From positions 3,552,001 to 3,616,000 of the forward strand of contig CBDHHL010000032.1 in the NCBI GenBank assembly GCA_965263355.1: DNA of 64,000 bases, given 5' to 3'. This document shows positions 1 to 64,000 of this stretch, piece after piece. Below the pieces are notes generated by a model. That model had not been told where the DNA came from. It did no database searches and was given only the letters and a program-made list of their open reading frames with translations. A program made the translations under genes and the position numbers. How positions within the stretch are numbered: the first letter of the stretch is position 1; each line of letters starts with the position of its first letter. The DNA comes from Leptolyngbyaceae cyanobacterium (lineage in GTDB: Bacteria > Cyanobacteriota > Cyanobacteriia > Phormidesmidales > Phormidesmidaceae).

Positions 1-1
1 G

Positions 2-220
2 ACTACCGATGGGAAAACGTTATTTTACAATCGAGCATTTGATAATTTTGTTGAAGCGATCTCATTTGTCAACAGCCTGGTCGTCCCTGCTGAACAATTG
101 GGTCATCATCCTGACATTACAATCAATTACAATCGAGTGTTTCTCTCAGTAACCACTCATGATGCAGGAGGCCTTACCAAACTTGACTTTCAATTAGCCA
201 CTACAATTTCTCAACTTTGA
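2..220 (+). CDS. Pterin-4a-carbinolamine dehydratase, 5'-truncated by the window edge
   Basis: Frame 2 reads ...AFDNFVEAISFVNSLVVPAEQLGHHPDITINYNRVFLSVTTHDAGGLTKLDFQLA...TGA, with the HHPDI and THDAGGLT motifs of the family. Not in the ORF track. Confidence 0.9.
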   Translation, partial: TTDGKTLFYNRAFDNFVEAISFVNSLVVPAEQLGHHPDITINYNRVFLSVTTHDAGGLTKLDFQLATTISQL

Positions 221-575
221 ATTTTGAGCCTTGTAGTCTAGAACTCAATGCAGTGACCACCAAGTTCAGATAACCTGATGGTCTGTCAAGACTTATGTTC
301 TGGGATGGAAGAGTTTCTCAGCAAAATGGTTGTCATCGTTAAAACACCACTCACCACTCACTGTCCTCACCTCAATTTTTAGCGTTGACACTGCACTAGC
401 ATCTGAAGGCCGTAATATTACTGACTACTGGAATGTGGATGAATCGATAAATGGCTTTATCTACATCTACATCCTCCAAAACTCCATCCTGATTACATCA
501 ACCGATGGAGTATAGGTGGGAATATTAATGTAATAATTACCAGCACATACTTGCCTAGGAATAGGGCAAATCATA

Positions 576-2441
576 ATGGCAAAATTTCCTAAGTCCAGTT
601 CTGAGTCGTCACAACGTCTTATTAATTTGCCCTCAATCTCTGGGCTTGGGCGATGGTTTAACAATCTACAATTGCAATATAAAATCGGATTGAGTTTTGG
701 TCTGTCCATTAGTATTGCAATTATCGGAGTGACCACGGGTTGGGTTGTTGCAGAGTCTTATCTCGATGCAGCGCGAGCTGATATTGAAGATAGCGAAGCC
801 GAATATAGAATACTCCATGAGCTAAAGGTCAACTTGCTAAGAATGCATTTGCACCAAAAAGGAGCCATTCTGACTTTAAATGACTTGCCACAGTGGACGG
901 AAGTATATGCAACCTTTATAGAAGATAGGGAGGCTTTTACTACAGTTTGGCATCACTACAAAGATAATCAAGGGATAGTTAAGGGCAACACTATCTATGA
1001 CCAAAGAGAGCGTGAACTGATAGCAGCCTTAACCATGAGCTACTCAGTATTTGCTAGGGACTTAGATAATCTCATAATTACCTTGAGTCAGGCAGAACTA
1101 CACCAGTTGTCTGATGCTGAGCGTCGTGACTTACAGATAGAGCTTACCCGATTTAATAACCAGGCATTACGCCAAGATGCTTATCGGTTTCTTGGTCTGG
1201 TACAAGAACTTAGAGATAACGCTGATATACAGCTTAAGCACGCCAAGGCAGAATTCGATAAAGCAGCCATATTTCGATTGCAGGTAATTATGGTAAGTTC
1301 GCTGACGTCATTGATTCTTGCAGTTGTTTTACTGTTTCTCCTGAGTCGAGCAATCTCTTTCTCTGTTAAGAATGCTGCCGCAACTGCTGAAAAAGTTATA
1401 GAAACGTCAAACTTTGACCTGCAAGTACCTGTGACCAGCTCAGATGAAGTTGGTAAGCTATCTGCTGTCTTAAATCGTTTGATTGCCCAGGTCAAACAAC
1501 TGTTGCAACAAGAACAGGAAAAGACAGAGTCTCTGAAAAAGGCTCTTTGTGAAATTCAATCAACGCAGTCGGTTTTACTGCAAAGTGAGAAAATGTCTGC
1601 CCTAGGCCAGATGGTTGCTGGCGTTGCCCATGAAATTAATAATCCGGTTGGCTTTATCCATGGCAACCTTGAGCATATTGAGAATTACTTGCAGGATTTG
1701 ATCCATGCACTACAGCTTTATCAACAATATAGTCCGGAATTACCTGAAAGCATTCTAGAAGAGTTACAAGAGTTAGAGTTAGATTTCTTGATTCAAGATT
1801 CTGGCGATATTTTGAAATCCATGAAACTGGGTACGCGAAGGATTTGCGAAATTGTTCTATCACTACGAAATTTTTCGCGTCTAGACGAAGCGGAAATTAA
1901 GCTTGTGGATATCCATGAAGGTATTAATAGCACCCTGGTGATTCTGGCCCATCGTCTCAAGGCAAACAGTCAACATCCAGAGATTGAGGTGCTCAAAAAC
2001 TACGCTACGTTACCTAGAATTGAGTGTTACGCTGGCCAAATGAATCAGGTGTTTATGAATATTCTGAGTAATGCCATTGATGCTTTTGAGGAAATTAACC
2101 GAAACCTTACCTACAAAGAGATTCAAACAAATCCAAATCAGATTTATATCGATACAGATATAGTAGAAAACGAGCAAGTCAGAATCTGTATAAAAGATAA
2201 TGGCCCTGGAATTTCAGAGCACATTATCGATCAATTGTTTAATCCATTCTTCACAACAAAAGCTGTGGGCAAAGGCACTGGCTTAGGGCTATCCATCAGT
2301 TATAAAATTGTCACCGAAAAACACCAAGGCACACTTCAGTGCCAATCCCAACTTGGTCAAGGAACCAAATTTATAATTCAAATTCCAATTTGTCAGTTCA
2401 AATCACATATCTCTGCATCTAAAGCACATATTCTGATGTAG
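576..2441 (+). CDS. Membrane sensor histidine kinase (2 TM, periplasmic helical sensor, HAMP, HisKA, HATPase)
   Basis: Two hydrophobic segments, HAMP (DEVGKLSAVLNRL), H-box AGVAHEINNP, N-box NQVFMNILSNAIDA, G boxes DNGPG and GKGTGLGL. Confidence 0.95.
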   Translation: MAKFPKSSSESSQRLINLPSISGLGRWFNNLQLQYKIGLSFGLSISIAIIGVTTGWVVAESYLDAARADIEDSEAEYRILHELKVNLLRMHLHQKGAILTLNDLPQWTEVYATFIEDREAFTTVWHHYKDNQGIVKGNTIYDQRERELIAALTMSYSVFARDLDNLIITLSQAELHQLSDAERRDLQIELTRFNNQALRQDAYRFLGLVQELRDNADIQLKHAKAEFDKAAIFRLQVIMVSSLTSLILAVVLLFLLSRAISFSVKNAAATAEKVIETSNFDLQVPVTSSDEVGKLSAVLNRLIAQVKQLLQQEQEKTESLKKALCEIQSTQSVLLQSEKMSALGQMVAGVAHEINNPVGFIHGNLEHIENYLQDLIHALQLYQQYSPELPESILEELQELELDFLIQDSGDILKSMKLGTRRICEIVLSLRNFSRLDEAEIKLVDIHEGINSTLVILAHRLKANSQHPEIEVLKNYATLPRIECYAGQMNQVFMNILSNAIDAFEEINRNLTYKEIQTNPNQIYIDTDIVENEQVRICIKDNGPGISEHIIDQLFNPFFTTKAVGKGTGLGLSISYKIVTEKHQGTLQCQSQLGQGTKFIIQIPICQFKSHISASKAHILM

Positions 2442-2453
2442 TAAGGTTCAACA

Positions 2454-3975
2454 TTACTTCTGTTTATGGCTATATTTTTCCTCAACAGACTGGCGTACTT
2501 CTATTTGTAATCGTTCCAGGGCAGAGTCACGCTTGGCATTATCTACAATGGTTCTCATCAGAGTTTTAATCCCCTGAGGCCCCCAAGAACATCCCTGTTT
2601 CAAATACACACGGGCAGCCTGACCCACTGCATAGGTGCCATAGCCAGCGGCGGCAGCTTGGGCTCCCATGGCTCCTGCATAGGCAGTGAGTCCTGAGGCT
2701 CCATCCACCAAGCTCCAAAGGGCTGCCCCGCTTTTACCAATGCCTAAGAGTAGGGTGCTGCCCAGTTCACTTAATAGCAGCGTGCCCGAACTGCGAATAA
2801 TAGCTTGCCAGAGTTTACTGGCTTCAAATGGGAAAGCCATAAAGCTTCGCTAGGTTGCGGATCATAATCAAGTCAGAGGTAACACCGCCCAGGATGTCTA
2901 ACACTGCAACGGGATTGAGTGCGATCGCAGCCGCCTTATACTTAGCAAATTGCAAAATAATCTCATCTGCTGCGGCCTGGTTTAGCTCTGCAGTGGCTTT
3001 GGCCAGGTTAGTATCGACCTGATTCGCTTGATGTAGCGTATTGAGAGCTACCAGCGTGGGACCTTCTGCTCGAATCAGATCAATTAAAGTTGTTTTAAGT
3101 GGTTCAATCTTGGGTGGCGGTGTTTCCCACTCTTCCGTGACGCGACCATCGGGCCATTCTATCCGTACCTGTAACGGAGCCGGTTCTGCTGCTACCAGAA
3201 TAACGTCATCCACAATCGGCACATCCGATTGTTTACTGTTTGTAGTATTGTTGGTTGTTGTACTGTCAGTTGTTTCGGTCTTTTCAGTCTCTTGGCTAGA
3301 GGCTACCAGCTGAGATTTTAGCCGCTGCAGATTGTCATACACTGCCTGACGGTCTGTATCTGGATAGAGATCTGTTTTGTTAAAGACCAACAGCAGTGGT
3401 TTCCGAGTTTCGTGCAGGGTTTGTAGTGCTGTATATTCAGTACGAGTAATGTCGCCTGCGACTACAAACAAGATTAAATCAGCCTGCTGGGCAACTTCTT
3501 GAGCCACTTGTCCCCGTTCTGCCCCCTCAATTTCATCTAACCCAGGGGTATCAATCAATTCAATTTTTAAGGTGGGGTCTCCTTCGGGGACAGGGGGCGT
3601 CCAATAAATAGAACGAGGCCATTGGGTAACGCCATTCAGAGGGCCTGTTTCAAGTATCTTTTCACCTACCAGGGCGTTGAGCACCGCTGATTTGCCTCGA
3701 CTTACCAGGCCAAAGACAGTGACTCGTAACAGCGTACTATCCAGTTTATTTAGCAGGGCGTTCAGCTGATCAATGCCAGCTTTGACGGCAGCCTGACGCT
3801 TCAATTCTTCGGTACTGGAGCGGGTTAGCTCTAGCTGTGGAATGTAGCGATCAATCGTTTGTCGTAAACTGTCACGGGCCTGGTCAACCAGGGCATGGGC
3901 TGTCCTGACAGTATCCTCTTGATTGTCTGTGTTGACGTTGATAGATGTTTCCTGAATCAAGGCAGGCTGAGTCAT
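2454..3975 (-). pseudogene. Era-like GTPase with C-terminal DUF697 (YcjF-like), split by a frameshift near 2830
   Basis: ORF 2824-3975 has G1 GLVSRGKS, G3 DTPG and G4 NKTD, and ends at LYGFPI*. ORF 2454-2840 continues the DUF697 domain (FEASKLWQ...GYGTYAVGQAARVYL) in another frame. Confidence 0.8.
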
Positions 3976-4023
3976 GGTAGGAAGTTGTTAAGGGCCGAAT
4001 GTCCAGGCCGAGAGTTTTGTTTT

Positions 4024-4056
4024 GGTTCATCGCATGCTTGCTGCATGCGATGAACC
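4024..4056. other. Perfect 14-bp intergenic hairpin between the two DUF697 genes
   Basis: GGTTCATCGCATGC-ttgct-GCATGCGATGAACC. No U-tract follows on the coding (minus) strand, so it is more likely an mRNA stability or processing hairpin than a terminator. Confidence 0.6.
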
Positions 4057-4079
4057 ATTGCCCATCTTGTTAACGATTT

Positions 4080-5459
4080 CTAGCTGGCGACAGCGCTGAA
4101 GTTACCATTAGGTAGGTGGGGCAGTGCCTGGGTAACAAAATCTTTCAGTGCTAAGCCCTGACGAGCTTGCTGGAATAATGTTTGCAGACGACTACCCAGC
4201 CCTTCAAAGTTCAGCTCAGTGGTTTCTAATAAACTTTGTTCTTCGAAGTAGTCAACTAAAGTGAGACCAGCTATGCGGGTCAGGTAGGCTGCACTAAGAC
4301 CCTGCAGTGCTCCCCCAGCGATGTACGTAGTTACATGGCTTTTGAGGATAGGCCCCAGCGCTTGGGAGGCAAGTTCGACTAGTCCTAACTTGACGGTCAG
4401 TTCAGCGATGGTACCTGCAGCTGCTTTTGCCTGGTCCATGGAGAAGGTTTGACCATAGATAGCGCCGAGGTCTAGTACTAGCTGACCGTTAATAGCAGCA
4501 GTTGCCAGCAGATCGACGGTGGCAATTGGGTTAGCAAATGCGGTACCGGCAGCAATCCACTGCATCTGTTCGATGACGGGCATAGCCTTTTGGCGACGAT
4601 ATTCGTTGAGCTGCTGGGTAATGCGACGTTGTAGCGTTTTAGTCTGACGCAGGGTGGTGGCCATGACTAAGCTTGCCGGTTCAGCCGCAAAGGTTTCGAG
4701 CTGTTGAGTTAGGGCTGCTAGGTCAGCGGGAGGCTGCTCTAAAAACTCGGTGACTTCACCTGATTCAGAATGACGACGAACTTTGATCGAATTGGGGTTA
4801 GCTGAGATCGCAACCACGTCTACATTGCGCATGGCCAACCTTTTCTTAAGCTGGTCCACTACAACCGCCTTATTCATGGGGGTGTACTGGTCTTGTTTAT
4901 TCAGCACTACCAGTACCTGATAGCCATCAGAGATCAGCGTTTCTACCCGGTTAAGTTCGGACGCAGTCATATCGCCTGCAATCATCAACAGCAGCAGGTC
5001 AGCGTCGTCACACTGTTCTGTAAAGGTTAATGATGCTGACTCAGATGCCTGCAGACTGTTGAGTAGCGTGGTCTTGCCCGTTGCTTTATTCCCAGTAATA
5101 CCAATTGTTAGATTTGTCCGCTCAAGGCTATCGAGGAGCACCTCATGCTCGGTGCGGAAAACTTCTGCCTGGGCAGCGGCCTGGCTATCTTCCGTGAGTA
5201 GCAAGTCAATCAGTTGATCAGCTCGATCCAGGGCCTTGTCAATAGCATCACGCTGTACACTAATCTGCTGAGGAATAGTCGGCATGCCCAGCGTCTGAGT
5301 TTTTTGACGGAACCACCAAACACCTGCTGCACCTAGTGCGATCGCACCTAACATTAACGACCCATCCATGGGCATGTGATGTACCACGTCCAGTAGCCAC
5401 AGACTGGCGCTGAGACCTAAACCACCGATTAGAATAGGACGCTTGATTGCGATATCCAT
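4080..5459 (-). CDS. DUF697/YcjF-like protein with degenerate GTPase domain and N-terminal TM helices
   Basis: GNKATGKT, LNKQD, and C-terminal QWIAAGTAFANP...DLLATAAINGQL typical of DUF697. Confidence 0.85.
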   Translation of the reverse strand: MDIAIKRPILIGGLGLSASLWLLDVVHHMPMDGSLMLGAIALGAAGVWWFRQKTQTLGMPTIPQQISVQRDAIDKALDRADQLIDLLLTEDSQAAAQAEVFRTEHEVLLDSLERTNLTIGITGNKATGKTTLLNSLQASESASLTFTEQCDDADLLLLMIAGDMTASELNRVETLISDGYQVLVVLNKQDQYTPMNKAVVVDQLKKRLAMRNVDVVAISANPNSIKVRRHSESGEVTEFLEQPPADLAALTQQLETFAAEPASLVMATTLRQTKTLQRRITQQLNEYRRQKAMPVIEQMQWIAAGTAFANPIATVDLLATAAINGQLVLDLGAIYGQTFSMDQAKAAAGTIAELTVKLGLVELASQALGPILKSHVTTYIAGGALQGLSAAYLTRIAGLTLVDYFEEQSLLETTELNFEGLGSRLQTLFQQARQGLALKDFVTQALPHLPNGNFSAVAS

Positions 5460-5570
5460 AAGTCCCTATACCCGAGTTGCTTCTACTACATTTTATAAAG
5501 TGAGTGTGGTTGCACTAGGTGGAAAACCCCACAGATTTAACATAAGCCTTAAAGATCAGCCAACTGGCGG

Positions 5571-5586
5571 TGTAGTTTCTACTACA
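5571..5586. promoter_or_regulatory. Candidate NtcA box
   Basis: TGTA-gtttctac-TACA in the divergent intergenic region. No canonically spaced -10 element was found. Confidence 0.35.
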
Positions 5587-5656
5587 GCCTGATACAGCTG
5601 TAGAGTGTTCACTACGGGCAACGAAGGGAAGCTGAGGTGCTATAACTCAGGTACAG

Positions 5657-6520
5657 GTGTTTGATAGGGTTGCTCCTATGGTGGATGAGTCTGTTCTTCA
5701 ACAAGAGTCGTTACTGGGTCGGTTAATACTAGATTACGACACCACTGAAGAACTCGGGCTAGTGGACGGTCTGCTCGTGGATTTGAACCAGGGCAATGTG
5801 GTGGCATTGGTCTGTAAGGCACCAGTGTGGCAGCGACAGCGTTCCATTTATAGCTGGGGACAAATTCTCAATATTGGTGGCGATAGTATCGTTCTCCATG
5901 GTCACAGCACTGAGATGTCTCAATCTGCAGCAGCTCAGCCTATGGTGGGACTGGAGGTATGGACCGATACGGGTAACTGTGTGGGCCAAATCGTAGATTA
6001 TCGATTTGAGCGTAGCGGTACGGTTGTGCAATACTTATTTGCTAAACCAGGGCAGGTAGGTCTTTATGGGTTGGCCCCTAATGCAATTATCAGTGCTGGG
6101 CGCAAGCGCATGATGGTGTCGGCATCATCTGTTGAACAGTCTGAGTACTTTGCCGACGCAGAGGTGCCCATGGCACAACCAGATTGGCAAGCCACTGCCC
6201 AAACGACGGCCCAATCGTTAGCAGACCAGATGCAACAGCGAGCCCAGGAATGGTCGGACTATGCTCAGGAGCATTGGCTATCTGAGGATTTCAATGAACA
6301 GTTGCGCTCCACAGGTCAGCAATTACAGGACAAGACCCAGGGGTTGCGATCTCAGTTCAACCAACAGGTGTCTAACGCACGCAAACGAATCAAACCTCTG
6401 AATAGGGCATTGGAGAACACCCTGGAAAATGCCCTGGATACGTTGAATGAGCAGAATGAGCAGACAGAGTCTTCCGATATCGATCTAGACGCGTTTGAGG
6501 TCTGGGAAGACGATGATTAA
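5657..6520 (+). CDS. PRC-barrel domain protein
   Basis: Two PRC-like repeats (LLGRLILDYDTTEELGLVDGLLVD; VGLEVWTDTGNCVGQIVDYRFE) and a Gln-rich helical tail. Start may be the ATG at 5678. Confidence 0.8.
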   Translation: MFDRVAPMVDESVLQQESLLGRLILDYDTTEELGLVDGLLVDLNQGNVVALVCKAPVWQRQRSIYSWGQILNIGGDSIVLHGHSTEMSQSAAAQPMVGLEVWTDTGNCVGQIVDYRFERSGTVVQYLFAKPGQVGLYGLAPNAIISAGRKRMMVSASSVEQSEYFADAEVPMAQPDWQATAQTTAQSLADQMQQRAQEWSDYAQEHWLSEDFNEQLRSTGQQLQDKTQGLRSQFNQQVSNARKRIKPLNRALENTLENALDTLNEQNEQTESSDIDLDAFEVWEDDD

Positions 6521-6539
6521 TAGTTAACCTGACATAAGA

Positions 6540-7976
6540 CTAGGATGCGATCGCATGCTTATCAAATTTTACTGTCTGCCGTTGGTTAATCGTCATGGCT
6601 AAGTCGATATCACTACATGCCCCTGACCGATCGCCTTGATCAAATCGAATCAGGCTGCGATTGATGTAGGCATCAGAAAATTGCGGTTGTAGTTCCAGTG
6701 CTCGGTTTACATCCGTTAGTGCCCCTGCCGTATCATTGAGACGAAATCGCAACACACTCCGTTCATTGAGTGTACGGGCAGCATCAGGTTGTAAAGCGAT
6801 GGCTTGATCAAAGTCTGCCATTGCTTTTTCATATCTGTAGAGGTCTACATAAATTCGGCCACGATGTACATAGGCATTGGCCAACGATGGATTTAAGTCA
6901 ATTGCCCGGTTGACATCCTGGAGGGCTGCCGCCAGATCCCCCAGACGTTGTCGAATGCCTGCCCGATTACTCAGGGCTTCTGCAAATTTAGGGTTGAGTC
7001 TGATAGCCTCACTAAAATCAGCAGCGGCCATTGCATAGTGATGAAGATAGAGTCGGACTAAGCCCCGATTGTTATATGTATAAGCATGGTTTGGATTAAG
7101 CCGTAGCGCTTCTGTGTAGTCGTTGATGGCCCCGTCACTATCGCCTAGGGTGGCACGATTATTCCCGCGATTGTTTAGCAGCGCGAATTGACTTGAATCA
7201 GAACAATTTTGAAGGGTATGATGTAATTGCTCTAATGTTTGAGGATAGGCTTCAGATAGAGCAGGGTCGAGGTGCAAGGCTCTACAATAATCTTCCATTG
7301 CTCCGGCATAATCGCCCAATTCTGTTCTTAATGTGGCTCGATTGTTATAGGCGTCTGCCAGGTCGCCATCCAGGGTAATGGCATGATTAAAATCTGCCAG
7401 GGCGTGCTCATAATCAACTTGATAAAAGTAGGCTAAGCCACGATGGTTATAAGCTTTAGGACATTTAGGGGTAAGGGCTAGGGCCCGGTTGAGATCATCA
7501 ATTGCCCATTGAAAATTACCACATCGTAACCAAGCGACGCCCCGCCATAGATATCCTCGTGGGAAATGGGGGTGTAATTTCAGGGCATAATCAAAGTCCC
7601 GTACGGCCCCTGTGTAGTTTTCCAGGTCTAGGCGCAGTAGACCACGGTTACAATATCCTCGTGTAGAGAGAGGGGTAAGTTGAATTCCTCTCTCAAAGTC
7701 TTCTAAAGCTGCATCCATATGCCCTAATTTGCGTTGGGCATTCCCCCGATTTAGATAGGCAGATGCATAATTAGGCGTGAGATGAATTGCCCAACTCAAG
7801 TCTTCAATGGCCACCGCATACTCACCAATGGCATAATAGGCACACCCTCGGTTGTAATAGGCTTTAGCATAGTTAGGTAGAGCCTCAATGACAGTATTGA
7901 AAATTGAGATTGCTCCCGCACAGTCTTGTCGCCGTGCCAGCTCTACCCCCTGATTCAATAGGTCCTTCGCAGTCAT
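6540..7976 (-). CDS. Tetratricopeptide repeat protein
   Basis: More than ten 34-aa repeats of the form AYxNRG...A..D...A..L.P. Confidence 0.95.
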   Translation of the reverse strand: MTAKDLLNQGVELARRQDCAGAISIFNTVIEALPNYAKAYYNRGCAYYAIGEYAVAIEDLSWAIHLTPNYASAYLNRGNAQRKLGHMDAALEDFERGIQLTPLSTRGYCNRGLLRLDLENYTGAVRDFDYALKLHPHFPRGYLWRGVAWLRCGNFQWAIDDLNRALALTPKCPKAYNHRGLAYFYQVDYEHALADFNHAITLDGDLADAYNNRATLRTELGDYAGAMEDYCRALHLDPALSEAYPQTLEQLHHTLQNCSDSSQFALLNNRGNNRATLGDSDGAINDYTEALRLNPNHAYTYNNRGLVRLYLHHYAMAAADFSEAIRLNPKFAEALSNRAGIRQRLGDLAAALQDVNRAIDLNPSLANAYVHRGRIYVDLYRYEKAMADFDQAIALQPDAARTLNERSVLRFRLNDTAGALTDVNRALELQPQFSDAYINRSLIRFDQGDRSGACSDIDLAMTINQRQTVKFDKHAIAS

Positions 7977-8427
7977 TTACCCTCACCATAAACTTACCAG
8001 ACTTTCATGAAAGCATGATGGGTATGAATTAAGTCTGGCATCACCTAAGGGCGATATTTTAGAATTCTAAACCTAGCTAGCGAGTCAGGTAATTTGTCTA
8101 TGCTCCCACCTGTATACCAAAGAGAAAACCTACAATTGAGTGCTGCTACCAGAGTAAATCTAGGCTTGCTAAATTGAAGTTGTTCTTTAAAGAATTTCTT
8201 TACAGGTAATAACCATATAGCGCTGATACCTGCTGGATATCCAAATGTCCCCGTAGTTATCTTATGTAATTATCTTAATTTGGACATAGCAAAAAAAGCT
8301 ACGCGAAAATACAAACAGTAATGTACCTGTAAAGAGGTATATCTATGGCACTACCTAACCTGATAAGTACTACAGTGTTTTCGTTGTCAAATCATTGTTT
8401 GAGTCACGGCTGTACTCTGAATGAGAG

Positions 8428-8461
8428 AAATAGCCTTAGCATAAAACTGCTAAGGCTATTT
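8428..8461 (-). terminator. Hairpin terminator ending the EPS cluster
   Basis: AAATAGCCTTAGCA-taaaac-TGCTAAGGCTATTT, about 35 nt past the stop of 8495-9556. Confidence 0.7.
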
Positions 8462-8494
8462 GAAAGTTTTTATGTAGAGACTGATGATTAACGA

Positions 8495-9556
8495 TTACGA
8501 AACTGCTGCACTAGCCAAAATCTGGTTATTTTGCCCTGTAACATCATCTAATATCCGTTCTAACTCCTTTGCTGCAGCATCTTCTGTAAAATGCTTCTGA
8601 GCATAGGCTTTAGCATTACGTCCTAAACGGGTACGTAATGCCTCGTCGTTCCAGAGTAAAGTAATCGCTTCCTTCAAGCTTTCTACACAACCGGGCTTGA
8701 CTAGCCAACCCGTTTCACCATGTATGATGTAGTCGCTCATGCGATAACAATCACTTACGATGATTGGTCGTCCCATGTGCATGGCCTCGATAATGGTGAC
8801 ATGGCCTGCTGCCGTAACATCATCTTTAGGCTGTAGTGCGATAACGTTGAGACGCCCTTCTTGTGCAATCTTGTGGCAGTCGCCTCGTGATATTCCAAAA
8901 GGTGTTTGTACATTATCTGGAATGGCAATACCTTCCAATGCAGATTTTCCAGAGGCTACGATGGTTGGAATGTTAAGCTCTTGGACAGCTTGAAAGAAGC
9001 ACGGAAAATCACGATGGGCCGACCCTAATGAGGCAATGAATGGAGCTTCAGTTTCTTCAGCATAGTCTCCTTCAATGCCAGCACAGGGAAATGGAACAAA
9101 TTCAAATCGTTCTTTAGGCAAGTCCAACCACTTGCTATAAATATCAATTTCCTGACGACTATGGACAATAAATCGATCAATCTGTCTCAAACTGACTTGA
9201 GATAACCAGCGACGAAGAGGTCCGACTTTGTAATTGCCGATATTAAAAGTCCAAGCAACAACCGGCTTTTCAGAACCCCTTAAAATCTTTTGCAAGCCAA
9301 TTACTGTTGGCAATTGAGGAAATAGTGTAATAACACCACTAGCATTACTGTTGAGGGCTGATGCTGCATGTTTCCAATGAATTAACCATTGGGACAATGT
9401 GGTGAATTTGACTTTTCTATCATGCCAATTTGTAATCGGTGTTGAGCGCATAATCAACTCAAAGTCATACTTATCACCTGATATAAAACGACTTAACCAA
9501 ATATGATTGTCGATATGCTCTTGTCTAAAATATGCAGCAATAATGGCCCATTTCAT
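8495..9556 (-). CDS. Glycosyltransferase family 4
   Basis: GT-B C-terminal motif GHVTIIEAMHMGRPIIVS...GETGWLV. Confidence 0.9.
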   Translation of the reverse strand: MKWAIIAAYFRQEHIDNHIWLSRFISGDKYDFELIMRSTPITNWHDRKVKFTTLSQWLIHWKHAASALNSNASGVITLFPQLPTVIGLQKILRGSEKPVVAWTFNIGNYKVGPLRRWLSQVSLRQIDRFIVHSRQEIDIYSKWLDLPKERFEFVPFPCAGIEGDYAEETEAPFIASLGSAHRDFPCFFQAVQELNIPTIVASGKSALEGIAIPDNVQTPFGISRGDCHKIAQEGRLNVIALQPKDDVTAAGHVTIIEAMHMGRPIIVSDCYRMSDYIIHGETGWLVKPGCVESLKEAITLLWNDEALRTRLGRNAKAYAQKHFTEDAAAKELERILDDVTGQNNQILASAAVS

Positions 9557-9668
9557 TGCTAACTTGCCTCGGAGATTACTCTTTATAACTAATGCGTAAC
9601 TATCTGAGTTAAACAGGATTAAAGAACTTAAAGTATCAATGTTCTTATTGATAGGAACGCAGATGACT

Positions 9669-10418
9669 TTAAATCGTGTAACTAAATCTTTCCATATCTT
9701 CTTTATATTTGATTTCTAAAAAGTTGATGTCATCTAGACTGAAATAATTTCTCCAGTCTTTGTACTTGCGTTTAGATTTATTTGAATGGGGTAAAGCAAC
9801 TGAAATGCCAACTTTCTGACAAATATGCTCCCAATCGGTACTGATATCCTCTAATCGACCAACATAATCAACAATCAGATTTTCACCCGCTTCGTCAGCC
9901 AGCTGATGAAACTGAGACATTGTTCCATAGGATTGCCAACACTTCTCAGAATGAATAAACTCAGTAACTGAATTGCTCTTTAGGCAAGCTACTACTCCAG
10001 GCCATCTAAAAGCATCATATAGCTTAGGGAGCCGAGTTAATGCGGGAGGAATAGAACTAATCTGATCTAATGCATACATTAATTTGATAGCAGGGCCTCT
10101 GTAACCTCCTAAATAATAGGTTTTAAGATATTCATAGAATGATACCATCCGATCAATAGGGTGCCTGACCACTGAGAACGTAAAGTACTTTTCCCAGAGT
10201 TGGTCGCCCATCAGCTTCTTGATCTCGGAAGCAGAGGAGTGCTTATATATTCCAAACTTTTTTTCGTAAGCTTTTTGTAGCGTTTCTCCGTATTTTGTGC
10301 TGCCTAAGACAACATCATTCCACTGCATTTCTTTTTCTAGGGCTCGTTCAATGCTGGTCCCACCGCACTTATGTAGATGAACGAATACAAACTTTTTGCT
10401 ATTAGAAATAAAGGTCAT
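9669..10418 (-). CDS. Sulfotransferase family 2 protein
   Basis: 5'-PSB motif FVHLHKCGGTS, 3'-PB motif FSVVRHPIDRMVSFY, and DYVGRLE. Confidence 0.9.
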   Translation of the reverse strand: MTFISNSKKFVFVHLHKCGGTSIERALEKEMQWNDVVLGSTKYGETLQKAYEKKFGIYKHSSASEIKKLMGDQLWEKYFTFSVVRHPIDRMVSFYEYLKTYYLGGYRGPAIKLMYALDQISSIPPALTRLPKLYDAFRWPGVVACLKSNSVTEFIHSEKCWQSYGTMSQFHQLADEAGENLIVDYVGRLEDISTDWEHICQKVGISVALPHSNKSKRKYKDWRNYFSLDDINFLEIKYKEDMERFSYTI

Positions 10419-10512
10419 TCTGAAAACCTAATTAAAAAATACTTTCTATATGCTCTTTTTGCTCATTGCTCATAGCTTTATTCATGGGGTGTAAGTATTA
10501 GGAAATAAACCC

Positions 10513-11511
10513 CTAAAATCCCTTGGCAAAGTTCATGGCAGCTTGCTCTAACTGAATATAAAACCTTATAGGGACTAAATAGAGGAAGTAAGCTGCCGCC
10601 ATAGTAACAAATGTTTTCCTTGGCTCCTCAAATAAAATTCTCAAATCAGTCCCTAAAGACTTATGTAGCATTTTGACGGCCAATGTTCCGTCTCTCATAC
10701 TAACTGCCCGTCGAGCAATGTATCTCTGAAAATATGCCTTGGCTAAGCTAACAACATCGGCAAAGATCTCTGGATACGCTTGATTATACTTGTCAATAAT
10801 TCTCTCCAAATATTCATACTGGAGGAGAACGCTAGCAGATAGACCACCAGGATTGACTCGATAAAGAGTTAGTAATTCGGGAATGCCTTCACATTTCCAT
10901 TTGGTTTCTACAGCTATTCTTAACCAGCACTCAACATCTTCCGCTCTCTTAAAACTTTCGTCAAAGTAGAATGTTTCCTCTATGCCGTGCAGATTGGCCT
11001 TAAATTCAATATCCTTAAAAACTTCCCGCCTAAATACTGGCGACGAACCGTTACCAATTGGATTACGACGAAGGATATATGCAGGGGTAATATCCTTGAT
11101 CTTTGTGGGGATTTGTTTTAGCCCTGTTGGCTTATCATTTTCATCAATGAGTTCAGAATAACTAAAGCTAATTCCAATACTTGGAACTTCTTCTAGGTGC
11201 CTGACATGCTTTTCAATTTTATCGTTTGTCCACAGGTCATCAGCGTCAACCAATGCAATATAGTCACCAGTTGAGTTTCTAATGCCTGTATTGCGAGCGC
11301 CAGCCAAACCTCGGTTAGCCTGTTGAACAATTTTTATCCTTGGATCGTCAAATTGACGACACACATCAATGCTTCGATCAGGTGAACCGTCATCAACAAT
11401 GATAACCTCAAGCTCACTATAGGTTTGTGCTAGAACTGAGTCTATGGTTCTTGCTACAAAATCCTCAGCCTTAAAGACTGGGATTATGACGGATACCAGC
11501 TTATTTTCCAT
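10513..11511 (-). CDS. Glycosyltransferase family 2
   Basis: VSVIIP, VDDGSPD, NRGLAGARNTG, DADD. Confidence 0.95.
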   Translation of the reverse strand: MENKLVSVIIPVFKAEDFVARTIDSVLAQTYSELEVIIVDDGSPDRSIDVCRQFDDPRIKIVQQANRGLAGARNTGIRNSTGDYIALVDADDLWTNDKIEKHVRHLEEVPSIGISFSYSELIDENDKPTGLKQIPTKIKDITPAYILRRNPIGNGSSPVFRREVFKDIEFKANLHGIEETFYFDESFKRAEDVECWLRIAVETKWKCEGIPELLTLYRVNPGGLSASVLLQYEYLERIIDKYNQAYPEIFADVVSLAKAYFQRYIARRAVSMRDGTLAVKMLHKSLGTDLRILFEEPRKTFVTMAAAYFLYLVPIRFYIQLEQAAMNFAKGF

Positions 11512-11831
11512 TAAAAGTCTCCCAGAATTGAAGAGGCAATTATCTAGTTAATTTATACATTTAGACGTAACCAATTCAGATGAAAGCTAGAGGCTTCAAT
11601 GCAGACTTTCATATAGCCTCCTATATAAATTAAGATAAATTCATAGCTTATTCATGGCTTATTTTATAAATAAAATCTGTATAAAACTTAGTTTATCAAC
11701 CCTTTTGCTAGAAAGAATCCATTCAATGAACTCTTTAATTAAATTATATGTTTCCCAAACTGCATGTATAGTTTATTTCTAGCCTTTCCATCTTACGAAC
11801 AAAGTGGTAATCAAAGATTTATTTCCACCAA

Positions 11832-13157
11832 TTATGATAATTGACTAGACACTTCAGGCTCTAACTCATAAGTCGTTTCATGATTGTTTATTTGAGAAGT
11901 TTGTTCAGACCATGTTGATAAAATCTGTATCGATGATAACGATGTCCAAACATATAATATCCACGAGTCTCGGATAAACAGATTACTCTCGGTCATATTG
12001 CTGAGTGTAAGGAAAACTAAAATAATGACAGGGCATATAGCATATGACTGTTTAGTAATTCGAACTAGTTGAATGGATTTGACAGTTGTGATGAAAAAAC
12101 TGATAAAAAATATCATTCCTCCTATCCAACCTACCGAGAGTAATATTTCAAGGAAACCGTTATGCGCATTGGGTGCAGGCCAACCCACCAACTGTCTGAG
12201 CAAATCTGCAGGACCTCCGGCAGGTCCCCAAAAACCCTCATATCCATATCCTAGAAAAGGCCTGAGCGAAATCATATGCCAAACTGCTGGCCAAAGCTCG
12301 TCTCGTCCCGATAAATCAGTACCCTTGCCAAAGATGCCGAGTAAATCATTAGCATTTGCCTGAATATAAACCGATGCTGTACCGGCAAGTAAGATAATGG
12401 TGCTAATAGTAATGACCATATATCGATAATTGAGTTTTAAGGTATTGCATATGAAAAATGTCAATGCCATTGTTACTGATGCTAACAATGCAGTTGTTGA
12501 TTGAGATGCAATCACTAGAAATGTAGAAAGAAGCATCACAAATTTAATAATTTGACGCCATCTATTTTTGAAAAGATCTATATACTGCGTCGTCAGTAAA
12601 AATATTGTAGTAAGAGCCATCTGAGCACCCAATTTATTTTTATGGGTATATACTCCTCGCCAAGCCCCTGTGTGTGGAGGGACGTGCATAATCCCATACT
12701 TTGGAATTAATACCCCAAACAAAAAACACACAACCGTATTCAGGCAAAGAGCAATAGTTAGGAAGCGAAGCTGTTGCTTAAATGTGAAGCTGAGTGAAAA
12801 GAAAATAGAAAATGAAGTTGCGCCTAAAAATAGTATGCTTCGGCGCGAAGAAATATTTGGCCGAGCTGACCACTCAGGTGAAAGAAATACAAGTATTAGA
12901 AAAATGATTAATAATAAAGACTGTGGGCTAGATCTTAGTCGGGCTAATATTAGTTTCCAACGGAGCAATAAGCCTACAGTAGCTACCATATAAAAAAGCA
13001 TACTGAGGGTTGGCAGTAAAAAATTGCTGTTCGCTTCGCTAACGTCAACAAGCTGGCCAGCTCCGCCACTCGTTATTAAATTAATAGGATTGCCCAAGAA
13101 AAACCATAGGCCAAAGGAAACAAATATATACTCTATAATTCTTGGGATTCTTAACAT
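11832..13157 (-). CDS. wzy: O-antigen ligase/Wzy-type polymerase
   Basis: Multi-TM protein with WRGVYTHKNKLG, LSGRDELW, PFLGYG and AHNGFLE motifs, inside a wzx-wza-wzc cluster. Confidence 0.85.
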   Translation of the reverse strand: MLRIPRIIEYIFVSFGLWFFLGNPINLITSGGAGQLVDVSEANSNFLLPTLSMLFYMVATVGLLLRWKLILARLRSSPQSLLLIIFLILVFLSPEWSARPNISSRRSILFLGATSFSIFFSLSFTFKQQLRFLTIALCLNTVVCFLFGVLIPKYGIMHVPPHTGAWRGVYTHKNKLGAQMALTTIFLLTTQYIDLFKNRWRQIIKFVMLLSTFLVIASQSTTALLASVTMALTFFICNTLKLNYRYMVITISTIILLAGTASVYIQANANDLLGIFGKGTDLSGRDELWPAVWHMISLRPFLGYGYEGFWGPAGGPADLLRQLVGWPAPNAHNGFLEILLSVGWIGGMIFFISFFITTVKSIQLVRITKQSYAICPVIILVFLTLSNMTESNLFIRDSWILYVWTSLSSIQILSTWSEQTSQINNHETTYELEPEVSSQLS

Positions 13158-13239
13158 AATGTTCCCTATCGATAAAACCTCAATAATACTTATTAAACCT
13201 TTAATAGGTAAGAGAATCTCAACTATATTGAATCATCCT

Positions 13240-14175
13240 TTAAATGCCTAACTTTATCGTATTAAATGTTGCAAGTTTAAAATAAATAAGTAATGCTAGT
13301 GCAATTAATTTAGGGGTTTTATAGAGGTTTTTCCAATTACTGATTAATGCACGATTTACAAAGGACACACCTAAAACAGCCGGCATATTTAAACGTAGGG
13401 TTTGCCGAGCTAAGTACTGGAGCTGAGCAGCTTGAGCTGCCTTATAGTGCTTCTCAACTAGAGCTGGTGCTTCCTGACGCGCCTTCTGCATCAATATTAC
13501 CCACCCTTCCTCCATTTTCTTCAATGTTGATGATAACCCGGAGGTGTGTAAACGATATTGCACTAGTACCTGGTCAATGCCCTCAATATGCCAATGGTTT
13601 TGGATGGCCAGTCTAAATAGAAGGTCAATATCCTCGTTATATTGCATGGACTCGTCAAAACCGTGCAAATCTTCAAAGACTGATTTTCGAATTACAAGGT
13701 TGGACGTTGTTACTGTTGGATTGCTGTAAAAAAGGTCCTGGGGTTGGATAGTGTCAGTAATGTTGTCTGTCAGTTTGTTCGTTGTTTTACCATCAGATTC
13801 TATTAGTTCAACTCTTGAAAAGCTGACGCCCACTTGAGGGTGAGAACTCATGTAGTTGACATGGGTTAGAAGCTTGTCTTCTAGCCACAGATCATCTGAG
13901 TCTAAAAAGGCAACTAATTCACCGTTGGCTAGCTGAGCACCTAAGTTCCGTGCGACAGAAACACCACCATTTTCTTTGGAAATCAGGCGAACTCGCTTGT
14001 CTCTTTTGCAGAATTCGTTGACTACTTCAGCAGTATTGTCTTTCGATCCATCATCAATTACGAGTAGCTCCCAATTTCTGTAGGATTGATCAATGACCGA
14101 CTGAATCACCTCTGGGAGATAGGTGGCTGCATTATAAGCGGGAATAACAATAGAAACTAATAGATTGGAAGCCAT
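13240..14175 (-). CDS. Glycosyltransferase family 2
   Basis: VSIVIPAYN, IDDGSKD, NGGVSVARNLG, FLDSDD. Confidence 0.95.
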   Translation of the reverse strand: MASNLLVSIVIPAYNAATYLPEVIQSVIDQSYRNWELLVIDDGSKDNTAEVVNEFCKRDKRVRLISKENGGVSVARNLGAQLANGELVAFLDSDDLWLEDKLLTHVNYMSSHPQVGVSFSRVELIESDGKTTNKLTDNITDTIQPQDLFYSNPTVTTSNLVIRKSVFEDLHGFDESMQYNEDIDLLFRLAIQNHWHIEGIDQVLVQYRLHTSGLSSTLKKMEEGWVILMQKARQEAPALVEKHYKAAQAAQLQYLARQTLRLNMPAVLGVSFVNRALISNWKNLYKTPKLIALALLIYFKLATFNTIKLGI

Positions 14176-14223
14176 AATAGTATGCTGAATGATTCATCAA
14201 AATCTAAAACTAAGTTATGAGGA

Positions 14224-15501
14224 CTAAGAGGGAGAAAACGCACCTTTGCCAGAAAATACAGACTTCGATACAAGAACTGTGAATATGGGGAGTAGTAAAA
14301 GATGAATTCCTAGTACAACTGCGGCCACAGCAACAATATCAAACTGTGCAGCTATCAAGATTGCAGTCGTAAATATGGCGGTAAAGAATATATTCCACTT
14401 TAATCCATCCATTCCCCGGTCAACGGCTAGTAGTAATTGTTCTGCAACTAGGGCAAATGGTCTAGGTAATGCTGATAGACAGATTATTATAAGGACTGGA
14501 ATAGCTGGAGTCCATTTTGAACTAAATACTATGGGCACGTAAATCGGTGCTAAAGAGCTTTGTAAGATAACGAGTGGAAAAATAATGGCAGCACAGATTT
14601 TTATGCTTCTCATGTAGCTTTTTTTCAAAGAGGTTATACTATCTCGTGCCTCGCATAAATAAGGAAAGACAGAGTTAGAAACCATATTAATGGCTGTTAA
14701 ACTCAGCCCTAGCCCTGCATTGAAAGCAAAGAAGTAGAGTCCTAGTTGATCAACGCTAAAGAAACGGCCAATTAATAAGTAATCAATATTAGACCTCAAA
14801 TAATTCAGCATTTCAATGCCCAGAGGATATTTGGAGAAGTTGAATATTGCCTGCCAGTCTTTTAGGGTGAATTTTCCACTAGGTCGCCAGGAATGGCTTC
14901 TTCTATAAACGACTAGCCAGCAGATTTGGGCAATGAGTAATGCAAAGACAATACTCCAAATCCCCATACCCATAAGGGCTAATGTCACGATGAGAGATTG
15001 ACTCACAAAAGAACTAATAGCAGTTGCTATAGCTCCGATCTTTAGCTTATTCTCTCGACGTAGTAAGGCATCTTGAACTGCATAAAATGGATTAAAAAGA
15101 TAAATAGCTGCCATTAAGATAATGGGCAGAATTAATTTCTCGTTGTCGTAGAATTGGGCAATGGGAAATGCTAGCAAACACTGAACTGCAGCTATGGATA
15201 CGCATAGAATCCAGTTAGTCCAATAGGCTGTATCTGCTAGTTGTTCAATTTCTTCTTCCTTTGCTTGAATTAGTTTTGGAGCAATTCCGCCTTTCTGGAT
15301 AAATACATTCGCAAAGTCAGTAATTGCAAATATGATGGCCATAAGACCGTATTCTTCGGTGCTAAATGACCGCCCTAATACAACGACTATAGCGATACGA
15401 ATAACTCGTCTAAAAATTTGACTCGCTGTCAGCCATCCAATATTTTTGACAAGCTTGTCAGAAAACAAGCTTTTGATTTTTTTTTGCATTATATGGTGCA
15501 A
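14224..15501 (-). CDS. wzx: Wzx-type polysaccharide flippase
   Basis: Multi-TM protein with the PST-family pattern (EYGLMAI; NIDYLLIGRF; LGLYFFAFN). Confidence 0.9.
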   Translation of the reverse strand: MHHIMQKKIKSLFSDKLVKNIGWLTASQIFRRVIRIAIVVVLGRSFSTEEYGLMAIIFAITDFANVFIQKGGIAPKLIQAKEEEIEQLADTAYWTNWILCVSIAAVQCLLAFPIAQFYDNEKLILPIILMAAIYLFNPFYAVQDALLRRENKLKIGAIATAISSFVSQSLIVTLALMGMGIWSIVFALLIAQICWLVVYRRSHSWRPSGKFTLKDWQAIFNFSKYPLGIEMLNYLRSNIDYLLIGRFFSVDQLGLYFFAFNAGLGLSLTAINMVSNSVFPYLCEARDSITSLKKSYMRSIKICAAIIFPLVILQSSLAPIYVPIVFSSKWTPAIPVLIIICLSALPRPFALVAEQLLLAVDRGMDGLKWNIFFTAIFTTAILIAAQFDIVAVAAVVLGIHLLLLPIFTVLVSKSVFSGKGAFSPS

Positions 15502-15625
15502 GAGTTTTTATAAGACTAACTGTAGGGGGGGAAGTACTTCCCTTAGCTTTGATTATAAAGTCTGCTTTTGCTATTGAATGACGTTAGCGTTTTCAGACTC
15601 TAGTTCCTCCTTTTCTATCCTGTGT

Positions 15626-16732
15626 CTAGTTGTTGTCAAATAATCTAAACAGGAAGTTTAATGGATTTACTAAGCGAGCTGCTAAATCTAACACTGAACC
15701 ACTTGTGCTTTTAGGTACAACAATGACATCGCCATCTTGAACCTGATAGGTATCTATTAAGTCCCGAAGATCTACTTCTTCTTGCATTATTTCCCCAGTG
15801 GCGTCATCCATTCGAATAAATGCAACATCCTTGAGCCTTGCATCATCTGTCGGTCCGCCTGCGATCGCAACCGCGCTAGATAATGAACTATTGGGGGGAA
15901 CTGCAACTTCTCCTGGTCTAGTTACCTCACCAACGACCCGAACTCGAACCGTGTCTGGCGCAAAGCTTGATCTGGCTAGCAAATGATTGTCAATGACTTC
16001 ACCTTCAGGTAAGCGAGGAACAAATATAAGATCTCCGTCCCTAAGCAACATTTCTTCGGGTAGAGTAGCAGACCACAGCGTGTCCCAAAGATTTATTTCC
16101 GTATTAATAGTTTCACCATTGGGGAGTTCACGGATAACCACTACATTACGAATATCTGCTGTGCGTCTGATTCCCCCAGCTTCTACTAAGGCTTCACTAA
16201 TAGATGGAGGCGCATAAGCCACTTGGGTGTTTTGATTAATATTGACAGTATCCTCAATTTGGATAGGCCCAGGACGATAAACCTCACCCGAAACATTCAC
16301 GACTATGGGGCGAAGCGCATTTAAAGAAACGGATACTGCCGGATCGACCAGGATTCTATCGAGAATTACTCTTAAATCTTGCGTTAATTGATCGGTGGTT
16401 TTGCCAGCTGCAATTACTTTCCCAACAATCGGCAAGGCAATAGTCCCATCCGGTAATACTGATAATGGTCCTGTGTATTCTGGAAAGCCATAAACGCTGA
16501 CTTCAATACGATCGCCAGGACCCAATAAATAAGACGATGCCCCCGCATAGTTAGTGGGAACGGTATTGAGAGTGACATCGTTTGGAATATTAGTATCAGC
16601 TTCGCTGGTAGGTAATTCAGGCAATTGTGCAAGCTGTTCAGGTTCTGCTAAGACTACTGTAGGTACGCAACAGATTAATCCCAATATCAAGGGCATTGCT
16701 GTATATAGTCGGTTGTAACTAGGTTGAAACAT
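15626..16732 (-). CDS. wza: Polysaccharide export protein (Wza/OPX, SLBB repeats)
   Basis: YLLGPGDRIEVSV, PDGTIALPIVG, GEVYRPG/GEVTRPG. Confidence 0.9.
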   Translation of the reverse strand: MFQPSYNRLYTAMPLILGLICCVPTVVLAEPEQLAQLPELPTSEADTNIPNDVTLNTVPTNYAGASSYLLGPGDRIEVSVYGFPEYTGPLSVLPDGTIALPIVGKVIAAGKTTDQLTQDLRVILDRILVDPAVSVSLNALRPIVVNVSGEVYRPGPIQIEDTVNINQNTQVAYAPPSISEALVEAGGIRRTADIRNVVVIRELPNGETINTEINLWDTLWSATLPEEMLLRDGDLIFVPRLPEGEVIDNHLLARSSFAPDTVRVRVVGEVTRPGEVAVPPNSSLSSAVAIAGGPTDDARLKDVAFIRMDDATGEIMQEEVDLRDLIDTYQVQDGDVIVVPKSTSGSVLDLAARLVNPLNFLFRLFDNN

Positions 16733-16802
16733 GGGTTTAAAGGTTTGTTTTAGGATGGTGACATCCCTTCTGTAGAAAAGGGCTAGAAATTAATTTGAAA
16801 CG

Positions 16803-19028
16803 CTAGAGTCGACCATTGACATTGGTTGCATCGCTTATTGCTTTACTGCTAAGCGCGTTAGGCAAATTAGCGTGATTCTCATTAAAAGTGACTCCCTGAT
16901 TTTTATTCAAGTAGCGATCAGACTTTTCTTTCACATTGATGCCGTTAGCAACTAGACCAAGCACATTCTGTTGAGACTGTGCCAACATTGTCTTTGTCGT
17001 ACGAATGTTATCGGCATTTGCCATACCAGGACGCATGACCAATAGAACCCCATCGGTTGCACGCCCTAAGGTGATAGCATCTACCAGCCCTAAGATTGGT
17101 GGGCTGTCAATAATGACAAAGTCGTATGCTTTTTCACTTGCCTTGAGAAATGATGTGATGTGCTGAGACTCTAAAATCGCTAATGGATTGAAGGGAACTA
17201 CACCAGCTGTGAGAATATGCAGATTTGGTTCCTGCGAGACGATGGCATCCTTGAGTGGAGTTTGACCTACAGCAAAGTTGCTTAGTCCTTGCACGTTTGG
17301 TAAATCCCAAATGTGATGCTGTGTCGGTTTACGCATATCAGCATCAACTAATAACACCATATGCCCTAAATGAGCCAACGTTAGAGCCAGATTTGCTGCG
17401 ACTTCTGATTTTCCTTCACCGCCTACCGCACTGGTAACAGTGATCGTCTTAACCTGAGAATCTACGCATGAGAACTTTAGATTTGCTTGTAATGCTTGAT
17501 ATGCGTCAAGAACATGGGAATAGTCTGAATTTCTGACTAAAATGCTGGGGATATCGCTGCCCTTGATATTTCTTCTTTTCCAGGCGGGAATAATACCCAA
17601 AAGTGGATATTCGTAAAGTTCTTGACCTTCTTCCAATGTTTTTACAGATTGGTCTATGACGTCGGCAAGGAAGGCTCCAATTAAGCCAAGTAAGATACCA
17701 GCAACTCCACCTGCTAGAAGAAAGAGCTTTAGTGACGCTCCAACGGGTTTTGTAGGAGTTAGTGCTGGCGAGACTATGCTCGCGTTTCCAACATTTTGAT
17801 TTTCCAGAACTTGGGCTTGCTGAAAGTTCTGTAACAGAGTTTCATAGGTACTTTGTGCAGCACCAAGCTGTCGCTCTAATGAACGCTGCTGTTTTTCTAA
17901 AACAGGAATTACTCGGGCTCGACCTTGTTGAGTCAAACGGGCATTAGCCAATTGCTCAACCTGCTGTTGTAAACCTGATTGCGTACCATCAAGCCGTAAA
18001 AATTCTGCAATTAGATCTTGTTCGAGCTGACCTGACTGTAGGTCATCTGCGGGCAGGTCTAGTTCGTTTGTACCTAAAGTAATGCTCAGCCTTTCTTCGA
18101 GTAGGCCTTGTAGTGAGGCTTTCTGATTGCGTAAGGTGACAATTTCAGGATGCTCATCCCGATATCGAGTGCGGGCTAATGCTAAATCTGCTTCCACAGT
18201 TTGCAGCTGTTCTAACACAGCCTGGATCCCAGGAGATTCACTGACGATGCCTACAGCATAAGCTTCTTGGGAACTCAGCTTAAGCTTTTGCTGGAGTTGA
18301 GAGGCTTGGGCTGTACTATCGGCTAGCTGAGACTTGACCTGGATTAACGTATTGTCGAGGGTGAAAAGGGACTCGACCAAATTACGAGATTCCTCTTCAA
18401 GGTTGACGATATTATTGCCTTCCTTAAAGCGTCGTAGATCGGCTTCTGCTTCATCTACGGCAGCCTCAGATGCAGGCAACTGAGCGCTGATAAATTCTTG
18501 AGCAGCTAATGCTGCAGCACGGTTGCTCTGGATATCATTTTCAATGTAAATATCTGCTAGTGTATTTACGACCGTTGCAGCTATTTCTGGATCGCCATCT
18601 TTGTAAGTAACTTTTAGAACATCTGTTCCAGGAACTCCAGTGACCGTGAGCTTGCGTAGTAGGTCATCAGGCTGTAGCAATTCCCCCTCATCATTTTGCA
18701 GTTTTAATTTTGCAATTACTTCTTGGACAAGAGGCGTGGAGCGGAAGACTTCAATTTGGGTGTCTAGAGGGTTATCCAGATTAGTCAGTGCTCTAAGTTC
18801 TCGGGTGCTGCCTTCCAAACCGACTAAAGCAGATGCTTGGTTGGATAGCTCAAACAATAGCTTTGATTCAGCTTCATATTCAGGCTCTTGTGTAATGCCA
18901 ACGCCAACAGCTGCAGTCGTCGTTAGACCGAAAATAGTCAGAGCAATTAACCAGCGACGTTTTAGAACTCGCCAATACTGCTGTAAATCTATTTCTATCT
19001 CTTTAACAGAGTTATCTTGAGATGCCAT
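16803..19028 (-). CDS. wzc: Wzc/GumC chain-length regulator with BY-kinase domain
   Basis: N-terminal Wzz TM, coiled coil, second TM, Walker A GGEGKS, A' VDADMRKP and B IIDSPP. Confidence 0.95.
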   Translation of the reverse strand: MASQDNSVKEIEIDLQQYWRVLKRRWLIALTIFGLTTTAAVGVGITQEPEYEAESKLLFELSNQASALVGLEGSTRELRALTNLDNPLDTQIEVFRSTPLVQEVIAKLKLQNDEGELLQPDDLLRKLTVTGVPGTDVLKVTYKDGDPEIAATVVNTLADIYIENDIQSNRAAALAAQEFISAQLPASEAAVDEAEADLRRFKEGNNIVNLEEESRNLVESLFTLDNTLIQVKSQLADSTAQASQLQQKLKLSSQEAYAVGIVSESPGIQAVLEQLQTVEADLALARTRYRDEHPEIVTLRNQKASLQGLLEERLSITLGTNELDLPADDLQSGQLEQDLIAEFLRLDGTQSGLQQQVEQLANARLTQQGRARVIPVLEKQQRSLERQLGAAQSTYETLLQNFQQAQVLENQNVGNASIVSPALTPTKPVGASLKLFLLAGGVAGILLGLIGAFLADVIDQSVKTLEEGQELYEYPLLGIIPAWKRRNIKGSDIPSILVRNSDYSHVLDAYQALQANLKFSCVDSQVKTITVTSAVGGEGKSEVAANLALTLAHLGHMVLLVDADMRKPTQHHIWDLPNVQGLSNFAVGQTPLKDAIVSQEPNLHILTAGVVPFNPLAILESQHITSFLKASEKAYDFVIIDSPPILGLVDAITLGRATDGVLLVMRPGMANADNIRTTKTMLAQSQQNVLGLVANGINVKEKSDRYLNKNQGVTFNENHANLPNALSSKAISDATNVNGRL

Positions 19029-19827
19029 TGAACCTCACTGGGGAAAGGAGCTAACTACGGGGAGGGTAATATTACGGATTTAATATCAGAGGTTAACGTC
19101 TGAATTTCCAACTATATAAATTTCAATCAGCAATCCCATTGACAGACGAAAGAAAGGACTCAGTTCTAGAGAAATAGCTTTGGTTAAACTAACTTAAGTG
19201 ACCCTAGAGACACCTAGAGACAATTCCCATATATCTTCAATAGAATTATGCCCATCTTTTCAAAAGAACCAGTTATTAACCGTGAGAATTCGGTGGAGAC
19301 ATAAGAACTTCATTTCATCCATCAATTTTCTAAAAAACTGATAAAGTCTTGAAACAGTCACAGCGGTCTAACCACTAGTGGTTATGGACCAATGTGAGTC
19401 GCCAAGGTTAGTATTTCTGTGTCAATTAGATGCTGCTACAGGGTAACCCTGAAATCAGCTTAATAGACCTCCTTAGTCAAGTGAAGTGTTTGTAAAACGT
19501 GTCAATTGATACTTGACATATCCATGGGTTACCACACTTGATTCTAAATGGTGATGATGACGTCAAGATAGGACTGAAACGGCCAAACAGTTAACCAATT
19601 GCCAATCTCTACGTGTATGTAAGGTCATACATACGTAAGTATTGATAGACCATTGCTACCTCACTAGAGGTTATGAATCAAAGCGGGTTGATTAAGTTCC
19701 TGGTTATATTTCTCCATTTTCTGCTTGAGTGTATTTTGAGCATTCCTGGTGTAATTTTTGACAGGTGTGTTTGTCGATTTTATGGGGCCGTCTTGTCTGG
19801 GGAGCTACTGTTTCTGAGTTATCAAAA

Positions 19828-20448
19828 CTAATTTCCCTCTGGGTTTTCCAGAACTGCTTCATTTTGAGGGCTGTCCGTATTGTCATCTATGGTGTCGGTG
19901 GCTGAATTATTATCGTCTTTGGCAAGCCAATCAGGGATTGGGCGTTCAATCCCATTTTCTATTCCCTTAGGAATGAGGTGGATATCCACCGGATTTGGCT
20001 CTATCACATCATGGGTAGTCATTACATAGCGGGATGTGCCACTAAAGTCTTCATCTCCAACGGTCAGTCTATAACTTGCGTCATCCACCGTGAGCATAAT
20101 GGTGGTTTCGGGGTTATCTAAGCCATAAGTTTTGAGCTGCTTGGGAGTGGTGGTAATGGTTTCTTGGATGGTGTCACTGGTGATGATATTGAGTAAAAAA
20201 GCGACTGATGCAGGATCGGCAGTGGCGTTTTCCGGCTCAATCATCTGCCATATGTCGTCAGTTTTTGTGAACGTGAGGGTCTCATCTTCTCGCTCAAGGG
20301 TAAATGCACTGATATCAGCTTCAGCAAAATCAAATAGAGTTTCACCTTGATTGGTTTGAGTGCCTTTTTGAGTTTCAAAAATAGTGACGGCGGCTACTAG
20401 TGTTATCGCAACACCCAACAAAATTCCAGTACTGCGTTGTAATTTCAT
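19828..20448 (-). CDS. DUF4340 domain protein
   Basis: Start MKLQRST (20448), N-terminal TM, YGLDNP motif; last gene of a GldA/F/G-type operon. Confidence 0.8.
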   Translation of the reverse strand: MKLQRSTGILLGVAITLVAAVTIFETQKGTQTNQGETLFDFAEADISAFTLEREDETLTFTKTDDIWQMIEPENATADPASVAFLLNIITSDTIQETITTTPKQLKTYGLDNPETTIMLTVDDASYRLTVGDEDFSGTSRYVMTTHDVIEPNPVDIHLIPKGIENGIERPIPDWLAKDDNNSATDTIDDNTDSPQNEAVLENPEGN

Positions 20449-20459
20449 GTTTTTTCTCC

Positions 20460-22241
20460 TTAGCGACGACGGAACCAAGTAACGCCTGCCCCCACTAGGC
20501 CAACCAGGGGAAATATGAGTAGTGCTAAAACAATGACTAAAATCTGTTGAGATACGGTCATGGTAATGCGACGATTGGTAATTTCCTTAGGGCGAATCGA
20601 TAGAATCGCATCATCTAGATTGCTAAGCCAGGTGACACTGTTGAGAAACACATCCCCATTGAGCTGTTGATCAAAGAGTCCATCGATGGCAAATGTGGCG
20701 TTACCAATTACAATCAGCCGTGATTCTTTATCTGTGGATGAATCATCGTTGTCTGATGATTCGTCTGTAGATTGTTGTTTAGGTAGATCTTCATTCTCTT
20801 GTTCTTCGGTTAAGGTGTTATCTGTTTCGGCAGAGCTGGAGTCTGCTGCTTCTGAAATGTCCTCTGAATTCGGGGTTTCCTCATTCTCTTCACTTGGATC
20901 TGCCTCAGATAAATCGTCTTGTTGATCATCTGCTTCAGAAATCTCTTCAGTCTCTTCTGTTGCAACCTCAAGTGACTCATCAATGTCTCTGGTGAGAACG
21001 ACACCAATATTAAAGGGGCCTTCTGGCGCTTCTTGGGTGTCAACATTGAGTTCTCCTGTTTCGGAGAGAACCTCAGCATAACTTTGTGGATTGCTGAGAA
21101 GTAGGGGAGTGGCTTCTATGCCGTCTACTGGTTCTATGAGAATCGGACGGGCCAATGGGTAAAACGAACGGCCATTATTGAATTCTGCAGCAATGGGGTG
21201 GCTGCCATAGGTGGTGACTAGTGGGGCTGATGGTCCTAGCCCGACAATTTGGCCGGTATTAGAGGTGTCGACAATTAAGCGGTTATCTAAGGAGACTCCC
21301 CAATCGTCTAATAAGGACTCTAACTCTGGTTCGGTTTGTGGATCAACCATGAGTAAAATACTGCCTCCCTGATTGAGATAGGTTTTAAGAGCGCCTACCT
21401 CAGGCTCAAAGAAGGCTTGTTTGGGGCTGGCAATGATGACGGCATTGGCATCGTTAGGGATTGCCGCTATTTGAGCTAAATTGAGGGTTTCAACAGTAAA
21501 ACCATCGGCTTCTAAGGCTGCGGCTGCCTGGGTATAACTGGGGGAGGTGCTGCCATCAATGACAAATTCGTCATGGCCTTGAAGAAAGTAAACCATAGCT
21601 TTGCGATCGCGACCCACCTGAGCCAGCTTATTGGTTAGATCCTGTTCATTTAAGCCTTGTACCCCTAAGGGTTGAACAAATAACTTCTTTTCACCGATAG
21701 CCAGATGGACCTCACGGCCCTCACCACTGACATTAAACTCACGGGCGGTCGCTGGATCTTGAAATGGATTAACGTGCTCGTAGGTGAGGTTGTCGTTAAA
21801 TTTTTGATAGCTTTCTAACAGCTGCTTATCGTTAGGATTTAACGTCGAGTCAAAAACCACCACCTTAACTGGCTGCTTGAGCTTTTTGACCACTGATGTC
21901 GATTCGGGTGACAGGGTAAATAACCCCCCCTCAGTTAGATCGATGCGGGGGGCATATTGCAGTGCCAAAAAATTAACTACTGCTAGAATGAGCAGCATTG
22001 ATATCGTGGCCAATACAGCATTAGTTCCAGCCTGGGTTGAGCGACTCTGCCAAAAGCTGCGATAACTAAAGCCCCCCAGTAGTAGGCTGACTAGTATCAG
22101 TCCTAACCCGATCGCCAACAGCGTGATGGGAAGGATACTCCAGGCATTCAAAAAGCCAACGACCAGGCTAGCTGTGGTTAAGGCCAATCCAGGCCATATT
22201 AACCAACGGAGATAGTTGCGGAAGGTAGATAGCGCTTTCAT
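20460..22241 (-). CDS. GldG-family ABC transporter auxiliary component
   Basis: RIDLTEGGLFTLS, YFLQGHDE, NGDVFLNSVTWL; has a long acidic insert. Confidence 0.9.
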   Translation of the reverse strand: MKALSTFRNYLRWLIWPGLALTTASLVVGFLNAWSILPITLLAIGLGLILVSLLLGGFSYRSFWQSRSTQAGTNAVLATISMLLILAVVNFLALQYAPRIDLTEGGLFTLSPESTSVVKKLKQPVKVVVFDSTLNPNDKQLLESYQKFNDNLTYEHVNPFQDPATAREFNVSGEGREVHLAIGEKKLFVQPLGVQGLNEQDLTNKLAQVGRDRKAMVYFLQGHDEFVIDGSTSPSYTQAAAALEADGFTVETLNLAQIAAIPNDANAVIIASPKQAFFEPEVGALKTYLNQGGSILLMVDPQTEPELESLLDDWGVSLDNRLIVDTSNTGQIVGLGPSAPLVTTYGSHPIAAEFNNGRSFYPLARPILIEPVDGIEATPLLLSNPQSYAEVLSETGELNVDTQEAPEGPFNIGVVLTRDIDESLEVATEETEEISEADDQQDDLSEADPSEENEETPNSEDISEAADSSSAETDNTLTEEQENEDLPKQQSTDESSDNDDSSTDKESRLIVIGNATFAIDGLFDQQLNGDVFLNSVTWLSNLDDAILSIRPKEITNRRITMTVSQQILVIVLALLIFPLVGLVGAGVTWFRRR

Positions 22242-22255
22242 AGGGTAGGGGCAGA

Positions 22256-23065
22256 TTAGTTTCTCTGAAACCTGAATGCTTCAATTGATTGGGCCGTTAG
22301 AAATAACCCTAGAACGGCGTAGGAGATAAATAGAATTAAGCCGCCAATGTCAAACACGCCTTGGGTAAAGTCGTTGTAGTGCTTGAGTAGTGAGAGATGA
22401 CCAATGGCGTTACCAATAGGACCAGGCACACCGCTGGCAACACCCTCAATGACGAATAGGACTAATACTAAGGCAAAGGTCAAAATCGCTGCCAGGACAG
22501 TACTTTCGGTCAATGAGGAGATAAACATGCCAAGGGAAAGGACACCCGCTGCCATGAGAATTAAGCCACCGTGGCCCAAGAATAATAGTTGGAGAGCAAA
22601 GGGTGGGTCGGAGGAGCCGACAATTAAAGCCTCAAGGATGAGCAGCGGCAGCACCATGGTGCAAAAGAAGGTGACCACCCCTAGTAGTTTGCCTAGAGCC
22701 ACGGCCCAGTTAGTAATCGGTGAAGTTGCCAGTAGTTCTAAGGTGCCTTGTTTCCGCTCCTCGGTGTACAACCCCATGGATAGGGCCGGTAAGATAAACA
22801 TGGATAGAGAGCCTAAGAGTCCTAGATAAATCTGAGTGAATTCGTAGGGAATATCAACGGGGGCCGTTTGCAAGCCTGCCTGATCGGCAAAGGCTGACTG
22901 GGCTAGAATCCCTTGAGGACTGAAGACTAGAATAACTAAGAGAAAGCCGGCTAAAAGCCAGAAAATGGTGGCAATGCCATAGGCTAACGGGGAGGCAAAG
23001 TAGCTTTGCAATTCTCGACGGTAGATGGCAAGAACGTTGCTAATAACGGTAATGATGTTATTCAT
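22256..23065 (-). CDS. ABC-2 permease (GldF-like)
   Basis: Likely start MNNIITV at 23065, overlapping the upstream stop; RELQSYFASP and EERKQGTLELL. Confidence 0.9.
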   Translation of the reverse strand: MNNIITVISNVLAIYRRELQSYFASPLAYGIATIFWLLAGFLLVILVFSPQGILAQSAFADQAGLQTAPVDIPYEFTQIYLGLLGSLSMFILPALSMGLYTEERKQGTLELLATSPITNWAVALGKLLGVVTFFCTMVLPLLILEALIVGSSDPPFALQLLFLGHGGLILMAAGVLSLGMFISSLTESTVLAAILTFALVLVLFVIEGVASGVPGPIGNAIGHLSLLKHYNDFTQGVFDIGGLILFISYAVLGLFLTAQSIEAFRFQRN

Positions 23066-24176
23066 CGCTATCCGATGGGCTATCTGTTGGTAGATTGTCG
23101 GTTGAACTTGTCTCTGTTGTAGAGGAGGATGACTCGTCGGTAGTGGCGTCAGTGGCGTCTGCTTTGTCTGAGGTGTCCTTGGCGTCAGCAGCAAGCTCAG
23201 TATCAACAGCAGGCTGGGTTGTTGTGTCTATGGCTGGTTCTTTAGTGGTTAGATTGATAAACACGTCCTCGAGACTGACGCGATTGCGGGAAAGTTCATA
23301 CAGACCCATATTGGCGTTGACGATGGCCGCTGCGATCGCACTACCCGGATCCTGCTCAGTGGCAGCCATTACCTGAAACCGATGGTGGTTTTCGGCCAGA
23401 CCTTCATTCGGTAGTGTCTTTACCGATTCCACCTGTTCTAGCTCATTGAGCATCGTTTGAGTTTGCTCGAGGTCGCCGGCCACCTCAATGGCATAGCCCA
23501 GTTGTCCAGCAAGGCGAGCGGTCAAATTTTCTGGAGTATCGGTGGCGACGATGCGGCCTTTATTAATAATGGTGATGCGATCGCAGGTCATGCTGACCTC
23601 AGGCAAAATATGCGTCGACAGAATGATCGTGTGTTGACCTGCCAGACTTTTAATCAGGTTGCGCACATCAATAATTTGCTTTGGGTCAAGGCCGACTGTG
23701 GGCTCGTCCAAGATAATCACTGGTGGGTCATGGACAATAGCTTGGGCAATGCCTACCCGCTGTCGAAATCCTTTCGAGAGTTTACGAATCAAGACATCTT
23801 TCTTTTCACTTAAATTGCAGCGTTCCATGGCCGAGGCGACTTGCCGATCACGCTCACCAATCGGTAGGCCTTTGATGCGGGCGACAAAATATAAAAACGC
23901 TGCCACCGTCATGTCTGGATATAACGGTGGGGTTTCAGGTAAGTAGCCAATATTTTGCCGTACCGCCATTGAATTGCTATGCACTTCATGATTGGCAATG
24001 CGAGCCGTTCCGCTGGTGGCGGGTAAATACCCGGCTAATATCCGCATGGTGGTGGTTTTGCCAGCTCCATTGGGACCCAAAAACCCTAAAATTTCTCCAG
24101 GCTCTACTTTGAAGGACACATCGCTAATCGCAACGGTCGAGCCGTAAGCTTTGCTAAGCTGCTCTACCTCAATCAT
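23058..24176 (-). CDS. ABC transporter ATP-binding protein (GldA-like)
   Basis: GPNGAGKTT, LSKGFRQR, ILDEPT; acidic Ser/Thr-rich tail. Confidence 0.95.
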   Translation of the reverse strand: MIEVEQLSKAYGSTVAISDVSFKVEPGEILGFLGPNGAGKTTTMRILAGYLPATSGTARIANHEVHSNSMAVRQNIGYLPETPPLYPDMTVAAFLYFVARIKGLPIGERDRQVASAMERCNLSEKKDVLIRKLSKGFRQRVGIAQAIVHDPPVIILDEPTVGLDPKQIIDVRNLIKSLAGQHTIILSTHILPEVSMTCDRITIINKGRIVATDTPENLTARLAGQLGYAIEVAGDLEQTQTMLNELEQVESVKTLPNEGLAENHHRFQVMAATEQDPGSAIAAAIVNANMGLYELSRNRVSLEDVFINLTTKEPAIDTTTQPAVDTELAADAKDTSDKADATDATTDESSSSTTETSSTDNLPTDSPSDSDE

Positions 24177-24230
24177 GGTTTACCAATAGGTCCGATAGAT
24201 TAGACGCCAAATATCAAACAACGGTGATTA

Positions 24231-24755
24231 ATGCCGCTTGACCATTCTGCCACTGAATTTCATAACGGTTGCTGCGAAATTGTGCAACCCTATATGGAGA
24301 GAATGCATCAGCTCATCATGACTGGCAATAGCAATAATTTAGGCCCTGAGCACTCCCTTACATTTCTCTACTACTTTGGTACTACCACATTGATTACCAT
24401 CGTACTAGCGAGTATGGTGCTGCATCTCAGTCCCATGAGCGGTTTACCTAATCAACTAGGGTTAGTTATGGGACTGATGGGTGGTGCCGTTGGCACATAC
24501 TTTAACCGCTCCATTACCCTGAAGCAGTCGATCAAAGGACATAAGGTATTTCTCAACCAAATTAGCCAGCCCCTAGCAGAGTTGGGATATGCCCAGATTG
24601 AGGATGATCGTCTGCCTGCTGATGTTGTGGTTTTTTCCCGCAGCAATTTGCGGGGCTTGTTGTCTGGCAGAGTTTATATTCGTCTGGATGTTAAGACAGC
24701 CTATATTACCAGTCGGGCTGTCCATATTCGAGAATTAAAACGATTGCTGGAATAA
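24231..24755 (+). CDS. Hypothetical two-TM membrane protein
   Basis: TFLYYF...QLGLVMGLMGGAVGTYFNRS; real start probably the ATG at 24318. Confidence 0.7.
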   Translation: MPLDHSATEFHNGCCEIVQPYMERMHQLIMTGNSNNLGPEHSLTFLYYFGTTTLITIVLASMVLHLSPMSGLPNQLGLVMGLMGGAVGTYFNRSITLKQSIKGHKVFLNQISQPLAELGYAQIEDDRLPADVVVFSRSNLRGLLSGRVYIRLDVKTAYITSRAVHIRELKRLLE

Positions 24756-24847
24756 TTACCGTAGCTATCTGATGGCTATAACTACTTGTTTGGGGTTCAG
24801 ACTGGATGTAGGGGCATTAATCCAATCTAAGTCCGCAGTCTAAATAT

Positions 24848-25117
24848 ATGGCTAAACCCAAGAAGCAAAAATTTCCTCATCTGCTAGGGTCCAAATGGAC
24901 AGCCCAGCAGTGCACCATGGGGTGGCGACATTTTCAAGTTACAAATCGTAAAAATGAAGGTAAACTTGTGTTTGCAGAATTAGTTGCATCCTGTGATCCA
25001 ACGGTTCGATTTTGGGTTAATGCAAATGTTCTAAAGAATCCGCAGTTGTGGCAAGCAGGCTGGCAAACGCTTGATCAAATAACTGATGCTCAAATTACAA
25101 TTGATGGCATATCTTAA
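24848..25117 (+). CDS. TIGR02450-family Trp-rich protein
   Basis: LLGSKWTA...GWRHFQV...W.AGW. Confidence 0.85.
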   Translation: MAKPKKQKFPHLLGSKWTAQQCTMGWRHFQVTNRKNEGKLVFAELVASCDPTVRFWVNANVLKNPQLWQAGWQTLDQITDAQITIDGIS

Positions 25118-25308
25118 CCATCACTCCTTGCAATTGGCGCTAATATATTTTTGAGTAATAATCTTTACAGAAAGTGCATCAGGTTTGTTTATCCTTCTTG
25201 AAGACAAATATAGGTGGCACTTGCTAAAGGTTCTGTTTAAGCTAGTAGTGGAATGTGTTTCTTGAGTTGTTTCACAAACCGCTAGGAAGTTTTGCTGAAG
25301 TGCAATTA

Positions 25309-25656
25309 ATGTACAGCTCTAATGCTCCCGAACCCGAGTTAATAAAGGCGATTTTACAGCCTCTGTTGAATGATTTTCAGCACTGGTTTGGTCGTTCTAT
25401 TGCTTTGTTGGAGTCTGAAACCATCGATTTTCTGGGTGAGCATGGACAGCAGGATTTACTCAATCGGGTGCGTCAAGCTCAACAGCTGGTGAGTGCATCC
25501 CAGTCGTTATCTCAGGCTACTGGCAATCAAGCAGGCGTGGATATGGCTGTTGTGATGTCCTGGCATCAGTTAGTTCATGAATGTTGGAACGTGGGTATCC
25601 GCTTTCGACAGCAGCAAGCCCAAGCAGCCCCAAACAAACTCAAAGAGGATAATTAG
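25309..25656 (+). CDS. DUF2605 family protein
   Basis: ELIKAILQPLLNDFQHWFGRS...WHQLVHECW; paired with DUF2973. Confidence 0.8.
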   Translation: MYSSNAPEPELIKAILQPLLNDFQHWFGRSIALLESETIDFLGEHGQQDLLNRVRQAQQLVSASQSLSQATGNQAGVDMAVVMSWHQLVHECWNVGIRFRQQQAQAAPNKLKEDN

Positions 25657-25673
25657 CGCAACCGCTTCTCCCT

Positions 25674-25979
25674 ATGCTGCATTTACTCTATATCTTCGCT
25701 TTCACCATTCTGGCCGTATTGGCAATTGTCAATTTGGTACGCAATCTTATTAGCTTGGGTTTTGAATCCCGGCGTGGTAACGCTAGGCCAGTTAATTCCA
25801 TTGCAAATCAGGCTAGCCGAGTGCCACATCCTGAACTATTGGATAGTAACGGTAACGTTCTAGACGAGCCATTGCTGGTTATGCGTTCTATTTCTATAAA
25901 GGACGCTCGTGAGCAGTTAGACGCAATCTATGATTCATCTGGAGGTAGTAACTCTGCAGATGATAAGAAGGACGATTAG
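25674..25979 (+). CDS. DUF2973 family protein
   Basis: MLHLLYI...HPELLDSNGNVLDEPLLVMRS. Confidence 0.85.
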   Translation: MLHLLYIFAFTILAVLAIVNLVRNLISLGFESRRGNARPVNSIANQASRVPHPELLDSNGNVLDEPLLVMRSISIKDAREQLDAIYDSSGGSNSADDKKDD

Positions 25980-26225
25980 TGTCATTATTTTGGACTAACC
26001 TAGCTGCTTTAAGCTACGTCCAGGTTGGACTCTTTAAACTCTTTGCCCAAAAACCCTAAGTCCTGGATTTGGACAAGATTTGACTAGGTTTTTGTGATTA
26101 AAGTGTAGTTCAGTGAAGTTTTGCTACGCTCTAGGTCTTTTAGGATGTTTGTTAGCACCCGCCCTAGTGCCTTTAAGATTTGCTGAGCTGTTAGACCCAC
26201 CGTTGAGGGTTTGGACTCGGCGTAT

Positions 26226-27980
26226 CTACTCTAGTAAATTTTTTGTAGCCATGTCGTTAAACAGGTTTGTAGCGTCTGTCTGAATAGCGTCGTATTCTTC
26301 TAGAACGGGGGCTACCTCTGCTGTTTCACGGTCGACGTAGTCGTAGAACTGCACAAATATACGTTCGACTTCTTCATAAATTAGGCTGAGTTTTTGGTTT
26401 AGACGGTCGGTGACATCGCTCTTAAACCGGTCCTTTTCGTTATCTAGGGCGCGCTCAAATTTGGTGATAATCTGCTTGCGCTGCCAGGCAATGCCAATGG
26501 CCAGGACAATAACACCGATGCCAGCAAAGGCAATGCCAATAGCATTCATGATCGCCTCGGCCACAGCAAACTCAACGATGTTAAGAATCGTGCCTGCTAC
26601 GGCAACAAAAGCCCCACCTACGATTTCGGCTGCCATACTTTCGGCCTCAGACCCTAAGGCGCGGGTCAATCCTTCATCAGTTAGCAACGTGCTAACTTTT
26701 GCCTTGACGCTTTCAATGACTTCTTGCCGACGTTCCAAAATTTTGATGGAAATGGCATTGCTTTGCAGATTATGGGTTTGGATGGCCTTGAGGTCATGGG
26801 TTAACCCTTCTAGTAGCTGTCGAATGCCATCCACAAAATGCTGGGCACCTTCGTTGGATAGTTCTTCCAAAGAAGTTTTGAGTTCTGCCTGACAACGGTC
26901 CTTAAACTCGTTGATCCAGGCTTGCAATGATGCCTCTCTATTAAAAATGCCGACGAAGGAGCGACGCATGACCGTCACGATGGAAAGGCTGTCGCGAAAT
27001 TCTAGTTTGATCCGACTGGAAATGGTTTCGTAGCGATCAGATAGACGGCTGACCAGGGTATTGATTTCGGTTTGCGATCGCACCCTCCCTCCGGCAATTT
27101 GTTGTCGAATCCGATCTGCTGTGGCCTGATCGTCCTGAAGTTGTATTTGCAAGGTACGGATATCATCGGTCAGCGCCTCGATCAGCTTCTGAGTAGTGGT
27201 ACTGACCGAACGCAGTTTAATTTTGTAGCTTTCCCCAGTTGAAACCATATCGCGAATGTATTGCCGTACTGGGGTAAAGCCACTGGTGGCAAAACTGCCC
27301 TCAAATTCCAGTTCCGCTGAGGTGGCGAATACCATTGGTGTGGGAATCTGTTTTTGAATAGCGTAATCCCTGACCTGTTGAAGGTTAGTCTGCAAATTTT
27401 CAGGTCGTAATAGATCTGCCTGTTGCAAAATGAAAACCACCTTTTTGCGCCACTTGACACTGACATAGTCCAAAAAATCCCAGGCGCTTTTTTGATAGGG
27501 ATTTTTCGCAAACAGAACAAAGAAAGTAAGATCGCTGTTAGGGATATATCGTTCTGTAATTATCTGATGTCCAGCGACCAAAGAATTGGTGCCTGGGGTG
27601 TCCACAATGGAAACATCCCTCAAAATTTCAATGGGACGACCAATCTTACGCAAGTGTGGTTCCACCTGCTGTAATGTTTCCTCATCGGCATAAACAATCT
27701 GTTGGATGGAATCGGTACAAGGGGCAATGTCAGTGGCACATACGTCAGCGTTGAGCAGCGCATTGACAAAGCTACTTTTACCTGATTTAACTTCACCAAC
27801 GACGACGAACAAAAAAGGTTCGTCAATGTTGCGGTGTAAACTCTCTGTTGTTTGGGCTAAATCGGGATTGTTAATGCTACTCGCCAATGCCTGCATCCGT
27901 TGGAGCAACTGCCCTAGAGCTGAGCGATAGGTTTGTAGCTGTGGATCGATAAGGCTTGCTGTGCTTGTTGCTTGATCCAT
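26226..27980 (-). CDS. Bacterial dynamin-like GTPase
   Basis: G1 GEVKSGKSS, G3 DTPG, helical stalk, and a hydrophobic hairpin near the C-terminus. Confidence 0.85.
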   Translation of the reverse strand: MDQATSTASLIDPQLQTYRSALGQLLQRMQALASSINNPDLAQTTESLHRNIDEPFLFVVVGEVKSGKSSFVNALLNADVCATDIAPCTDSIQQIVYADEETLQQVEPHLRKIGRPIEILRDVSIVDTPGTNSLVAGHQIITERYIPNSDLTFFVLFAKNPYQKSAWDFLDYVSVKWRKKVVFILQQADLLRPENLQTNLQQVRDYAIQKQIPTPMVFATSAELEFEGSFATSGFTPVRQYIRDMVSTGESYKIKLRSVSTTTQKLIEALTDDIRTLQIQLQDDQATADRIRQQIAGGRVRSQTEINTLVSRLSDRYETISSRIKLEFRDSLSIVTVMRRSFVGIFNREASLQAWINEFKDRCQAELKTSLEELSNEGAQHFVDGIRQLLEGLTHDLKAIQTHNLQSNAISIKILERRQEVIESVKAKVSTLLTDEGLTRALGSEAESMAAEIVGGAFVAVAGTILNIVEFAVAEAIMNAIGIAFAGIGVIVLAIGIAWQRKQIITKFERALDNEKDRFKSDVTDRLNQKLSLIYEEVERIFVQFYDYVDRETAEVAPVLEEYDAIQTDATNLFNDMATKNLLE

Positions 27981-28242
27981 ATCCCACTTTCATGTGCAGC
28001 TATTTCAGTTTACAGAGATTGGTTCAGGGCGAAGGAATTGGGGGAGTAACTTCAGAAGTTTGGCTTAAATGGACCGCGTCTGCATCTAGCAGGCGCAGTG
28101 GGCAACAAGCATGGAAGCTAGCTTACTATTACTGCCCAGCGTAATGAACTGACTCCTAATCTGAGAATTTGCTTGTCATCAGCTCAGCTGAATTTCAGCC
28201 AAAACCTATTTAATTGGGGCTGACATTGTCCTGTAGCATCCC

Positions 28243-30288
28243 ATGAATTTAGAGAATACGTTAGTTATTATTCCAGCGCTGAATGAAGCAGCCACGATTG
28301 GCAATGTCGTGAAAACGTTGCAGCATGAAGGCTTAACCCATATTCGGGTAGTGGATAACGGCAGTCAGGATGGAACGGCGGCTGTGGCCGCAGAGGCGGG
28401 GGCTGACGTGATTCAGGAGGCGATTAAAGGGTATGGACAAGCCTGTTGGCGAGGGTTGCAGTCGGTTCCTGCTGGCATTGAATGGATTTTGTTTTGTGAT
28501 GCGGATGGCAGTGATGATTTGAGCCAACTGCCGCAGTTTTTTGCGCAACGGCAGGACCACGATCTGATTTTAGGGAATCGTCGGGGTACGGCAACGGGAC
28601 GGCAGCAGCTGAGCCCGGTTCAAAACTTTGGCAATTGGTTGTCAGGGACACTGATTGACTGGGGCTGGGGCCATCGTTTTCACGATTTGGGACCGCTGCG
28701 TTTGGTGCGAAAGTCCGCGCTGGATCAGATTGGGATGTGCGATCGCAACTTTGGTTGGACGGTGGAAATGCAAGTCCGAGCGATTGAGTGTGGGTTAAGC
28801 ATTTGCGAGTTGCCAGTGAACTACTTGCCCCGTCAGGGCGGTCAGTCCAAAATTTCGGGCACTGTTGCCGGTAGTGTCCAGGCTGGAAGCATTATTTTAT
28901 CTACCCTAGCCGTTTTGTATTGGCAAAATCTATGGCGAGGTCGTGTAGTAGATTCCAGCACTGAGAAAAACCAGTCGATTCTGCTTTTTCTCAGCGCTTT
29001 TTTGCTGTTAGTCGGTACAGTCTACATCCTGCCCTACGGCAACTTTAAAGAACAGTTTGCCGTTATCCACTTTTGGCTTGGCAGTGCCATCATGGTCGTC
29101 GGATTTATTCTGGCTTGGGCATTGTGCCGTGTTCCTGGTGTTTGGTTTTGGGGAGTGGCCATTGCCACTCGTCTGCTGCTACTTACCATGTATCCTGGCG
29201 ATGATATCTGGCGCTATATCTGGGAAGGGTATATTCAACTCCAGGGTTTTAGCCCCTATGATTTTGCCCCCCTGGCCGATGTGCTTAAACCACTGCGTCC
29301 GGAATGGTGGGGTGAAATTAACCATCCCTACGCCTCAGCTATTTATCCCCCGGTTACCCAGTTTGGATTTCGCGCCCTAGCAAGTATCGGCCTATGGGTG
29401 CCCTTATTCAAAGCCGCATTTACCGCTGCTGATTTAGCCATATGTTGGCTGCTCAGCCGTCGATTTGGACATCGAGCTACGCTGCTCTATGCTTGGAATC
29501 CAATGGTGCTCTACAGCTTTGCCGGTGGTGGTCATTATGACAGTTGGTTTGTGCTGCCCCTAGTAATGGCCTGGTTGTGGTTTGATCGTCCCAGTACCAA
29601 AGCTACCTCCGATGCTCTCCCCTCCTTAACCTACCTGGGTAGCGCCCTGTTGGTAGGCATTAGCATTGCCGTTAAGTGGATTTCGTTACCAGTCCTGACG
29701 TTTCTGGTATGGCATGCACTGCGACGAGGCCGTATCAGCATTGCTGTATTGAGCGGTATCACTGGTGTATTACCGATGGTGCTGTCAGCAGTTCCATTTT
29801 GTAGCGTTACATCGTGCCCTCTGGTCCAGGTTAACTCGTCCTTTGTTGTTACCGGACGCTCTGCAGAACTAATTCCCTACATTGTTGGACAACTTTGGGA
29901 TCCATCCCGCTCAGCCAACTGGCTCTATGCCTTTCCATTGGCGCTAGTAGTTGTGTGGCTGCTGCTGCGGGCACACAATTTTCACAAATTCACCGAGTGG
30001 TATCTGATCGGTCTGATGGTGATTTCACCCATCATCCACTTCTGGTACCTCAGTTGGCTGATGCCTTTTCTAGTTGTGAGCCGTAACCTGGGCAGTCGAC
30101 TGATTGGCTTGTCAGCCTATGTGTACTTTATGCTACTTCACATGGCCGCTGCAGGGAACTACAGCTGGTTTTTGCCAGAAATTCTGCGCCACGTATTATG
30201 GTGGCCCTTTGTCTTGGGGATAGCGTGGAGTAGTGCCAAGGTAATGTGGCCAAAGCTAACAATGACACCAAAATTGAATAGAACTTAA
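28243..30288 (+). CDS. Fusion of a GT2 (DPM-synthase-like) domain and a multi-TM GT-C (GT87/DUF2029-like) domain
   Basis: N-terminal IIPALNE/VDNGSQD/FCDADGSD; C-terminal DDIWRYIWEG, IYPP, YAWNP and GHYD within many TM helices. Confidence 0.85.
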   Translation: MNLENTLVIIPALNEAATIGNVVKTLQHEGLTHIRVVDNGSQDGTAAVAAEAGADVIQEAIKGYGQACWRGLQSVPAGIEWILFCDADGSDDLSQLPQFFAQRQDHDLILGNRRGTATGRQQLSPVQNFGNWLSGTLIDWGWGHRFHDLGPLRLVRKSALDQIGMCDRNFGWTVEMQVRAIECGLSICELPVNYLPRQGGQSKISGTVAGSVQAGSIILSTLAVLYWQNLWRGRVVDSSTEKNQSILLFLSAFLLLVGTVYILPYGNFKEQFAVIHFWLGSAIMVVGFILAWALCRVPGVWFWGVAIATRLLLLTMYPGDDIWRYIWEGYIQLQGFSPYDFAPLADVLKPLRPEWWGEINHPYASAIYPPVTQFGFRALASIGLWVPLFKAAFTAADLAICWLLSRRFGHRATLLYAWNPMVLYSFAGGGHYDSWFVLPLVMAWLWFDRPSTKATSDALPSLTYLGSALLVGISIAVKWISLPVLTFLVWHALRRGRISIAVLSGITGVLPMVLSAVPFCSVTSCPLVQVNSSFVVTGRSAELIPYIVGQLWDPSRSANWLYAFPLALVVVWLLLRAHNFHKFTEWYLIGLMVISPIIHFWYLSWLMPFLVVSRNLGSRLIGLSAYVYFMLLHMAAAGNYSWFLPEILRHVLWWPFVLGIAWSSAKVMWPKLTMTPKLNRT

Positions 30289-30378
30289 GGTGCTTCTCAG
30301 GGTTTGTTCAGTTGGCAATGAGAGATTGCAGATGGCAACTGAATTTTAATTGCACTGACTCCTCATTCAAGAATAGTT

Positions 30379-31224
30379 ATGAAACGTAAGTATTTATCTG
30401 CCTTCTTTTTAGCTTGCTCTATTGGTTTAGTGGGTTGTTCCACTAGTACGGTGACGACAGCATCTGCTCCATCCTCAGAACAGGTAGCAATCATATCTGC
30501 CGAAGGTATCGATTACACAATTTACGATGAGCTTTTAAGCACCTACGTCGATGACGAGGGTTGGGTTAACTATGCTGATTTGCAGCAGTCTCGGCAGGCA
30601 TTAGATACTTTCAACAATGCGTTGGCAAGTGTTGATGATGCGACGTTAACTAGCTGGAGTGAAGAGGAACAAATTGCGTTTTGGATGAATGCTTATAACT
30701 CTCTAACTCTGAAGTCAATTATTGATCAAACACCTCTCAAATCAAGTATCAAAGACATTACAGGGGTGTGGCGTTTGCGTAAGCACCCAATTAACCAGAA
30801 AGAAAAGACTCTGAACGAAATTGAGCATGATGTTCTGCGTGTAGACTTTGATGAGCCGCGCCTGCATGCAGCGATCGTTTGCGCCGCCATTAGCTGTCCT
30901 CCATTGCGGAATAAGGCATTCACTGGCGAAAATCTAGATGAGCAGCTGGATGATCAGGTAAAGCAATGGCTGGCCAGACCCGATGGCTTGAAAATTGATA
31001 AAGAGTCTGGCGAGGTAAAGGTATCCAAAATTTTTGACTGGTTTACTGGCGACTGGGTGCCTAGCTATGGTGTGGACAGTGGCTTTACGGGTAGCAAAGA
31101 AGAGCGAGCTGTCCTGAACTTTATCAGTAAGTACGTTAGTGACGAGGATCGGGCTTATCTAGAAGCTGGCGACTATAAGCTGAGTTATTTCGATTACGAC
31201 TGGTCTCTAAATAAACAGCAGTAG
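30379..31224 (+). CDS. DUF547 lipoprotein
   Basis: Lipobox LVGC; AFWMNAYN, EIEH, PRLHAAIVCAAISCP, YDWSLN. Confidence 0.9.
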   Translation: MKRKYLSAFFLACSIGLVGCSTSTVTTASAPSSEQVAIISAEGIDYTIYDELLSTYVDDEGWVNYADLQQSRQALDTFNNALASVDDATLTSWSEEEQIAFWMNAYNSLTLKSIIDQTPLKSSIKDITGVWRLRKHPINQKEKTLNEIEHDVLRVDFDEPRLHAAIVCAAISCPPLRNKAFTGENLDEQLDDQVKQWLARPDGLKIDKESGEVKVSKIFDWFTGDWVPSYGVDSGFTGSKEERAVLNFISKYVSDEDRAYLEAGDYKLSYFDYDWSLNKQQ

Positions 31225-31270
31225 TAAAAAACAGCAATAATAAAGTAAATATAAAAACGAGGGTTACATC

Positions 31271-31888
31271 GTGGATACGAGTGCATGTCTGATGTTGTTC
31301 ACACGGTACCCCGTAGCTGGTAATACCAAAACCAGACTTATTCCCCATCTAGGGGCGGCACGGGCCGCTGAACTCCAACGCTGGATGACGGCATCCATGG
31401 CCAGGGAAATGGCTGCTCTACGTCCGGGGATTGAGCGGCAGATCCATTTTTCTGGTGGGGGACTGTCACAGATGCAGGCCTGGTTAGGAAGACAGTTTAC
31501 CTATTTGCCTCAGTTTGCTGGGGGGTTAGGAAATCGTTTGCACCAGGCATTTATGGGGAATTTTCGGTCGGGAATGAAGGCTGTGGTTGCGATTGGAGCT
31601 GATTGCCCTGAGTTGAGCACTTGTCATTTGGAAAAGGCGTTTAGGCAGCTCCAAACCCATGATGTGGTGCTGGGTCCGGCAGCCGATGGTGGCTATTACC
31701 TGATTGGGTTAAGGTGTCCTCAAGCAAAATTGTTTGAGAATATTCCTTGGGGGACTGGAGAGGTATTTGAGCGGACGGTTGCGATCGCAAACAACCTTCA
31801 TCTATCCATTGCTACCCTGGAGCAGCTTCGGGATGTAGATCGCCCAGAAGATCTGGAGCTATTAAATCAAATCCCCATTTGTATTTAG
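31271..31888 (+). CDS. TIGR04282/DUF2064-family transferase
   Basis: FTRYP...KTRL, IGADCP, LGPAADGGYYLIG, DVDRPED. Confidence 0.9.
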   Translation: MDTSACLMLFTRYPVAGNTKTRLIPHLGAARAAELQRWMTASMAREMAALRPGIERQIHFSGGGLSQMQAWLGRQFTYLPQFAGGLGNRLHQAFMGNFRSGMKAVVAIGADCPELSTCHLEKAFRQLQTHDVVLGPAADGGYYLIGLRCPQAKLFENIPWGTGEVFERTVAIANNLHLSIATLEQLRDVDRPEDLELLNQIPICI

Positions 31889-31904
31889 TTAATTGCTGTG
31901 ACTC

Positions 31905-31946
31905 ATCGTTTGTAGGGGCGTTCCATGGAACGCCCCTACAAACGAT
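31905..31946. repeat. 42-bp perfect GTAG-type REP palindrome between convergent genes
   Basis: ATCGTTTGTAGGGGCGTTCCA|TGGAACGCCCCTACAAACGAT. Confidence 0.8.
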
Positions 31947-31952
31947 AAATTT

Positions 31953-33113
31953 TTAGATTCGGCTAACCTGTTGCGGAATATAGTACCGGGCCTTACTAGG
32001 CAACATGCGAGCGTAAAGATGCTCCAGCTGGGTGATATTTTTGCCCAGCGTATAGCGATCCAAAACACGTTGTCGGGCTTTGTTGCTCAAAATCGACAGC
32101 ATTTCAGGATGATTCCGCAACAGCGGCAAAATCGTTTGGAGCTGCTGTGCCACACGCTGGGTATCGATAACGATACCAGCTCCGTCTTCTAATACTTCTC
32201 CATCCGCGCCTGCATCGGTGGCAATGCACGCTGCTCCGCAGGCCATCGCTTCTAACAACGATAACGACAGACCCTCAACTAAGGAAGGCAGAATAAAGGC
32301 ATCAGCCCCCCGCAAAATTTCGATGCGGCGATGTTCATCGGCAACGAACCCCAGCCATATGACTGAATCATCGGTGCCATAGGCTGTCTTGAGGGCCATT
32401 TCTAGCGGGCCACTGCCAACAATAAGAAGTTTGTTGCCAAGGCCCATATTGGCTAATTTCCAGCCCTTTAGCAGGGACTCTACATTTTTCTCAATGGCCA
32501 GTCGCCCTTGATATACATAGATTTGGTTAGCTCTAAATTCTTGTTTAATGCGAGACAGGCCAGGGGCATACCGATAGACATCCACCCCGTTGGGAATCAC
32601 GGCTATACGCTCAGCAGGTACGCCAAGCCTGGCCAGGAGTTCCTGCTGCATACGAGAAAAAACAATCACTTGATCGTAATTGGCCAGCCGAGGGGCATAT
32701 ACCTGATAAGTAAAATGCTGGGTGCCCGATGTCAGATTGCGACGTTTACGGTCAAAGGCTGGATGGAATGTCGCCACCAGCGGAATCCCTAACTCGTGGC
32801 AAATTTCTGGCAGCTTAAAGTCTAACGGAGAGAGAGAGAGGGATGCATGCACCAGGTCCGGTTTTAAGTCAGCCAGTACTTCTGCCAAACGTCGGGCTGA
32901 GCGGAAACTAGGAATGATGAGAATCTGGGATTTGAAGATAAAGGGGAGTGAAACCTCTTCATAGCCGACATGTTCGCCTGCGGACTCTGCATCGGTAGCA
33001 AAGTGGAGAAAGGTCACTCGATAACCCCGCTCTAAAAGAGCGTTTGTAATCTCGCGGCCATAGGTGACATTTCCACAAAATGGAGACTTTTTACCAATCC
33101 ATGCAATGTGCAT
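31953..33113 (-). CDS. dgdA: GT4 glycosyltransferase, probable digalactosyldiacylglycerol synthase
   Basis: N-terminus MHIAWIGKKSPFCGNVTY matches cyanobacterial DgdA as I recall it; EGLSLSLLEAMA; recO-MFS context. Confidence 0.8.
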   Translation of the reverse strand: MHIAWIGKKSPFCGNVTYGREITNALLERGYRVTFLHFATDAESAGEHVGYEEVSLPFIFKSQILIIPSFRSARRLAEVLADLKPDLVHASLSLSPLDFKLPEICHELGIPLVATFHPAFDRKRRNLTSGTQHFTYQVYAPRLANYDQVIVFSRMQQELLARLGVPAERIAVIPNGVDVYRYAPGLSRIKQEFRANQIYVYQGRLAIEKNVESLLKGWKLANMGLGNKLLIVGSGPLEMALKTAYGTDDSVIWLGFVADEHRRIEILRGADAFILPSLVEGLSLSLLEAMACGAACIATDAGADGEVLEDGAGIVIDTQRVAQQLQTILPLLRNHPEMLSILSNKARQRVLDRYTLGKNITQLEHLYARMLPSKARYYIPQQVSRI

Positions 33114-33176
33114 TTAAAGGGGTCTATAAATCAGATGTTGAGTAAACTTTGTCCACGTCCAGAAAAGTCGTTTTGC

Positions 33177-33192
33177 TGTAGAAAAAACTACA
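33177..33192. promoter_or_regulatory. Candidate NtcA-type palindrome upstream of dgdA
   Basis: TGTA-gaaaaaac-TACA. Confidence 0.3.
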
Positions 33193-33420
33193 GGTTTCAA
33201 CCTGGCCGTAGTTTAAGGAGGGTTTTCAAAAGCAGACATGAACGGTTTGACGAATTCAACCGTTTGGCAAGACACCCCCTTCGGAACTCTCATTTACCTA
33301 AGCCGCAGACTAAGTTGCTTAACTTAATGCTGCTTAAGCAACCGTATGAATGCTTTATATGACTTTATCAGGATTTTAAGAGGTTACTGCGGGGTGAGTT
33401 GGTTGAGTGTTGTTTAGTGA

Positions 33421-33444
33421 GCTTGCCCTGAGCTTGTCGAAGGG
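33421..33444. repeat. Small dispersed repeat-like element
   Basis: GCTTGCCCTGAGCTTGTCGAAGGG flanked by GTGA on both sides; shares the CTTCGAC core with the elements at 50241. Confidence 0.5.
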
Positions 33445-33477
33445 GTGAGTAGTGATGGAGGATTGGTGGTGGAACCG

Positions 33478-34968
33478 TTACTTAGAGGGGGATGCAGCGG
33501 ATACGGTAAAGACGGTTTGAGTAAAGAGTCCGCCGATTATGACAATGGCGGCTAGACCTAGTAGTACCGGTCGTAGACCGACGAGGGATTCGGCGACGCC
33601 AGCTAGGGCCAGAGGTAGACTCAAGGCGATATTGACAACATTGTTTTGCAGACCAAAGACTTTACCCCGCATGTCTTCAGGGGTTTGCTCTTGGATCGTG
33701 GTTTGCATGGGAATGCCGACTGTGGCGGCAAAAACTCCAAGAATGGCGAGCAAGGTCAGGCTGCCCCAAAGGCTGTGAATGGTCATCGACAAGCCTGCCA
33801 GGGTACTCCCCATGCCGAGCAGGCCGAATAGGCTGAGCTGACGACGGGCAAAGTGATGCCCAAAATTGCCGATGATGCCTGCGCCCACACCCATACCGAT
33901 ACCACCGGCAGCGAGTAATACGCCAAATTGAGAAGATTTAAGGGTGGGGATAACCTCGGCTAGACGCACAGCTAAAACCGCCAGAGCAGCAAAGACTGAG
34001 AACAGTAACACCAGTTGAATAATGGCGTTACGAATGGCGAGACGCTGGTTGATATAGCGCAGACCATCCTTGATATCGGTCCACACATGGCTGTCTTGGG
34101 TGAGAGTGGCGGCGGATTCGCCCGTCCGCATCATCATCAAGATTAGGCTAGCCAAGCAATAGCTCAGACCAACGAGGCTGTCTTTGCCGATACCACTGCC
34201 GTGGTCAAAGGGGGCCAGCAGATGGTCTGCGATCGCAAGTAATGGCTCCCCCACCGCAAACCCGATAATTACTGACGCCATCATGGTAGTGGTGTAGAGG
34301 GAGTTGGCCGACAGTAGGTGACGCTCTGCCACAATCAGCGGTATGGCAGATTGCTCCGCTGGGGCAAAAAATTGAGTCAATGTCGACACTAAAAATGTAA
34401 TCACCAACAACAGACAAAAGCTGATTGGGATACCGGCTATGGCTCCCAAATCGTGGCTCAGCCATAGCCCCAAAGGCAACAAAATGACTAAAGCCCCCCG
34501 CAGCAGATTAGTCAGCACCAGTACTGGTTGCTTTAGCCAGCGATCTACATAGACCCCTGCCAGGGAGCCAAACAGGACAGCTGGAATTGTGAATGCAATC
34601 ATGACTGCCGATACCCAGCCACTAATGGTTTGACCAGGGACTTGATATTGGCTGGCGATGATGGCAATCATCAGCACTAAATAAACTTTATCGGCCAGTT
34701 GAGAAAAGACCTGTCCCCCCCATAGGGTGAGAAAATTACGATTTTGTAATACTGGCCAAAAACCAGTGGCCTCAGCATCAGGGGCTGATATAGCCGTTTT
34801 ATCGCCGAATGTAGCGGATGACGTCTGGGCTGCTAACTTCGCATGATGAGTTGCATGCCCAGTTGCCGTCGGGTAAGAGCTGGCGGTTAGCCCAGCTTGA
34901 TCGGTTTCTGGCTGCTGGCCAGAATTGTCAGAAATCTTAGATGCACTTGAGTCTGACTCACGAAGCAT
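33478..34968 (-). CDS. MFS transporter
   Basis: NFLTLWGGQVFSQLAD, GVYVDRW, MRGKVFG; about 12 TM. Confidence 0.9.
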   Translation of the reverse strand: MLRESDSSASKISDNSGQQPETDQAGLTASSYPTATGHATHHAKLAAQTSSATFGDKTAISAPDAEATGFWPVLQNRNFLTLWGGQVFSQLADKVYLVLMIAIIASQYQVPGQTISGWVSAVMIAFTIPAVLFGSLAGVYVDRWLKQPVLVLTNLLRGALVILLPLGLWLSHDLGAIAGIPISFCLLLVITFLVSTLTQFFAPAEQSAIPLIVAERHLLSANSLYTTTMMASVIIGFAVGEPLLAIADHLLAPFDHGSGIGKDSLVGLSYCLASLILMMMRTGESAATLTQDSHVWTDIKDGLRYINQRLAIRNAIIQLVLLFSVFAALAVLAVRLAEVIPTLKSSQFGVLLAAGGIGMGVGAGIIGNFGHHFARRQLSLFGLLGMGSTLAGLSMTIHSLWGSLTLLAILGVFAATVGIPMQTTIQEQTPEDMRGKVFGLQNNVVNIALSLPLALAGVAESLVGLRPVLLGLAAIVIIGGLFTQTVFTVSAASPSK

Positions 34969-35815
34969 AAGCAGATGACGCAAAGCAGCTATCAATCAGG
35001 GCAGCCGATCGAATGGGGCGATCAAAATGAAACTGGGCATAGTTTCGCAGTAGGCGTTCCACCCGCCGCCACAAACTATGGGGAGCTGCACTAGTTCCTT
35101 CTATAGATGGTAAAGAACTAGACTGGGTGAATACAAGCTCTGCTTGACCTAATTGTTGTAGAAGTACTAGCTCAGGGGCTCCAATCATGGTGGTTAAGGG
35201 GCCGCGTCGTTCGGCCTCATAATCCACTGGCCCAGCATTATTTTCCAGACGTTCTAGCTGTTCTAAGGTGATCACGCCACCGGCTGGGATGCTAAAGCCT
35301 ACCTGCCATTTTTCCCTCAACTGTGGGGTGATGGGTACTCGACTGAGACAGCAATATCTGAATTCTGGAGCCACCCCCGCCAGGGCTAAAATATGGAAGG
35401 TGCCATGGGCTAAACAAGCGAGGATTGTGCTACTTGGCGCGGTTTCTAGACGTTCTAAATGGGCAACCAGGAGTTCAAACAGGTGTTCTTGGGGTTGTTG
35501 GCTGGCTTCACACAAAACTAATTCTGCTAAGTACTGGCCCGCAGTTAGTCGGGCTAGGTCTCGACTTAACCCTGGAAATGACTGCTGAGTTTGGGCCTGA
35601 ATCATTTTGTCCAGGGATTTGCCCCTGGATAGCATGAGTTCATTGACGACAAACAAACCACTGCGCCCCCCTAGCCGAGATTTATGTTTACGGGCTCCAG
35701 GGGCGATCGCACGCAGCAGGCCATGTTCTTTAGTCAAAATGGTCATCAGCCGATCAGTCTCCCCCATTGGTGCGGCTTTGAGGTTGATACCGGTGGCTTT
35801 GTAGGTGCGGGACAT
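34958..35815 (-). CDS. recO: DNA repair protein RecO
   Basis: TYKATGINLK, GETDRLMTILT..GLLRAIAPGARK. Confidence 0.95.
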   Translation of the reverse strand: MSRTYKATGINLKAAPMGETDRLMTILTKEHGLLRAIAPGARKHKSRLGGRSGLFVVNELMLSRGKSLDKMIQAQTQQSFPGLSRDLARLTAGQYLAELVLCEASQQPQEHLFELLVAHLERLETAPSSTILACLAHGTFHILALAGVAPEFRYCCLSRVPITPQLREKWQVGFSIPAGGVITLEQLERLENNAGPVDYEAERRGPLTTMIGAPELVLLQQLGQAELVFTQSSSLPSIEGTSAAPHSLWRRVERLLRNYAQFHFDRPIRSAALIDSCFASSAYAS

Positions 35816-35822
35816 TAAGCAC

Positions 35823-36566
35823 TCAAAACTTATTTTTGTTGTAGTTTACGTTAATTTGGCTTTTGCCTTCGTATAGCAAGTTCATCTTTTTAGGATCCAA
35901 CCCGGCGTGATACATCACCTTGAGGATTTGATTCAAGGCGGCATGTTTGTAAATGCCTCGTTCCCTAAAGCGACGAGCGGAGGTAATAATCTTACCTGGT
36001 GCTAGGTACGGGGGGCCAAATTTCCTCAGGGCATTGCTGAGGGCCGTATCTTCAAAAATATCCATATCCGGTACGCCACCAATCTCTATCAGTGCTTGAC
36101 GTCGGGCAAATATGCAGTGATCTAAATAAAGAATGTGGCTAAACCGTGGGCGCTGGGTGGTTGAATACCAGGAGGTAAAGCGAAGCAACCAGTGGTCGAA
36201 GTCAAAACTGTGGCGAAAGCCTCCCCAGGTGACCCTATCGTCAGCCATGGTTGTGCGAATTTGAGCCAGGGCATCAACGGGCAGCAGAGTGGCTGGATGG
36301 TGGAGTAAGACGACATCTCCCTGGCTGGCCTGAATCCCAAGGGTTAAACGCTGGGCCCGATTGGTGGCCTCACTTTCAATCAGCTTGAATTCCTTAGCCG
36401 CCGGATGTTGGGTAATGACCTCAAAGGTGCCATCTGTACTCTGGCTGATGACGATAATCAACTGCTTTTTTCCTGGCTGTTGGATGAGGTTGTCCAGAAT
36501 GCGAGGCAGATAACCATGGCGAATTTCATTCAGGCAAGGTAGAACAACTGAAATATTAAGTTCCAT
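35823..36566 (-). CDS. GT2 glycosyltransferase, TIGR04283-like
   Basis: ISVVLPCLNE, NRAQRL..G, IGGVPDMDIFED, TSARRF. Confidence 0.8.
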   Translation of the reverse strand: MELNISVVLPCLNEIRHGYLPRILDNLIQQPGKKQLIIVISQSTDGTFEVITQHPAAKEFKLIESEATNRAQRLTLGIQASQGDVVLLHHPATLLPVDALAQIRTTMADDRVTWGGFRHSFDFDHWLLRFTSWYSTTQRPRFSHILYLDHCIFARRQALIEIGGVPDMDIFEDTALSNALRKFGPPYLAPGKIITSARRFRERGIYKHAALNQILKVMYHAGLDPKKMNLLYEGKSQINVNYNKNKF

Positions 36567-36738
36567 TCACGACCTACTGTTTGCGACCGCTAGCGCTTAG
36601 TTAAGCATGGCAAGTCTCTCAGAATAATACAAAGTCTATTAAGAGTGACGAGGAGCATTCACAAGCTGCGTTAGCGTTCAAACTAGATGGTGCTTAAACC
36701 GTCCTTAGATTGCTGCTCTCTATCGGTGATTTTGATCT

Positions 36739-37488
36739 ATGACTGTCGCCCCGCCCCGCCAGGTTCACGTGTACACAGATAAGGCTGCACTCGTAACTGC
36801 CGCCACGGATCAGGTGATTGAACTGATTCGGGCTGCGATCGCAGCCCGTGGTCGTTGCTCAATTGCACTCTCAGGAGGCAGTACGCCAAAACCGCTATAT
36901 CAAGCGTTAGCCCAGACGGATTTGCCCTGGGATCACCTCTATATTTACTGGGGAGATGAACGCTACGTGCCAGCCACCCATGCTGATAGCAACGCTAAAA
37001 TGACCTACGAAACTTGGCTAAATCATGTCGCTATTCCGGCGGCGAATATCTACACGGTACCCACGGATACAGACTCTCCCCAAACCAGCGCCGAGCAGTA
37101 TCAGCAGGTATTAGCAACTAGCTTTGACACCACTGATACCCCCATATTTGACATTATTCTGCTGGGCATGGGAGACGATGGCCACACTGCCTCACTGTTT
37201 CCCCATACGTCTGCCCTGAATGAAACCGAACGCTGGGTGACCGTGGGGCAAAAGGCCGATCAGCCTAGAATTACCCTAACCACACGGGTGATTAATCAGG
37301 CCCGCCATGTGATGTTTTTAGTGGCCGGGGCTAATAAGCAATCAGCCCTCTCCCAAGTATTTGCCCCGGAAGCTGACAGTGCTGAATACCCGGCGCGGCT
37401 CATCGCTCCTGTGGGCGATCTCCGCTGGCTATTGGATGCAGATGCCAGCGTAGGTTTGCCCGCTACCATAGAGCGAACGATTCATTAA
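36739..37488 (+). CDS. pgl: 6-phosphogluconolactonase
   Basis: ALSGGSTP, WGDERYVP, LLGMGDDGHTASLFP, RITLT. Confidence 0.95.
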   Translation: MTVAPPRQVHVYTDKAALVTAATDQVIELIRAAIAARGRCSIALSGGSTPKPLYQALAQTDLPWDHLYIYWGDERYVPATHADSNAKMTYETWLNHVAIPAANIYTVPTDTDSPQTSAEQYQQVLATSFDTTDTPIFDIILLGMGDDGHTASLFPHTSALNETERWVTVGQKADQPRITLTTRVINQARHVMFLVAGANKQSALSQVFAPEADSAEYPARLIAPVGDLRWLLDADASVGLPATIERTIH

Positions 37489-37678
37489 ACCCCCTGAATT
37501 TAAGCTCCCTTTGGGGGTGTATTACCTCCAGGGGGAATGCCCCTCTGTTTCCCAAATGCTTTGGTAGGCTATGAATACGGAGCAAAGTCAAAGATTACCT
37601 ATACTTCTCACAAAGCATCAACAGAAAATTGCCGAAACCGTGTAGTTTATACATGGCTAGAGCGTAAACCAGACCGCC

Positions 37679-38452
37679 ATGATTATTTGCCCAAATTGCA
37701 ACTATCAAAACCCAGATGCCGCTTCGCAATGTGAGGCTTGTTATACGCCGTTGCCAGCGTTGATAACTTGTTCAAATTGTGGTGCCGCAGTTCAGGCAGA
37801 TGCCAGTTTTTGCGGGCAGTGTGGTCATAGCCTAGCCAGTCAACCAGCAACTGTCGAGGAAACGGTTTCTCCTGCTCCGGTTCCTCCCTCTGCTGAGCCT
37901 GTATCAACGGATATGCCACCAGCACCGCTACCCGTTGAACCGTCTTCAGAATTAGTGGAGCCCGATCCGTTAGTGCCGCCGGATCCGCTACCGGTGACTC
38001 CACCCACCCCTATACCAGCAGAGCCAGTGCCGACAAATCTTCCGACTGCTGTTGACCTTGATAACGAACCGCCTACTACTCAGCCATCGGTTAATGTGAT
38101 GGCTCCCCAAACTCAGCTACAAAGTCTGACCGCCAGACTGCTCCACGTACAGACTAATACGGTCATGGCGTTACCCATGGGGCTTGAGCTTGTACATATT
38201 GGTAAGCCCAATGATCGCATCCCGCCAGATGTTGACGTATCGGGTTTTCCAGAATCAGAGATTGTATCTCGTGTTCATGCCAATATCCGGATTGAGGGCG
38301 ATGTCTACTATATTGAGGATGTTGGTAGTTCTAATGGTACGTACGTGAATAACCTGCCGCTTGTAGCAGGTAATCGTCATCGGTTACGACCCGGTGATCG
38401 CATTGCCCTTGGTAAAGGTGATAAGGTGAGCTTTATTTTTCAACTTGCATGA
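37679..38452 (+). CDS. fraH: Double zinc ribbon, Pro-rich linker and FHA domain protein (FraH-like)
   Basis: Four CxxC motifs, Pro-rich linker, FHA motifs VSRVHA and SSNGTY; downstream of pgl. Confidence 0.8.
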   Translation: MIICPNCNYQNPDAASQCEACYTPLPALITCSNCGAAVQADASFCGQCGHSLASQPATVEETVSPAPVPPSAEPVSTDMPPAPLPVEPSSELVEPDPLVPPDPLPVTPPTPIPAEPVPTNLPTAVDLDNEPPTTQPSVNVMAPQTQLQSLTARLLHVQTNTVMALPMGLELVHIGKPNDRIPPDVDVSGFPESEIVSRVHANIRIEGDVYYIEDVGSSNGTYVNNLPLVAGNRHRLRPGDRIALGKGDKVSFIFQLA

Positions 38453-38536
38453 GGGGCATAAAAGGTATAAAACCATTGATCTAATAGTTACTTTTTGCAC
38501 TGTTCTTTTTGTTACATTGCCCTTCGATGTATTAAC

Positions 38537-39016
38537 GTGATTACCTTATCGTTGCTCCACCCCCTGAATAAGACTCCTATGCAGAACTGGTCCTTTGAGG
38601 AGCAAGAGGTTATTCGCATTGGCCGTTCTACCGATAACGATGTTGTCCTTTACAGTGCTGTGGTTTCCCGACATCATCTGGAGATTCATAAGGGTGTGGC
38701 TGGTTGGGCAATTCAGAGTATAGGTACGAATGGTACCTATCTAGACGGCAAACGTATTCAGCATGTGACGGCTGAGGATGGTCTGGTAGTGCGCCTTGCA
38801 CGGTCTGGGCCCAATCTCCAAATCTCTATTGACCAGCCAGAAAAATCGTCAGTGGCATCGATTAAAGAGTTACTGGCTCGTCGCAAACATCAGCAGCAGT
38901 TTTCGTCACCCCAGCAACCGGTAAGAGTTGATCTAGATGTCGTCAAAACAGATATTCGTGATAAAAAGCCGCTACCGGACAAGCCAGATGCGGCAGGTGA
39001 TGACGGGGTTGTTTAG
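38537..39016 (+). CDS. FHA domain protein
   Basis: IRIGRSTDND, VSRHH, TNGTY; likely GTG start at 38537. Confidence 0.9.
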   Translation: MITLSLLHPLNKTPMQNWSFEEQEVIRIGRSTDNDVVLYSAVVSRHHLEIHKGVAGWAIQSIGTNGTYLDGKRIQHVTAEDGLVVRLARSGPNLQISIDQPEKSSVASIKELLARRKHQQQFSSPQQPVRVDLDVVKTDIRDKKPLPDKPDAAGDDGVV

Positions 39017-39022
39017 CCGCTA

Positions 39023-39721
39023 ATGGCCAGAGGCGATCAGATATATGTAATGCGGGATGTGATGGGGGTGCCTTATCAACACCATGGTATTGATGATGGG
39101 GTTGGTCAGGTGATTCACTATCGCAAGGTGGGTACTGCAACTGTGGCGCGCACAAGTATAGAAGCCTTTGCTCGGGGAAATCCGGTGTACACGTTGCCCC
39201 AGTCCATTTCGTTTATTCCAGATGTGGTGATTGATCGAGCGGAAAGCCGGTTGGGAGAACAACGGTACAATCTGTTTTTTAATAACTGTGAGCATTTTGC
39301 CAATTGGTGTAAAACGGGTGAAAATGTGAGTCCTCAGCTCGATGATTTTGGCTTGCGGTTAGATCAGCTGAAGCTACCCGGTGGCTTAATTCGACAAGCT
39401 GCTCAGGAGGAAAGTCCCCAGGCAATTTTGGATTTATTTGCCAAGGCGTTAGGGAATATTGCGATCGCAACCAATACCCTTCTACCCGACTATAATCATG
39501 CCCAGGCTGATAGCGCTCAGTGGCAGCGAGTCGCCCAGGAAGCTTTAAATCGAGGGCGTGAAGATCTAGCTCGTGCTGCCTTATATAAACGTCGTGATGC
39601 CCAGAAAAAAGCTGAATCCATCGAGCGGCAGTTGCAAGCCCTATCTGATTTACAAATTTCTATCCAAACTGACCAAACATTGGCGTTAAAACGCCTGAGT
39701 GAAGAGACTGCAGATTTTTAG
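39023..39721 (+). CDS. LRAT/NlpC-P60 domain fused to a PspA-like helical segment
   Basis: HHGI, VIHY and NNCEHF catalytic motifs; C-terminal WQRVAQEALNRGREDLARAAL resembles PspA/IM30. Confidence 0.85.
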   Translation: MARGDQIYVMRDVMGVPYQHHGIDDGVGQVIHYRKVGTATVARTSIEAFARGNPVYTLPQSISFIPDVVIDRAESRLGEQRYNLFFNNCEHFANWCKTGENVSPQLDDFGLRLDQLKLPGGLIRQAAQEESPQAILDLFAKALGNIAIATNTLLPDYNHAQADSAQWQRVAQEALNRGREDLARAALYKRRDAQKKAESIERQLQALSDLQISIQTDQTLALKRLSEETADF

Positions 39722-39862
39722 TAGCTGTTGATCGAAGTCTATACAGTTAGTATACGAATAGAGGCAATACTAAAGTTTCTAAGTCCAGATTCTGTTAGTC
39801 CCTTGTCGATCGCTAATTTGCGAAGTACGATTGTAGTCTGTTTGTGATTCAAATGTCGTCTG

Positions 39863-41695
39863 TTGGATGACATCAGGAGGCATGTCGTGGTCAAGTTGCT
39901 CAATATTCTTCGATACTACCAGCAGTACTGGCTAATTACAGTGTTGAGTGCTGCTGCTATGGGAGCATTTGAGATTCTAGATCTTTTTTTGCCCTACGTA
40001 ATTGGTCAACTACTCAATATTCTTTCGCAACAAACTTTAGATAGACCCCTGGAGAACGTTGTTATAGTAATTGCTGAGCTGTTACAACAACCGTATACTC
40101 CAACATTTTCACTATTGGTATTGTTGAGTCTGGTGGGTTTGCTTTCCATTGGACGTGCGCCCGTGCAGCCCTGGATTGGCCCTTGGTTTAACTGGGATAC
40201 TGCTCTACGTGCCCGGCGGGATCAATCCCGTCGTTCTCTGGAGAAAATTTTGACCCTGCCGCTTGAGTTTTACGATGAAAACAACCCAGGACGAATTTCA
40301 GCACGGGTGGCTAAGGGGTTGGCTAACTATACCTGGACTTATCCCGAAATCGTGGGCCAGTTTATCCCGAAGATTTGCCGCATCTTTGGCATCTTTATCG
40401 TGATTGCCTGTATTAATTGGACTATTGCCTTGGTGGTTTTATGTTCGTTTTTGGTGATTGTTGGCTACAGTTTTTCTCGCCTTATGGGCTTGTCCAATCA
40501 GGAAGAGAAACTAGATAAATACGTAGAAAATACCGAGAGTCGCACGTCGGAGATTATTACCAATATCAAAACGGTCAAGGCGTTTGCTGCAGAAAGCCGA
40601 GAACTTGAGCGGCAACAACAACGATTGGACCGAGAATTTAAGGTGTTTGACTATCGTATTCATTTGGGATACATCAAGCTAAGTACCTGGCAGCGGACGA
40701 TTGTTCAAATATGCACGTTTGCCGTGCTGGCTCTGACACTATGGGCAACGGTGCAAGGGAGTATTTCCTTGGGCCATTTTGTCACCATTCTGACGTTGTC
40801 TAGCATGGCCTATGCCGAAATTGATCCCATTTGTGATCTGGCGGAAATGTTTGTGCGTCGTTATGGTGCCATGGCGCGATTTCAAGAGTTTTTGGCGCTG
40901 TCGCCAGGGATGGATGCAGGGCAGCTGATGGGGGATGTGCCAGACTATCGGTTTACTGGCAAGGTGCACTTTAACCAGCTTTCCTTTGGCTATGTGGCTG
41001 ATAAGCCTGTTTTGAAGCACATTCAGCTGTTGATTCAACCCTATCAAACGGTTGCTCTAGTAGGCCGTTCAGGGTCTGGTAAATCCACACTGGTCAAGTT
41101 ACTGTTTCGTTATTTTGAGCCCGATAGCGGTGCGATTTTGATCGATGGTCAGGACCTGCGGCGTTTGGATATTACTGGCTATCGGCGGCGACTAGCGATT
41201 GTGCACCAGGAGGTGGATATTTTTAATGGCACGCTGATGGAAAACCTGTTGTACGGTAATCCAAATGCCACTGTGGAGCAGGTACAGGAGGCGTGTAAAA
41301 TTGCCCAAGCCCATGACTTTATCGAGCAGATGCCCAAGGGCTATCTGACTACGGTGGGTGAGCGGGGTGTGCGGCTATCGGGCGGTCAGCGTCAGCGCAT
41401 TGGCATTGCTCGGGCGTTGATTATGGAGCCAGATGTGCTGGTGTTTGATGAGGCTACCTCTAGTCTGGACTATGAGTCGGAACGAGCAATTCAGGTGGCG
41501 ATGCGATCGCTCTTTGGTACCCGCACGCTGATTATCATTGCCCACCGACTTAGCACCGTTCGTGAGGCCGATCAGATCGTGGTGCTAGACCAGGGGCGCA
41601 TCAGCGAAGTCGGTAGTCATGATCAGCTACTGGCTCAAGCCGGTCTTTACCAGCGACTCCACCGGTTACAAGAAACAGGAGAACTACTGGGGTAA
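39863..41695 (+). CDS. ABC exporter (fused TMD and ATPase)
   Basis: GRSGSGKST, LSGGQRQR, DEATS. Confidence 0.95.
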   Translation: MDDIRRHVVVKLLNILRYYQQYWLITVLSAAAMGAFEILDLFLPYVIGQLLNILSQQTLDRPLENVVIVIAELLQQPYTPTFSLLVLLSLVGLLSIGRAPVQPWIGPWFNWDTALRARRDQSRRSLEKILTLPLEFYDENNPGRISARVAKGLANYTWTYPEIVGQFIPKICRIFGIFIVIACINWTIALVVLCSFLVIVGYSFSRLMGLSNQEEKLDKYVENTESRTSEIITNIKTVKAFAAESRELERQQQRLDREFKVFDYRIHLGYIKLSTWQRTIVQICTFAVLALTLWATVQGSISLGHFVTILTLSSMAYAEIDPICDLAEMFVRRYGAMARFQEFLALSPGMDAGQLMGDVPDYRFTGKVHFNQLSFGYVADKPVLKHIQLLIQPYQTVALVGRSGSGKSTLVKLLFRYFEPDSGAILIDGQDLRRLDITGYRRRLAIVHQEVDIFNGTLMENLLYGNPNATVEQVQEACKIAQAHDFIEQMPKGYLTTVGERGVRLSGGQRQRIGIARALIMEPDVLVFDEATSSLDYESERAIQVAMRSLFGTRTLIIIAHRLSTVREADQIVVLDQGRISEVGSHDQLLAQAGLYQRLHRLQETGELLG

Positions 41696-41718
41696 AGAGG
41701 AGATGGGGGATGGATAGA

Positions 41719-42519
41719 TTATGTTATTTTTGTTTGGGCCACGATGGGGCCGTTAGGCTGCGCAGGAACTATGGTTGATTCCACCGTTACGATCACATCT
41801 TTGACCCAAGGTTTGGATTGATAAACCTTAGGCATGTCTAATGTGTCGAATGCCTGACCCTCTGCATTGGCTTGAAACTCGCCACAGGGAATATATTCAC
41901 CTTGGCGCACGACCCATAGGGCATAGGTTTGAGTTTCTGGGAGGGGGGGGAGATTTTGGAATGCGATCGCAGCCCTTAAGTTATCTCTGTTCACAATCAT
42001 ATTGCCAGATACCTGGCCGTTGTTATCCGTGCCTTCAAAGTCGTAAAACTGTGTGGCAGGTTGTTGCAAAATTGTCTGAGCTTCCTGAGCAGGCAGGGTG
42101 GCTGAGAGTTGTTTGTCTAACTGTTGATTGGCCAACCGTAGGCGATGGTTGTTAAGCCCTAAAGCTATTGACAACAAAGCGGTCGCTGTGGCTAAAGCGC
42201 CTAACCCCCAAGTGAGGCGTAATAAACGCCTGGAATTGCTCTGGGCATTCGATGTATTGGCAACCGGTGTATCAACAGCCAATGCCTCTGTGGACGGCGT
42301 CTCAATGGCCGCCAAGATCGAGGTTTTTAGCCGTTGAGGGGGAGCCTCTAGGGGGAGTTCATTGAGAATTAACCCGACGGTCTTTTCCAGCCGGTTAACG
42401 GTTGTCCTGAGTTCAGAGCTGGTGTCGATCAACCGAGCAAATTCCATCGCATCCTCGGAAGAGAGACTGCCAGCTATATAGTCGGCGGCTAGTTGGTCTA
42501 ATCGTTGTTCAGAAGCCAT
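41719..42519 (-). CDS. Anti-sigma factor (RskA-like)
   Basis: LAADYIAG.L, PPQRLKTSIL, single TM, LPPLP..QTYALW, VTVE..P..P.GP. Confidence 0.9.
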   Translation of the reverse strand: MASEQRLDQLAADYIAGSLSSEDAMEFARLIDTSSELRTTVNRLEKTVGLILNELPLEAPPQRLKTSILAAIETPSTEALAVDTPVANTSNAQSNSRRLLRLTWGLGALATATALLSIALGLNNHRLRLANQQLDKQLSATLPAQEAQTILQQPATQFYDFEGTDNNGQVSGNMIVNRDNLRAAIAFQNLPPLPETQTYALWVVRQGEYIPCGEFQANAEGQAFDTLDMPKVYQSKPWVKDVIVTVESTIVPAQPNGPIVAQTKIT

Positions 42520-42557
42520 GGGTCACAATCGGTAATTAATCGAAAAAAGATAAACAG

Positions 42558-43148
42558 CTAATCGACTAAGTCGTAGAGTACAGTTTTCAGTTTGAGTAAG
42601 CCCTGACGCATGCGAGATTTGACTGTCCCGAGTGGAATATTCGTATGTCGGGCAATTTCAGATTGGCTGAAGCCCTCATAATAGGCCAGTGATAATAGGC
42701 TACGCTGATTATCAGGGAGTGTTTGTAAGGCCTCGCGCACCCGTTGAGAGCGTTCTCCTATAGACGCTTGTTCGACCGGTATGGAGAACCCATCGGTTGG
42801 TTTAGGCTGGGGAGCCATTCCCTTCAAGATACGCTGGCGATTGCTATGGGTACGCACACGATCGATGGCACGATTGCGGGTGATGGTGCTTAAAAAACTG
42901 CTGAGGGAGCTACGATCTGGCTCGTAGGTTTGCTTTTGCCAGAGGTTAACAAATATTTCTTGAGTAACGTCTTCAGCTTCTGAGCCATTATTGAGAATGC
43001 GAAAGGCAATGGTATAAACTAGCCGCGAATAGCGCTCATATAGAACGGTCAATGCAGCCTTATTTCCTTGTCGCAGGGATAAGACTAATGCCTTATCAGG
43101 AGCATCTGTCAAATCTGACGATTGACCTGTGAAATTATCTAAGGGCAT
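42558..43148 (-). CDS. ECF sigma-70 factor (SigK-like)
   Basis: LYERYS, AEDVTQEIF, RNRAID, AYYEGFSQSEIA...PLGTVKSR; likely start is the ATG at 43148. Confidence 0.95.
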   Translation of the reverse strand: MPLDNFTGQSSDLTDAPDKALVLSLRQGNKAALTVLYERYSRLVYTIAFRILNNGSEAEDVTQEIFVNLWQKQTYEPDRSSLSSFLSTITRNRAIDRVRTHSNRQRILKGMAPQPKPTDGFSIPVEQASIGERSQRVREALQTLPDNQRSLLSLAYYEGFSQSEIARHTNIPLGTVKSRMRQGLLKLKTVLYDLVD

Positions 43149-43274
43149 AGGCTCAGTACCTATGAGGTAATAACTGGTATAGGGATGAAATATAGGGGTT
43201 TGTAATGAGACAGGTTTCGAAAAAGTGAGTAGCCTCCCAGTCATTGGCGGCACTGTTTAAAGGTCATCCATAAA

Positions 43275-43299
43275 TACGAATGAAATGTCTATCTGGATG
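43275..43299 (-). promoter_or_regulatory. Candidate autoregulatory ECF promoter
   Basis: Minus strand CATCC-N16-CGTA pointing at the sigma gene. Confidence 0.55.
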
Positions 43300-43355
43300 T
43301 GTCTAACTAAATTTCGATTTTTGGGTATTTAATACGAAGGTTTTGTACAAGAAAT

Positions 43356-43381
43356 AGGTGAGCTATGTCAATAGCTCACCT
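43356..43381 (-). terminator. Terminator after the RTX gene
   Basis: AGGTGAGCTAT-gtca-ATAGCTCACCT followed on the minus strand by ATTTCTT. Confidence 0.65.
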
Positions 43382-43467
43382 TAGTACCCTGAACTTATGA
43401 CTCTGGGAGGGGGTTTCAAATAGTGCTCGATAATGCTAGCAAAGCATTGATCACTATTAGTCACCCC

Positions 43468-44610
43468 TTATATATAGATAAAATCAAATGCTGTGTTCAC
43501 GTTAGTAGTGTCCTCCAGGACGCCAATTAAGTCACTGTTATAGTAAATTAACGTGTCTAGGTCGTTTGTCCCTGAAAAGTTCTGAACACCCAGACTATAG
43601 GAGCTTTCAGTGCCAGCTAAAGCGATTAGATCCCCTTCTAGACTATTGAAGTCTGTAATGGTTGCATAGCCAAATCCTTCATAGTAGGCTCCAAACGAAT
43701 CGCCCAAGAAGAAGGCATCCGCCCCAGTTCCACCGCTGAGCAGGTCGTACTCTGCTGTAGTAAAACCATAGCCAAATAGGAAATCGTTGCCACTTTCTCC
43801 CAGGAGAGTATCACTACCAGATCCTCCTGAGATGACATCGCTGCCTGTAAAGCCCAAAATGAGATCGTCACCCTCTTCGCCAAATAATTCATCATCACCT
43901 GCACCGCCATCAATGGTGTCATTTCCACTACTAGCTTCGATGAAATCGTTGCCACCAGAGCCATCTATAATATTATTGAGACTGTTGCCAACAATGTTGT
44001 CAGCTTGAGTTGTGCCAATCACATTGACAAAATTCTCAACGGAGAAGGTTTGCGTGCCGATGAAGGGGATATTATTGACTACCAGGCTATTGGCCTCTAA
44101 GTCGATGGTAAAGAAGACCTCGGTGCTATCCCCAGTGGAGCCATCAATCAGGTTGTTATATCCGGTAGCGCCAATGATTGTCTCTACACTAGCGGACTGG
44201 TCAACGCCTGCTGTACCTTTGTTGATAATGCCTTGTGCTTCCAGACTAATGGCTGTACCGAGGAAGCTATAGTCAACAACGTCCAATCCATCACCACCGT
44301 CCATGATGTCATTGCCAGTACTGCCAATCATATAGTCATCATCGGCTTCACCATAGAGAGCATCGTTGCCATTACCGCCATCGAGGGTATCGTTACCCAC
44401 ATGCCCCATTAGTAAGTCATCGCCATCTTCACCAGCCAGTAAATCATTACCATTCCAACCGTCTAATGCGTCATTGCCCGTAAATCCCAGCATCGTATCA
44501 TTGCCGTCATTGCCAAAGAGATAGTCATTGCCATCAAGACCGTCAATTTGATCATCGAGTAAGGTGCCGAAAAGAGTGTCGTCAAAAACTGAACCAGTAA
44601 AAATTGCCAT
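43468..44610 (-). CDS. RTX/hemolysin-type calcium-binding protein
   Basis: Many GGxGxDxL nonapeptides; very acidic; type I secretion-like C-terminus. Confidence 0.9.
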   Translation of the reverse strand: MAIFTGSVFDDTLFGTLLDDQIDGLDGNDYLFGNDGNDTMLGFTGNDALDGWNGNDLLAGEDGDDLLMGHVGNDTLDGGNGNDALYGEADDDYMIGSTGNDIMDGGDGLDVVDYSFLGTAISLEAQGIINKGTAGVDQSASVETIIGATGYNNLIDGSTGDSTEVFFTIDLEANSLVVNNIPFIGTQTFSVENFVNVIGTTQADNIVGNSLNNIIDGSGGNDFIEASSGNDTIDGGAGDDELFGEEGDDLILGFTGSDVISGGSGSDTLLGESGNDFLFGYGFTTAEYDLLSGGTGADAFFLGDSFGAYYEGFGYATITDFNSLEGDLIALAGTESSYSLGVQNFSGTNDLDTLIYYNSDLIGVLEDTTNVNTAFDFIYI

Positions 44611-45011
44611 TTTGCTACTGAATGTTATTTTCTCTTTTTAGTGGACGTGAGTTTATAATGGTCCCCGGTGATAAATGTGATGTTTTGAAACGTGCTGATA
44701 GCCTCTGAGTCGGAGGTTTTTTTGAGAGACTAAAAACAGTTCATATGTGAACTAAGCTCAACATGTTTTTACAATAGGAAAACTATCAATAAGAAACACT
44801 TGATTTTTTGTCTAAAATTTTTGGCAGAATCTGTAAGGTTTACTTGCGTAAATCTACACTTTGTTGAAAAGGCAGGTAATTCGAGGGTTGCCTAAGTTGT
44901 TGTGCTTAGGCAAATAAGAAGCAACTGATAGTTCTGCCAGTGAGTATGAAGCACTCTGCAATTGTGTTTGCACGAAAATACAGGCAAAAGGCGCTGTATA
45001 AATATGAAGGC

Positions 45012-45054
45012 CCAGATGATGAGATGCAGTGACTAGCTTGCTCTCATCATCTGG
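45012..45054. terminator. 13-bp hairpin downstream of the endonuclease gene
   Basis: CCAGATGATGAGA-N17-TCTCATCATCTGG. Confidence 0.45.
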
Positions 45055-45105
45055 ACAGTCTCTATCAGCAGTTACATCAGTGCAGGAAAGAGGCGGGCTA
45101 TTAGA

Positions 45106-45594
45106 CTAGGGCCTTTTAGGTATGGCACCAGCAGGAATGAGCCATTTAATATGGCGTTTCCCTGCAGCTGAAACGCTTTTTTTCTTATCTTGATTGCTAC
45201 CGGATGTCAGCATATCCAGGTTGGTTCTAAGGAGGCCAGCCTGGAAAAAATCCTTATCTTCATCAATCCTTGTCAGTAAGCAAATTTCACCAAACGCCTC
45301 GGGGGGAATCATCCATGTTTTACCGATCGTTGCTTTTGAATCAAACTCAATATCAGTGACATAAAAGTCGAGCTTGTTGCCTCTATCCCAAACAAATTCA
45401 TGCCCCAGATAGGCTTCAACTTTCATTCCAAAAATCGTTTTTTCTGCCTTTTCAGCTTCAGCTAGTCTAGTTCTACCCATTTTTTCTGCGTCAATCACAT
45501 AGTCCATGGCTTCGCGAATGACTTTGCCATATCTCAGTTCAAAGTCATCAATTGTTCTGAGTATGGTAAACAGAGTTTGCAGAGCGTTATCCAA
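45106..45594 (-). CDS. NaeI-family type II restriction endonuclease, catalytic domain only
   Basis: EKT..G..VE, LDF, FDSK, WMIPPE..G.ICL and AGL mirror the NaeI Endo domain; TTG start; divergent from a C5 methyltransferase. Confidence 0.8.
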   Translation of the reverse strand: MDNALQTLFTILRTIDDFELRYGKVIREAMDYVIDAEKMGRTRLAEAEKAEKTIFGMKVEAYLGHEFVWDRGNKLDFYVTDIEFDSKATIGKTWMIPPEAFGEICLLTRIDEDKDFFQAGLLRTNLDMLTSGSNQDKKKSVSAAGKRHIKWLIPAGAIPKRP

Positions 45595-45747
45595 AGGCCT
45601 AAATCCACGAAGACAAACACGATCGCCTCACAGTTTAACAAGTTTCTTTGATATTTCAGTTTCTTAGGCATGATTAAAGGTGAAAATATTGTTTTTCTCT
45701 CGATACACCTGTACTATAGAAATAAGCTACTTTTGAAAGTTCAACCT

Positions 45748-46764
45748 ATGCCGTTGGAGGCATCTGTGTCACAAGGATTCACCTCAATTGAAATTTGTGC
45801 TGGTGCCGGTGGTATGGCTCTAGGATTAGAACGTTCTGGATTTCAGCACCTTGCGGTTTTTGATAATGATAAGCATGCTCATGCCACGCTTTTGCACAAT
45901 CGACCACAATGGAATCCTCAGCTACGAGATGTAAAGTCACTTGATTGTTCTCATTATCAAAATATTGATCTGTTTGCAGGTGGAGTGCCGTGTCCTCCGT
46001 TCTCAATTGCAGGTCAACAAAAAGGGGGGAATGATGAACGTGATCTGTTTCCCGATGCACTGCGATTAATTAAGCAAACGCAGCCTAAAGTAGTGATTTT
46101 AGAAAATGTACGCGGTTTCTCAGGAGCGAGGTTTGCCGATTATCGTCAGCACCTCATTAGGGAGCTAGGACATCTAGGATTTACAACTCAGTGGCGGGTG
46201 TTGAAATCCTCCGACTATGGTGTGCCGCAATTGCGTCCCAGATTTATTCTGGTTGCGCTTCAACAAGAATATGTGCCATTTTTTGCATGGCCTGATGCTA
46301 TTCCTGATCCACCAACTATTGCTGATGTGATCGGTGATCTAATGGGGGCAGATGGGTGGCCAGGTATCACTGGGTGGATGAAAAAGGCTCAGTCGATTGC
46401 TCCAACGTTGGTGGGTGGGTCTAAAAAACATGGTGGGGCTGATCTGGGGCCGACCAGGGCTAAAAGGCAATGGGCAGAGTTAGGTGTGGATGGTAAAGGA
46501 ATCGCTGATGCTCCACCTGGGAGTGAAGATCCTGTGGATAAATTAACGCGTTTGACAATTCCTATGGTTGCAAGGTTGCAAGGGTTTCCTGACGATTGGG
46601 CCTTTCAGGGTGGAAAAACAGCGCAATATCGTCAAATTGGGAATGCTTTACCGCCGCTTGTTGCTCACAATGTTGGGATGGCTGTTAAGCACGCTCTTCA
46701 GAAGTTTGAGCTGGAGGTGACTGTGGATAAGCAGCTTGAGCTAGCAGGAATGAATGTAGCGTAG
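45748..46764 (+). CDS. DNA cytosine-5 methyltransferase, M.NaeI/M.NgoMIV-like (probable GCCGGC target)
   Basis: EICAGAGG, GGVPCPPFS, ENV, PQLRPR, TRD APTLVGGSKKHGGADLG, YRQIGNA; likely ATG at 45748. Confidence 0.92.
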   Translation: MPLEASVSQGFTSIEICAGAGGMALGLERSGFQHLAVFDNDKHAHATLLHNRPQWNPQLRDVKSLDCSHYQNIDLFAGGVPCPPFSIAGQQKGGNDERDLFPDALRLIKQTQPKVVILENVRGFSGARFADYRQHLIRELGHLGFTTQWRVLKSSDYGVPQLRPRFILVALQQEYVPFFAWPDAIPDPPTIADVIGDLMGADGWPGITGWMKKAQSIAPTLVGGSKKHGGADLGPTRAKRQWAELGVDGKGIADAPPGSEDPVDKLTRLTIPMVARLQGFPDDWAFQGGKTAQYRQIGNALPPLVAHNVGMAVKHALQKFELEVTVDKQLELAGMNVA

Positions 46765-46804
46765 TGTCTAAAATAAGATTTCGATTAAAGTGACGATACA
46801 ACTG

Positions 46805-46858
46805 TTAGGTTGCCATCAGTTTTGTCTCTGCAAGTCAGCTACCCAATCAAATTCCTTA
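46805..46858 (-). pseudogene. 3' remnant of a vapC copy
   Basis: GAATTTGATTGGGTAGCTGACTTGCAGAGACAAAACTG aligns with the intact vapC end GAATTTGATCGGGTCGCCAACCTGCAGATACAAAACTG. Confidence 0.75.
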
Positions 46859-47088
46859 TTGTTCTGGTTCACTCGACGGCAGAAGATCATCGCGATAGCT
46901 TTCAAAGGCTAGAAAATCAGGCATTTTTGGTAGGCCAAAATGGCATCCGGCCACTTTGAAATGGATGGATTTTGAATGATTTGTCGTAGTACTTGCAGAA
47001 TTAGTCTCTTCAGAGAAATGTTAGACTTTGCTGCCTGACAGGTTAAGTTTTGTTCTAAGTCTGAGGGGCAGTCAATGATTATTTGCAT
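46856..47088 (-). pseudogene. Frameshifted antitoxin paralogue
   Basis: MQIIIDCPSDLEQNL...WPDAILAYQK / PDFLAFESYRDDLLPSSEPE versus the intact gene at 48433-48669; 1-nt loss in an A run. Confidence 0.85.
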
Positions 47089-47181
47089 AGGTTAATGTGA
47101 AATATAAACGGCAATACGAGCAACCTTTTTACTCACATTGTCTCTTATCAGATTCCATTTTTCACGATAAGAAGTGATGTA

Positions 47182-47302
47182 CTATGAATTGTCATATTCT
47201 ATCCTCGCCTCTTAAGGAATTTCTGAAGGTTCTAAAACAACATCTTCGTAAAGCTCAGCAAAGGTACCTGTAAAGTCAATACTCTTCAAAGCAGATGTAT
47301 AA
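47182..47302 (-). pseudogene. 3' remnant of a Uma2 gene copy
   Basis: LKSIDFTGTFAELYEDVVLEPSEIP*EARIEY versus intact LRSIDFTGTFVELYEDVVLEPSEIPEDVRVEY. Confidence 0.85.
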
Positions 47303-47679
47303 GCTTTTTGTGTTGTCACTTCAAGTTGTTGTTTAACAAAGTATTATCTGTTATTTTTGCAGTTAGCTAGATCAATTTTTTTATGGTACCTGTAGGTACA
47401 CGTATATTAGGTACACGTATATGTTGCCATATCAAAAGTTTGTAGCGTCAGTCTAGTTGTTACTGATGGGATTGGCGAGCTAATGAGAGTACATGGATAA
47501 CCAGGTATAAAGCGTTGGAAGCATTGATAATGTCTATTCTTTGCTTCATAGAAGTATCAAGTCTTTAAAGATTTTATTCCAGAGTGCACCTATTTTAAAG
47601 ATTACACTATTCCTACCTGTAGGGCTTTTTAGATTGTGCACACACAATTTATATCCTCTGCTGGGTACCTTAAGCCCAC

Positions 47680-47967
47680 ATGGATAATCTTTATAACTTG
47701 AAAAGTATGTCAAACTTTATCCACAAGAAACCCTCGAAAGTTAGGATGTTTCTGATAATCGCTGTCCTCAGCTTTAGCTTTATCCTGGCTGTCTACTGGA
47801 CCGCTACACAACAGGGGACTGCGCTACACCTGATTAAGTGGCAAGTAGCTATGTTTGACGGGTACTATATCAAATTAACGTTTGCTCTCGTGTTGTTGAC
47901 AATCCTGGTGCCTTGTTTGCCCATAGCGTTTGTGTTGGGCTGGTTATGCGACAGGCTAGGTTTGTAG
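47680..47967 (+). CDS. Small hypothetical membrane protein
   Basis: 95-aa ATG ORF with two hydrophobic segments and no competing gene. Confidence 0.55.
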   Translation: MDNLYNLKSMSNFIHKKPSKVRMFLIIAVLSFSFILAVYWTATQQGTALHLIKWQVAMFDGYYIKLTFALVLLTILVPCLPIAFVLGWLCDRLGL

Positions 47968-48028
47968 TGTGCCTGTGTTGTGAATTAAGTTATGGTGCGA
48001 TCGCTATTTGGCTAAAACTCTTTAAACG

Positions 48029-48433
48029 TTAGGTTTGTCGCCAGTTTTGTATCTGCAGGTTGGCGACCCGATCAAATTCTTTTTGGTTGGCTGTTACCAT
48101 GATTAGGCCATGACGCAAAGCTGTGGCTGCAATTAGAGCGTCGTAGGCTCCAATGGGCTTCCCTTGTTTTTTCAGGATTGAACGAACTTGGGCAGTTTGT
48201 TCGGCATCCTCCTCACTGAATTTCAAAATGGATACAGAGTTGAGTAAGCTAGTAATGGCAGGCTCAATTTTCTTCGCTCGTTGGGGATTGTTGAGTAGGC
48301 CATAGCGAAGTTCCATTACGGTGATCACTGAAACAGCGATATCGGCAGGAGACACCTGCTTAAGGCGAATTTGGGTACCTGGTTCACCTTTGATAAAGTC
48401 GCTGATAACGCAGGTATCGAGGAGATATTGCAT
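48029..48433 (-). CDS. vapC: PIN-domain toxin
   Basis: YLLDTCVISD, ELRYG, PIGAYDALIAATA, VTANQKEF. Confidence 0.95.
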   Translation of the reverse strand: MQYLLDTCVISDFIKGEPGTQIRLKQVSPADIAVSVITVMELRYGLLNNPQRAKKIEPAITSLLNSVSILKFSEEDAEQTAQVRSILKKQGKPIGAYDALIAATALRHGLIMVTANQKEFDRVANLQIQNWRQT

Positions 48434-48669
48434 CAGAATAACTCCGGTTCGCTTGGAGGTAAAAGCTCATCGCGGTAGCTTTCGAAGGCTGGGAAATCAG
48501 GAATTGCTTCGTAAGCAAGGATTGTGTCTGGCCATTGAGGAATGGATGGTTTTTGGGTGATTTGCCGCAGTACTTGAAGGATCAGTGTGGGCAACGGAAC
48601 GTTTGATTGTTCTGCTTGACGGATTAAGTCTTGTTCTAAATCTGGGGGTAAGTCAATTGTGATTTGCAT
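48433..48669 (-). CDS. Antitoxin of the vapC pair
   Basis: 78 aa, RHH-like start MQITIDLP.DLE; 1-nt overlap with the vapC start. Confidence 0.85.
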   Translation of the reverse strand: MQITIDLPPDLEQDLIRQAEQSNVPLPTLILQVLRQITQKPSIPQWPDTILAYEAIPDFPAFESYRDELLPPSEPELF

Positions 48670-48705
48670 CGCTATTCTTCATAAATTTTGTTATTTCAGA
48701 GCTGT

Positions 48706-49311
48706 CTAACCATACTCCACTCTCACATCTTCAGGAATTTCTGAAGGTTCTAAAACAACATCTTCGTAAAGTTCAACAAAGGTCCCTGTAAAGTCAATAC
48801 TCCTCAAATCAAAGGTCTCATCTTCTGATGTATAAAACTGCAAAACCCAGAGTCCAGAATCATTACGGCGAAAAATCTCCACCCGCTGATGTCGAGTGTT
48901 GATCAACACATATTCTTGCAAACTCTCTAATGCCTGATATGTCAAAAATTTATCGCCCCGGTCAAAGGCTTCTGTCGATTTAGACAACACCTCAACCACT
49001 AACTTGGGCAACCGCTTATAAGTATCCGTTTCCTGATCACGTGGATCACAGGTAACCATCACATCCGGATAAAAAAAGCGATTCCGTGTCTCCACACGTG
49101 CTTTCATATCAGAAATATACAGACGACAGCCCGTGCCCCGTATGTGTGTTCGCAGAGCAGCGAATAAGTTACCTGCTATAGTCACATGGCTATCACTAGC
49201 CCCAGCCGTAGCATAGACTTTGCCATCAGTGTACTCATGTTTGATGGAGCTTTTGGCTTCTAGCTGCAGATAATCATCGACACTTAGATACTGCTCGGGT
49301 AAAGCAACCAT
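48706..49311 (-). CDS. Uma2-family endonuclease
   Basis: KHEY.DG, YPDVMVTCD, VVEVLSKST...DRGDK; likely start MVALPEQ. Confidence 0.95.
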   Translation of the reverse strand: MVALPEQYLSVDDYLQLEAKSSIKHEYTDGKVYATAGASDSHVTIAGNLFAALRTHIRGTGCRLYISDMKARVETRNRFFYPDVMVTCDPRDQETDTYKRLPKLVVEVLSKSTEAFDRGDKFLTYQALESLQEYVLINTRHQRVEIFRRNDSGLWVLQFYTSEDETFDLRSIDFTGTFVELYEDVVLEPSEIPEDVRVEYG

Positions 49312-49355
49312 GGCTACTTTGGTTAGGCTTCTACATAGTCCCATTGTAGCCCCAG

Positions 49356-50174
49356 TCAACGAGCCAATGAGTCACAAGCAGTTTGGGTTAGGTCAGCCAC
49401 TGTCGGCTCACTTAACTCTACGCCTTCCCCACCAGCTATCAGCCATAGCAAATATTCGATATTACCTGCTGGTCCTCGAATAGGTGACCAAGTCAATCCT
49501 TTGGCGTACCAGCCCAACTGTTGCGCAGCAACATACACCTGCCAGATAGCCTCTGCATGGTCTTTTGCATCTCTCACCACGCCCTTTTTACCAATTTTCT
49601 CTCTGCCTACTTCAAACTGAGGTTTGACCAACAAAACAGATTCTCTTACCCCCGTCATCAGGTTCCAAAATGCAGGGAGAACTTTCGAGAGAGAAATGAA
49701 TGAGACGTCCATTACTCCTAGATCAGGCCACTGGGTGTTTTCTTTGTATAACTCTTCTGGTGTCAGATGGCGCAAGTTGGTGCGTTCTCTCAAAATAACT
49801 CGTGGGTCCTGACGAATTTTCCAGGCTACCTGGCCATACCCTACATCGATGCCGTAGACCTGTTTCGCTCCGTTTTGCAGCAGGCAGTCGGTAAAGCCTC
49901 CAGTGGAGATGCCACCGTCAATACAAATGCGCCCTTCTACCTCTACCTCAAACTCAGCAATGGCCTTTGCTAGCTTTTCCCCACCCCGCGATACATAGGG
50001 AGATTTTTGTTTAAGGATGACGACTGCGCCTTCTTTAATCGGCGTCCCCGGCTTATCAATGACGGCATCATTCACCTTTACCTCGCCAGCTCGAATGCAT
50101 CGCTGGGCCTGCTGGCGAGATTCACATAGTCCCTGTTCTACCAGGTATATATCCAAGCGTTGTTTGGCCATCAC
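49356..50174 (-). CDS. tlyA: TlyA RNA 2'-O-methyltransferase
   Basis: S4 domain, YVSRGGEKL, STGGFTDCLLQ, DVSFISL, KPQFE, GNIEYL. Confidence 0.95.
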   Translation of the reverse strand: MMAKQRLDIYLVEQGLCESRQQAQRCIRAGEVKVNDAVIDKPGTPIKEGAVVILKQKSPYVSRGGEKLAKAIAEFEVEVEGRICIDGGISTGGFTDCLLQNGAKQVYGIDVGYGQVAWKIRQDPRVILRERTNLRHLTPEELYKENTQWPDLGVMDVSFISLSKVLPAFWNLMTGVRESVLLVKPQFEVGREKIGKKGVVRDAKDHAEAIWQVYVAAQQLGWYAKGLTWSPIRGPAGNIEYLLWLIAGGEGVELSEPTVADLTQTACDSLAR

Positions 50175-50240
50175 GGGTGGGTGGATTTAAGCATAGGCGG
50201 CAGTGCCTACCCTACCATTGGGCTCCCTACGCACCACTCA

Positions 50241-50296
50241 CGTTCGGCTAAGGCTTCGACGGTGAACCCAGCCGAACTACGCGCACGTTGAAGCCC
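50241..50296. mobile_element. Nested pair of very small palindromic repeat elements
   Basis: Outer GTTCGGCTA|CGCGCACGTTGAAGCC is interrupted by an inverted relative (reverse complement GTTCGGCTGGGTTCACCGTCGAAGCC). Confidence 0.55.
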
Positions 50297-50539
50297 ACTT
50301 ACCGTCCCAACTCAAATCTTTAAAGCTGACAGACTACTAGACAGTGCTGACAATTTGTCTTTAGATAGGAATGGGTAAAGAAATATTAAGTGTATTTGCT
50401 CATGAGCTGCTAACAGTTGATTGCTTATCTTACCCTGCTTCTGACCTGCTAAGAGGCTGTTGAGCGTATTAGCCCATGGGCTATTGGAGTGGACGTTGTT
50501 CTGCTCACGAAGGTTTGATTTTCAGCTGAAGGAGACCCC

Positions 50540-52042
50540 TTGAATACGCGTAATCTTAATTTCCAATCCCTAAATTGGCGTGCCATTAAGCGGGAATGGT
50601 TGCTTAACCCCAAGGATGACCTACTGGCTGGTGCCTTAGTGGGTCTGGCGTTGATTCCAGAAGCCATTTCTTTTTCTATCATTGCCGGGGTGGACCCAAA
50701 AGTGGGTCTGTATGCCTCGTTTATTATTGCGGTGATTACGGCCTTCCTGGGGGGGCGACCAGCCTCGATTTCGGCGGCTACCGGAGCCATGGCTCTGTTG
50801 ATGGTGGACTTGGTGAAAGAGCATGGGTTGGAGTACCTGCTAGCGGCCACCTTTTTGACCGGTATTTTTCAGGTGATATTTGGGGTGCTTAAGCTGGGCC
50901 GTCAAATGAAATTTGTCCCCCGAGCAGTGATGATTGGCTACATCAATGCCTTGGCGGTGCTGCTCTTTTTGGCGCAGTTGCCCCAGCTGACGAATGTGCC
51001 AACTATGGTCTACGTGCTTACCCTCGCATCCCTCGGGATTATCTATATTCTGCCTCGTTTTACAAAGGTGGTGCCGTCTCCATTGGTGGCTCTGGCGGTG
51101 ATGACGATTGCTGCGATCGCACTCCGTTTAGATGTCCCCACCGTCGGCGACATGGGTGAACTCCCCACCACCCCCCCGGTTTTTGCCCTGCCTCAGGTTC
51201 CCTTCACCCTAGATACCTTAGAGATTATCTTGCCCTACTCTCTCACCTTGGCAGTGGTGGGACTGCTAGCCTCTTTCTTGACCGCCTCCTTGGTGGATGA
51301 CTTTACCGACACCCCCAGCGATAAAAACCAAGAAGCCAAAGGGCAGGGGGTGGCTAATATAGTTACCGCTTTCTTTGGGGGCATGGCCGGATGTGGCATG
51401 ATCGGCCAGTCGGTGATTAATGTACAGTCCGGCGGTCGTGGTCGCTTATCTACCCTATCGGCAGGGGTATTTTTACTAATTGCCATTTTGTTTTTGCAAG
51501 ACTGGGTGCGACAGATGCCCATGGCGGCTCTGGTGGCCGTCATGATCATGGTGTCCATTGGTACCTTTCGCTGGTCGTCGTTTACTAATATGCGCCGAGT
51601 GCCCCGCAGTGAAGTAGTGGTGATGCTGGCGACCATGTTTGTGATTATTTTTACCCGCAACTTTGCCCTGGGGGTGGCGACAGGCATTGTAATGAGTACA
51701 GTATTTTTCTCCCGCAAAGTTGCCAAGCTGGTACTTGTGGATAAGGTGCTAAGCGAAGATGGTACCCACCGCATTTACAAGGTGTCTGGGCAAATTTTCT
51801 TTTTATCGCGGGATGAATTTTCGGCATCCTTTAACTTTACTGAACTGATCGAGCAGGTAACCATTGACCTCAGTCAGGCCCAATTGTGGGATCAGGGAGC
51901 TGTGGAGGTTCTAGATAAAACCTTGCAAAAGTTTCGTCGTAAGGGGGTAGAGGTAACTGTGGTGGGTCTGAATGAAGCAACTGCCACGCTTCTAAACCGT
52001 CTGGCTACGGAAGAGCAGCTCGTCACCAGCGGTAAATCCTAG
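50540..52042 (+). CDS. SulP-family anion transporter with STAS domain
   Basis: ALIPEAISFS, GLYAS, ISAATGA, GCGMIGQS; TTG start with a GGAG RBS. Confidence 0.95.
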   Translation: MNTRNLNFQSLNWRAIKREWLLNPKDDLLAGALVGLALIPEAISFSIIAGVDPKVGLYASFIIAVITAFLGGRPASISAATGAMALLMVDLVKEHGLEYLLAATFLTGIFQVIFGVLKLGRQMKFVPRAVMIGYINALAVLLFLAQLPQLTNVPTMVYVLTLASLGIIYILPRFTKVVPSPLVALAVMTIAAIALRLDVPTVGDMGELPTTPPVFALPQVPFTLDTLEIILPYSLTLAVVGLLASFLTASLVDDFTDTPSDKNQEAKGQGVANIVTAFFGGMAGCGMIGQSVINVQSGGRGRLSTLSAGVFLLIAILFLQDWVRQMPMAALVAVMIMVSIGTFRWSSFTNMRRVPRSEVVVMLATMFVIIFTRNFALGVATGIVMSTVFFSRKVAKLVLVDKVLSEDGTHRIYKVSGQIFFLSRDEFSASFNFTELIEQVTIDLSQAQLWDQGAVEVLDKTLQKFRRKGVEVTVVGLNEATATLLNRLATEEQLVTSGKS

Positions 52043-52218
52043 TACGCTATCAAGGCTCAAACTGGAAACCGTATTAGATGCTGATGATGATTGAAGGGCT
52101 AAAATTAAGTTTCTCCCCACGCTTTCGGCCCTAATGTAAGTTTCAAAGCTCTATGCTCTTGCTGCCTCCACGATCTCCTAGATTGCTTTCTTAAAGGAAA
52201 AAGGATAGAACCTAACGC

Positions 52219-53079
52219 ATGAAAACGATTCTTCTGTGCTCCGATGGCTCTGCCTTTGCAGACGGCATTTATCGATACGGTGCCTGGTTTGCCCGTAAAT
52301 TTCACACCCAGGCTAAGGTGCTATTTGTCACCGATATTCGCAGCCAAAAGGTCGTTTCTACCGGCAATTTTAGCGGCAGTATTGGCCTGGGGGCTTCGGA
52401 GCAACTGTTAGACGATTTAGTCAATCTAGAGCATGAAAGAGCCAAACTCAATAACCAGCGAGCAAGGCTCATTTTGCAAAATGCCGATGAGGTCCTGAAG
52501 GCTGAAGGGCTCAGTGAAGTGGAGTTGATTAACAAAACGGGTTTTTTAGTGGACTGCTTCCATGACTTTGAGGCTGAAGCCGATATGGTGGTGTTGGGTA
52601 AGCGGGGTGAAGCCGCAGAATTTGCCTCAGGCCACCTAGGGGCAAACATTGAACGCATTGTGCGCAGTAGCACCAAGCCCTGCCTGGTTACCCCTAAAAC
52701 CTTTAAGCCGGTTGAGCGTTTGCTGGTGGCCTACGACGGTAGCCCCACAGGCAAGCGGGTGTTGAGCTTTCTAGTGGACAGTGCTGCAGGATTTAAGGAT
52801 ATTGACATTCATCTGCTGATGGTGGCTAAGTCGGATGCCAGTCAACCTCAGGAACTAACGGAAGCAGAGCAAACCCTTCAACAGGCTGGACTTAATCCAA
52901 CTATAAACCTGCGTAGTGGCGATCCTGAGAAGATAATTGCTGACTACATCGAGCAAAATCTCATAGGTTTGTTAATGATGGGGGCCTATGGCCATAGTCG
53001 TATTCGCCACCTTGTTATTGGCAGCACTACTGTTCAGTTGTTGAGAAGTGTTCAGGTGCCGGTGTTGTTATTCCGTTAG
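52219..53079 (+). CDS. Tandem universal stress protein
   Basis: ILLCSDGS, LLVAYDGS, MGAYGHSRIRHLVIGSTT. Confidence 0.95.
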   Translation: MKTILLCSDGSAFADGIYRYGAWFARKFHTQAKVLFVTDIRSQKVVSTGNFSGSIGLGASEQLLDDLVNLEHERAKLNNQRARLILQNADEVLKAEGLSEVELINKTGFLVDCFHDFEAEADMVVLGKRGEAAEFASGHLGANIERIVRSSTKPCLVTPKTFKPVERLLVAYDGSPTGKRVLSFLVDSAAGFKDIDIHLLMVAKSDASQPQELTEAEQTLQQAGLNPTINLRSGDPEKIIADYIEQNLIGLLMMGAYGHSRIRHLVIGSTTVQLLRSVQVPVLLFR

Positions 53080-53156
53080 GTGTCGTCGGTGTCAACAATT
53101 GAATATTTCTGTATGGGAAACTGTGGGCCTGGATGCTCAACAATGCTGTTTAAAGA

Positions 53157-54116
53157 ATGCTGAGATACGTTTGCCGCCGTTTATTGATTGCCATTCCAAC
53201 ATTATTAGCTATCAGTGTGGTGATTTTTGTGTTGCTTGCGATCTCACCCACCAACCCCCTTGGGGAACTGGCAACCAACCCATCGATCACACCGGAGGTG
53301 CAAGAAAACCTGCGGCGGTCCCTGGGGCTGGATGACCCCATAATTATTCGCTATTTCAAATGGCTGTGGGCATTAATGCAGGGGAATTTTGGCTATTCTT
53401 TTGGCAGTCGGAGTCCTGTGAGTGAACTGATTTTGCAGCGGTTGCCGGCCACCCTATGGGTGATTGGTTCTGGTTATTTGCTGAGTGTGCTGTTGGCGCT
53501 GCCCCTGGGTGCGCTCTCTGCAATTAAAAAGGGCACTGTGGTGGATTGGCTGATTTCTACCCTGGCCTTTATCGGTTTTTCGTTACCAACCTTTTTTACC
53601 GGTCTATTACTGATTTTGATTTTTAGCGTTCATCTAGGCTGGTTGCCCTTTATCTACAGCAGCACCCTGGTGGTGACAGACTGGTCTAGTGTTTGGGAAT
53701 TGGTGCGACAATCGGTTTTGCCTGTGATGGTTCTGGCCCTGTTTCAAACGGCAATCTTAATGCGGTTTGTGCGCACTGCCATCGCTGAAGAATTGCCCCA
53801 GAACTATGTGCGCACTGCCCGTGCTAAGGGCTTGTCGCGATCGCGCATTCTGGGAGTACATATTTTGCGCAATGCCTCTATTCCTGTGGTGACGCTGTTA
53901 GCTCTTGATATTCCTAGCCTGTTTACCGGATCTCTGGTGCTCGAACAAGTGTTTCGTATTCCAGGGATGGGAGCGCTCCTAATCGATTCGATTAACCGCA
54001 GCGATACGCCAGTCGTGATGGCGGTTTCGTTTATCTATGCTGTTTTAGTCGTCATCTTCAATCTTGTTGCCGATGTACTATACGGCTGGTTGGACCCTAG
54101 AGTCAGATTGGGATAG
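53157..54116 (+). CDS. Peptide/nickel ABC permease (DppB/OppB-like)
   Basis: LGLDDP, YVRTARAKGL, H.LRNA.IP, DPRVR. Confidence 0.95.
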   Translation: MLRYVCRRLLIAIPTLLAISVVIFVLLAISPTNPLGELATNPSITPEVQENLRRSLGLDDPIIIRYFKWLWALMQGNFGYSFGSRSPVSELILQRLPATLWVIGSGYLLSVLLALPLGALSAIKKGTVVDWLISTLAFIGFSLPTFFTGLLLILIFSVHLGWLPFIYSSTLVVTDWSSVWELVRQSVLPVMVLALFQTAILMRFVRTAIAEELPQNYVRTARAKGLSRSRILGVHILRNASIPVVTLLALDIPSLFTGSLVLEQVFRIPGMGALLIDSINRSDTPVVMAVSFIYAVLVVIFNLVADVLYGWLDPRVRLG

Positions 54117-54128
54117 CCCCCCTTCCGA

Positions 54129-54935
54129 CTACCAAATACGCGGACTAAAGTCAGATGTATTACTAATTTCTACGCTGTCACCAGATTGTTGAATGACATA
54201 CAGTCCCTGATTATGGGCATAGGTATCCACATCTTTATCAATTTCAATGGCGGCGACTGCCCCATAGAGGCGATAGCTAGCGTAGTGGGGAAAGGCAGCC
54301 TTAAATTGCTCTAAACAGCTAAGTACCTGACGAACACTATCTTGGGTGAGGCGAGACTTGACTTCGATAACAACAGCCACATCGTCATTTACAACCAAAA
54401 TATCAATTTCTAAATTACGTTTTCCTCGGGCAGACCGCACCCGCTGATACACCTCCTGCACCGCCATGCCCTGTGCTTGAAACAGTCGTAACGCTGCCGG
54501 AGCTACCAAATTTTCAACAAATCGTCCCCAGCGGCTACCCAGATTATTGACGGTTTGACTTGCCTGGGCCGCTATAGCCTCTGCCTTGGCAAGACGTTTT
54601 TCTGACTCAGCCGCCCGTCGATCAAATTCGGCCCTGGACTCAGCCATACTTTGCTCAAATCTAGCCCTGGACTCAGCTATGCTTTTCTCAAGATCAGCTT
54701 TTGATTGAGCGGCCCGTTTATCGGCTTCGGCGGCTCGTTTATCGGCTTCGGCAAACCGACGGTCTGCTTCGGCCCTGGATTTGGCCATGCTTTGTTCAAA
54801 ATCTGCTTTGGATTGTGCAGCTCGTTGCTCAAATTCAGCAGCACGCCGATCCGCTTCGGCAAACCGACGGTCTGCTTCGGCTTGGGAGCGTTCAAATAGG
54901 GCGTAGATATCTGCAAGCGTAACGGACTCGGACAT
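54129..54935 (-). CDS. Repeat coiled-coil protein with C-terminal PD-(D/E)XK nuclease-like domain (DUF3782-like)
   Basis: AEADRR repeats, then WGRFVE, EIDIL, VIEVKS. Confidence 0.85.
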   Translation of the reverse strand: MSESVTLADIYALFERSQAEADRRFAEADRRAAEFEQRAAQSKADFEQSMAKSRAEADRRFAEADKRAAEADKRAAQSKADLEKSIAESRARFEQSMAESRAEFDRRAAESEKRLAKAEAIAAQASQTVNNLGSRWGRFVENLVAPAALRLFQAQGMAVQEVYQRVRSARGKRNLEIDILVVNDDVAVVIEVKSRLTQDSVRQVLSCLEQFKAAFPHYASYRLYGAVAAIEIDKDVDTYAHNQGLYVIQQSGDSVEISNTSDFSPRIW

Positions 54936-55287
54936 TGACTAAGTCAGTTGATAGAAATGGCCACTTCTAATTTTAGCTTGAGGCATTGGATGATAAAGGG
55001 CAGTTCACATCCTAATCTAAAAAACAGCGCTTTTATAGATAAACGTTTTCAGGCTGGTGAGAAACCTGGTTGAGAATTGTAATTCTGCTTTAGCCATTTG
55101 AGTTCTTCATCAATTTCTAAATCAGTGACCCTACGTGTTAGGCACTAATATGGACGTTTGCTGTGTCAATTAATCTGGGTGACTAAAGCTGTGACATGAG
55201 CCCTTGTGCAGCTAATGGCCTTTTATAGCCAAGCCAATATCCTCTATATATGAAGCATCACCATCCCTGCTAGATTAAAGCCACCCT

Positions 55288-56133
55288 ATGTCTCAGTATC
55301 GCCAGCTATCACCGACAACTATATTTGGTATCGTTACGCTTGCCCTGATTGTTCTGGCAATTTTTATCGGTCCCTGGCTTTATCTTCAGTCGGCAGAGGC
55401 TATCGATTTTGCCCTGGCCAGCCAGCCGCCGAGTTTAGCCCATCCCTTTGGGACCAATACCTTGGGCCAAGATCAGTTGGCGCGGGTGATGTTAGGGGGG
55501 CAAGTGTCCCTGACGGTCGGTCTGACGGCGATGGCGATGGCCGTGAGTTTGGGGACCGTGATCGGCGCGATCTCAGGTTTCTATGGCGGTTTGATGGGTG
55601 TATTGCTGATGCGTTTTACCGATCTATTTTTGTCTTTACCCCAGCTGCCCCTGTCTCTGCTCGTGATTTATCTATTTGGCGATGCGGCCCGGTCAGCATT
55701 AGGGCCTCAGAATGGCATCTTTGCCCTTGTAGTGCTGGTAATTGGTGGATTTAACTGGATGTCAGTGGCACGGTTGGTGCGGGCCGGATTCTTGGCAACT
55801 CGAGATCGCACCTTTATGCAAGCTGTCCAAGCGTTGGGAGCCAAACCACGCCGGTTAATTTGGCATCATTTGCTACCCAATGTGTTAGGTCCAGTGATTG
55901 TGGCAGCCACCCTGGCGGTTGGGAATGCTGTGCTAACGGAAGCCACCCTGAGCTTTTTGGGCTTAGGCTTTCCCCCCGATGTGCCTACCTGGGGACGCAT
56001 GCTTTATACTGCTCAGGACTATTTGGATAGTGCTCCCCATATGGCCATTTTCCCAGGGGCTGCTATTTTTCTCACAGTTTTGAGTATTAATTTTATTGGG
56101 GATGGTCTCCGAGATAAACTTGATTCGAATTAA
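55288..56133 (+). CDS. Peptide/nickel ABC permease (DppC/OppC-like)
   Basis: HPFGT..LGQD, HLLPN, EATLSFLGLG, GDGLRD. Confidence 0.95.
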   Translation: MSQYRQLSPTTIFGIVTLALIVLAIFIGPWLYLQSAEAIDFALASQPPSLAHPFGTNTLGQDQLARVMLGGQVSLTVGLTAMAMAVSLGTVIGAISGFYGGLMGVLLMRFTDLFLSLPQLPLSLLVIYLFGDAARSALGPQNGIFALVVLVIGGFNWMSVARLVRAGFLATRDRTFMQAVQALGAKPRRLIWHHLLPNVLGPVIVAATLAVGNAVLTEATLSFLGLGFPPDVPTWGRMLYTAQDYLDSAPHMAIFPGAAIFLTVLSINFIGDGLRDKLDSN

Positions 56134-56664
56134 GTTTAAGTCATATTTTTTGTCCGGACTTTTTAGGCTAAATTCTCCTAAGTATCAACAATTTCTAAGG
56201 TAATTTACGGAGGTTCAACAAATTTTCTGACCTGTAATTCTTCGGTATTTAGCGGTATTTAGCGTTACTGCAACAATATTGGTAATAGCTATCGCAAAGC
56301 CTTACGTTAGAATGACAACAATTCTCCGGGTAACTGATAACAATCGATGTAGAACATTTATAGCAACCTTGAGTTAATAACAACTTGTTAGCTCAATTGC
56401 TGAAGGGATTTCTGCCAGATCGTCGGAGCTTTTATGTTTGGTTGATACAATAGACCTTGGCGTGAGTGCTCTAACCATTGCCGTATCATGTATTAGCATG
56501 GCCAAACCTATATTCGAGTTGAAGCTGTTTGCTTCTTCTCGGTCAAACCTAAAGCTTGGCGCATATAGTTGACTCTATCCATTGGTACGCCGATAACGCA
56601 GTCCAAGTTAGGCTGTTGTTTACGCAGCAATATCAAGGGATATGCTCAGGTTCTTTTCTACTCT

Positions 56665-56706
56665 AAAAAGCCCATATTTAGCTCTAACGGGGGCTAAATA
56701 TGGGCT
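56665..56706 (-). terminator. Rho-independent terminator of aspC
   Basis: AGCCCATATTTAGC...GCTAAATATGGGCT followed by a T-run on the minus strand. Confidence 0.8.
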
Positions 56707-56732
56707 AAACCGTATCAGTAGGTGTTCAGCTA

Positions 56733-57905
56733 TTAAGCTATCTGTTGTACAAAATCGTTGAGGCGCTCCATACCCTTCTCAATGGTAGCCATATCAGTGG
56801 CGTAGGAGACGCGAATACCGCTATCGGCCCCAAAGGCGATGCCTGGAACAGCGGCGACATATTTTTCATTGAGCAATCGGGTGCAAAAGTCTAGGGACTT
56901 TAAACCTGTTTTACTAATATTGACAAACAGGTAAAACGCTCCTTCTGGCGGTAAACAGCTGAGGCCAGGGATTGCATTGATTAGATTGACCATGGCTGTA
57001 CGCCGTTTGGCAAATGCTTGGCGCATGGTTTCGACACAATCTTGGGACGATTCCAGAGCTGCGATCGCACCATACTGGGCAAAGGTACACACATTAGACG
57101 TGCTCTGGCTTTGTAAGGTGTTGGCCGCCTTAATCAGTTCAACTGGTCCAGCCAAATACCCTAATCTCCAGCCAGTCATGGCGTACGCTTTAGCAAATCC
57201 ATTACTGACAATGGTCCGCTCAAACATCGCGTCACTAACCGCACCAATGCTGAGGTGTTGGGCCCCATTGTATAAAATTTTCTCGTAAATCTCGTCGGCA
57301 ACGACCCAGATATCATTGGCTACAACCACCTTGGCTAAGGCCTGAACTTCGTCTGGCGTGTAGACCATACCAGTGGGGTTAGAGGGAGAATTAAAAATGA
57401 GAAATTTGGTTTTGGGCGTAATCGCCTGTCTTAGTTGCTCAGGCGTAATCTTATAGCTACTTTCTGCGGTCGTCGGTACAATCACTGGCTTACCACCAGC
57501 GAGCTTAACCATTTCTGGGTAGCTCACCCAGTAAGGTGCTGGTATCAGCACTTCATCCCCCGGTTCAAGGGTGATCATCATTAGGGCATAGAGGGAATGC
57601 TTGCCGCCGTTAGTAACGATGATGTTCTCAGGGTTGTAGGGTAAACGATTGTCAGTGCGTAGCTTTGTTGCGATCGCGGTCCTCAATTGAGGTTCCCCTG
57701 CAGCTGGTCCATACCGGGTTTTACCATCGTCAAGAGCCTGTTTAGCCGCGGCACGAATATGGTCTGGAGTATCAAAATCAGGCTCGCCAGCACTGAAACC
57801 GCAAACATCTAGTCCTTCAGCCTTCATGGCCTTGGCCTTAGCCGAAATTGCCAAGGTCATTGAAGGTGTTACTTGCTGCACTCTAGCAGCTAATTTGATA
57901 CTCAT
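56733..57905 (-). CDS. aspC: PLP-dependent class I (aspartate) aminotransferase
   Basis: [35 protein letters not shown]. Confidence 0.9.
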
Positions 57906-58021
57906 TAGAACGCTGTTGGCCTCCGGCTCAAAACCCTATTCTGATTAGCTTAGATCGATTTGTGATGGAGATCGCAAATCTTTATGATTTGCTTGAATCA
58001 TGCTCTGTCGCTGTACCAGCC

Positions 58022-58051
58022 AAAAAAAACTCCCCTGTGTTATCAGAGGAG
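58022..58051 (-). terminator. Orphan Rho-independent terminator
   Basis: Minus strand CTCCTCTG-ataaca-CAGGGGAG-TTTTTTTT, about 430 nt from the nearest upstream stop. Confidence 0.8.
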
Positions 58052-58140
58052 CTTGTGTTCTTGATCTGTGTGAAGGAAACGGTGTGAGGAGAGTTTGTCA
58101 TGGGCAATGCCCAGGCAAGATCCCAATGTAAGGAGCACAG
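58022..58140 (-). ncRNA. Candidate Yfr1-like small RNA (5' end uncertain)
   Basis: Hairpin TGGGCA-T-TGCCCA, then single-stranded CTCCTCACAC, then the terminator. Confidence 0.5.
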
Positions 58141-58255
58141 CTCGTACGGCAAATTGGCTGTAATAACTGTGATGATGCTTTTCAGGAACTCCAATGTTTG
58201 GATTACATCCAACTATCGGATTGATTTAATCATCTCCCAGATAGAGTGGCCTTGA

Positions 58256-58359
58256 TGTGATTTCAGGGTGCAAAAATTGTGATATCCCAGTCTGTTATCG
58301 GTGATATCAGGGAGAGTTATCGGTGATACTGATTGTGTGGGTGTGTGAGCGATATCACT
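58256..58359. promoter_or_regulatory. Array of five 22-bp-phased CRP-type half-sites ending in a near-perfect CRP box
   Basis: GTGA starts at 58257, 58279, 58301, 58323 and 58345; the last unit is TGTGA-gcgata-TCACT. Confidence 0.6.
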
Positions 58360-58483
58360 GAGAAATAATTCCTATTAAGAATGTTGTATCAGTGGTGCTG
58401 CGGTTGCGGATTCATCAAAATGAGGCATATCAAATCGCATTGCTATGCCATTGAGCGCTATTCAATCAGTACAGTAGTTGGCC

Positions 58484-59257
58484 CTAAACCAATAACCAAA
58501 TGGCCAATCCCCAAAACGGAATAAACCGTAATGCTCGACGTTGCTCTTCTGCAGGAATAATGGCCCCCATCAGCCAAATCTGAAACACCCAGAACAATGT
58601 GATATCAACGGTGAATGCCAGGGTGACCCGATTATAGAGAATTTGCTGACCTAGATCCCTAAAGCGACTTAACACCCCGCCCAACTCAGGCCTATTAAAG
58701 CAAAACCAGATAACTGCCAAATTCCCAACGGTCAGACCTAACGCGCCAAAGCAGCGAGCCAGTATACCTTTGCTGGCTACGCGAGGAGCATACACAGGCT
58801 GCCTCAGTCGCAGTGCCATATAAGGCATTAAAAAAACATTGGTGAGCAACATTGCCAGTCCCCAAAGCATCAGTTTGGGTAGACCCTGACTACGCTCATC
58901 GATGAGCATCAGGGGTAAAAACATAAAAATCCAGGCTTCTGCCAGATTAAAAAAGCCTTGGGCAGCGGGATTAACCATGGGGGCTTGCATGTAGCTAAAC
59001 CCCAAAACGTTTAACAAGGGCAGAATAAAAAAGAAATTGAGAGATTCATTGAGAATCTCCCGGATAGTGTCGGGTTGGATGGCCCATATGGGTTCCCCTG
59101 GTAACCAACCAAGTGGTGACAGTAGTAGTAGGCCAATATAAACGATGGTTGCTGTCCACAACAAAGCAAACAGACTGTTCTGGCCTTGTCTAGTTGCGCA
59201 TAACGAAGATTCAGACGGTGTTGGTGAAGGGGGGATAGGCGGGACTGACTTACTCAT
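58484..59257 (-). CDS. Conserved multi-TM membrane protein
   Basis: PGEPIWAI, ESLNFFFILP, TNVFLMPYMALR, RFIPFWGL; ATG at 59257 overlaps the upstream TGA. Confidence 0.8.
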   Translation of the reverse strand: MSKSVPPIPPSPTPSESSLCATRQGQNSLFALLWTATIVYIGLLLLSPLGWLPGEPIWAIQPDTIREILNESLNFFFILPLLNVLGFSYMQAPMVNPAAQGFFNLAEAWIFMFLPLMLIDERSQGLPKLMLWGLAMLLTNVFLMPYMALRLRQPVYAPRVASKGILARCFGALGLTVGNLAVIWFCFNRPELGGVLSRFRDLGQQILYNRVTLAFTVDITLFWVFQIWLMGAIIPAEEQRRALRFIPFWGLAIWLLV

Positions 59258-59688
59258 TTTTGACGTCCCCACCAATAACGTACTAAAGGTGTCACCAAAC
59301 GGATAATAGTGAATGCGGCTTTCCCAGGCTTAAGGGGCGGCTCTACACAATCACGGGCAAAACTGAGTTTGCCATTATTAGGGGAAAAACGATAAAAACT
59401 CACACCCCGCCCATTGGGAAAAGGGATGCCACTAAGTTCAATATGCCAGGTCACACCCACAGCTAAATCATCTCCGGCAATATCATCAATGACAAATTGT
59501 AGATCGTCCGGAACTGCCTGACATGACTCTGTAAATACTCCTTCTACCGCTGCTTTACCTATAAAGGTGGCAGAAAAGTTTAAGTCTTCATAACAGCATT
59601 GGTCGTCAATTAGGGTAACTGCCTCGGCAACATCCCGATGATTAATGGCTGCGTACATGGCCCGAATCCGATTGATTGCTTGACTCAT
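59254..59688 (-). CDS. SnoaL/NTF2-like protein
   Basis: MYAAIN.RD, YEDLNF, FVIDDI, GVTWH, PFPNGRGVSFY, RDCVEP. Confidence 0.9.
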   Translation of the reverse strand: MSQAINRIRAMYAAINHRDVAEAVTLIDDQCCYEDLNFSATFIGKAAVEGVFTESCQAVPDDLQFVIDDIAGDDLAVGVTWHIELSGIPFPNGRGVSFYRFSPNNGKLSFARDCVEPPLKPGKAAFTIIRLVTPLVRYWWGRQK

Positions 59689-59766
59689 CTCGAATTGTTC
59701 ACACTAGTTTTATTCCTTTTAAAGTAGGAAAGTTTAATCTCTTCAAAAATCTTCCTGATACACTAC

Positions 59767-59804
59767 TGTGATTGTTGTCACAACTATTAGTGATTGTTGT
59801 CAAA
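59767..59804. promoter_or_regulatory. Perfect CRP box plus a degenerate tandem copy
   Basis: TGTGA-ttgttg-TCACA (59767-59782) and AGTGA-ttgttg-TCAAA (59789-59804). Confidence 0.65.
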
Positions 59805-59976
59805 TCGCCTATGCGTATTTGAAAAGCCCATTGTATTTAGGGTTTAGCTTCCTAGGAAGAACTTTAATCTTCTTGAAGCTATCCTGAAAACTTCTGGGTA
59901 TCCTTACTTTTTTATATAAGAAGTTAAGTGTTTTTGCCAGAATAGGTTCAATTAATAATGATGAGCATGTGACCGA

Positions 59977-60537
59977 ATGTTCCCGCCTTTTAATCAAAAC
60001 AACCGTAGACGACACGCTCGTCATAATTCTAAAGTAGCAACTGAGGTCTTAAACTCTGCTGTTCAAACGCCTGATCGGCTCATAGATGCGGGTTTGGCAC
60101 TAGCAAGACAGCAAGGATATCAAGCAGCTTTGGACTACTTTGACAGGGCGCTTGACCTCAGTCCCAATCATCCAGAAGCGCTTAAAAACCGTGCTTTGAC
60201 CTATGTTCACTTAGGGCAAACGCGAGCAGCGCTAGTTGATCTAGATCGGTTGATTGACCTAGATCCTAAAAATCTATGGGCCTATGCTAACCGGGCGATT
60301 ATCTTTCGTGATCTGGGCCATTATGGTAACGCTATCAGTGACTTTACTCATTTAGTCAAGTATGACCGAACTAAACGTTGGCAGTGGCTAATTTCTCGCG
60401 GTAGCACATTTAAACTCATGGGGCACTATGATGAAGCTCTGCAGGACTTTAACCAGTCTCTAAAAATTAAGCCTGACAATAGCTGGGCCATCGGTGCTCG
60501 TGATGAAATGATGCTTCAAGTAAGGCATTACTCCTAA
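59977..60537 (+). CDS. Tetratricopeptide repeat protein
   Basis: Four TPR-like repeats. Confidence 0.9.
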   Translation: MFPPFNQNNRRRHARHNSKVATEVLNSAVQTPDRLIDAGLALARQQGYQAALDYFDRALDLSPNHPEALKNRALTYVHLGQTRAALVDLDRLIDLDPKNLWAYANRAIIFRDLGHYGNAISDFTHLVKYDRTKRWQWLISRGSTFKLMGHYDEALQDFNQSLKIKPDNSWAIGARDEMMLQVRHYS

Positions 60538-60628
60538 GCCACCATTGCTTACTGATTAATCCCCCTCATTCCTTAAGATTGGTGGTTGGCCAGACCTCTT
60601 TGGGGACAGATGAAAGGATTTGTTGAAA

Positions 60629-61969
60629 CTATGTCGTATATTCGGCGTTGATGTTGACGTAGTTGTAGCTCAGATCACAACCCCACGCTTGCCCATTGCC
60701 TTCTCTATTGCCAACTGTGACTGCAATGTGTACTGGGTGAGCTAAGGCTTCAGGAGCCATAGCCCGGCGCTCAATTGCCTGAATGCCATCAGTACTAACG
60801 ATATCATTAGCTTGATTTGTGCTACTAAATGCTTGAACACTAAGGTCTGAGCATTGTTTGAGATAGCTATGGGCTGCCATCCGATCAAAGGGTTGAGGTT
60901 GACCGTGTTCCAATAGTACAAAATCCCCCATCATAATCGTTAGTTCTGTTTGATCTAAGCTGACCCCAGCTCGACCCGCAGCACCGGCAATTCTTCCCCA
61001 ATTTGGGTCTCGACCAAAAATAGCTGATTTTACTAAGGATGAACTGGCAATAGTGCGTGCAATTTTTCGGGCGTCTTGATCACTAGCGGCTCCGGATACA
61101 GATACTTCTATTAAACAGGTGGCTCCTTCTCCATCGCGGGCAACGCTTTTGGCTAGATACGTGCATACTTCGGTCAGCATTGCTTCTAATCGATTGGCAT
61201 CTGCATCTTGGGCAGAGATGATGGGGGTGTTAGATTGCCCATTGGCCAGGGCGATTACCGTATCGTTTGTACTTGTGTCACCGTCGACGGTAATTTGGTT
61301 AAAGCTTTGGTCAACGGCACGGGTGAGGAGCGTTTGCCACAGGTCTGGTGAAACGGCTGCATCACAGGTGATGAAGGCTAGCATTGTGGCCATATTAGGA
61401 TGGATCATGCCCGATCCTTTTGCCATCCCACCGATACGGATGGGACGTCCATTAAGGGTGGTTTCTAGGGCATAGGTTTTGGTGACTAAATCTGTGGTTA
61501 CAATGGCCTGGGCCGCAGCCTCACCTCCCTGATCAGATAGTTGGGCCACCAGCTGTGGTAAATGGGTTAGCAGGGGAGTCATTTTGATCCGTTGGCCAAT
61601 GACACCAGTGGAGGCGATCAATATTTGATCTGCACTAGTGTCGAGGGCAGTGGCGGTGGCCGTGGCCATGGTGACGGTATCTTCCCACCCTTGCTTACCG
61701 GTGCAAGCATTGGCCTGCCCTGAATTACAGAGAATGGCTCGAACTGAGGGTTGAGTATTTAATTGTTGTTGGCAGTAGTCTATGCAAGCTGCTCTTACTT
61801 GGGATTGGGTGTAGACTGCGGCTGCGATCGCATCATTCTCAGACACAATCAGTGCTAAATCCGGTGCTCCTGAGGCCTTGAGCCCAGCCCTAATTCCGGC
61901 GGCGGTAAAGCCTTGTGGTGCGGTTACCCCACCTGGAATCACCTGCCACTGTGTTTCACCCTGTTCCAT
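60629..61969 (-). CDS. argJ: Ornithine acetyltransferase / N-acetylglutamate synthase
   Basis: NSGQANA, STGVIG, KGSGMIHPNMATML, DGDTSTND, WGCDLS...NAEYTT. Confidence 0.97.
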   Translation of the reverse strand: MEQGETQWQVIPGGVTAPQGFTAAGIRAGLKASGAPDLALIVSENDAIAAAVYTQSQVRAACIDYCQQQLNTQPSVRAILCNSGQANACTGKQGWEDTVTMATATATALDTSADQILIASTGVIGQRIKMTPLLTHLPQLVAQLSDQGGEAAAQAIVTTDLVTKTYALETTLNGRPIRIGGMAKGSGMIHPNMATMLAFITCDAAVSPDLWQTLLTRAVDQSFNQITVDGDTSTNDTVIALANGQSNTPIISAQDADANRLEAMLTEVCTYLAKSVARDGEGATCLIEVSVSGAASDQDARKIARTIASSSLVKSAIFGRDPNWGRIAGAAGRAGVSLDQTELTIMMGDFVLLEHGQPQPFDRMAAHSYLKQCSDLSVQAFSSTNQANDIVSTDGIQAIERRAMAPEALAHPVHIAVTVGNREGNGQAWGCDLSYNYVNINAEYTT

Positions 61970-62328
61970 AGTTATCGCTTTGCTTTATCTACCTGTTTTA
62001 TCAACTGTGACGTTAATGGGTGGCCTAATTTGAACTTATCCTAAGTCTCTATGACCTACTATGAAAGACATAGGCAATACCTGTTTAAATTACCAATAGT
62101 TAGCTTGAACAGCGATTGGCTATGGTTAGCCGACAACGTTAACATTACTTCGGGACTGTTATCTGGTAAAAAAAGATTGACAACAAACCTAAGAGTACGC
62201 TCAACAGCATCTTCTCTTCCGTCAACGGTGATAAGACTTGGGGACAAATCTGAATTTGTTCAATGTGACTTGCTTGGGATGATTATTCACTGTAACAATC
62301 TCTTTTGATATCTCTCCTACCATCCTAG

Positions 62329-63672
62329 CTACCCCATCACTTGATTGACAAAGTTGGTGTATACCTCTCCCTTGAGAAATTCAGGACGTTCCAATACTTG
62401 TTGGTGAAAGCTAATTGTAGTAGGTAATCCAGTAATTGCACATTCTCTCAATGCCCGTTTCATCCGTTGAATAGCGATCATACGATTAGGACCCCAGACA
62501 ATTAACTTTCCAATGAGAGAATCATAATAAGGAGGAATCTCATAGTCAGTGTAAACATGGGAATCCATACGTACCCCAAGACCACCAGGTGCTAAATAAC
62601 CACTAATGCGGCCTGGATTAGGGCGGAAGTTATGCTCGGGATCTTCGGCGTTGATGCGACATTCAATGGCATGCCCCTTCAGGAGGATATCGTTTTGAGT
62701 AAACGATAGACGTTCGCCTTGGGCTACCCGGATTTGTTCTGCAATCAGGTCGATGCCCGTAACCATTTCAGTCACTGGATGCTCTACCTGGATCCGAGTG
62801 TTCATTTCCATAAAGTAGAAATTTTCCTGGCTGTCCACCAGGAACTCTATCGTACCCGCCCCCACATAGTTGATGGCCTTGGCAGCACGCACAGCGGCAT
62901 CTCCCATTTGTTCGCGTAGGTCAGGGTTTAGGGCCGGGCTAGGGGCTTCTTCGAGTAATTTTTGGTGGCGACGCTGAATTGAGCAATCCCGTTCGCCCAG
63001 GTGCACGACATTACCATAACTGTCGGCCAATATTTGAAACTCAATGTGGCGCGGATTCTCGACAAACTTTTCTAGATACACACCACCATTACCAAAAGCG
63101 GCTTCGGCTTCACCTTGGGCTGAAAGAAATAGCTTGGTCATTTCCCCAGCTTCTCTGACCAGCCGCATGCCACGACCGCCGCCGCCTGCTGTGGCCTTAA
63201 CCATGACGGGATAGCCGATGTCAGTAGCTAAAACCATGGCCTCTTCAGGGTTATCCAATAGGCCCTTGCTACCAGGTACTATGGGTACGTTGACCCGCTG
63301 CATGGTGGCTTTGGCTGTGGATTTGTCCCCCATGGCGCGCATCGCTGCTGCTGATGGGCCAATGAATACAATTTTATGGTCCGCACAAATATCGACGAAT
63401 CGATCATTTTCAGCCAGAAAACCGTAGCCAGGATGAATGGCGCTGGCCCCCGTTGTCATGGCGGCAGCAATGATGTTGGGGACGTTGAGGTAACTACGAC
63501 TGCTTGGGGCTTCACCAATGCAAATAGCTTCATCTGCTAGTTGGACGTGGAGGGCATGGCGATCAATGGTGGAATGAACCGCTACCGTCGCTATCCCCAT
63601 TTCCTCACAGGTGCGTAAAATGCGCAGTGCGATTTCACCTCGGTTTGCAATCAAGATTTTGGAAAAACGCAT
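62329..63672 (-). CDS. accC: Acetyl-CoA carboxylase, biotin carboxylase subunit
   Basis: LIANRGEIA, HPGYGFLAEN, GGGGRG, ERDCSIQRR, EMNTRIQVEHP. Confidence 0.97.
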   Translation of the reverse strand: MRFSKILIANRGEIALRILRTCEEMGIATVAVHSTIDRHALHVQLADEAICIGEAPSSRSYLNVPNIIAAAMTTGASAIHPGYGFLAENDRFVDICADHKIVFIGPSAAAMRAMGDKSTAKATMQRVNVPIVPGSKGLLDNPEEAMVLATDIGYPVMVKATAGGGGRGMRLVREAGEMTKLFLSAQGEAEAAFGNGGVYLEKFVENPRHIEFQILADSYGNVVHLGERDCSIQRRHQKLLEEAPSPALNPDLREQMGDAAVRAAKAINYVGAGTIEFLVDSQENFYFMEMNTRIQVEHPVTEMVTGIDLIAEQIRVAQGERLSFTQNDILLKGHAIECRINAEDPEHNFRPNPGRISGYLAPGGLGVRMDSHVYTDYEIPPYYDSLIGKLIVWGPNRMIAIQRMKRALRECAITGLPTTISFHQQVLERPEFLKGEVYTNFVNQVMG

Positions 63673-63852
63673 CAGCTAACCAGTGCCTTAAGGAATTTGT
63701 TTTATCTATGTGCATCATAGGATGGAAGCTGATCGTACCACGCAGACTTACCCGGAATAATTACTCCAAATTAGCCAAACAAAATCTAGTAATTGAAGGG
63801 GCTGTTTGTGGCATACTGCTATATGCTATTGTGCGATTTTTGATAGCATTCT

Positions 63853-63934
63853 GCGGATGTGGTGGAATTGGTAGACACGCACGCTTGAGGGGCGTGTGGC
63901 TTATGCCATGCGAGTTCGATTCTCGCCATCCGCA
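63853..63934 (+). tRNA. tRNA-Leu(GAG)
   Basis: GCGGATG acceptor stem, anticodon arm CACGC-TT GAG GG-GCGTG, long variable arm, GTTCGA T-loop; CCA not encoded. Confidence 0.97.
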
Positions 63935-64000
63935 TTAATTTTTTGTTTCCAAAGGGCTAGTACTAGCGATACCTTAAGCAATCGGTTGAGATAAGGATAG

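Follow-up and report, generated by a model that had tools for sequence, protein, structure and literature searches.

What is encoded in the 578-nt gap that separates a membrane-protein gene from a class I/II aminotransferase gene in the 64,000-nt stretch of DNA analysed here (the window)? An earlier, sequence-only reading had placed in this gap a candidate Yfr1-like small RNA, read from the minus strand and carrying three anti-Shine-Dalgarno-like motifs, with a small hairpin among them and a terminator at its end. We refer to this element as X. The strings from which it was recognized, together with the two neighbouring genes, are as follows.

58484-59257, minus strand: membrane protein, upstream neighbour of X, without a Pfam family and often fused to a SnoaL-like domain in relatives
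56733-57905, minus strand: class I/II aminotransferase (aspC-like), downstream neighbour of X
58222-58022, minus strand: predicted non-coding RNA X, about 201 nt, with a presumed start 7 nt downstream of the -10 box and its end taken as the T8 tract
58135-58127, minus strand: motif 1, CTCCTTACA, located by string check; kept as written in only 3 of 21 copies, as CTCCTT in 17 of 21
58113-58101, minus strand: hairpin string TGGGCATTGCCCA, located by string check; kept in 1 of 21 copies
58091-58082, minus strand: motif 2, the Yfr1-like CTCCTCACAC, mostly unpaired and complementary to the 5' arm of Yfr2
58078-58068, minus strand: TTCCTTCACAC, located by string check; kept in 16 of 21 copies
58060-58079, minus strand: motif 3, TTTCCTTCACACAGATCAAG, for which a one-bulge pairing with the Yfr2 5' arm is possible (-12.2 to -16.1 kcal/mol)

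All of the listed strings were located on the minus strand where the earlier reading had put them, and CTCCTCACAC does match the Yfr1 sequence ACTCCTCACAC at 10 of 11 positions, ACTCCTCACAC itself not occurring in the window. One such 10-mer in 64 kb is close to what chance would give (an estimated 0.1); the element rises above chance because it is conserved: its intergenic DNA, at 74-85% identity, is present in 20 of the 150 family genomes. The family search was centred on two genomes related via the membrane protein; among named organisms, this protein comes closest to those of Leptolyngbya sp. PCC 7375 and of Leptothoe-like genomes (65-80% identity). The aminotransferase, used as search bait, gave no close relative (best 75%). 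A covariance model of X built from 21 sequences, which are close kin and not independent events, strongly recovers the same 20 of the 150 family genomes, and among 151 genomes of the class it has strong matches in two of these 20 only. Of 82 loci that were also scored, 80 of them taken from the 115 matches of a pattern scan of metagenomes, eight were strong matches, which may overlap genomes already counted. Strong matches are thus confined to one clade, and X is therefore clade-restricted within the searched set.

Whether X is a paralogue of Yfr1, as had been proposed, can be judged from its size, layout and sequence. Yfr1 is 54-69 nt long and carries an ultraconserved 11-mer, ACUCCUCACAC (PMC2190773), in a stretch of 16-20 unpaired nucleotides between two stem-loops, whereas X measures about 201 nt between its predicted ends and is predicted to fold into a multi-branched structure, with the motif in an unpaired stretch of about 26 nt within a long-range helix. 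The 11-mer ACUCCUCACAC is found in one of the 21 X copies, the 10-mer in 11 and CTCCTCA in 17. What X does share with Yfr1 is the CU-rich CUCCUCACAC, unpaired before an intrinsic terminator and complementary to the 5' arm of Yfr2. With this wrong length and layout, and no match to the Rfam Yfr1 model between 57500 and 58800 even at E ≤ 10, the proposal of a paralogue is not supported; at gathering score the whole window likewise contains no Yfr1 (RF01116, cut-off 38 bits), the sole Rfam match being a tRNA gene at 63853-63934. A separate canonical yfr1, for which a check had been suggested, is present in all five relatives tested (49.7-51.3 bits). X is not Yfr1. Nor is there support for three anti-Shine-Dalgarno seeds as its core, since motif 1 is variable and partly paired and motif 2 is degenerate in about half of the copies, and the proposed hairpin cannot close over a loop of 1 nt, folding giving a loop of 3-4 nt instead. 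The other half of the original idea, a free-standing non-coding unit of about 200 nt behind the proposed -10 box, has held up, and we now turn to the features that bear on it.

58229-58234, minus strand: -10 box GAT(G/T)AT, at -12, 22 nt behind the proximal TCAC
58190-58220, minus strand: predicted 5' nested hairpin with two TCC/GGA stems; its pairs do not vary except that in 9 of 21 copies G-U replaces A-U
58102-58112, minus strand: predicted small GC hairpin capping an internal stem, no pair changed on both sides
58022-58052, minus strand: intrinsic terminator from the terminator scan, 6 of 11 pairs changed on both sides

The -10 box reads GATGAT in 18 of 21 copies and GATTAT in three, T8 lies at 58029-58022 as described, and the terminator, recovered independently by the scan, is indeed remote from the end of the upstream gene, about 430 nt from its stop. 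A coding role for X was ruled out, no start codon having a conserved frame length across the 21 copies, and for the same reason the 76-aa ORF at 57982-58212 is incidental. At the level of structure, the fold of a 216-nt stretch beats its shuffles (z -2.90, with 1 of 200 equally good), and in the predicted helices of the X body G-U exceeds A-C by 46 to 14, as expected for a minus-strand RNA; outside the terminator only two pairs of the body have changes on both sides. TTTCCTT, ACAGATCAA and GGAGTTCCTG each occur in all 21 copies. X is accordingly predicted to be a free-standing non-coding RNA gene, and judged by comparison only it appears to have its own promoter, its own terminator and no coding frame, as would a sponge RNA.

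One could also speculate that X simply belongs to a neighbour, as 3' UTR of the membrane-protein transcript or 5' leader of aspC, since all three lie on one strand. An RNA contig of a near relative, from a sediment metatranscriptome (180 nt, depth 3.2, covering 58113-58262), moreover starts 40 nt ahead of the predicted X start and is therefore an ill fit to a discrete transcript from that start; it may represent DNA or read-through. Three runs of unspecified type contain the DNA and may be its source. All 20 relatives have the aspC-like gene downstream of X, with a spacing that shifts by about 135 nt among them, and 17 of the 20 have the membrane gene upstream. In the other three the array described below, the -10 box and the RNA are intact with no membrane gene found within about 1.5 kb upstream, which argues against a mere 3' UTR. 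In 4 of the 20 relatives about 100-130 nt of extra sequence part the terminator from the block upstream of aspC, a further point against this explanation, which we regard as very improbable. The block in question (57905-58000) is conserved, contains two inverted repeats and moves with aspC upon insertion after the X terminator; it likely represents aspC's own promoter and operators. On the other side of the gap, the SnoaL-like and membrane-protein genes (58484-59688) are separate overlapping ORFs here and form a single fusion of about 390-400 aa in many relatives.

The predicted promoter of X has a second component, a regular series of half-sites of the CRP type.

58256-58348, minus strand: five TCAC half-sites at 22-bp spacing (58348, 58326, 58304, 58282, 58260), each in 20-21 of 21 copies
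58345-58358, minus strand: full CRP-type site GTGA-N6-TCAC, the distal member of the array; GTGA in 21 of 21 copies, TCAC in 20 of 21

Relative to the predicted start, TCAC stands at -38, -60, -82, -104 and -126 in 20-21 of 21 copies, and the distal GTGA at -136 to -139 in all 21, its TCAC at -126 to -129 in 20. The CRP consensus is TGTGAN6TCACA, located about 22 bp before the TAN3T box in CRP-activated promoters of cyanobacteria, as described in PMC2633013; the distal site fits this consensus, the spacing of 22 nt from the proximal TCAC to the box matches, and the proximal TCAC would centre a CRP-family dimer at -41.5, the class II position of CRP. At four of the five positions the right half-site alone is conserved, the full site lying four periods upstream of the proximal one, and because these four keep right half-sites only, the assignment to the CRP family is one that we infer. 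The array is the only one of at least three sites on either strand of the window, a three-site TCAC pattern matches only the X locus in each of five genomes, and each of five relatives has 10-15 matches to a CRP-type helix-turn-helix. From these sites we infer that the X promoter would be loaded by a CRP-family protein; a five-fold phased half-site promoter is an unusual architecture. A perfect CRP-type site also lies at 59767-59782, between divergent SnoaL-like and TPR genes (and in the relative L121), where it may control the operon running towards X.

If X is neither Yfr1 nor a by-product of its neighbours, what would it act on? The most conserved part of X, TGGAGTTCCTGAAAA, which the sequence-only reading missed, is present in 21 of 21 copies (two with a change tolerated by G-U pairing), and it is complementary to the 5' end of a second predicted small RNA, which we call Y.

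58193-58179, with an extension to 58172, minus strand: anti-Y site, a 15-nt perfect complement of the Y seed plus an imperfect 7-nt extension
58057-58064, minus strand: imperfect copy of the Y seed within X, which would mask part of the anti-Y site through a predicted long-range helix with 58189-58182

The string TTTTCAGGAACTCCA in Y is the exact reverse complement of the invariant site of X. Nineteen of 21 copies match the Y seed exactly at the anti-Y site, and the other two have an A>G change that keeps a G-U pair, so that, G-U included, 15 contiguous X-Y pairs are available in all 21. Searching five relatives for the 15-mer within one mismatch gave 11 matches, five of them antisense in X, five in Y and one elsewhere. 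The exact 22-nt head of Y is found in 18 of the 20 X-bearing relatives and was not found in two. When X was cofolded with Y of the same genome in five genomes, the energies ran from -14.1 to -18.2 kcal/mol while shuffles averaged near -5, with 0 of 12 shuffles as good in each genome (the shuffle sets being small), and the predicted complex replaces the internal masking helix of X. As both seeds are invariant, X and Y show no compensatory change, and the lone A>G change in the anti-Y site also fits the internal helix of X. In the relatives, X carries a conserved complement to the seed of another predicted small RNA, as a sponge is expected to do.

The invariance of the 15-mer could have other origins. 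It might be a relic of an origin of X in part from a Y copy, kept for the internal long-range helix of an RNA that binds a protein. The covariance model of X does detect Y, through the 3' end of X, at 22-30 bits, and the internal helix (helix 3: seven pairs, 95.9% paired, no pair changed on both sides) is predicted in most copies. However, the helix is imperfect and uses 7-8 of the 15 bases, whereas all 15 match Y, even those predicted to be unpaired, and variation is seen in the internal strand but not in the anti-Y strand; we consider a relic improbable. Alternatively, the 15-mer could be a DNA site, an operator or pause element functioning in either orientation at two unrelated promoters and involving no RNA pairing. 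Its location just downstream of the predicted starts, at +30 to +44 in X and +8 to +22 in Y, would suit such a role, but it is non-palindromic, constitutes most of the unpaired part of Y, and is followed by partial, G-U-tolerant pairing: the extension forms a mean of 4.6 of 7 pairs against 2.9 expected, and two different extension sequences each retain 5 of 7 further pairs. A DNA site is for us barely credible.

The predicted pairing between X and Y directs attention to Y itself, which consists of an invariant 22-nt head (searched with a 21-nt probe) followed by a terminator, about 52-56 nt in total, and usually lies behind gltA. A 14-mer of Y occurs in 137 of 150 family genomes against 8 for a control (the matches being partly checked), and the 21-mer in 53 of 151 class genomes, about a third of those sampled, against 1. 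Of four named genomes searched, Leptolyngbya sp. FACHB-8 contains Y, while the assemblies of Nostoc, Rivularia and P01_D01 gave no match. The 68 distinct copies include 64 with a -10-like hexamer, 60 with a U-tract and 54 that follow gltA; as copies elsewhere keep the head and change the terminator, Y is not merely the 3' UTR of gltA. Of the weak matches to the X model outside the clade, seven were examined (L482 and L483 left out), of which five are Y and two plain terminators. Across the class, 110 places with the 13-mer were examined and divided into 43 in Y, 50 in long ORFs and 17 outside both, none of these 17 resembling X by eye (40 listed and 76 further places left out).

A GGG-N5-CCC box, the pattern needed for HetR binding (PMC4649674), starts at -48 to -51 in 63 of the 68 distinct Y copies, compared to 0.9% of random 70-nt pieces of the window. 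Within the 151 class genomes, hetR is present in 52 of the 53 that bear Y, and Y in 1 of the 62 without hetR, while 37 hetR genomes have no Y match and shared ancestry inflates the association. Given its invariant head, its occurrence almost only in hetR genomes and a HetR-type box at a fixed promoter position, Y may matter more than X. To our knowledge, the role of HetR in filamentous cyanobacteria without heterocysts is still unclear; Y would be a direct candidate HetR target, and X a natural inhibitor with which to probe it.

A pattern search found no mRNA target of Y, with 9 matches against 19 in the control; one of the 9 precedes a long ORF. The sequence CUGAAAA is common to X and the anticodon loop of tRNA-Phe, but Y as an antisense RNA to this tRNA was rejected: there are 9 contiguous pairs, and cofolding yields -0.3 to -1.5 kcal/mol versus -15.9 for X. 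In a few ORFs of other cyanobacteria (L237, L238, L269, L314, L315, L230) a 13-nt complement of the Y seed lies just before the start codon, and two of the proteins so preceded are similar, about 57 aa long and encoded in one genome; these ORFs are possible Y targets or chance. The Y loci (L195-L199, L211-L234 and others) are mostly 3' of gltA. Three X-bearing genomes (L340, L362, L363) have second Y copies with other terminators and no HetR-type box, two of them with one seed change, and at G746:C566:20670-20811 two Y 14-mers on the same strand, 128 bases apart, are perhaps tandem Y genes.

The CU-rich 3' part of X raises the question of a second partner. Yfr2 (Cyano-1, RF01701) traps Yfr1 through a short conserved complement (PMC6778093, PMC6974561), the same kind of pairing between small RNAs that is predicted for X; X differs in bearing the motif of the Yfr1 side, not of the Yfr2 side, and in having Y as its best partner. 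Each of five relatives has one Yfr2-like gene, which passes the Rfam cut-off in one of the five. Duplexes of CTCCTCACAC with the Yfr2 5' arm reach -9.7 to -19.7 kcal/mol; the exact 13-nt complement of motif 3 was found in five genomes only in X itself and at one other place. Cofolding of whole X with Yfr2 gives -13.2 to -16.4 kcal/mol (shuffle means near -9, equalled by 1 of 60 shuffles), a weaker interaction than that of Yfr1 with Yfr2 at -22.7 to -22.8. Perhaps X sponges Yfr2 as well. Pairing of X with Yfr1 was discarded, the cofold energy being just 0 to -3.3 kcal/mol. The upstream regions of yfr1 and yfr2 in the clade (L155-L159, L162-L166) share a GGGGATG(G/A)CAAA-like motif.

These same motifs permit the reverse reading, in which X is an mRNA regulator resembling Yfr10 or SyR5, acting through its CU-rich 3' motifs on ribosome-binding sites and switched off by Y and Yfr2. 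The Yfr1 motif outside yfr1 is by itself not new, because small RNAs carrying it in other structure and synteny have already been published, namely Yfr10, Syr5 and two Nostoc RNAs, all blocked by Yfr2 (PMC6778093), with the two Nostoc sequences given in Table 3 of PMC4734099. Like X, Yfr10, Syr5 and the Nostoc RNAs TSS 2515196r and 3750139f are lineage-specific and hold the motif in another structure and locus than Yfr1; the two Nostoc RNAs, at 57-63 nt and with no anti-Y site in the published sequences, are unlike X, and Yfr10 and Syr5 are set beside it by description, not by sequence. That the 3' motifs of X are mostly unpaired, that TTTCCTT is invariant and that the X-Yfr2 cofold falls below the shuffle means would all agree with such a regulator. 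Against it, 10 of the 21 copies have a degenerate Yfr1 10-mer, X-Yfr2 pairing is the weaker one described above, and Y occurs in many lineages where X was not found, so that Y cannot exist mainly to control X. Complementarity alone does not tell which RNA controls which, and we judge this reversal unlikely, though the least so of the alternatives to a sponge.

It is the difference in distribution that points the other way: as Y is broad and X narrow, X is most likely adapted to Y. Our preferred reading, to which we attach reasonable though far from full confidence, is that X is a predicted non-coding RNA of about 200 nt, peculiar to one clade of filamentous cyanobacteria, that would act as a sponge, binding and neutralising Y. 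A CRP-family protein would load on the 22-bp-phased TCAC array and activate X from the class II position; Y would then dock on the unpaired, A-rich end of the anti-Y site and displace the imperfect masking strand of X, and the resulting duplex would take Y away from its normal targets. The CU-rich 3' motifs might provide a weaker additional site for the Yfr2 5' arm, or could pair with ribosome-binding sites of mRNAs as in Yfr1 and Yfr10. With a HetR-type box in Y at about -43, X would give a second signal the means to overrule a small RNA that depends on HetR. More tentatively, and with clearly less confidence than in the sponge as such, we can conceive of X and Y as an undescribed pair in which Y is an ancient, HetR-controlled small RNA of hetR-bearing cyanobacteria, most of them probably non-heterocystous, and X a clade-specific sponge with two partners, Y and Yfr2, its Y site covered by the internal mimic until Y displaces it and its expression driven by a CRP-family protein assembling along the five phased half-sites.

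Sponges of this general type are known from other bacteria. RosA of Bacillus subtilis is a sponge for RoxS and FsrA, and resembles the predicted X in that it is non-coding, stands alone, pairs with two or more small RNAs and answers to a global transcription factor; this factor, CcpA, represses RosA (PMC8216469), in contrast to the predicted CRP-family activator array of X. RosA has been shown by experiment whereas X is a prediction, and no sequence relation between the two is expected. QrrX of Vibrio cholerae, acting on the Qrr RNAs, and SroC of enterobacteria are sponges that act by pairing and promote decay of small RNAs (PMC13501541); SroC is cut from an mRNA 3' region, while X has its own predicted promoter, and both differ from X in partners and phyla.

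Neither X (in the window) nor Y (three loci, E ≤ 0.5) has an Rfam match, and the motif strings of both are absent from the searched paper texts, sequences inside figures lying outside that search, and from the supplements of PMC4734099, PMC6596454 and PMC6091082. In the literature on gltA, sponges and Leptolyngbya small RNAs, including the available parts of PMC10287535, PMC6091082 and PMC12873609, no such RNA was found; PMC12873609 describes a screen of 202 cyanobacterial genomes, the supplement of which may list Y. Most probably, X is a previously undescribed sponge, restricted to its clade, whose partner is a small RNA not yet catalogued. The trap between cyanobacterial small RNAs in the searched literature is that of Yfr2 on Yfr1 and Yfr10, to which X would add a stand-alone sponge with another partner. 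If true, the X-Y pair would connect, through RNA, signalling of the cAMP type with the networks of HetR and of Yfr1/Yfr2.

Elsewhere in the window, a 268-aa ORF at 54129-54935, whose N-terminal part is charged and repetitive and which has a weak match of restriction-endonuclease type, lies antisense between two ABC permease-like genes.
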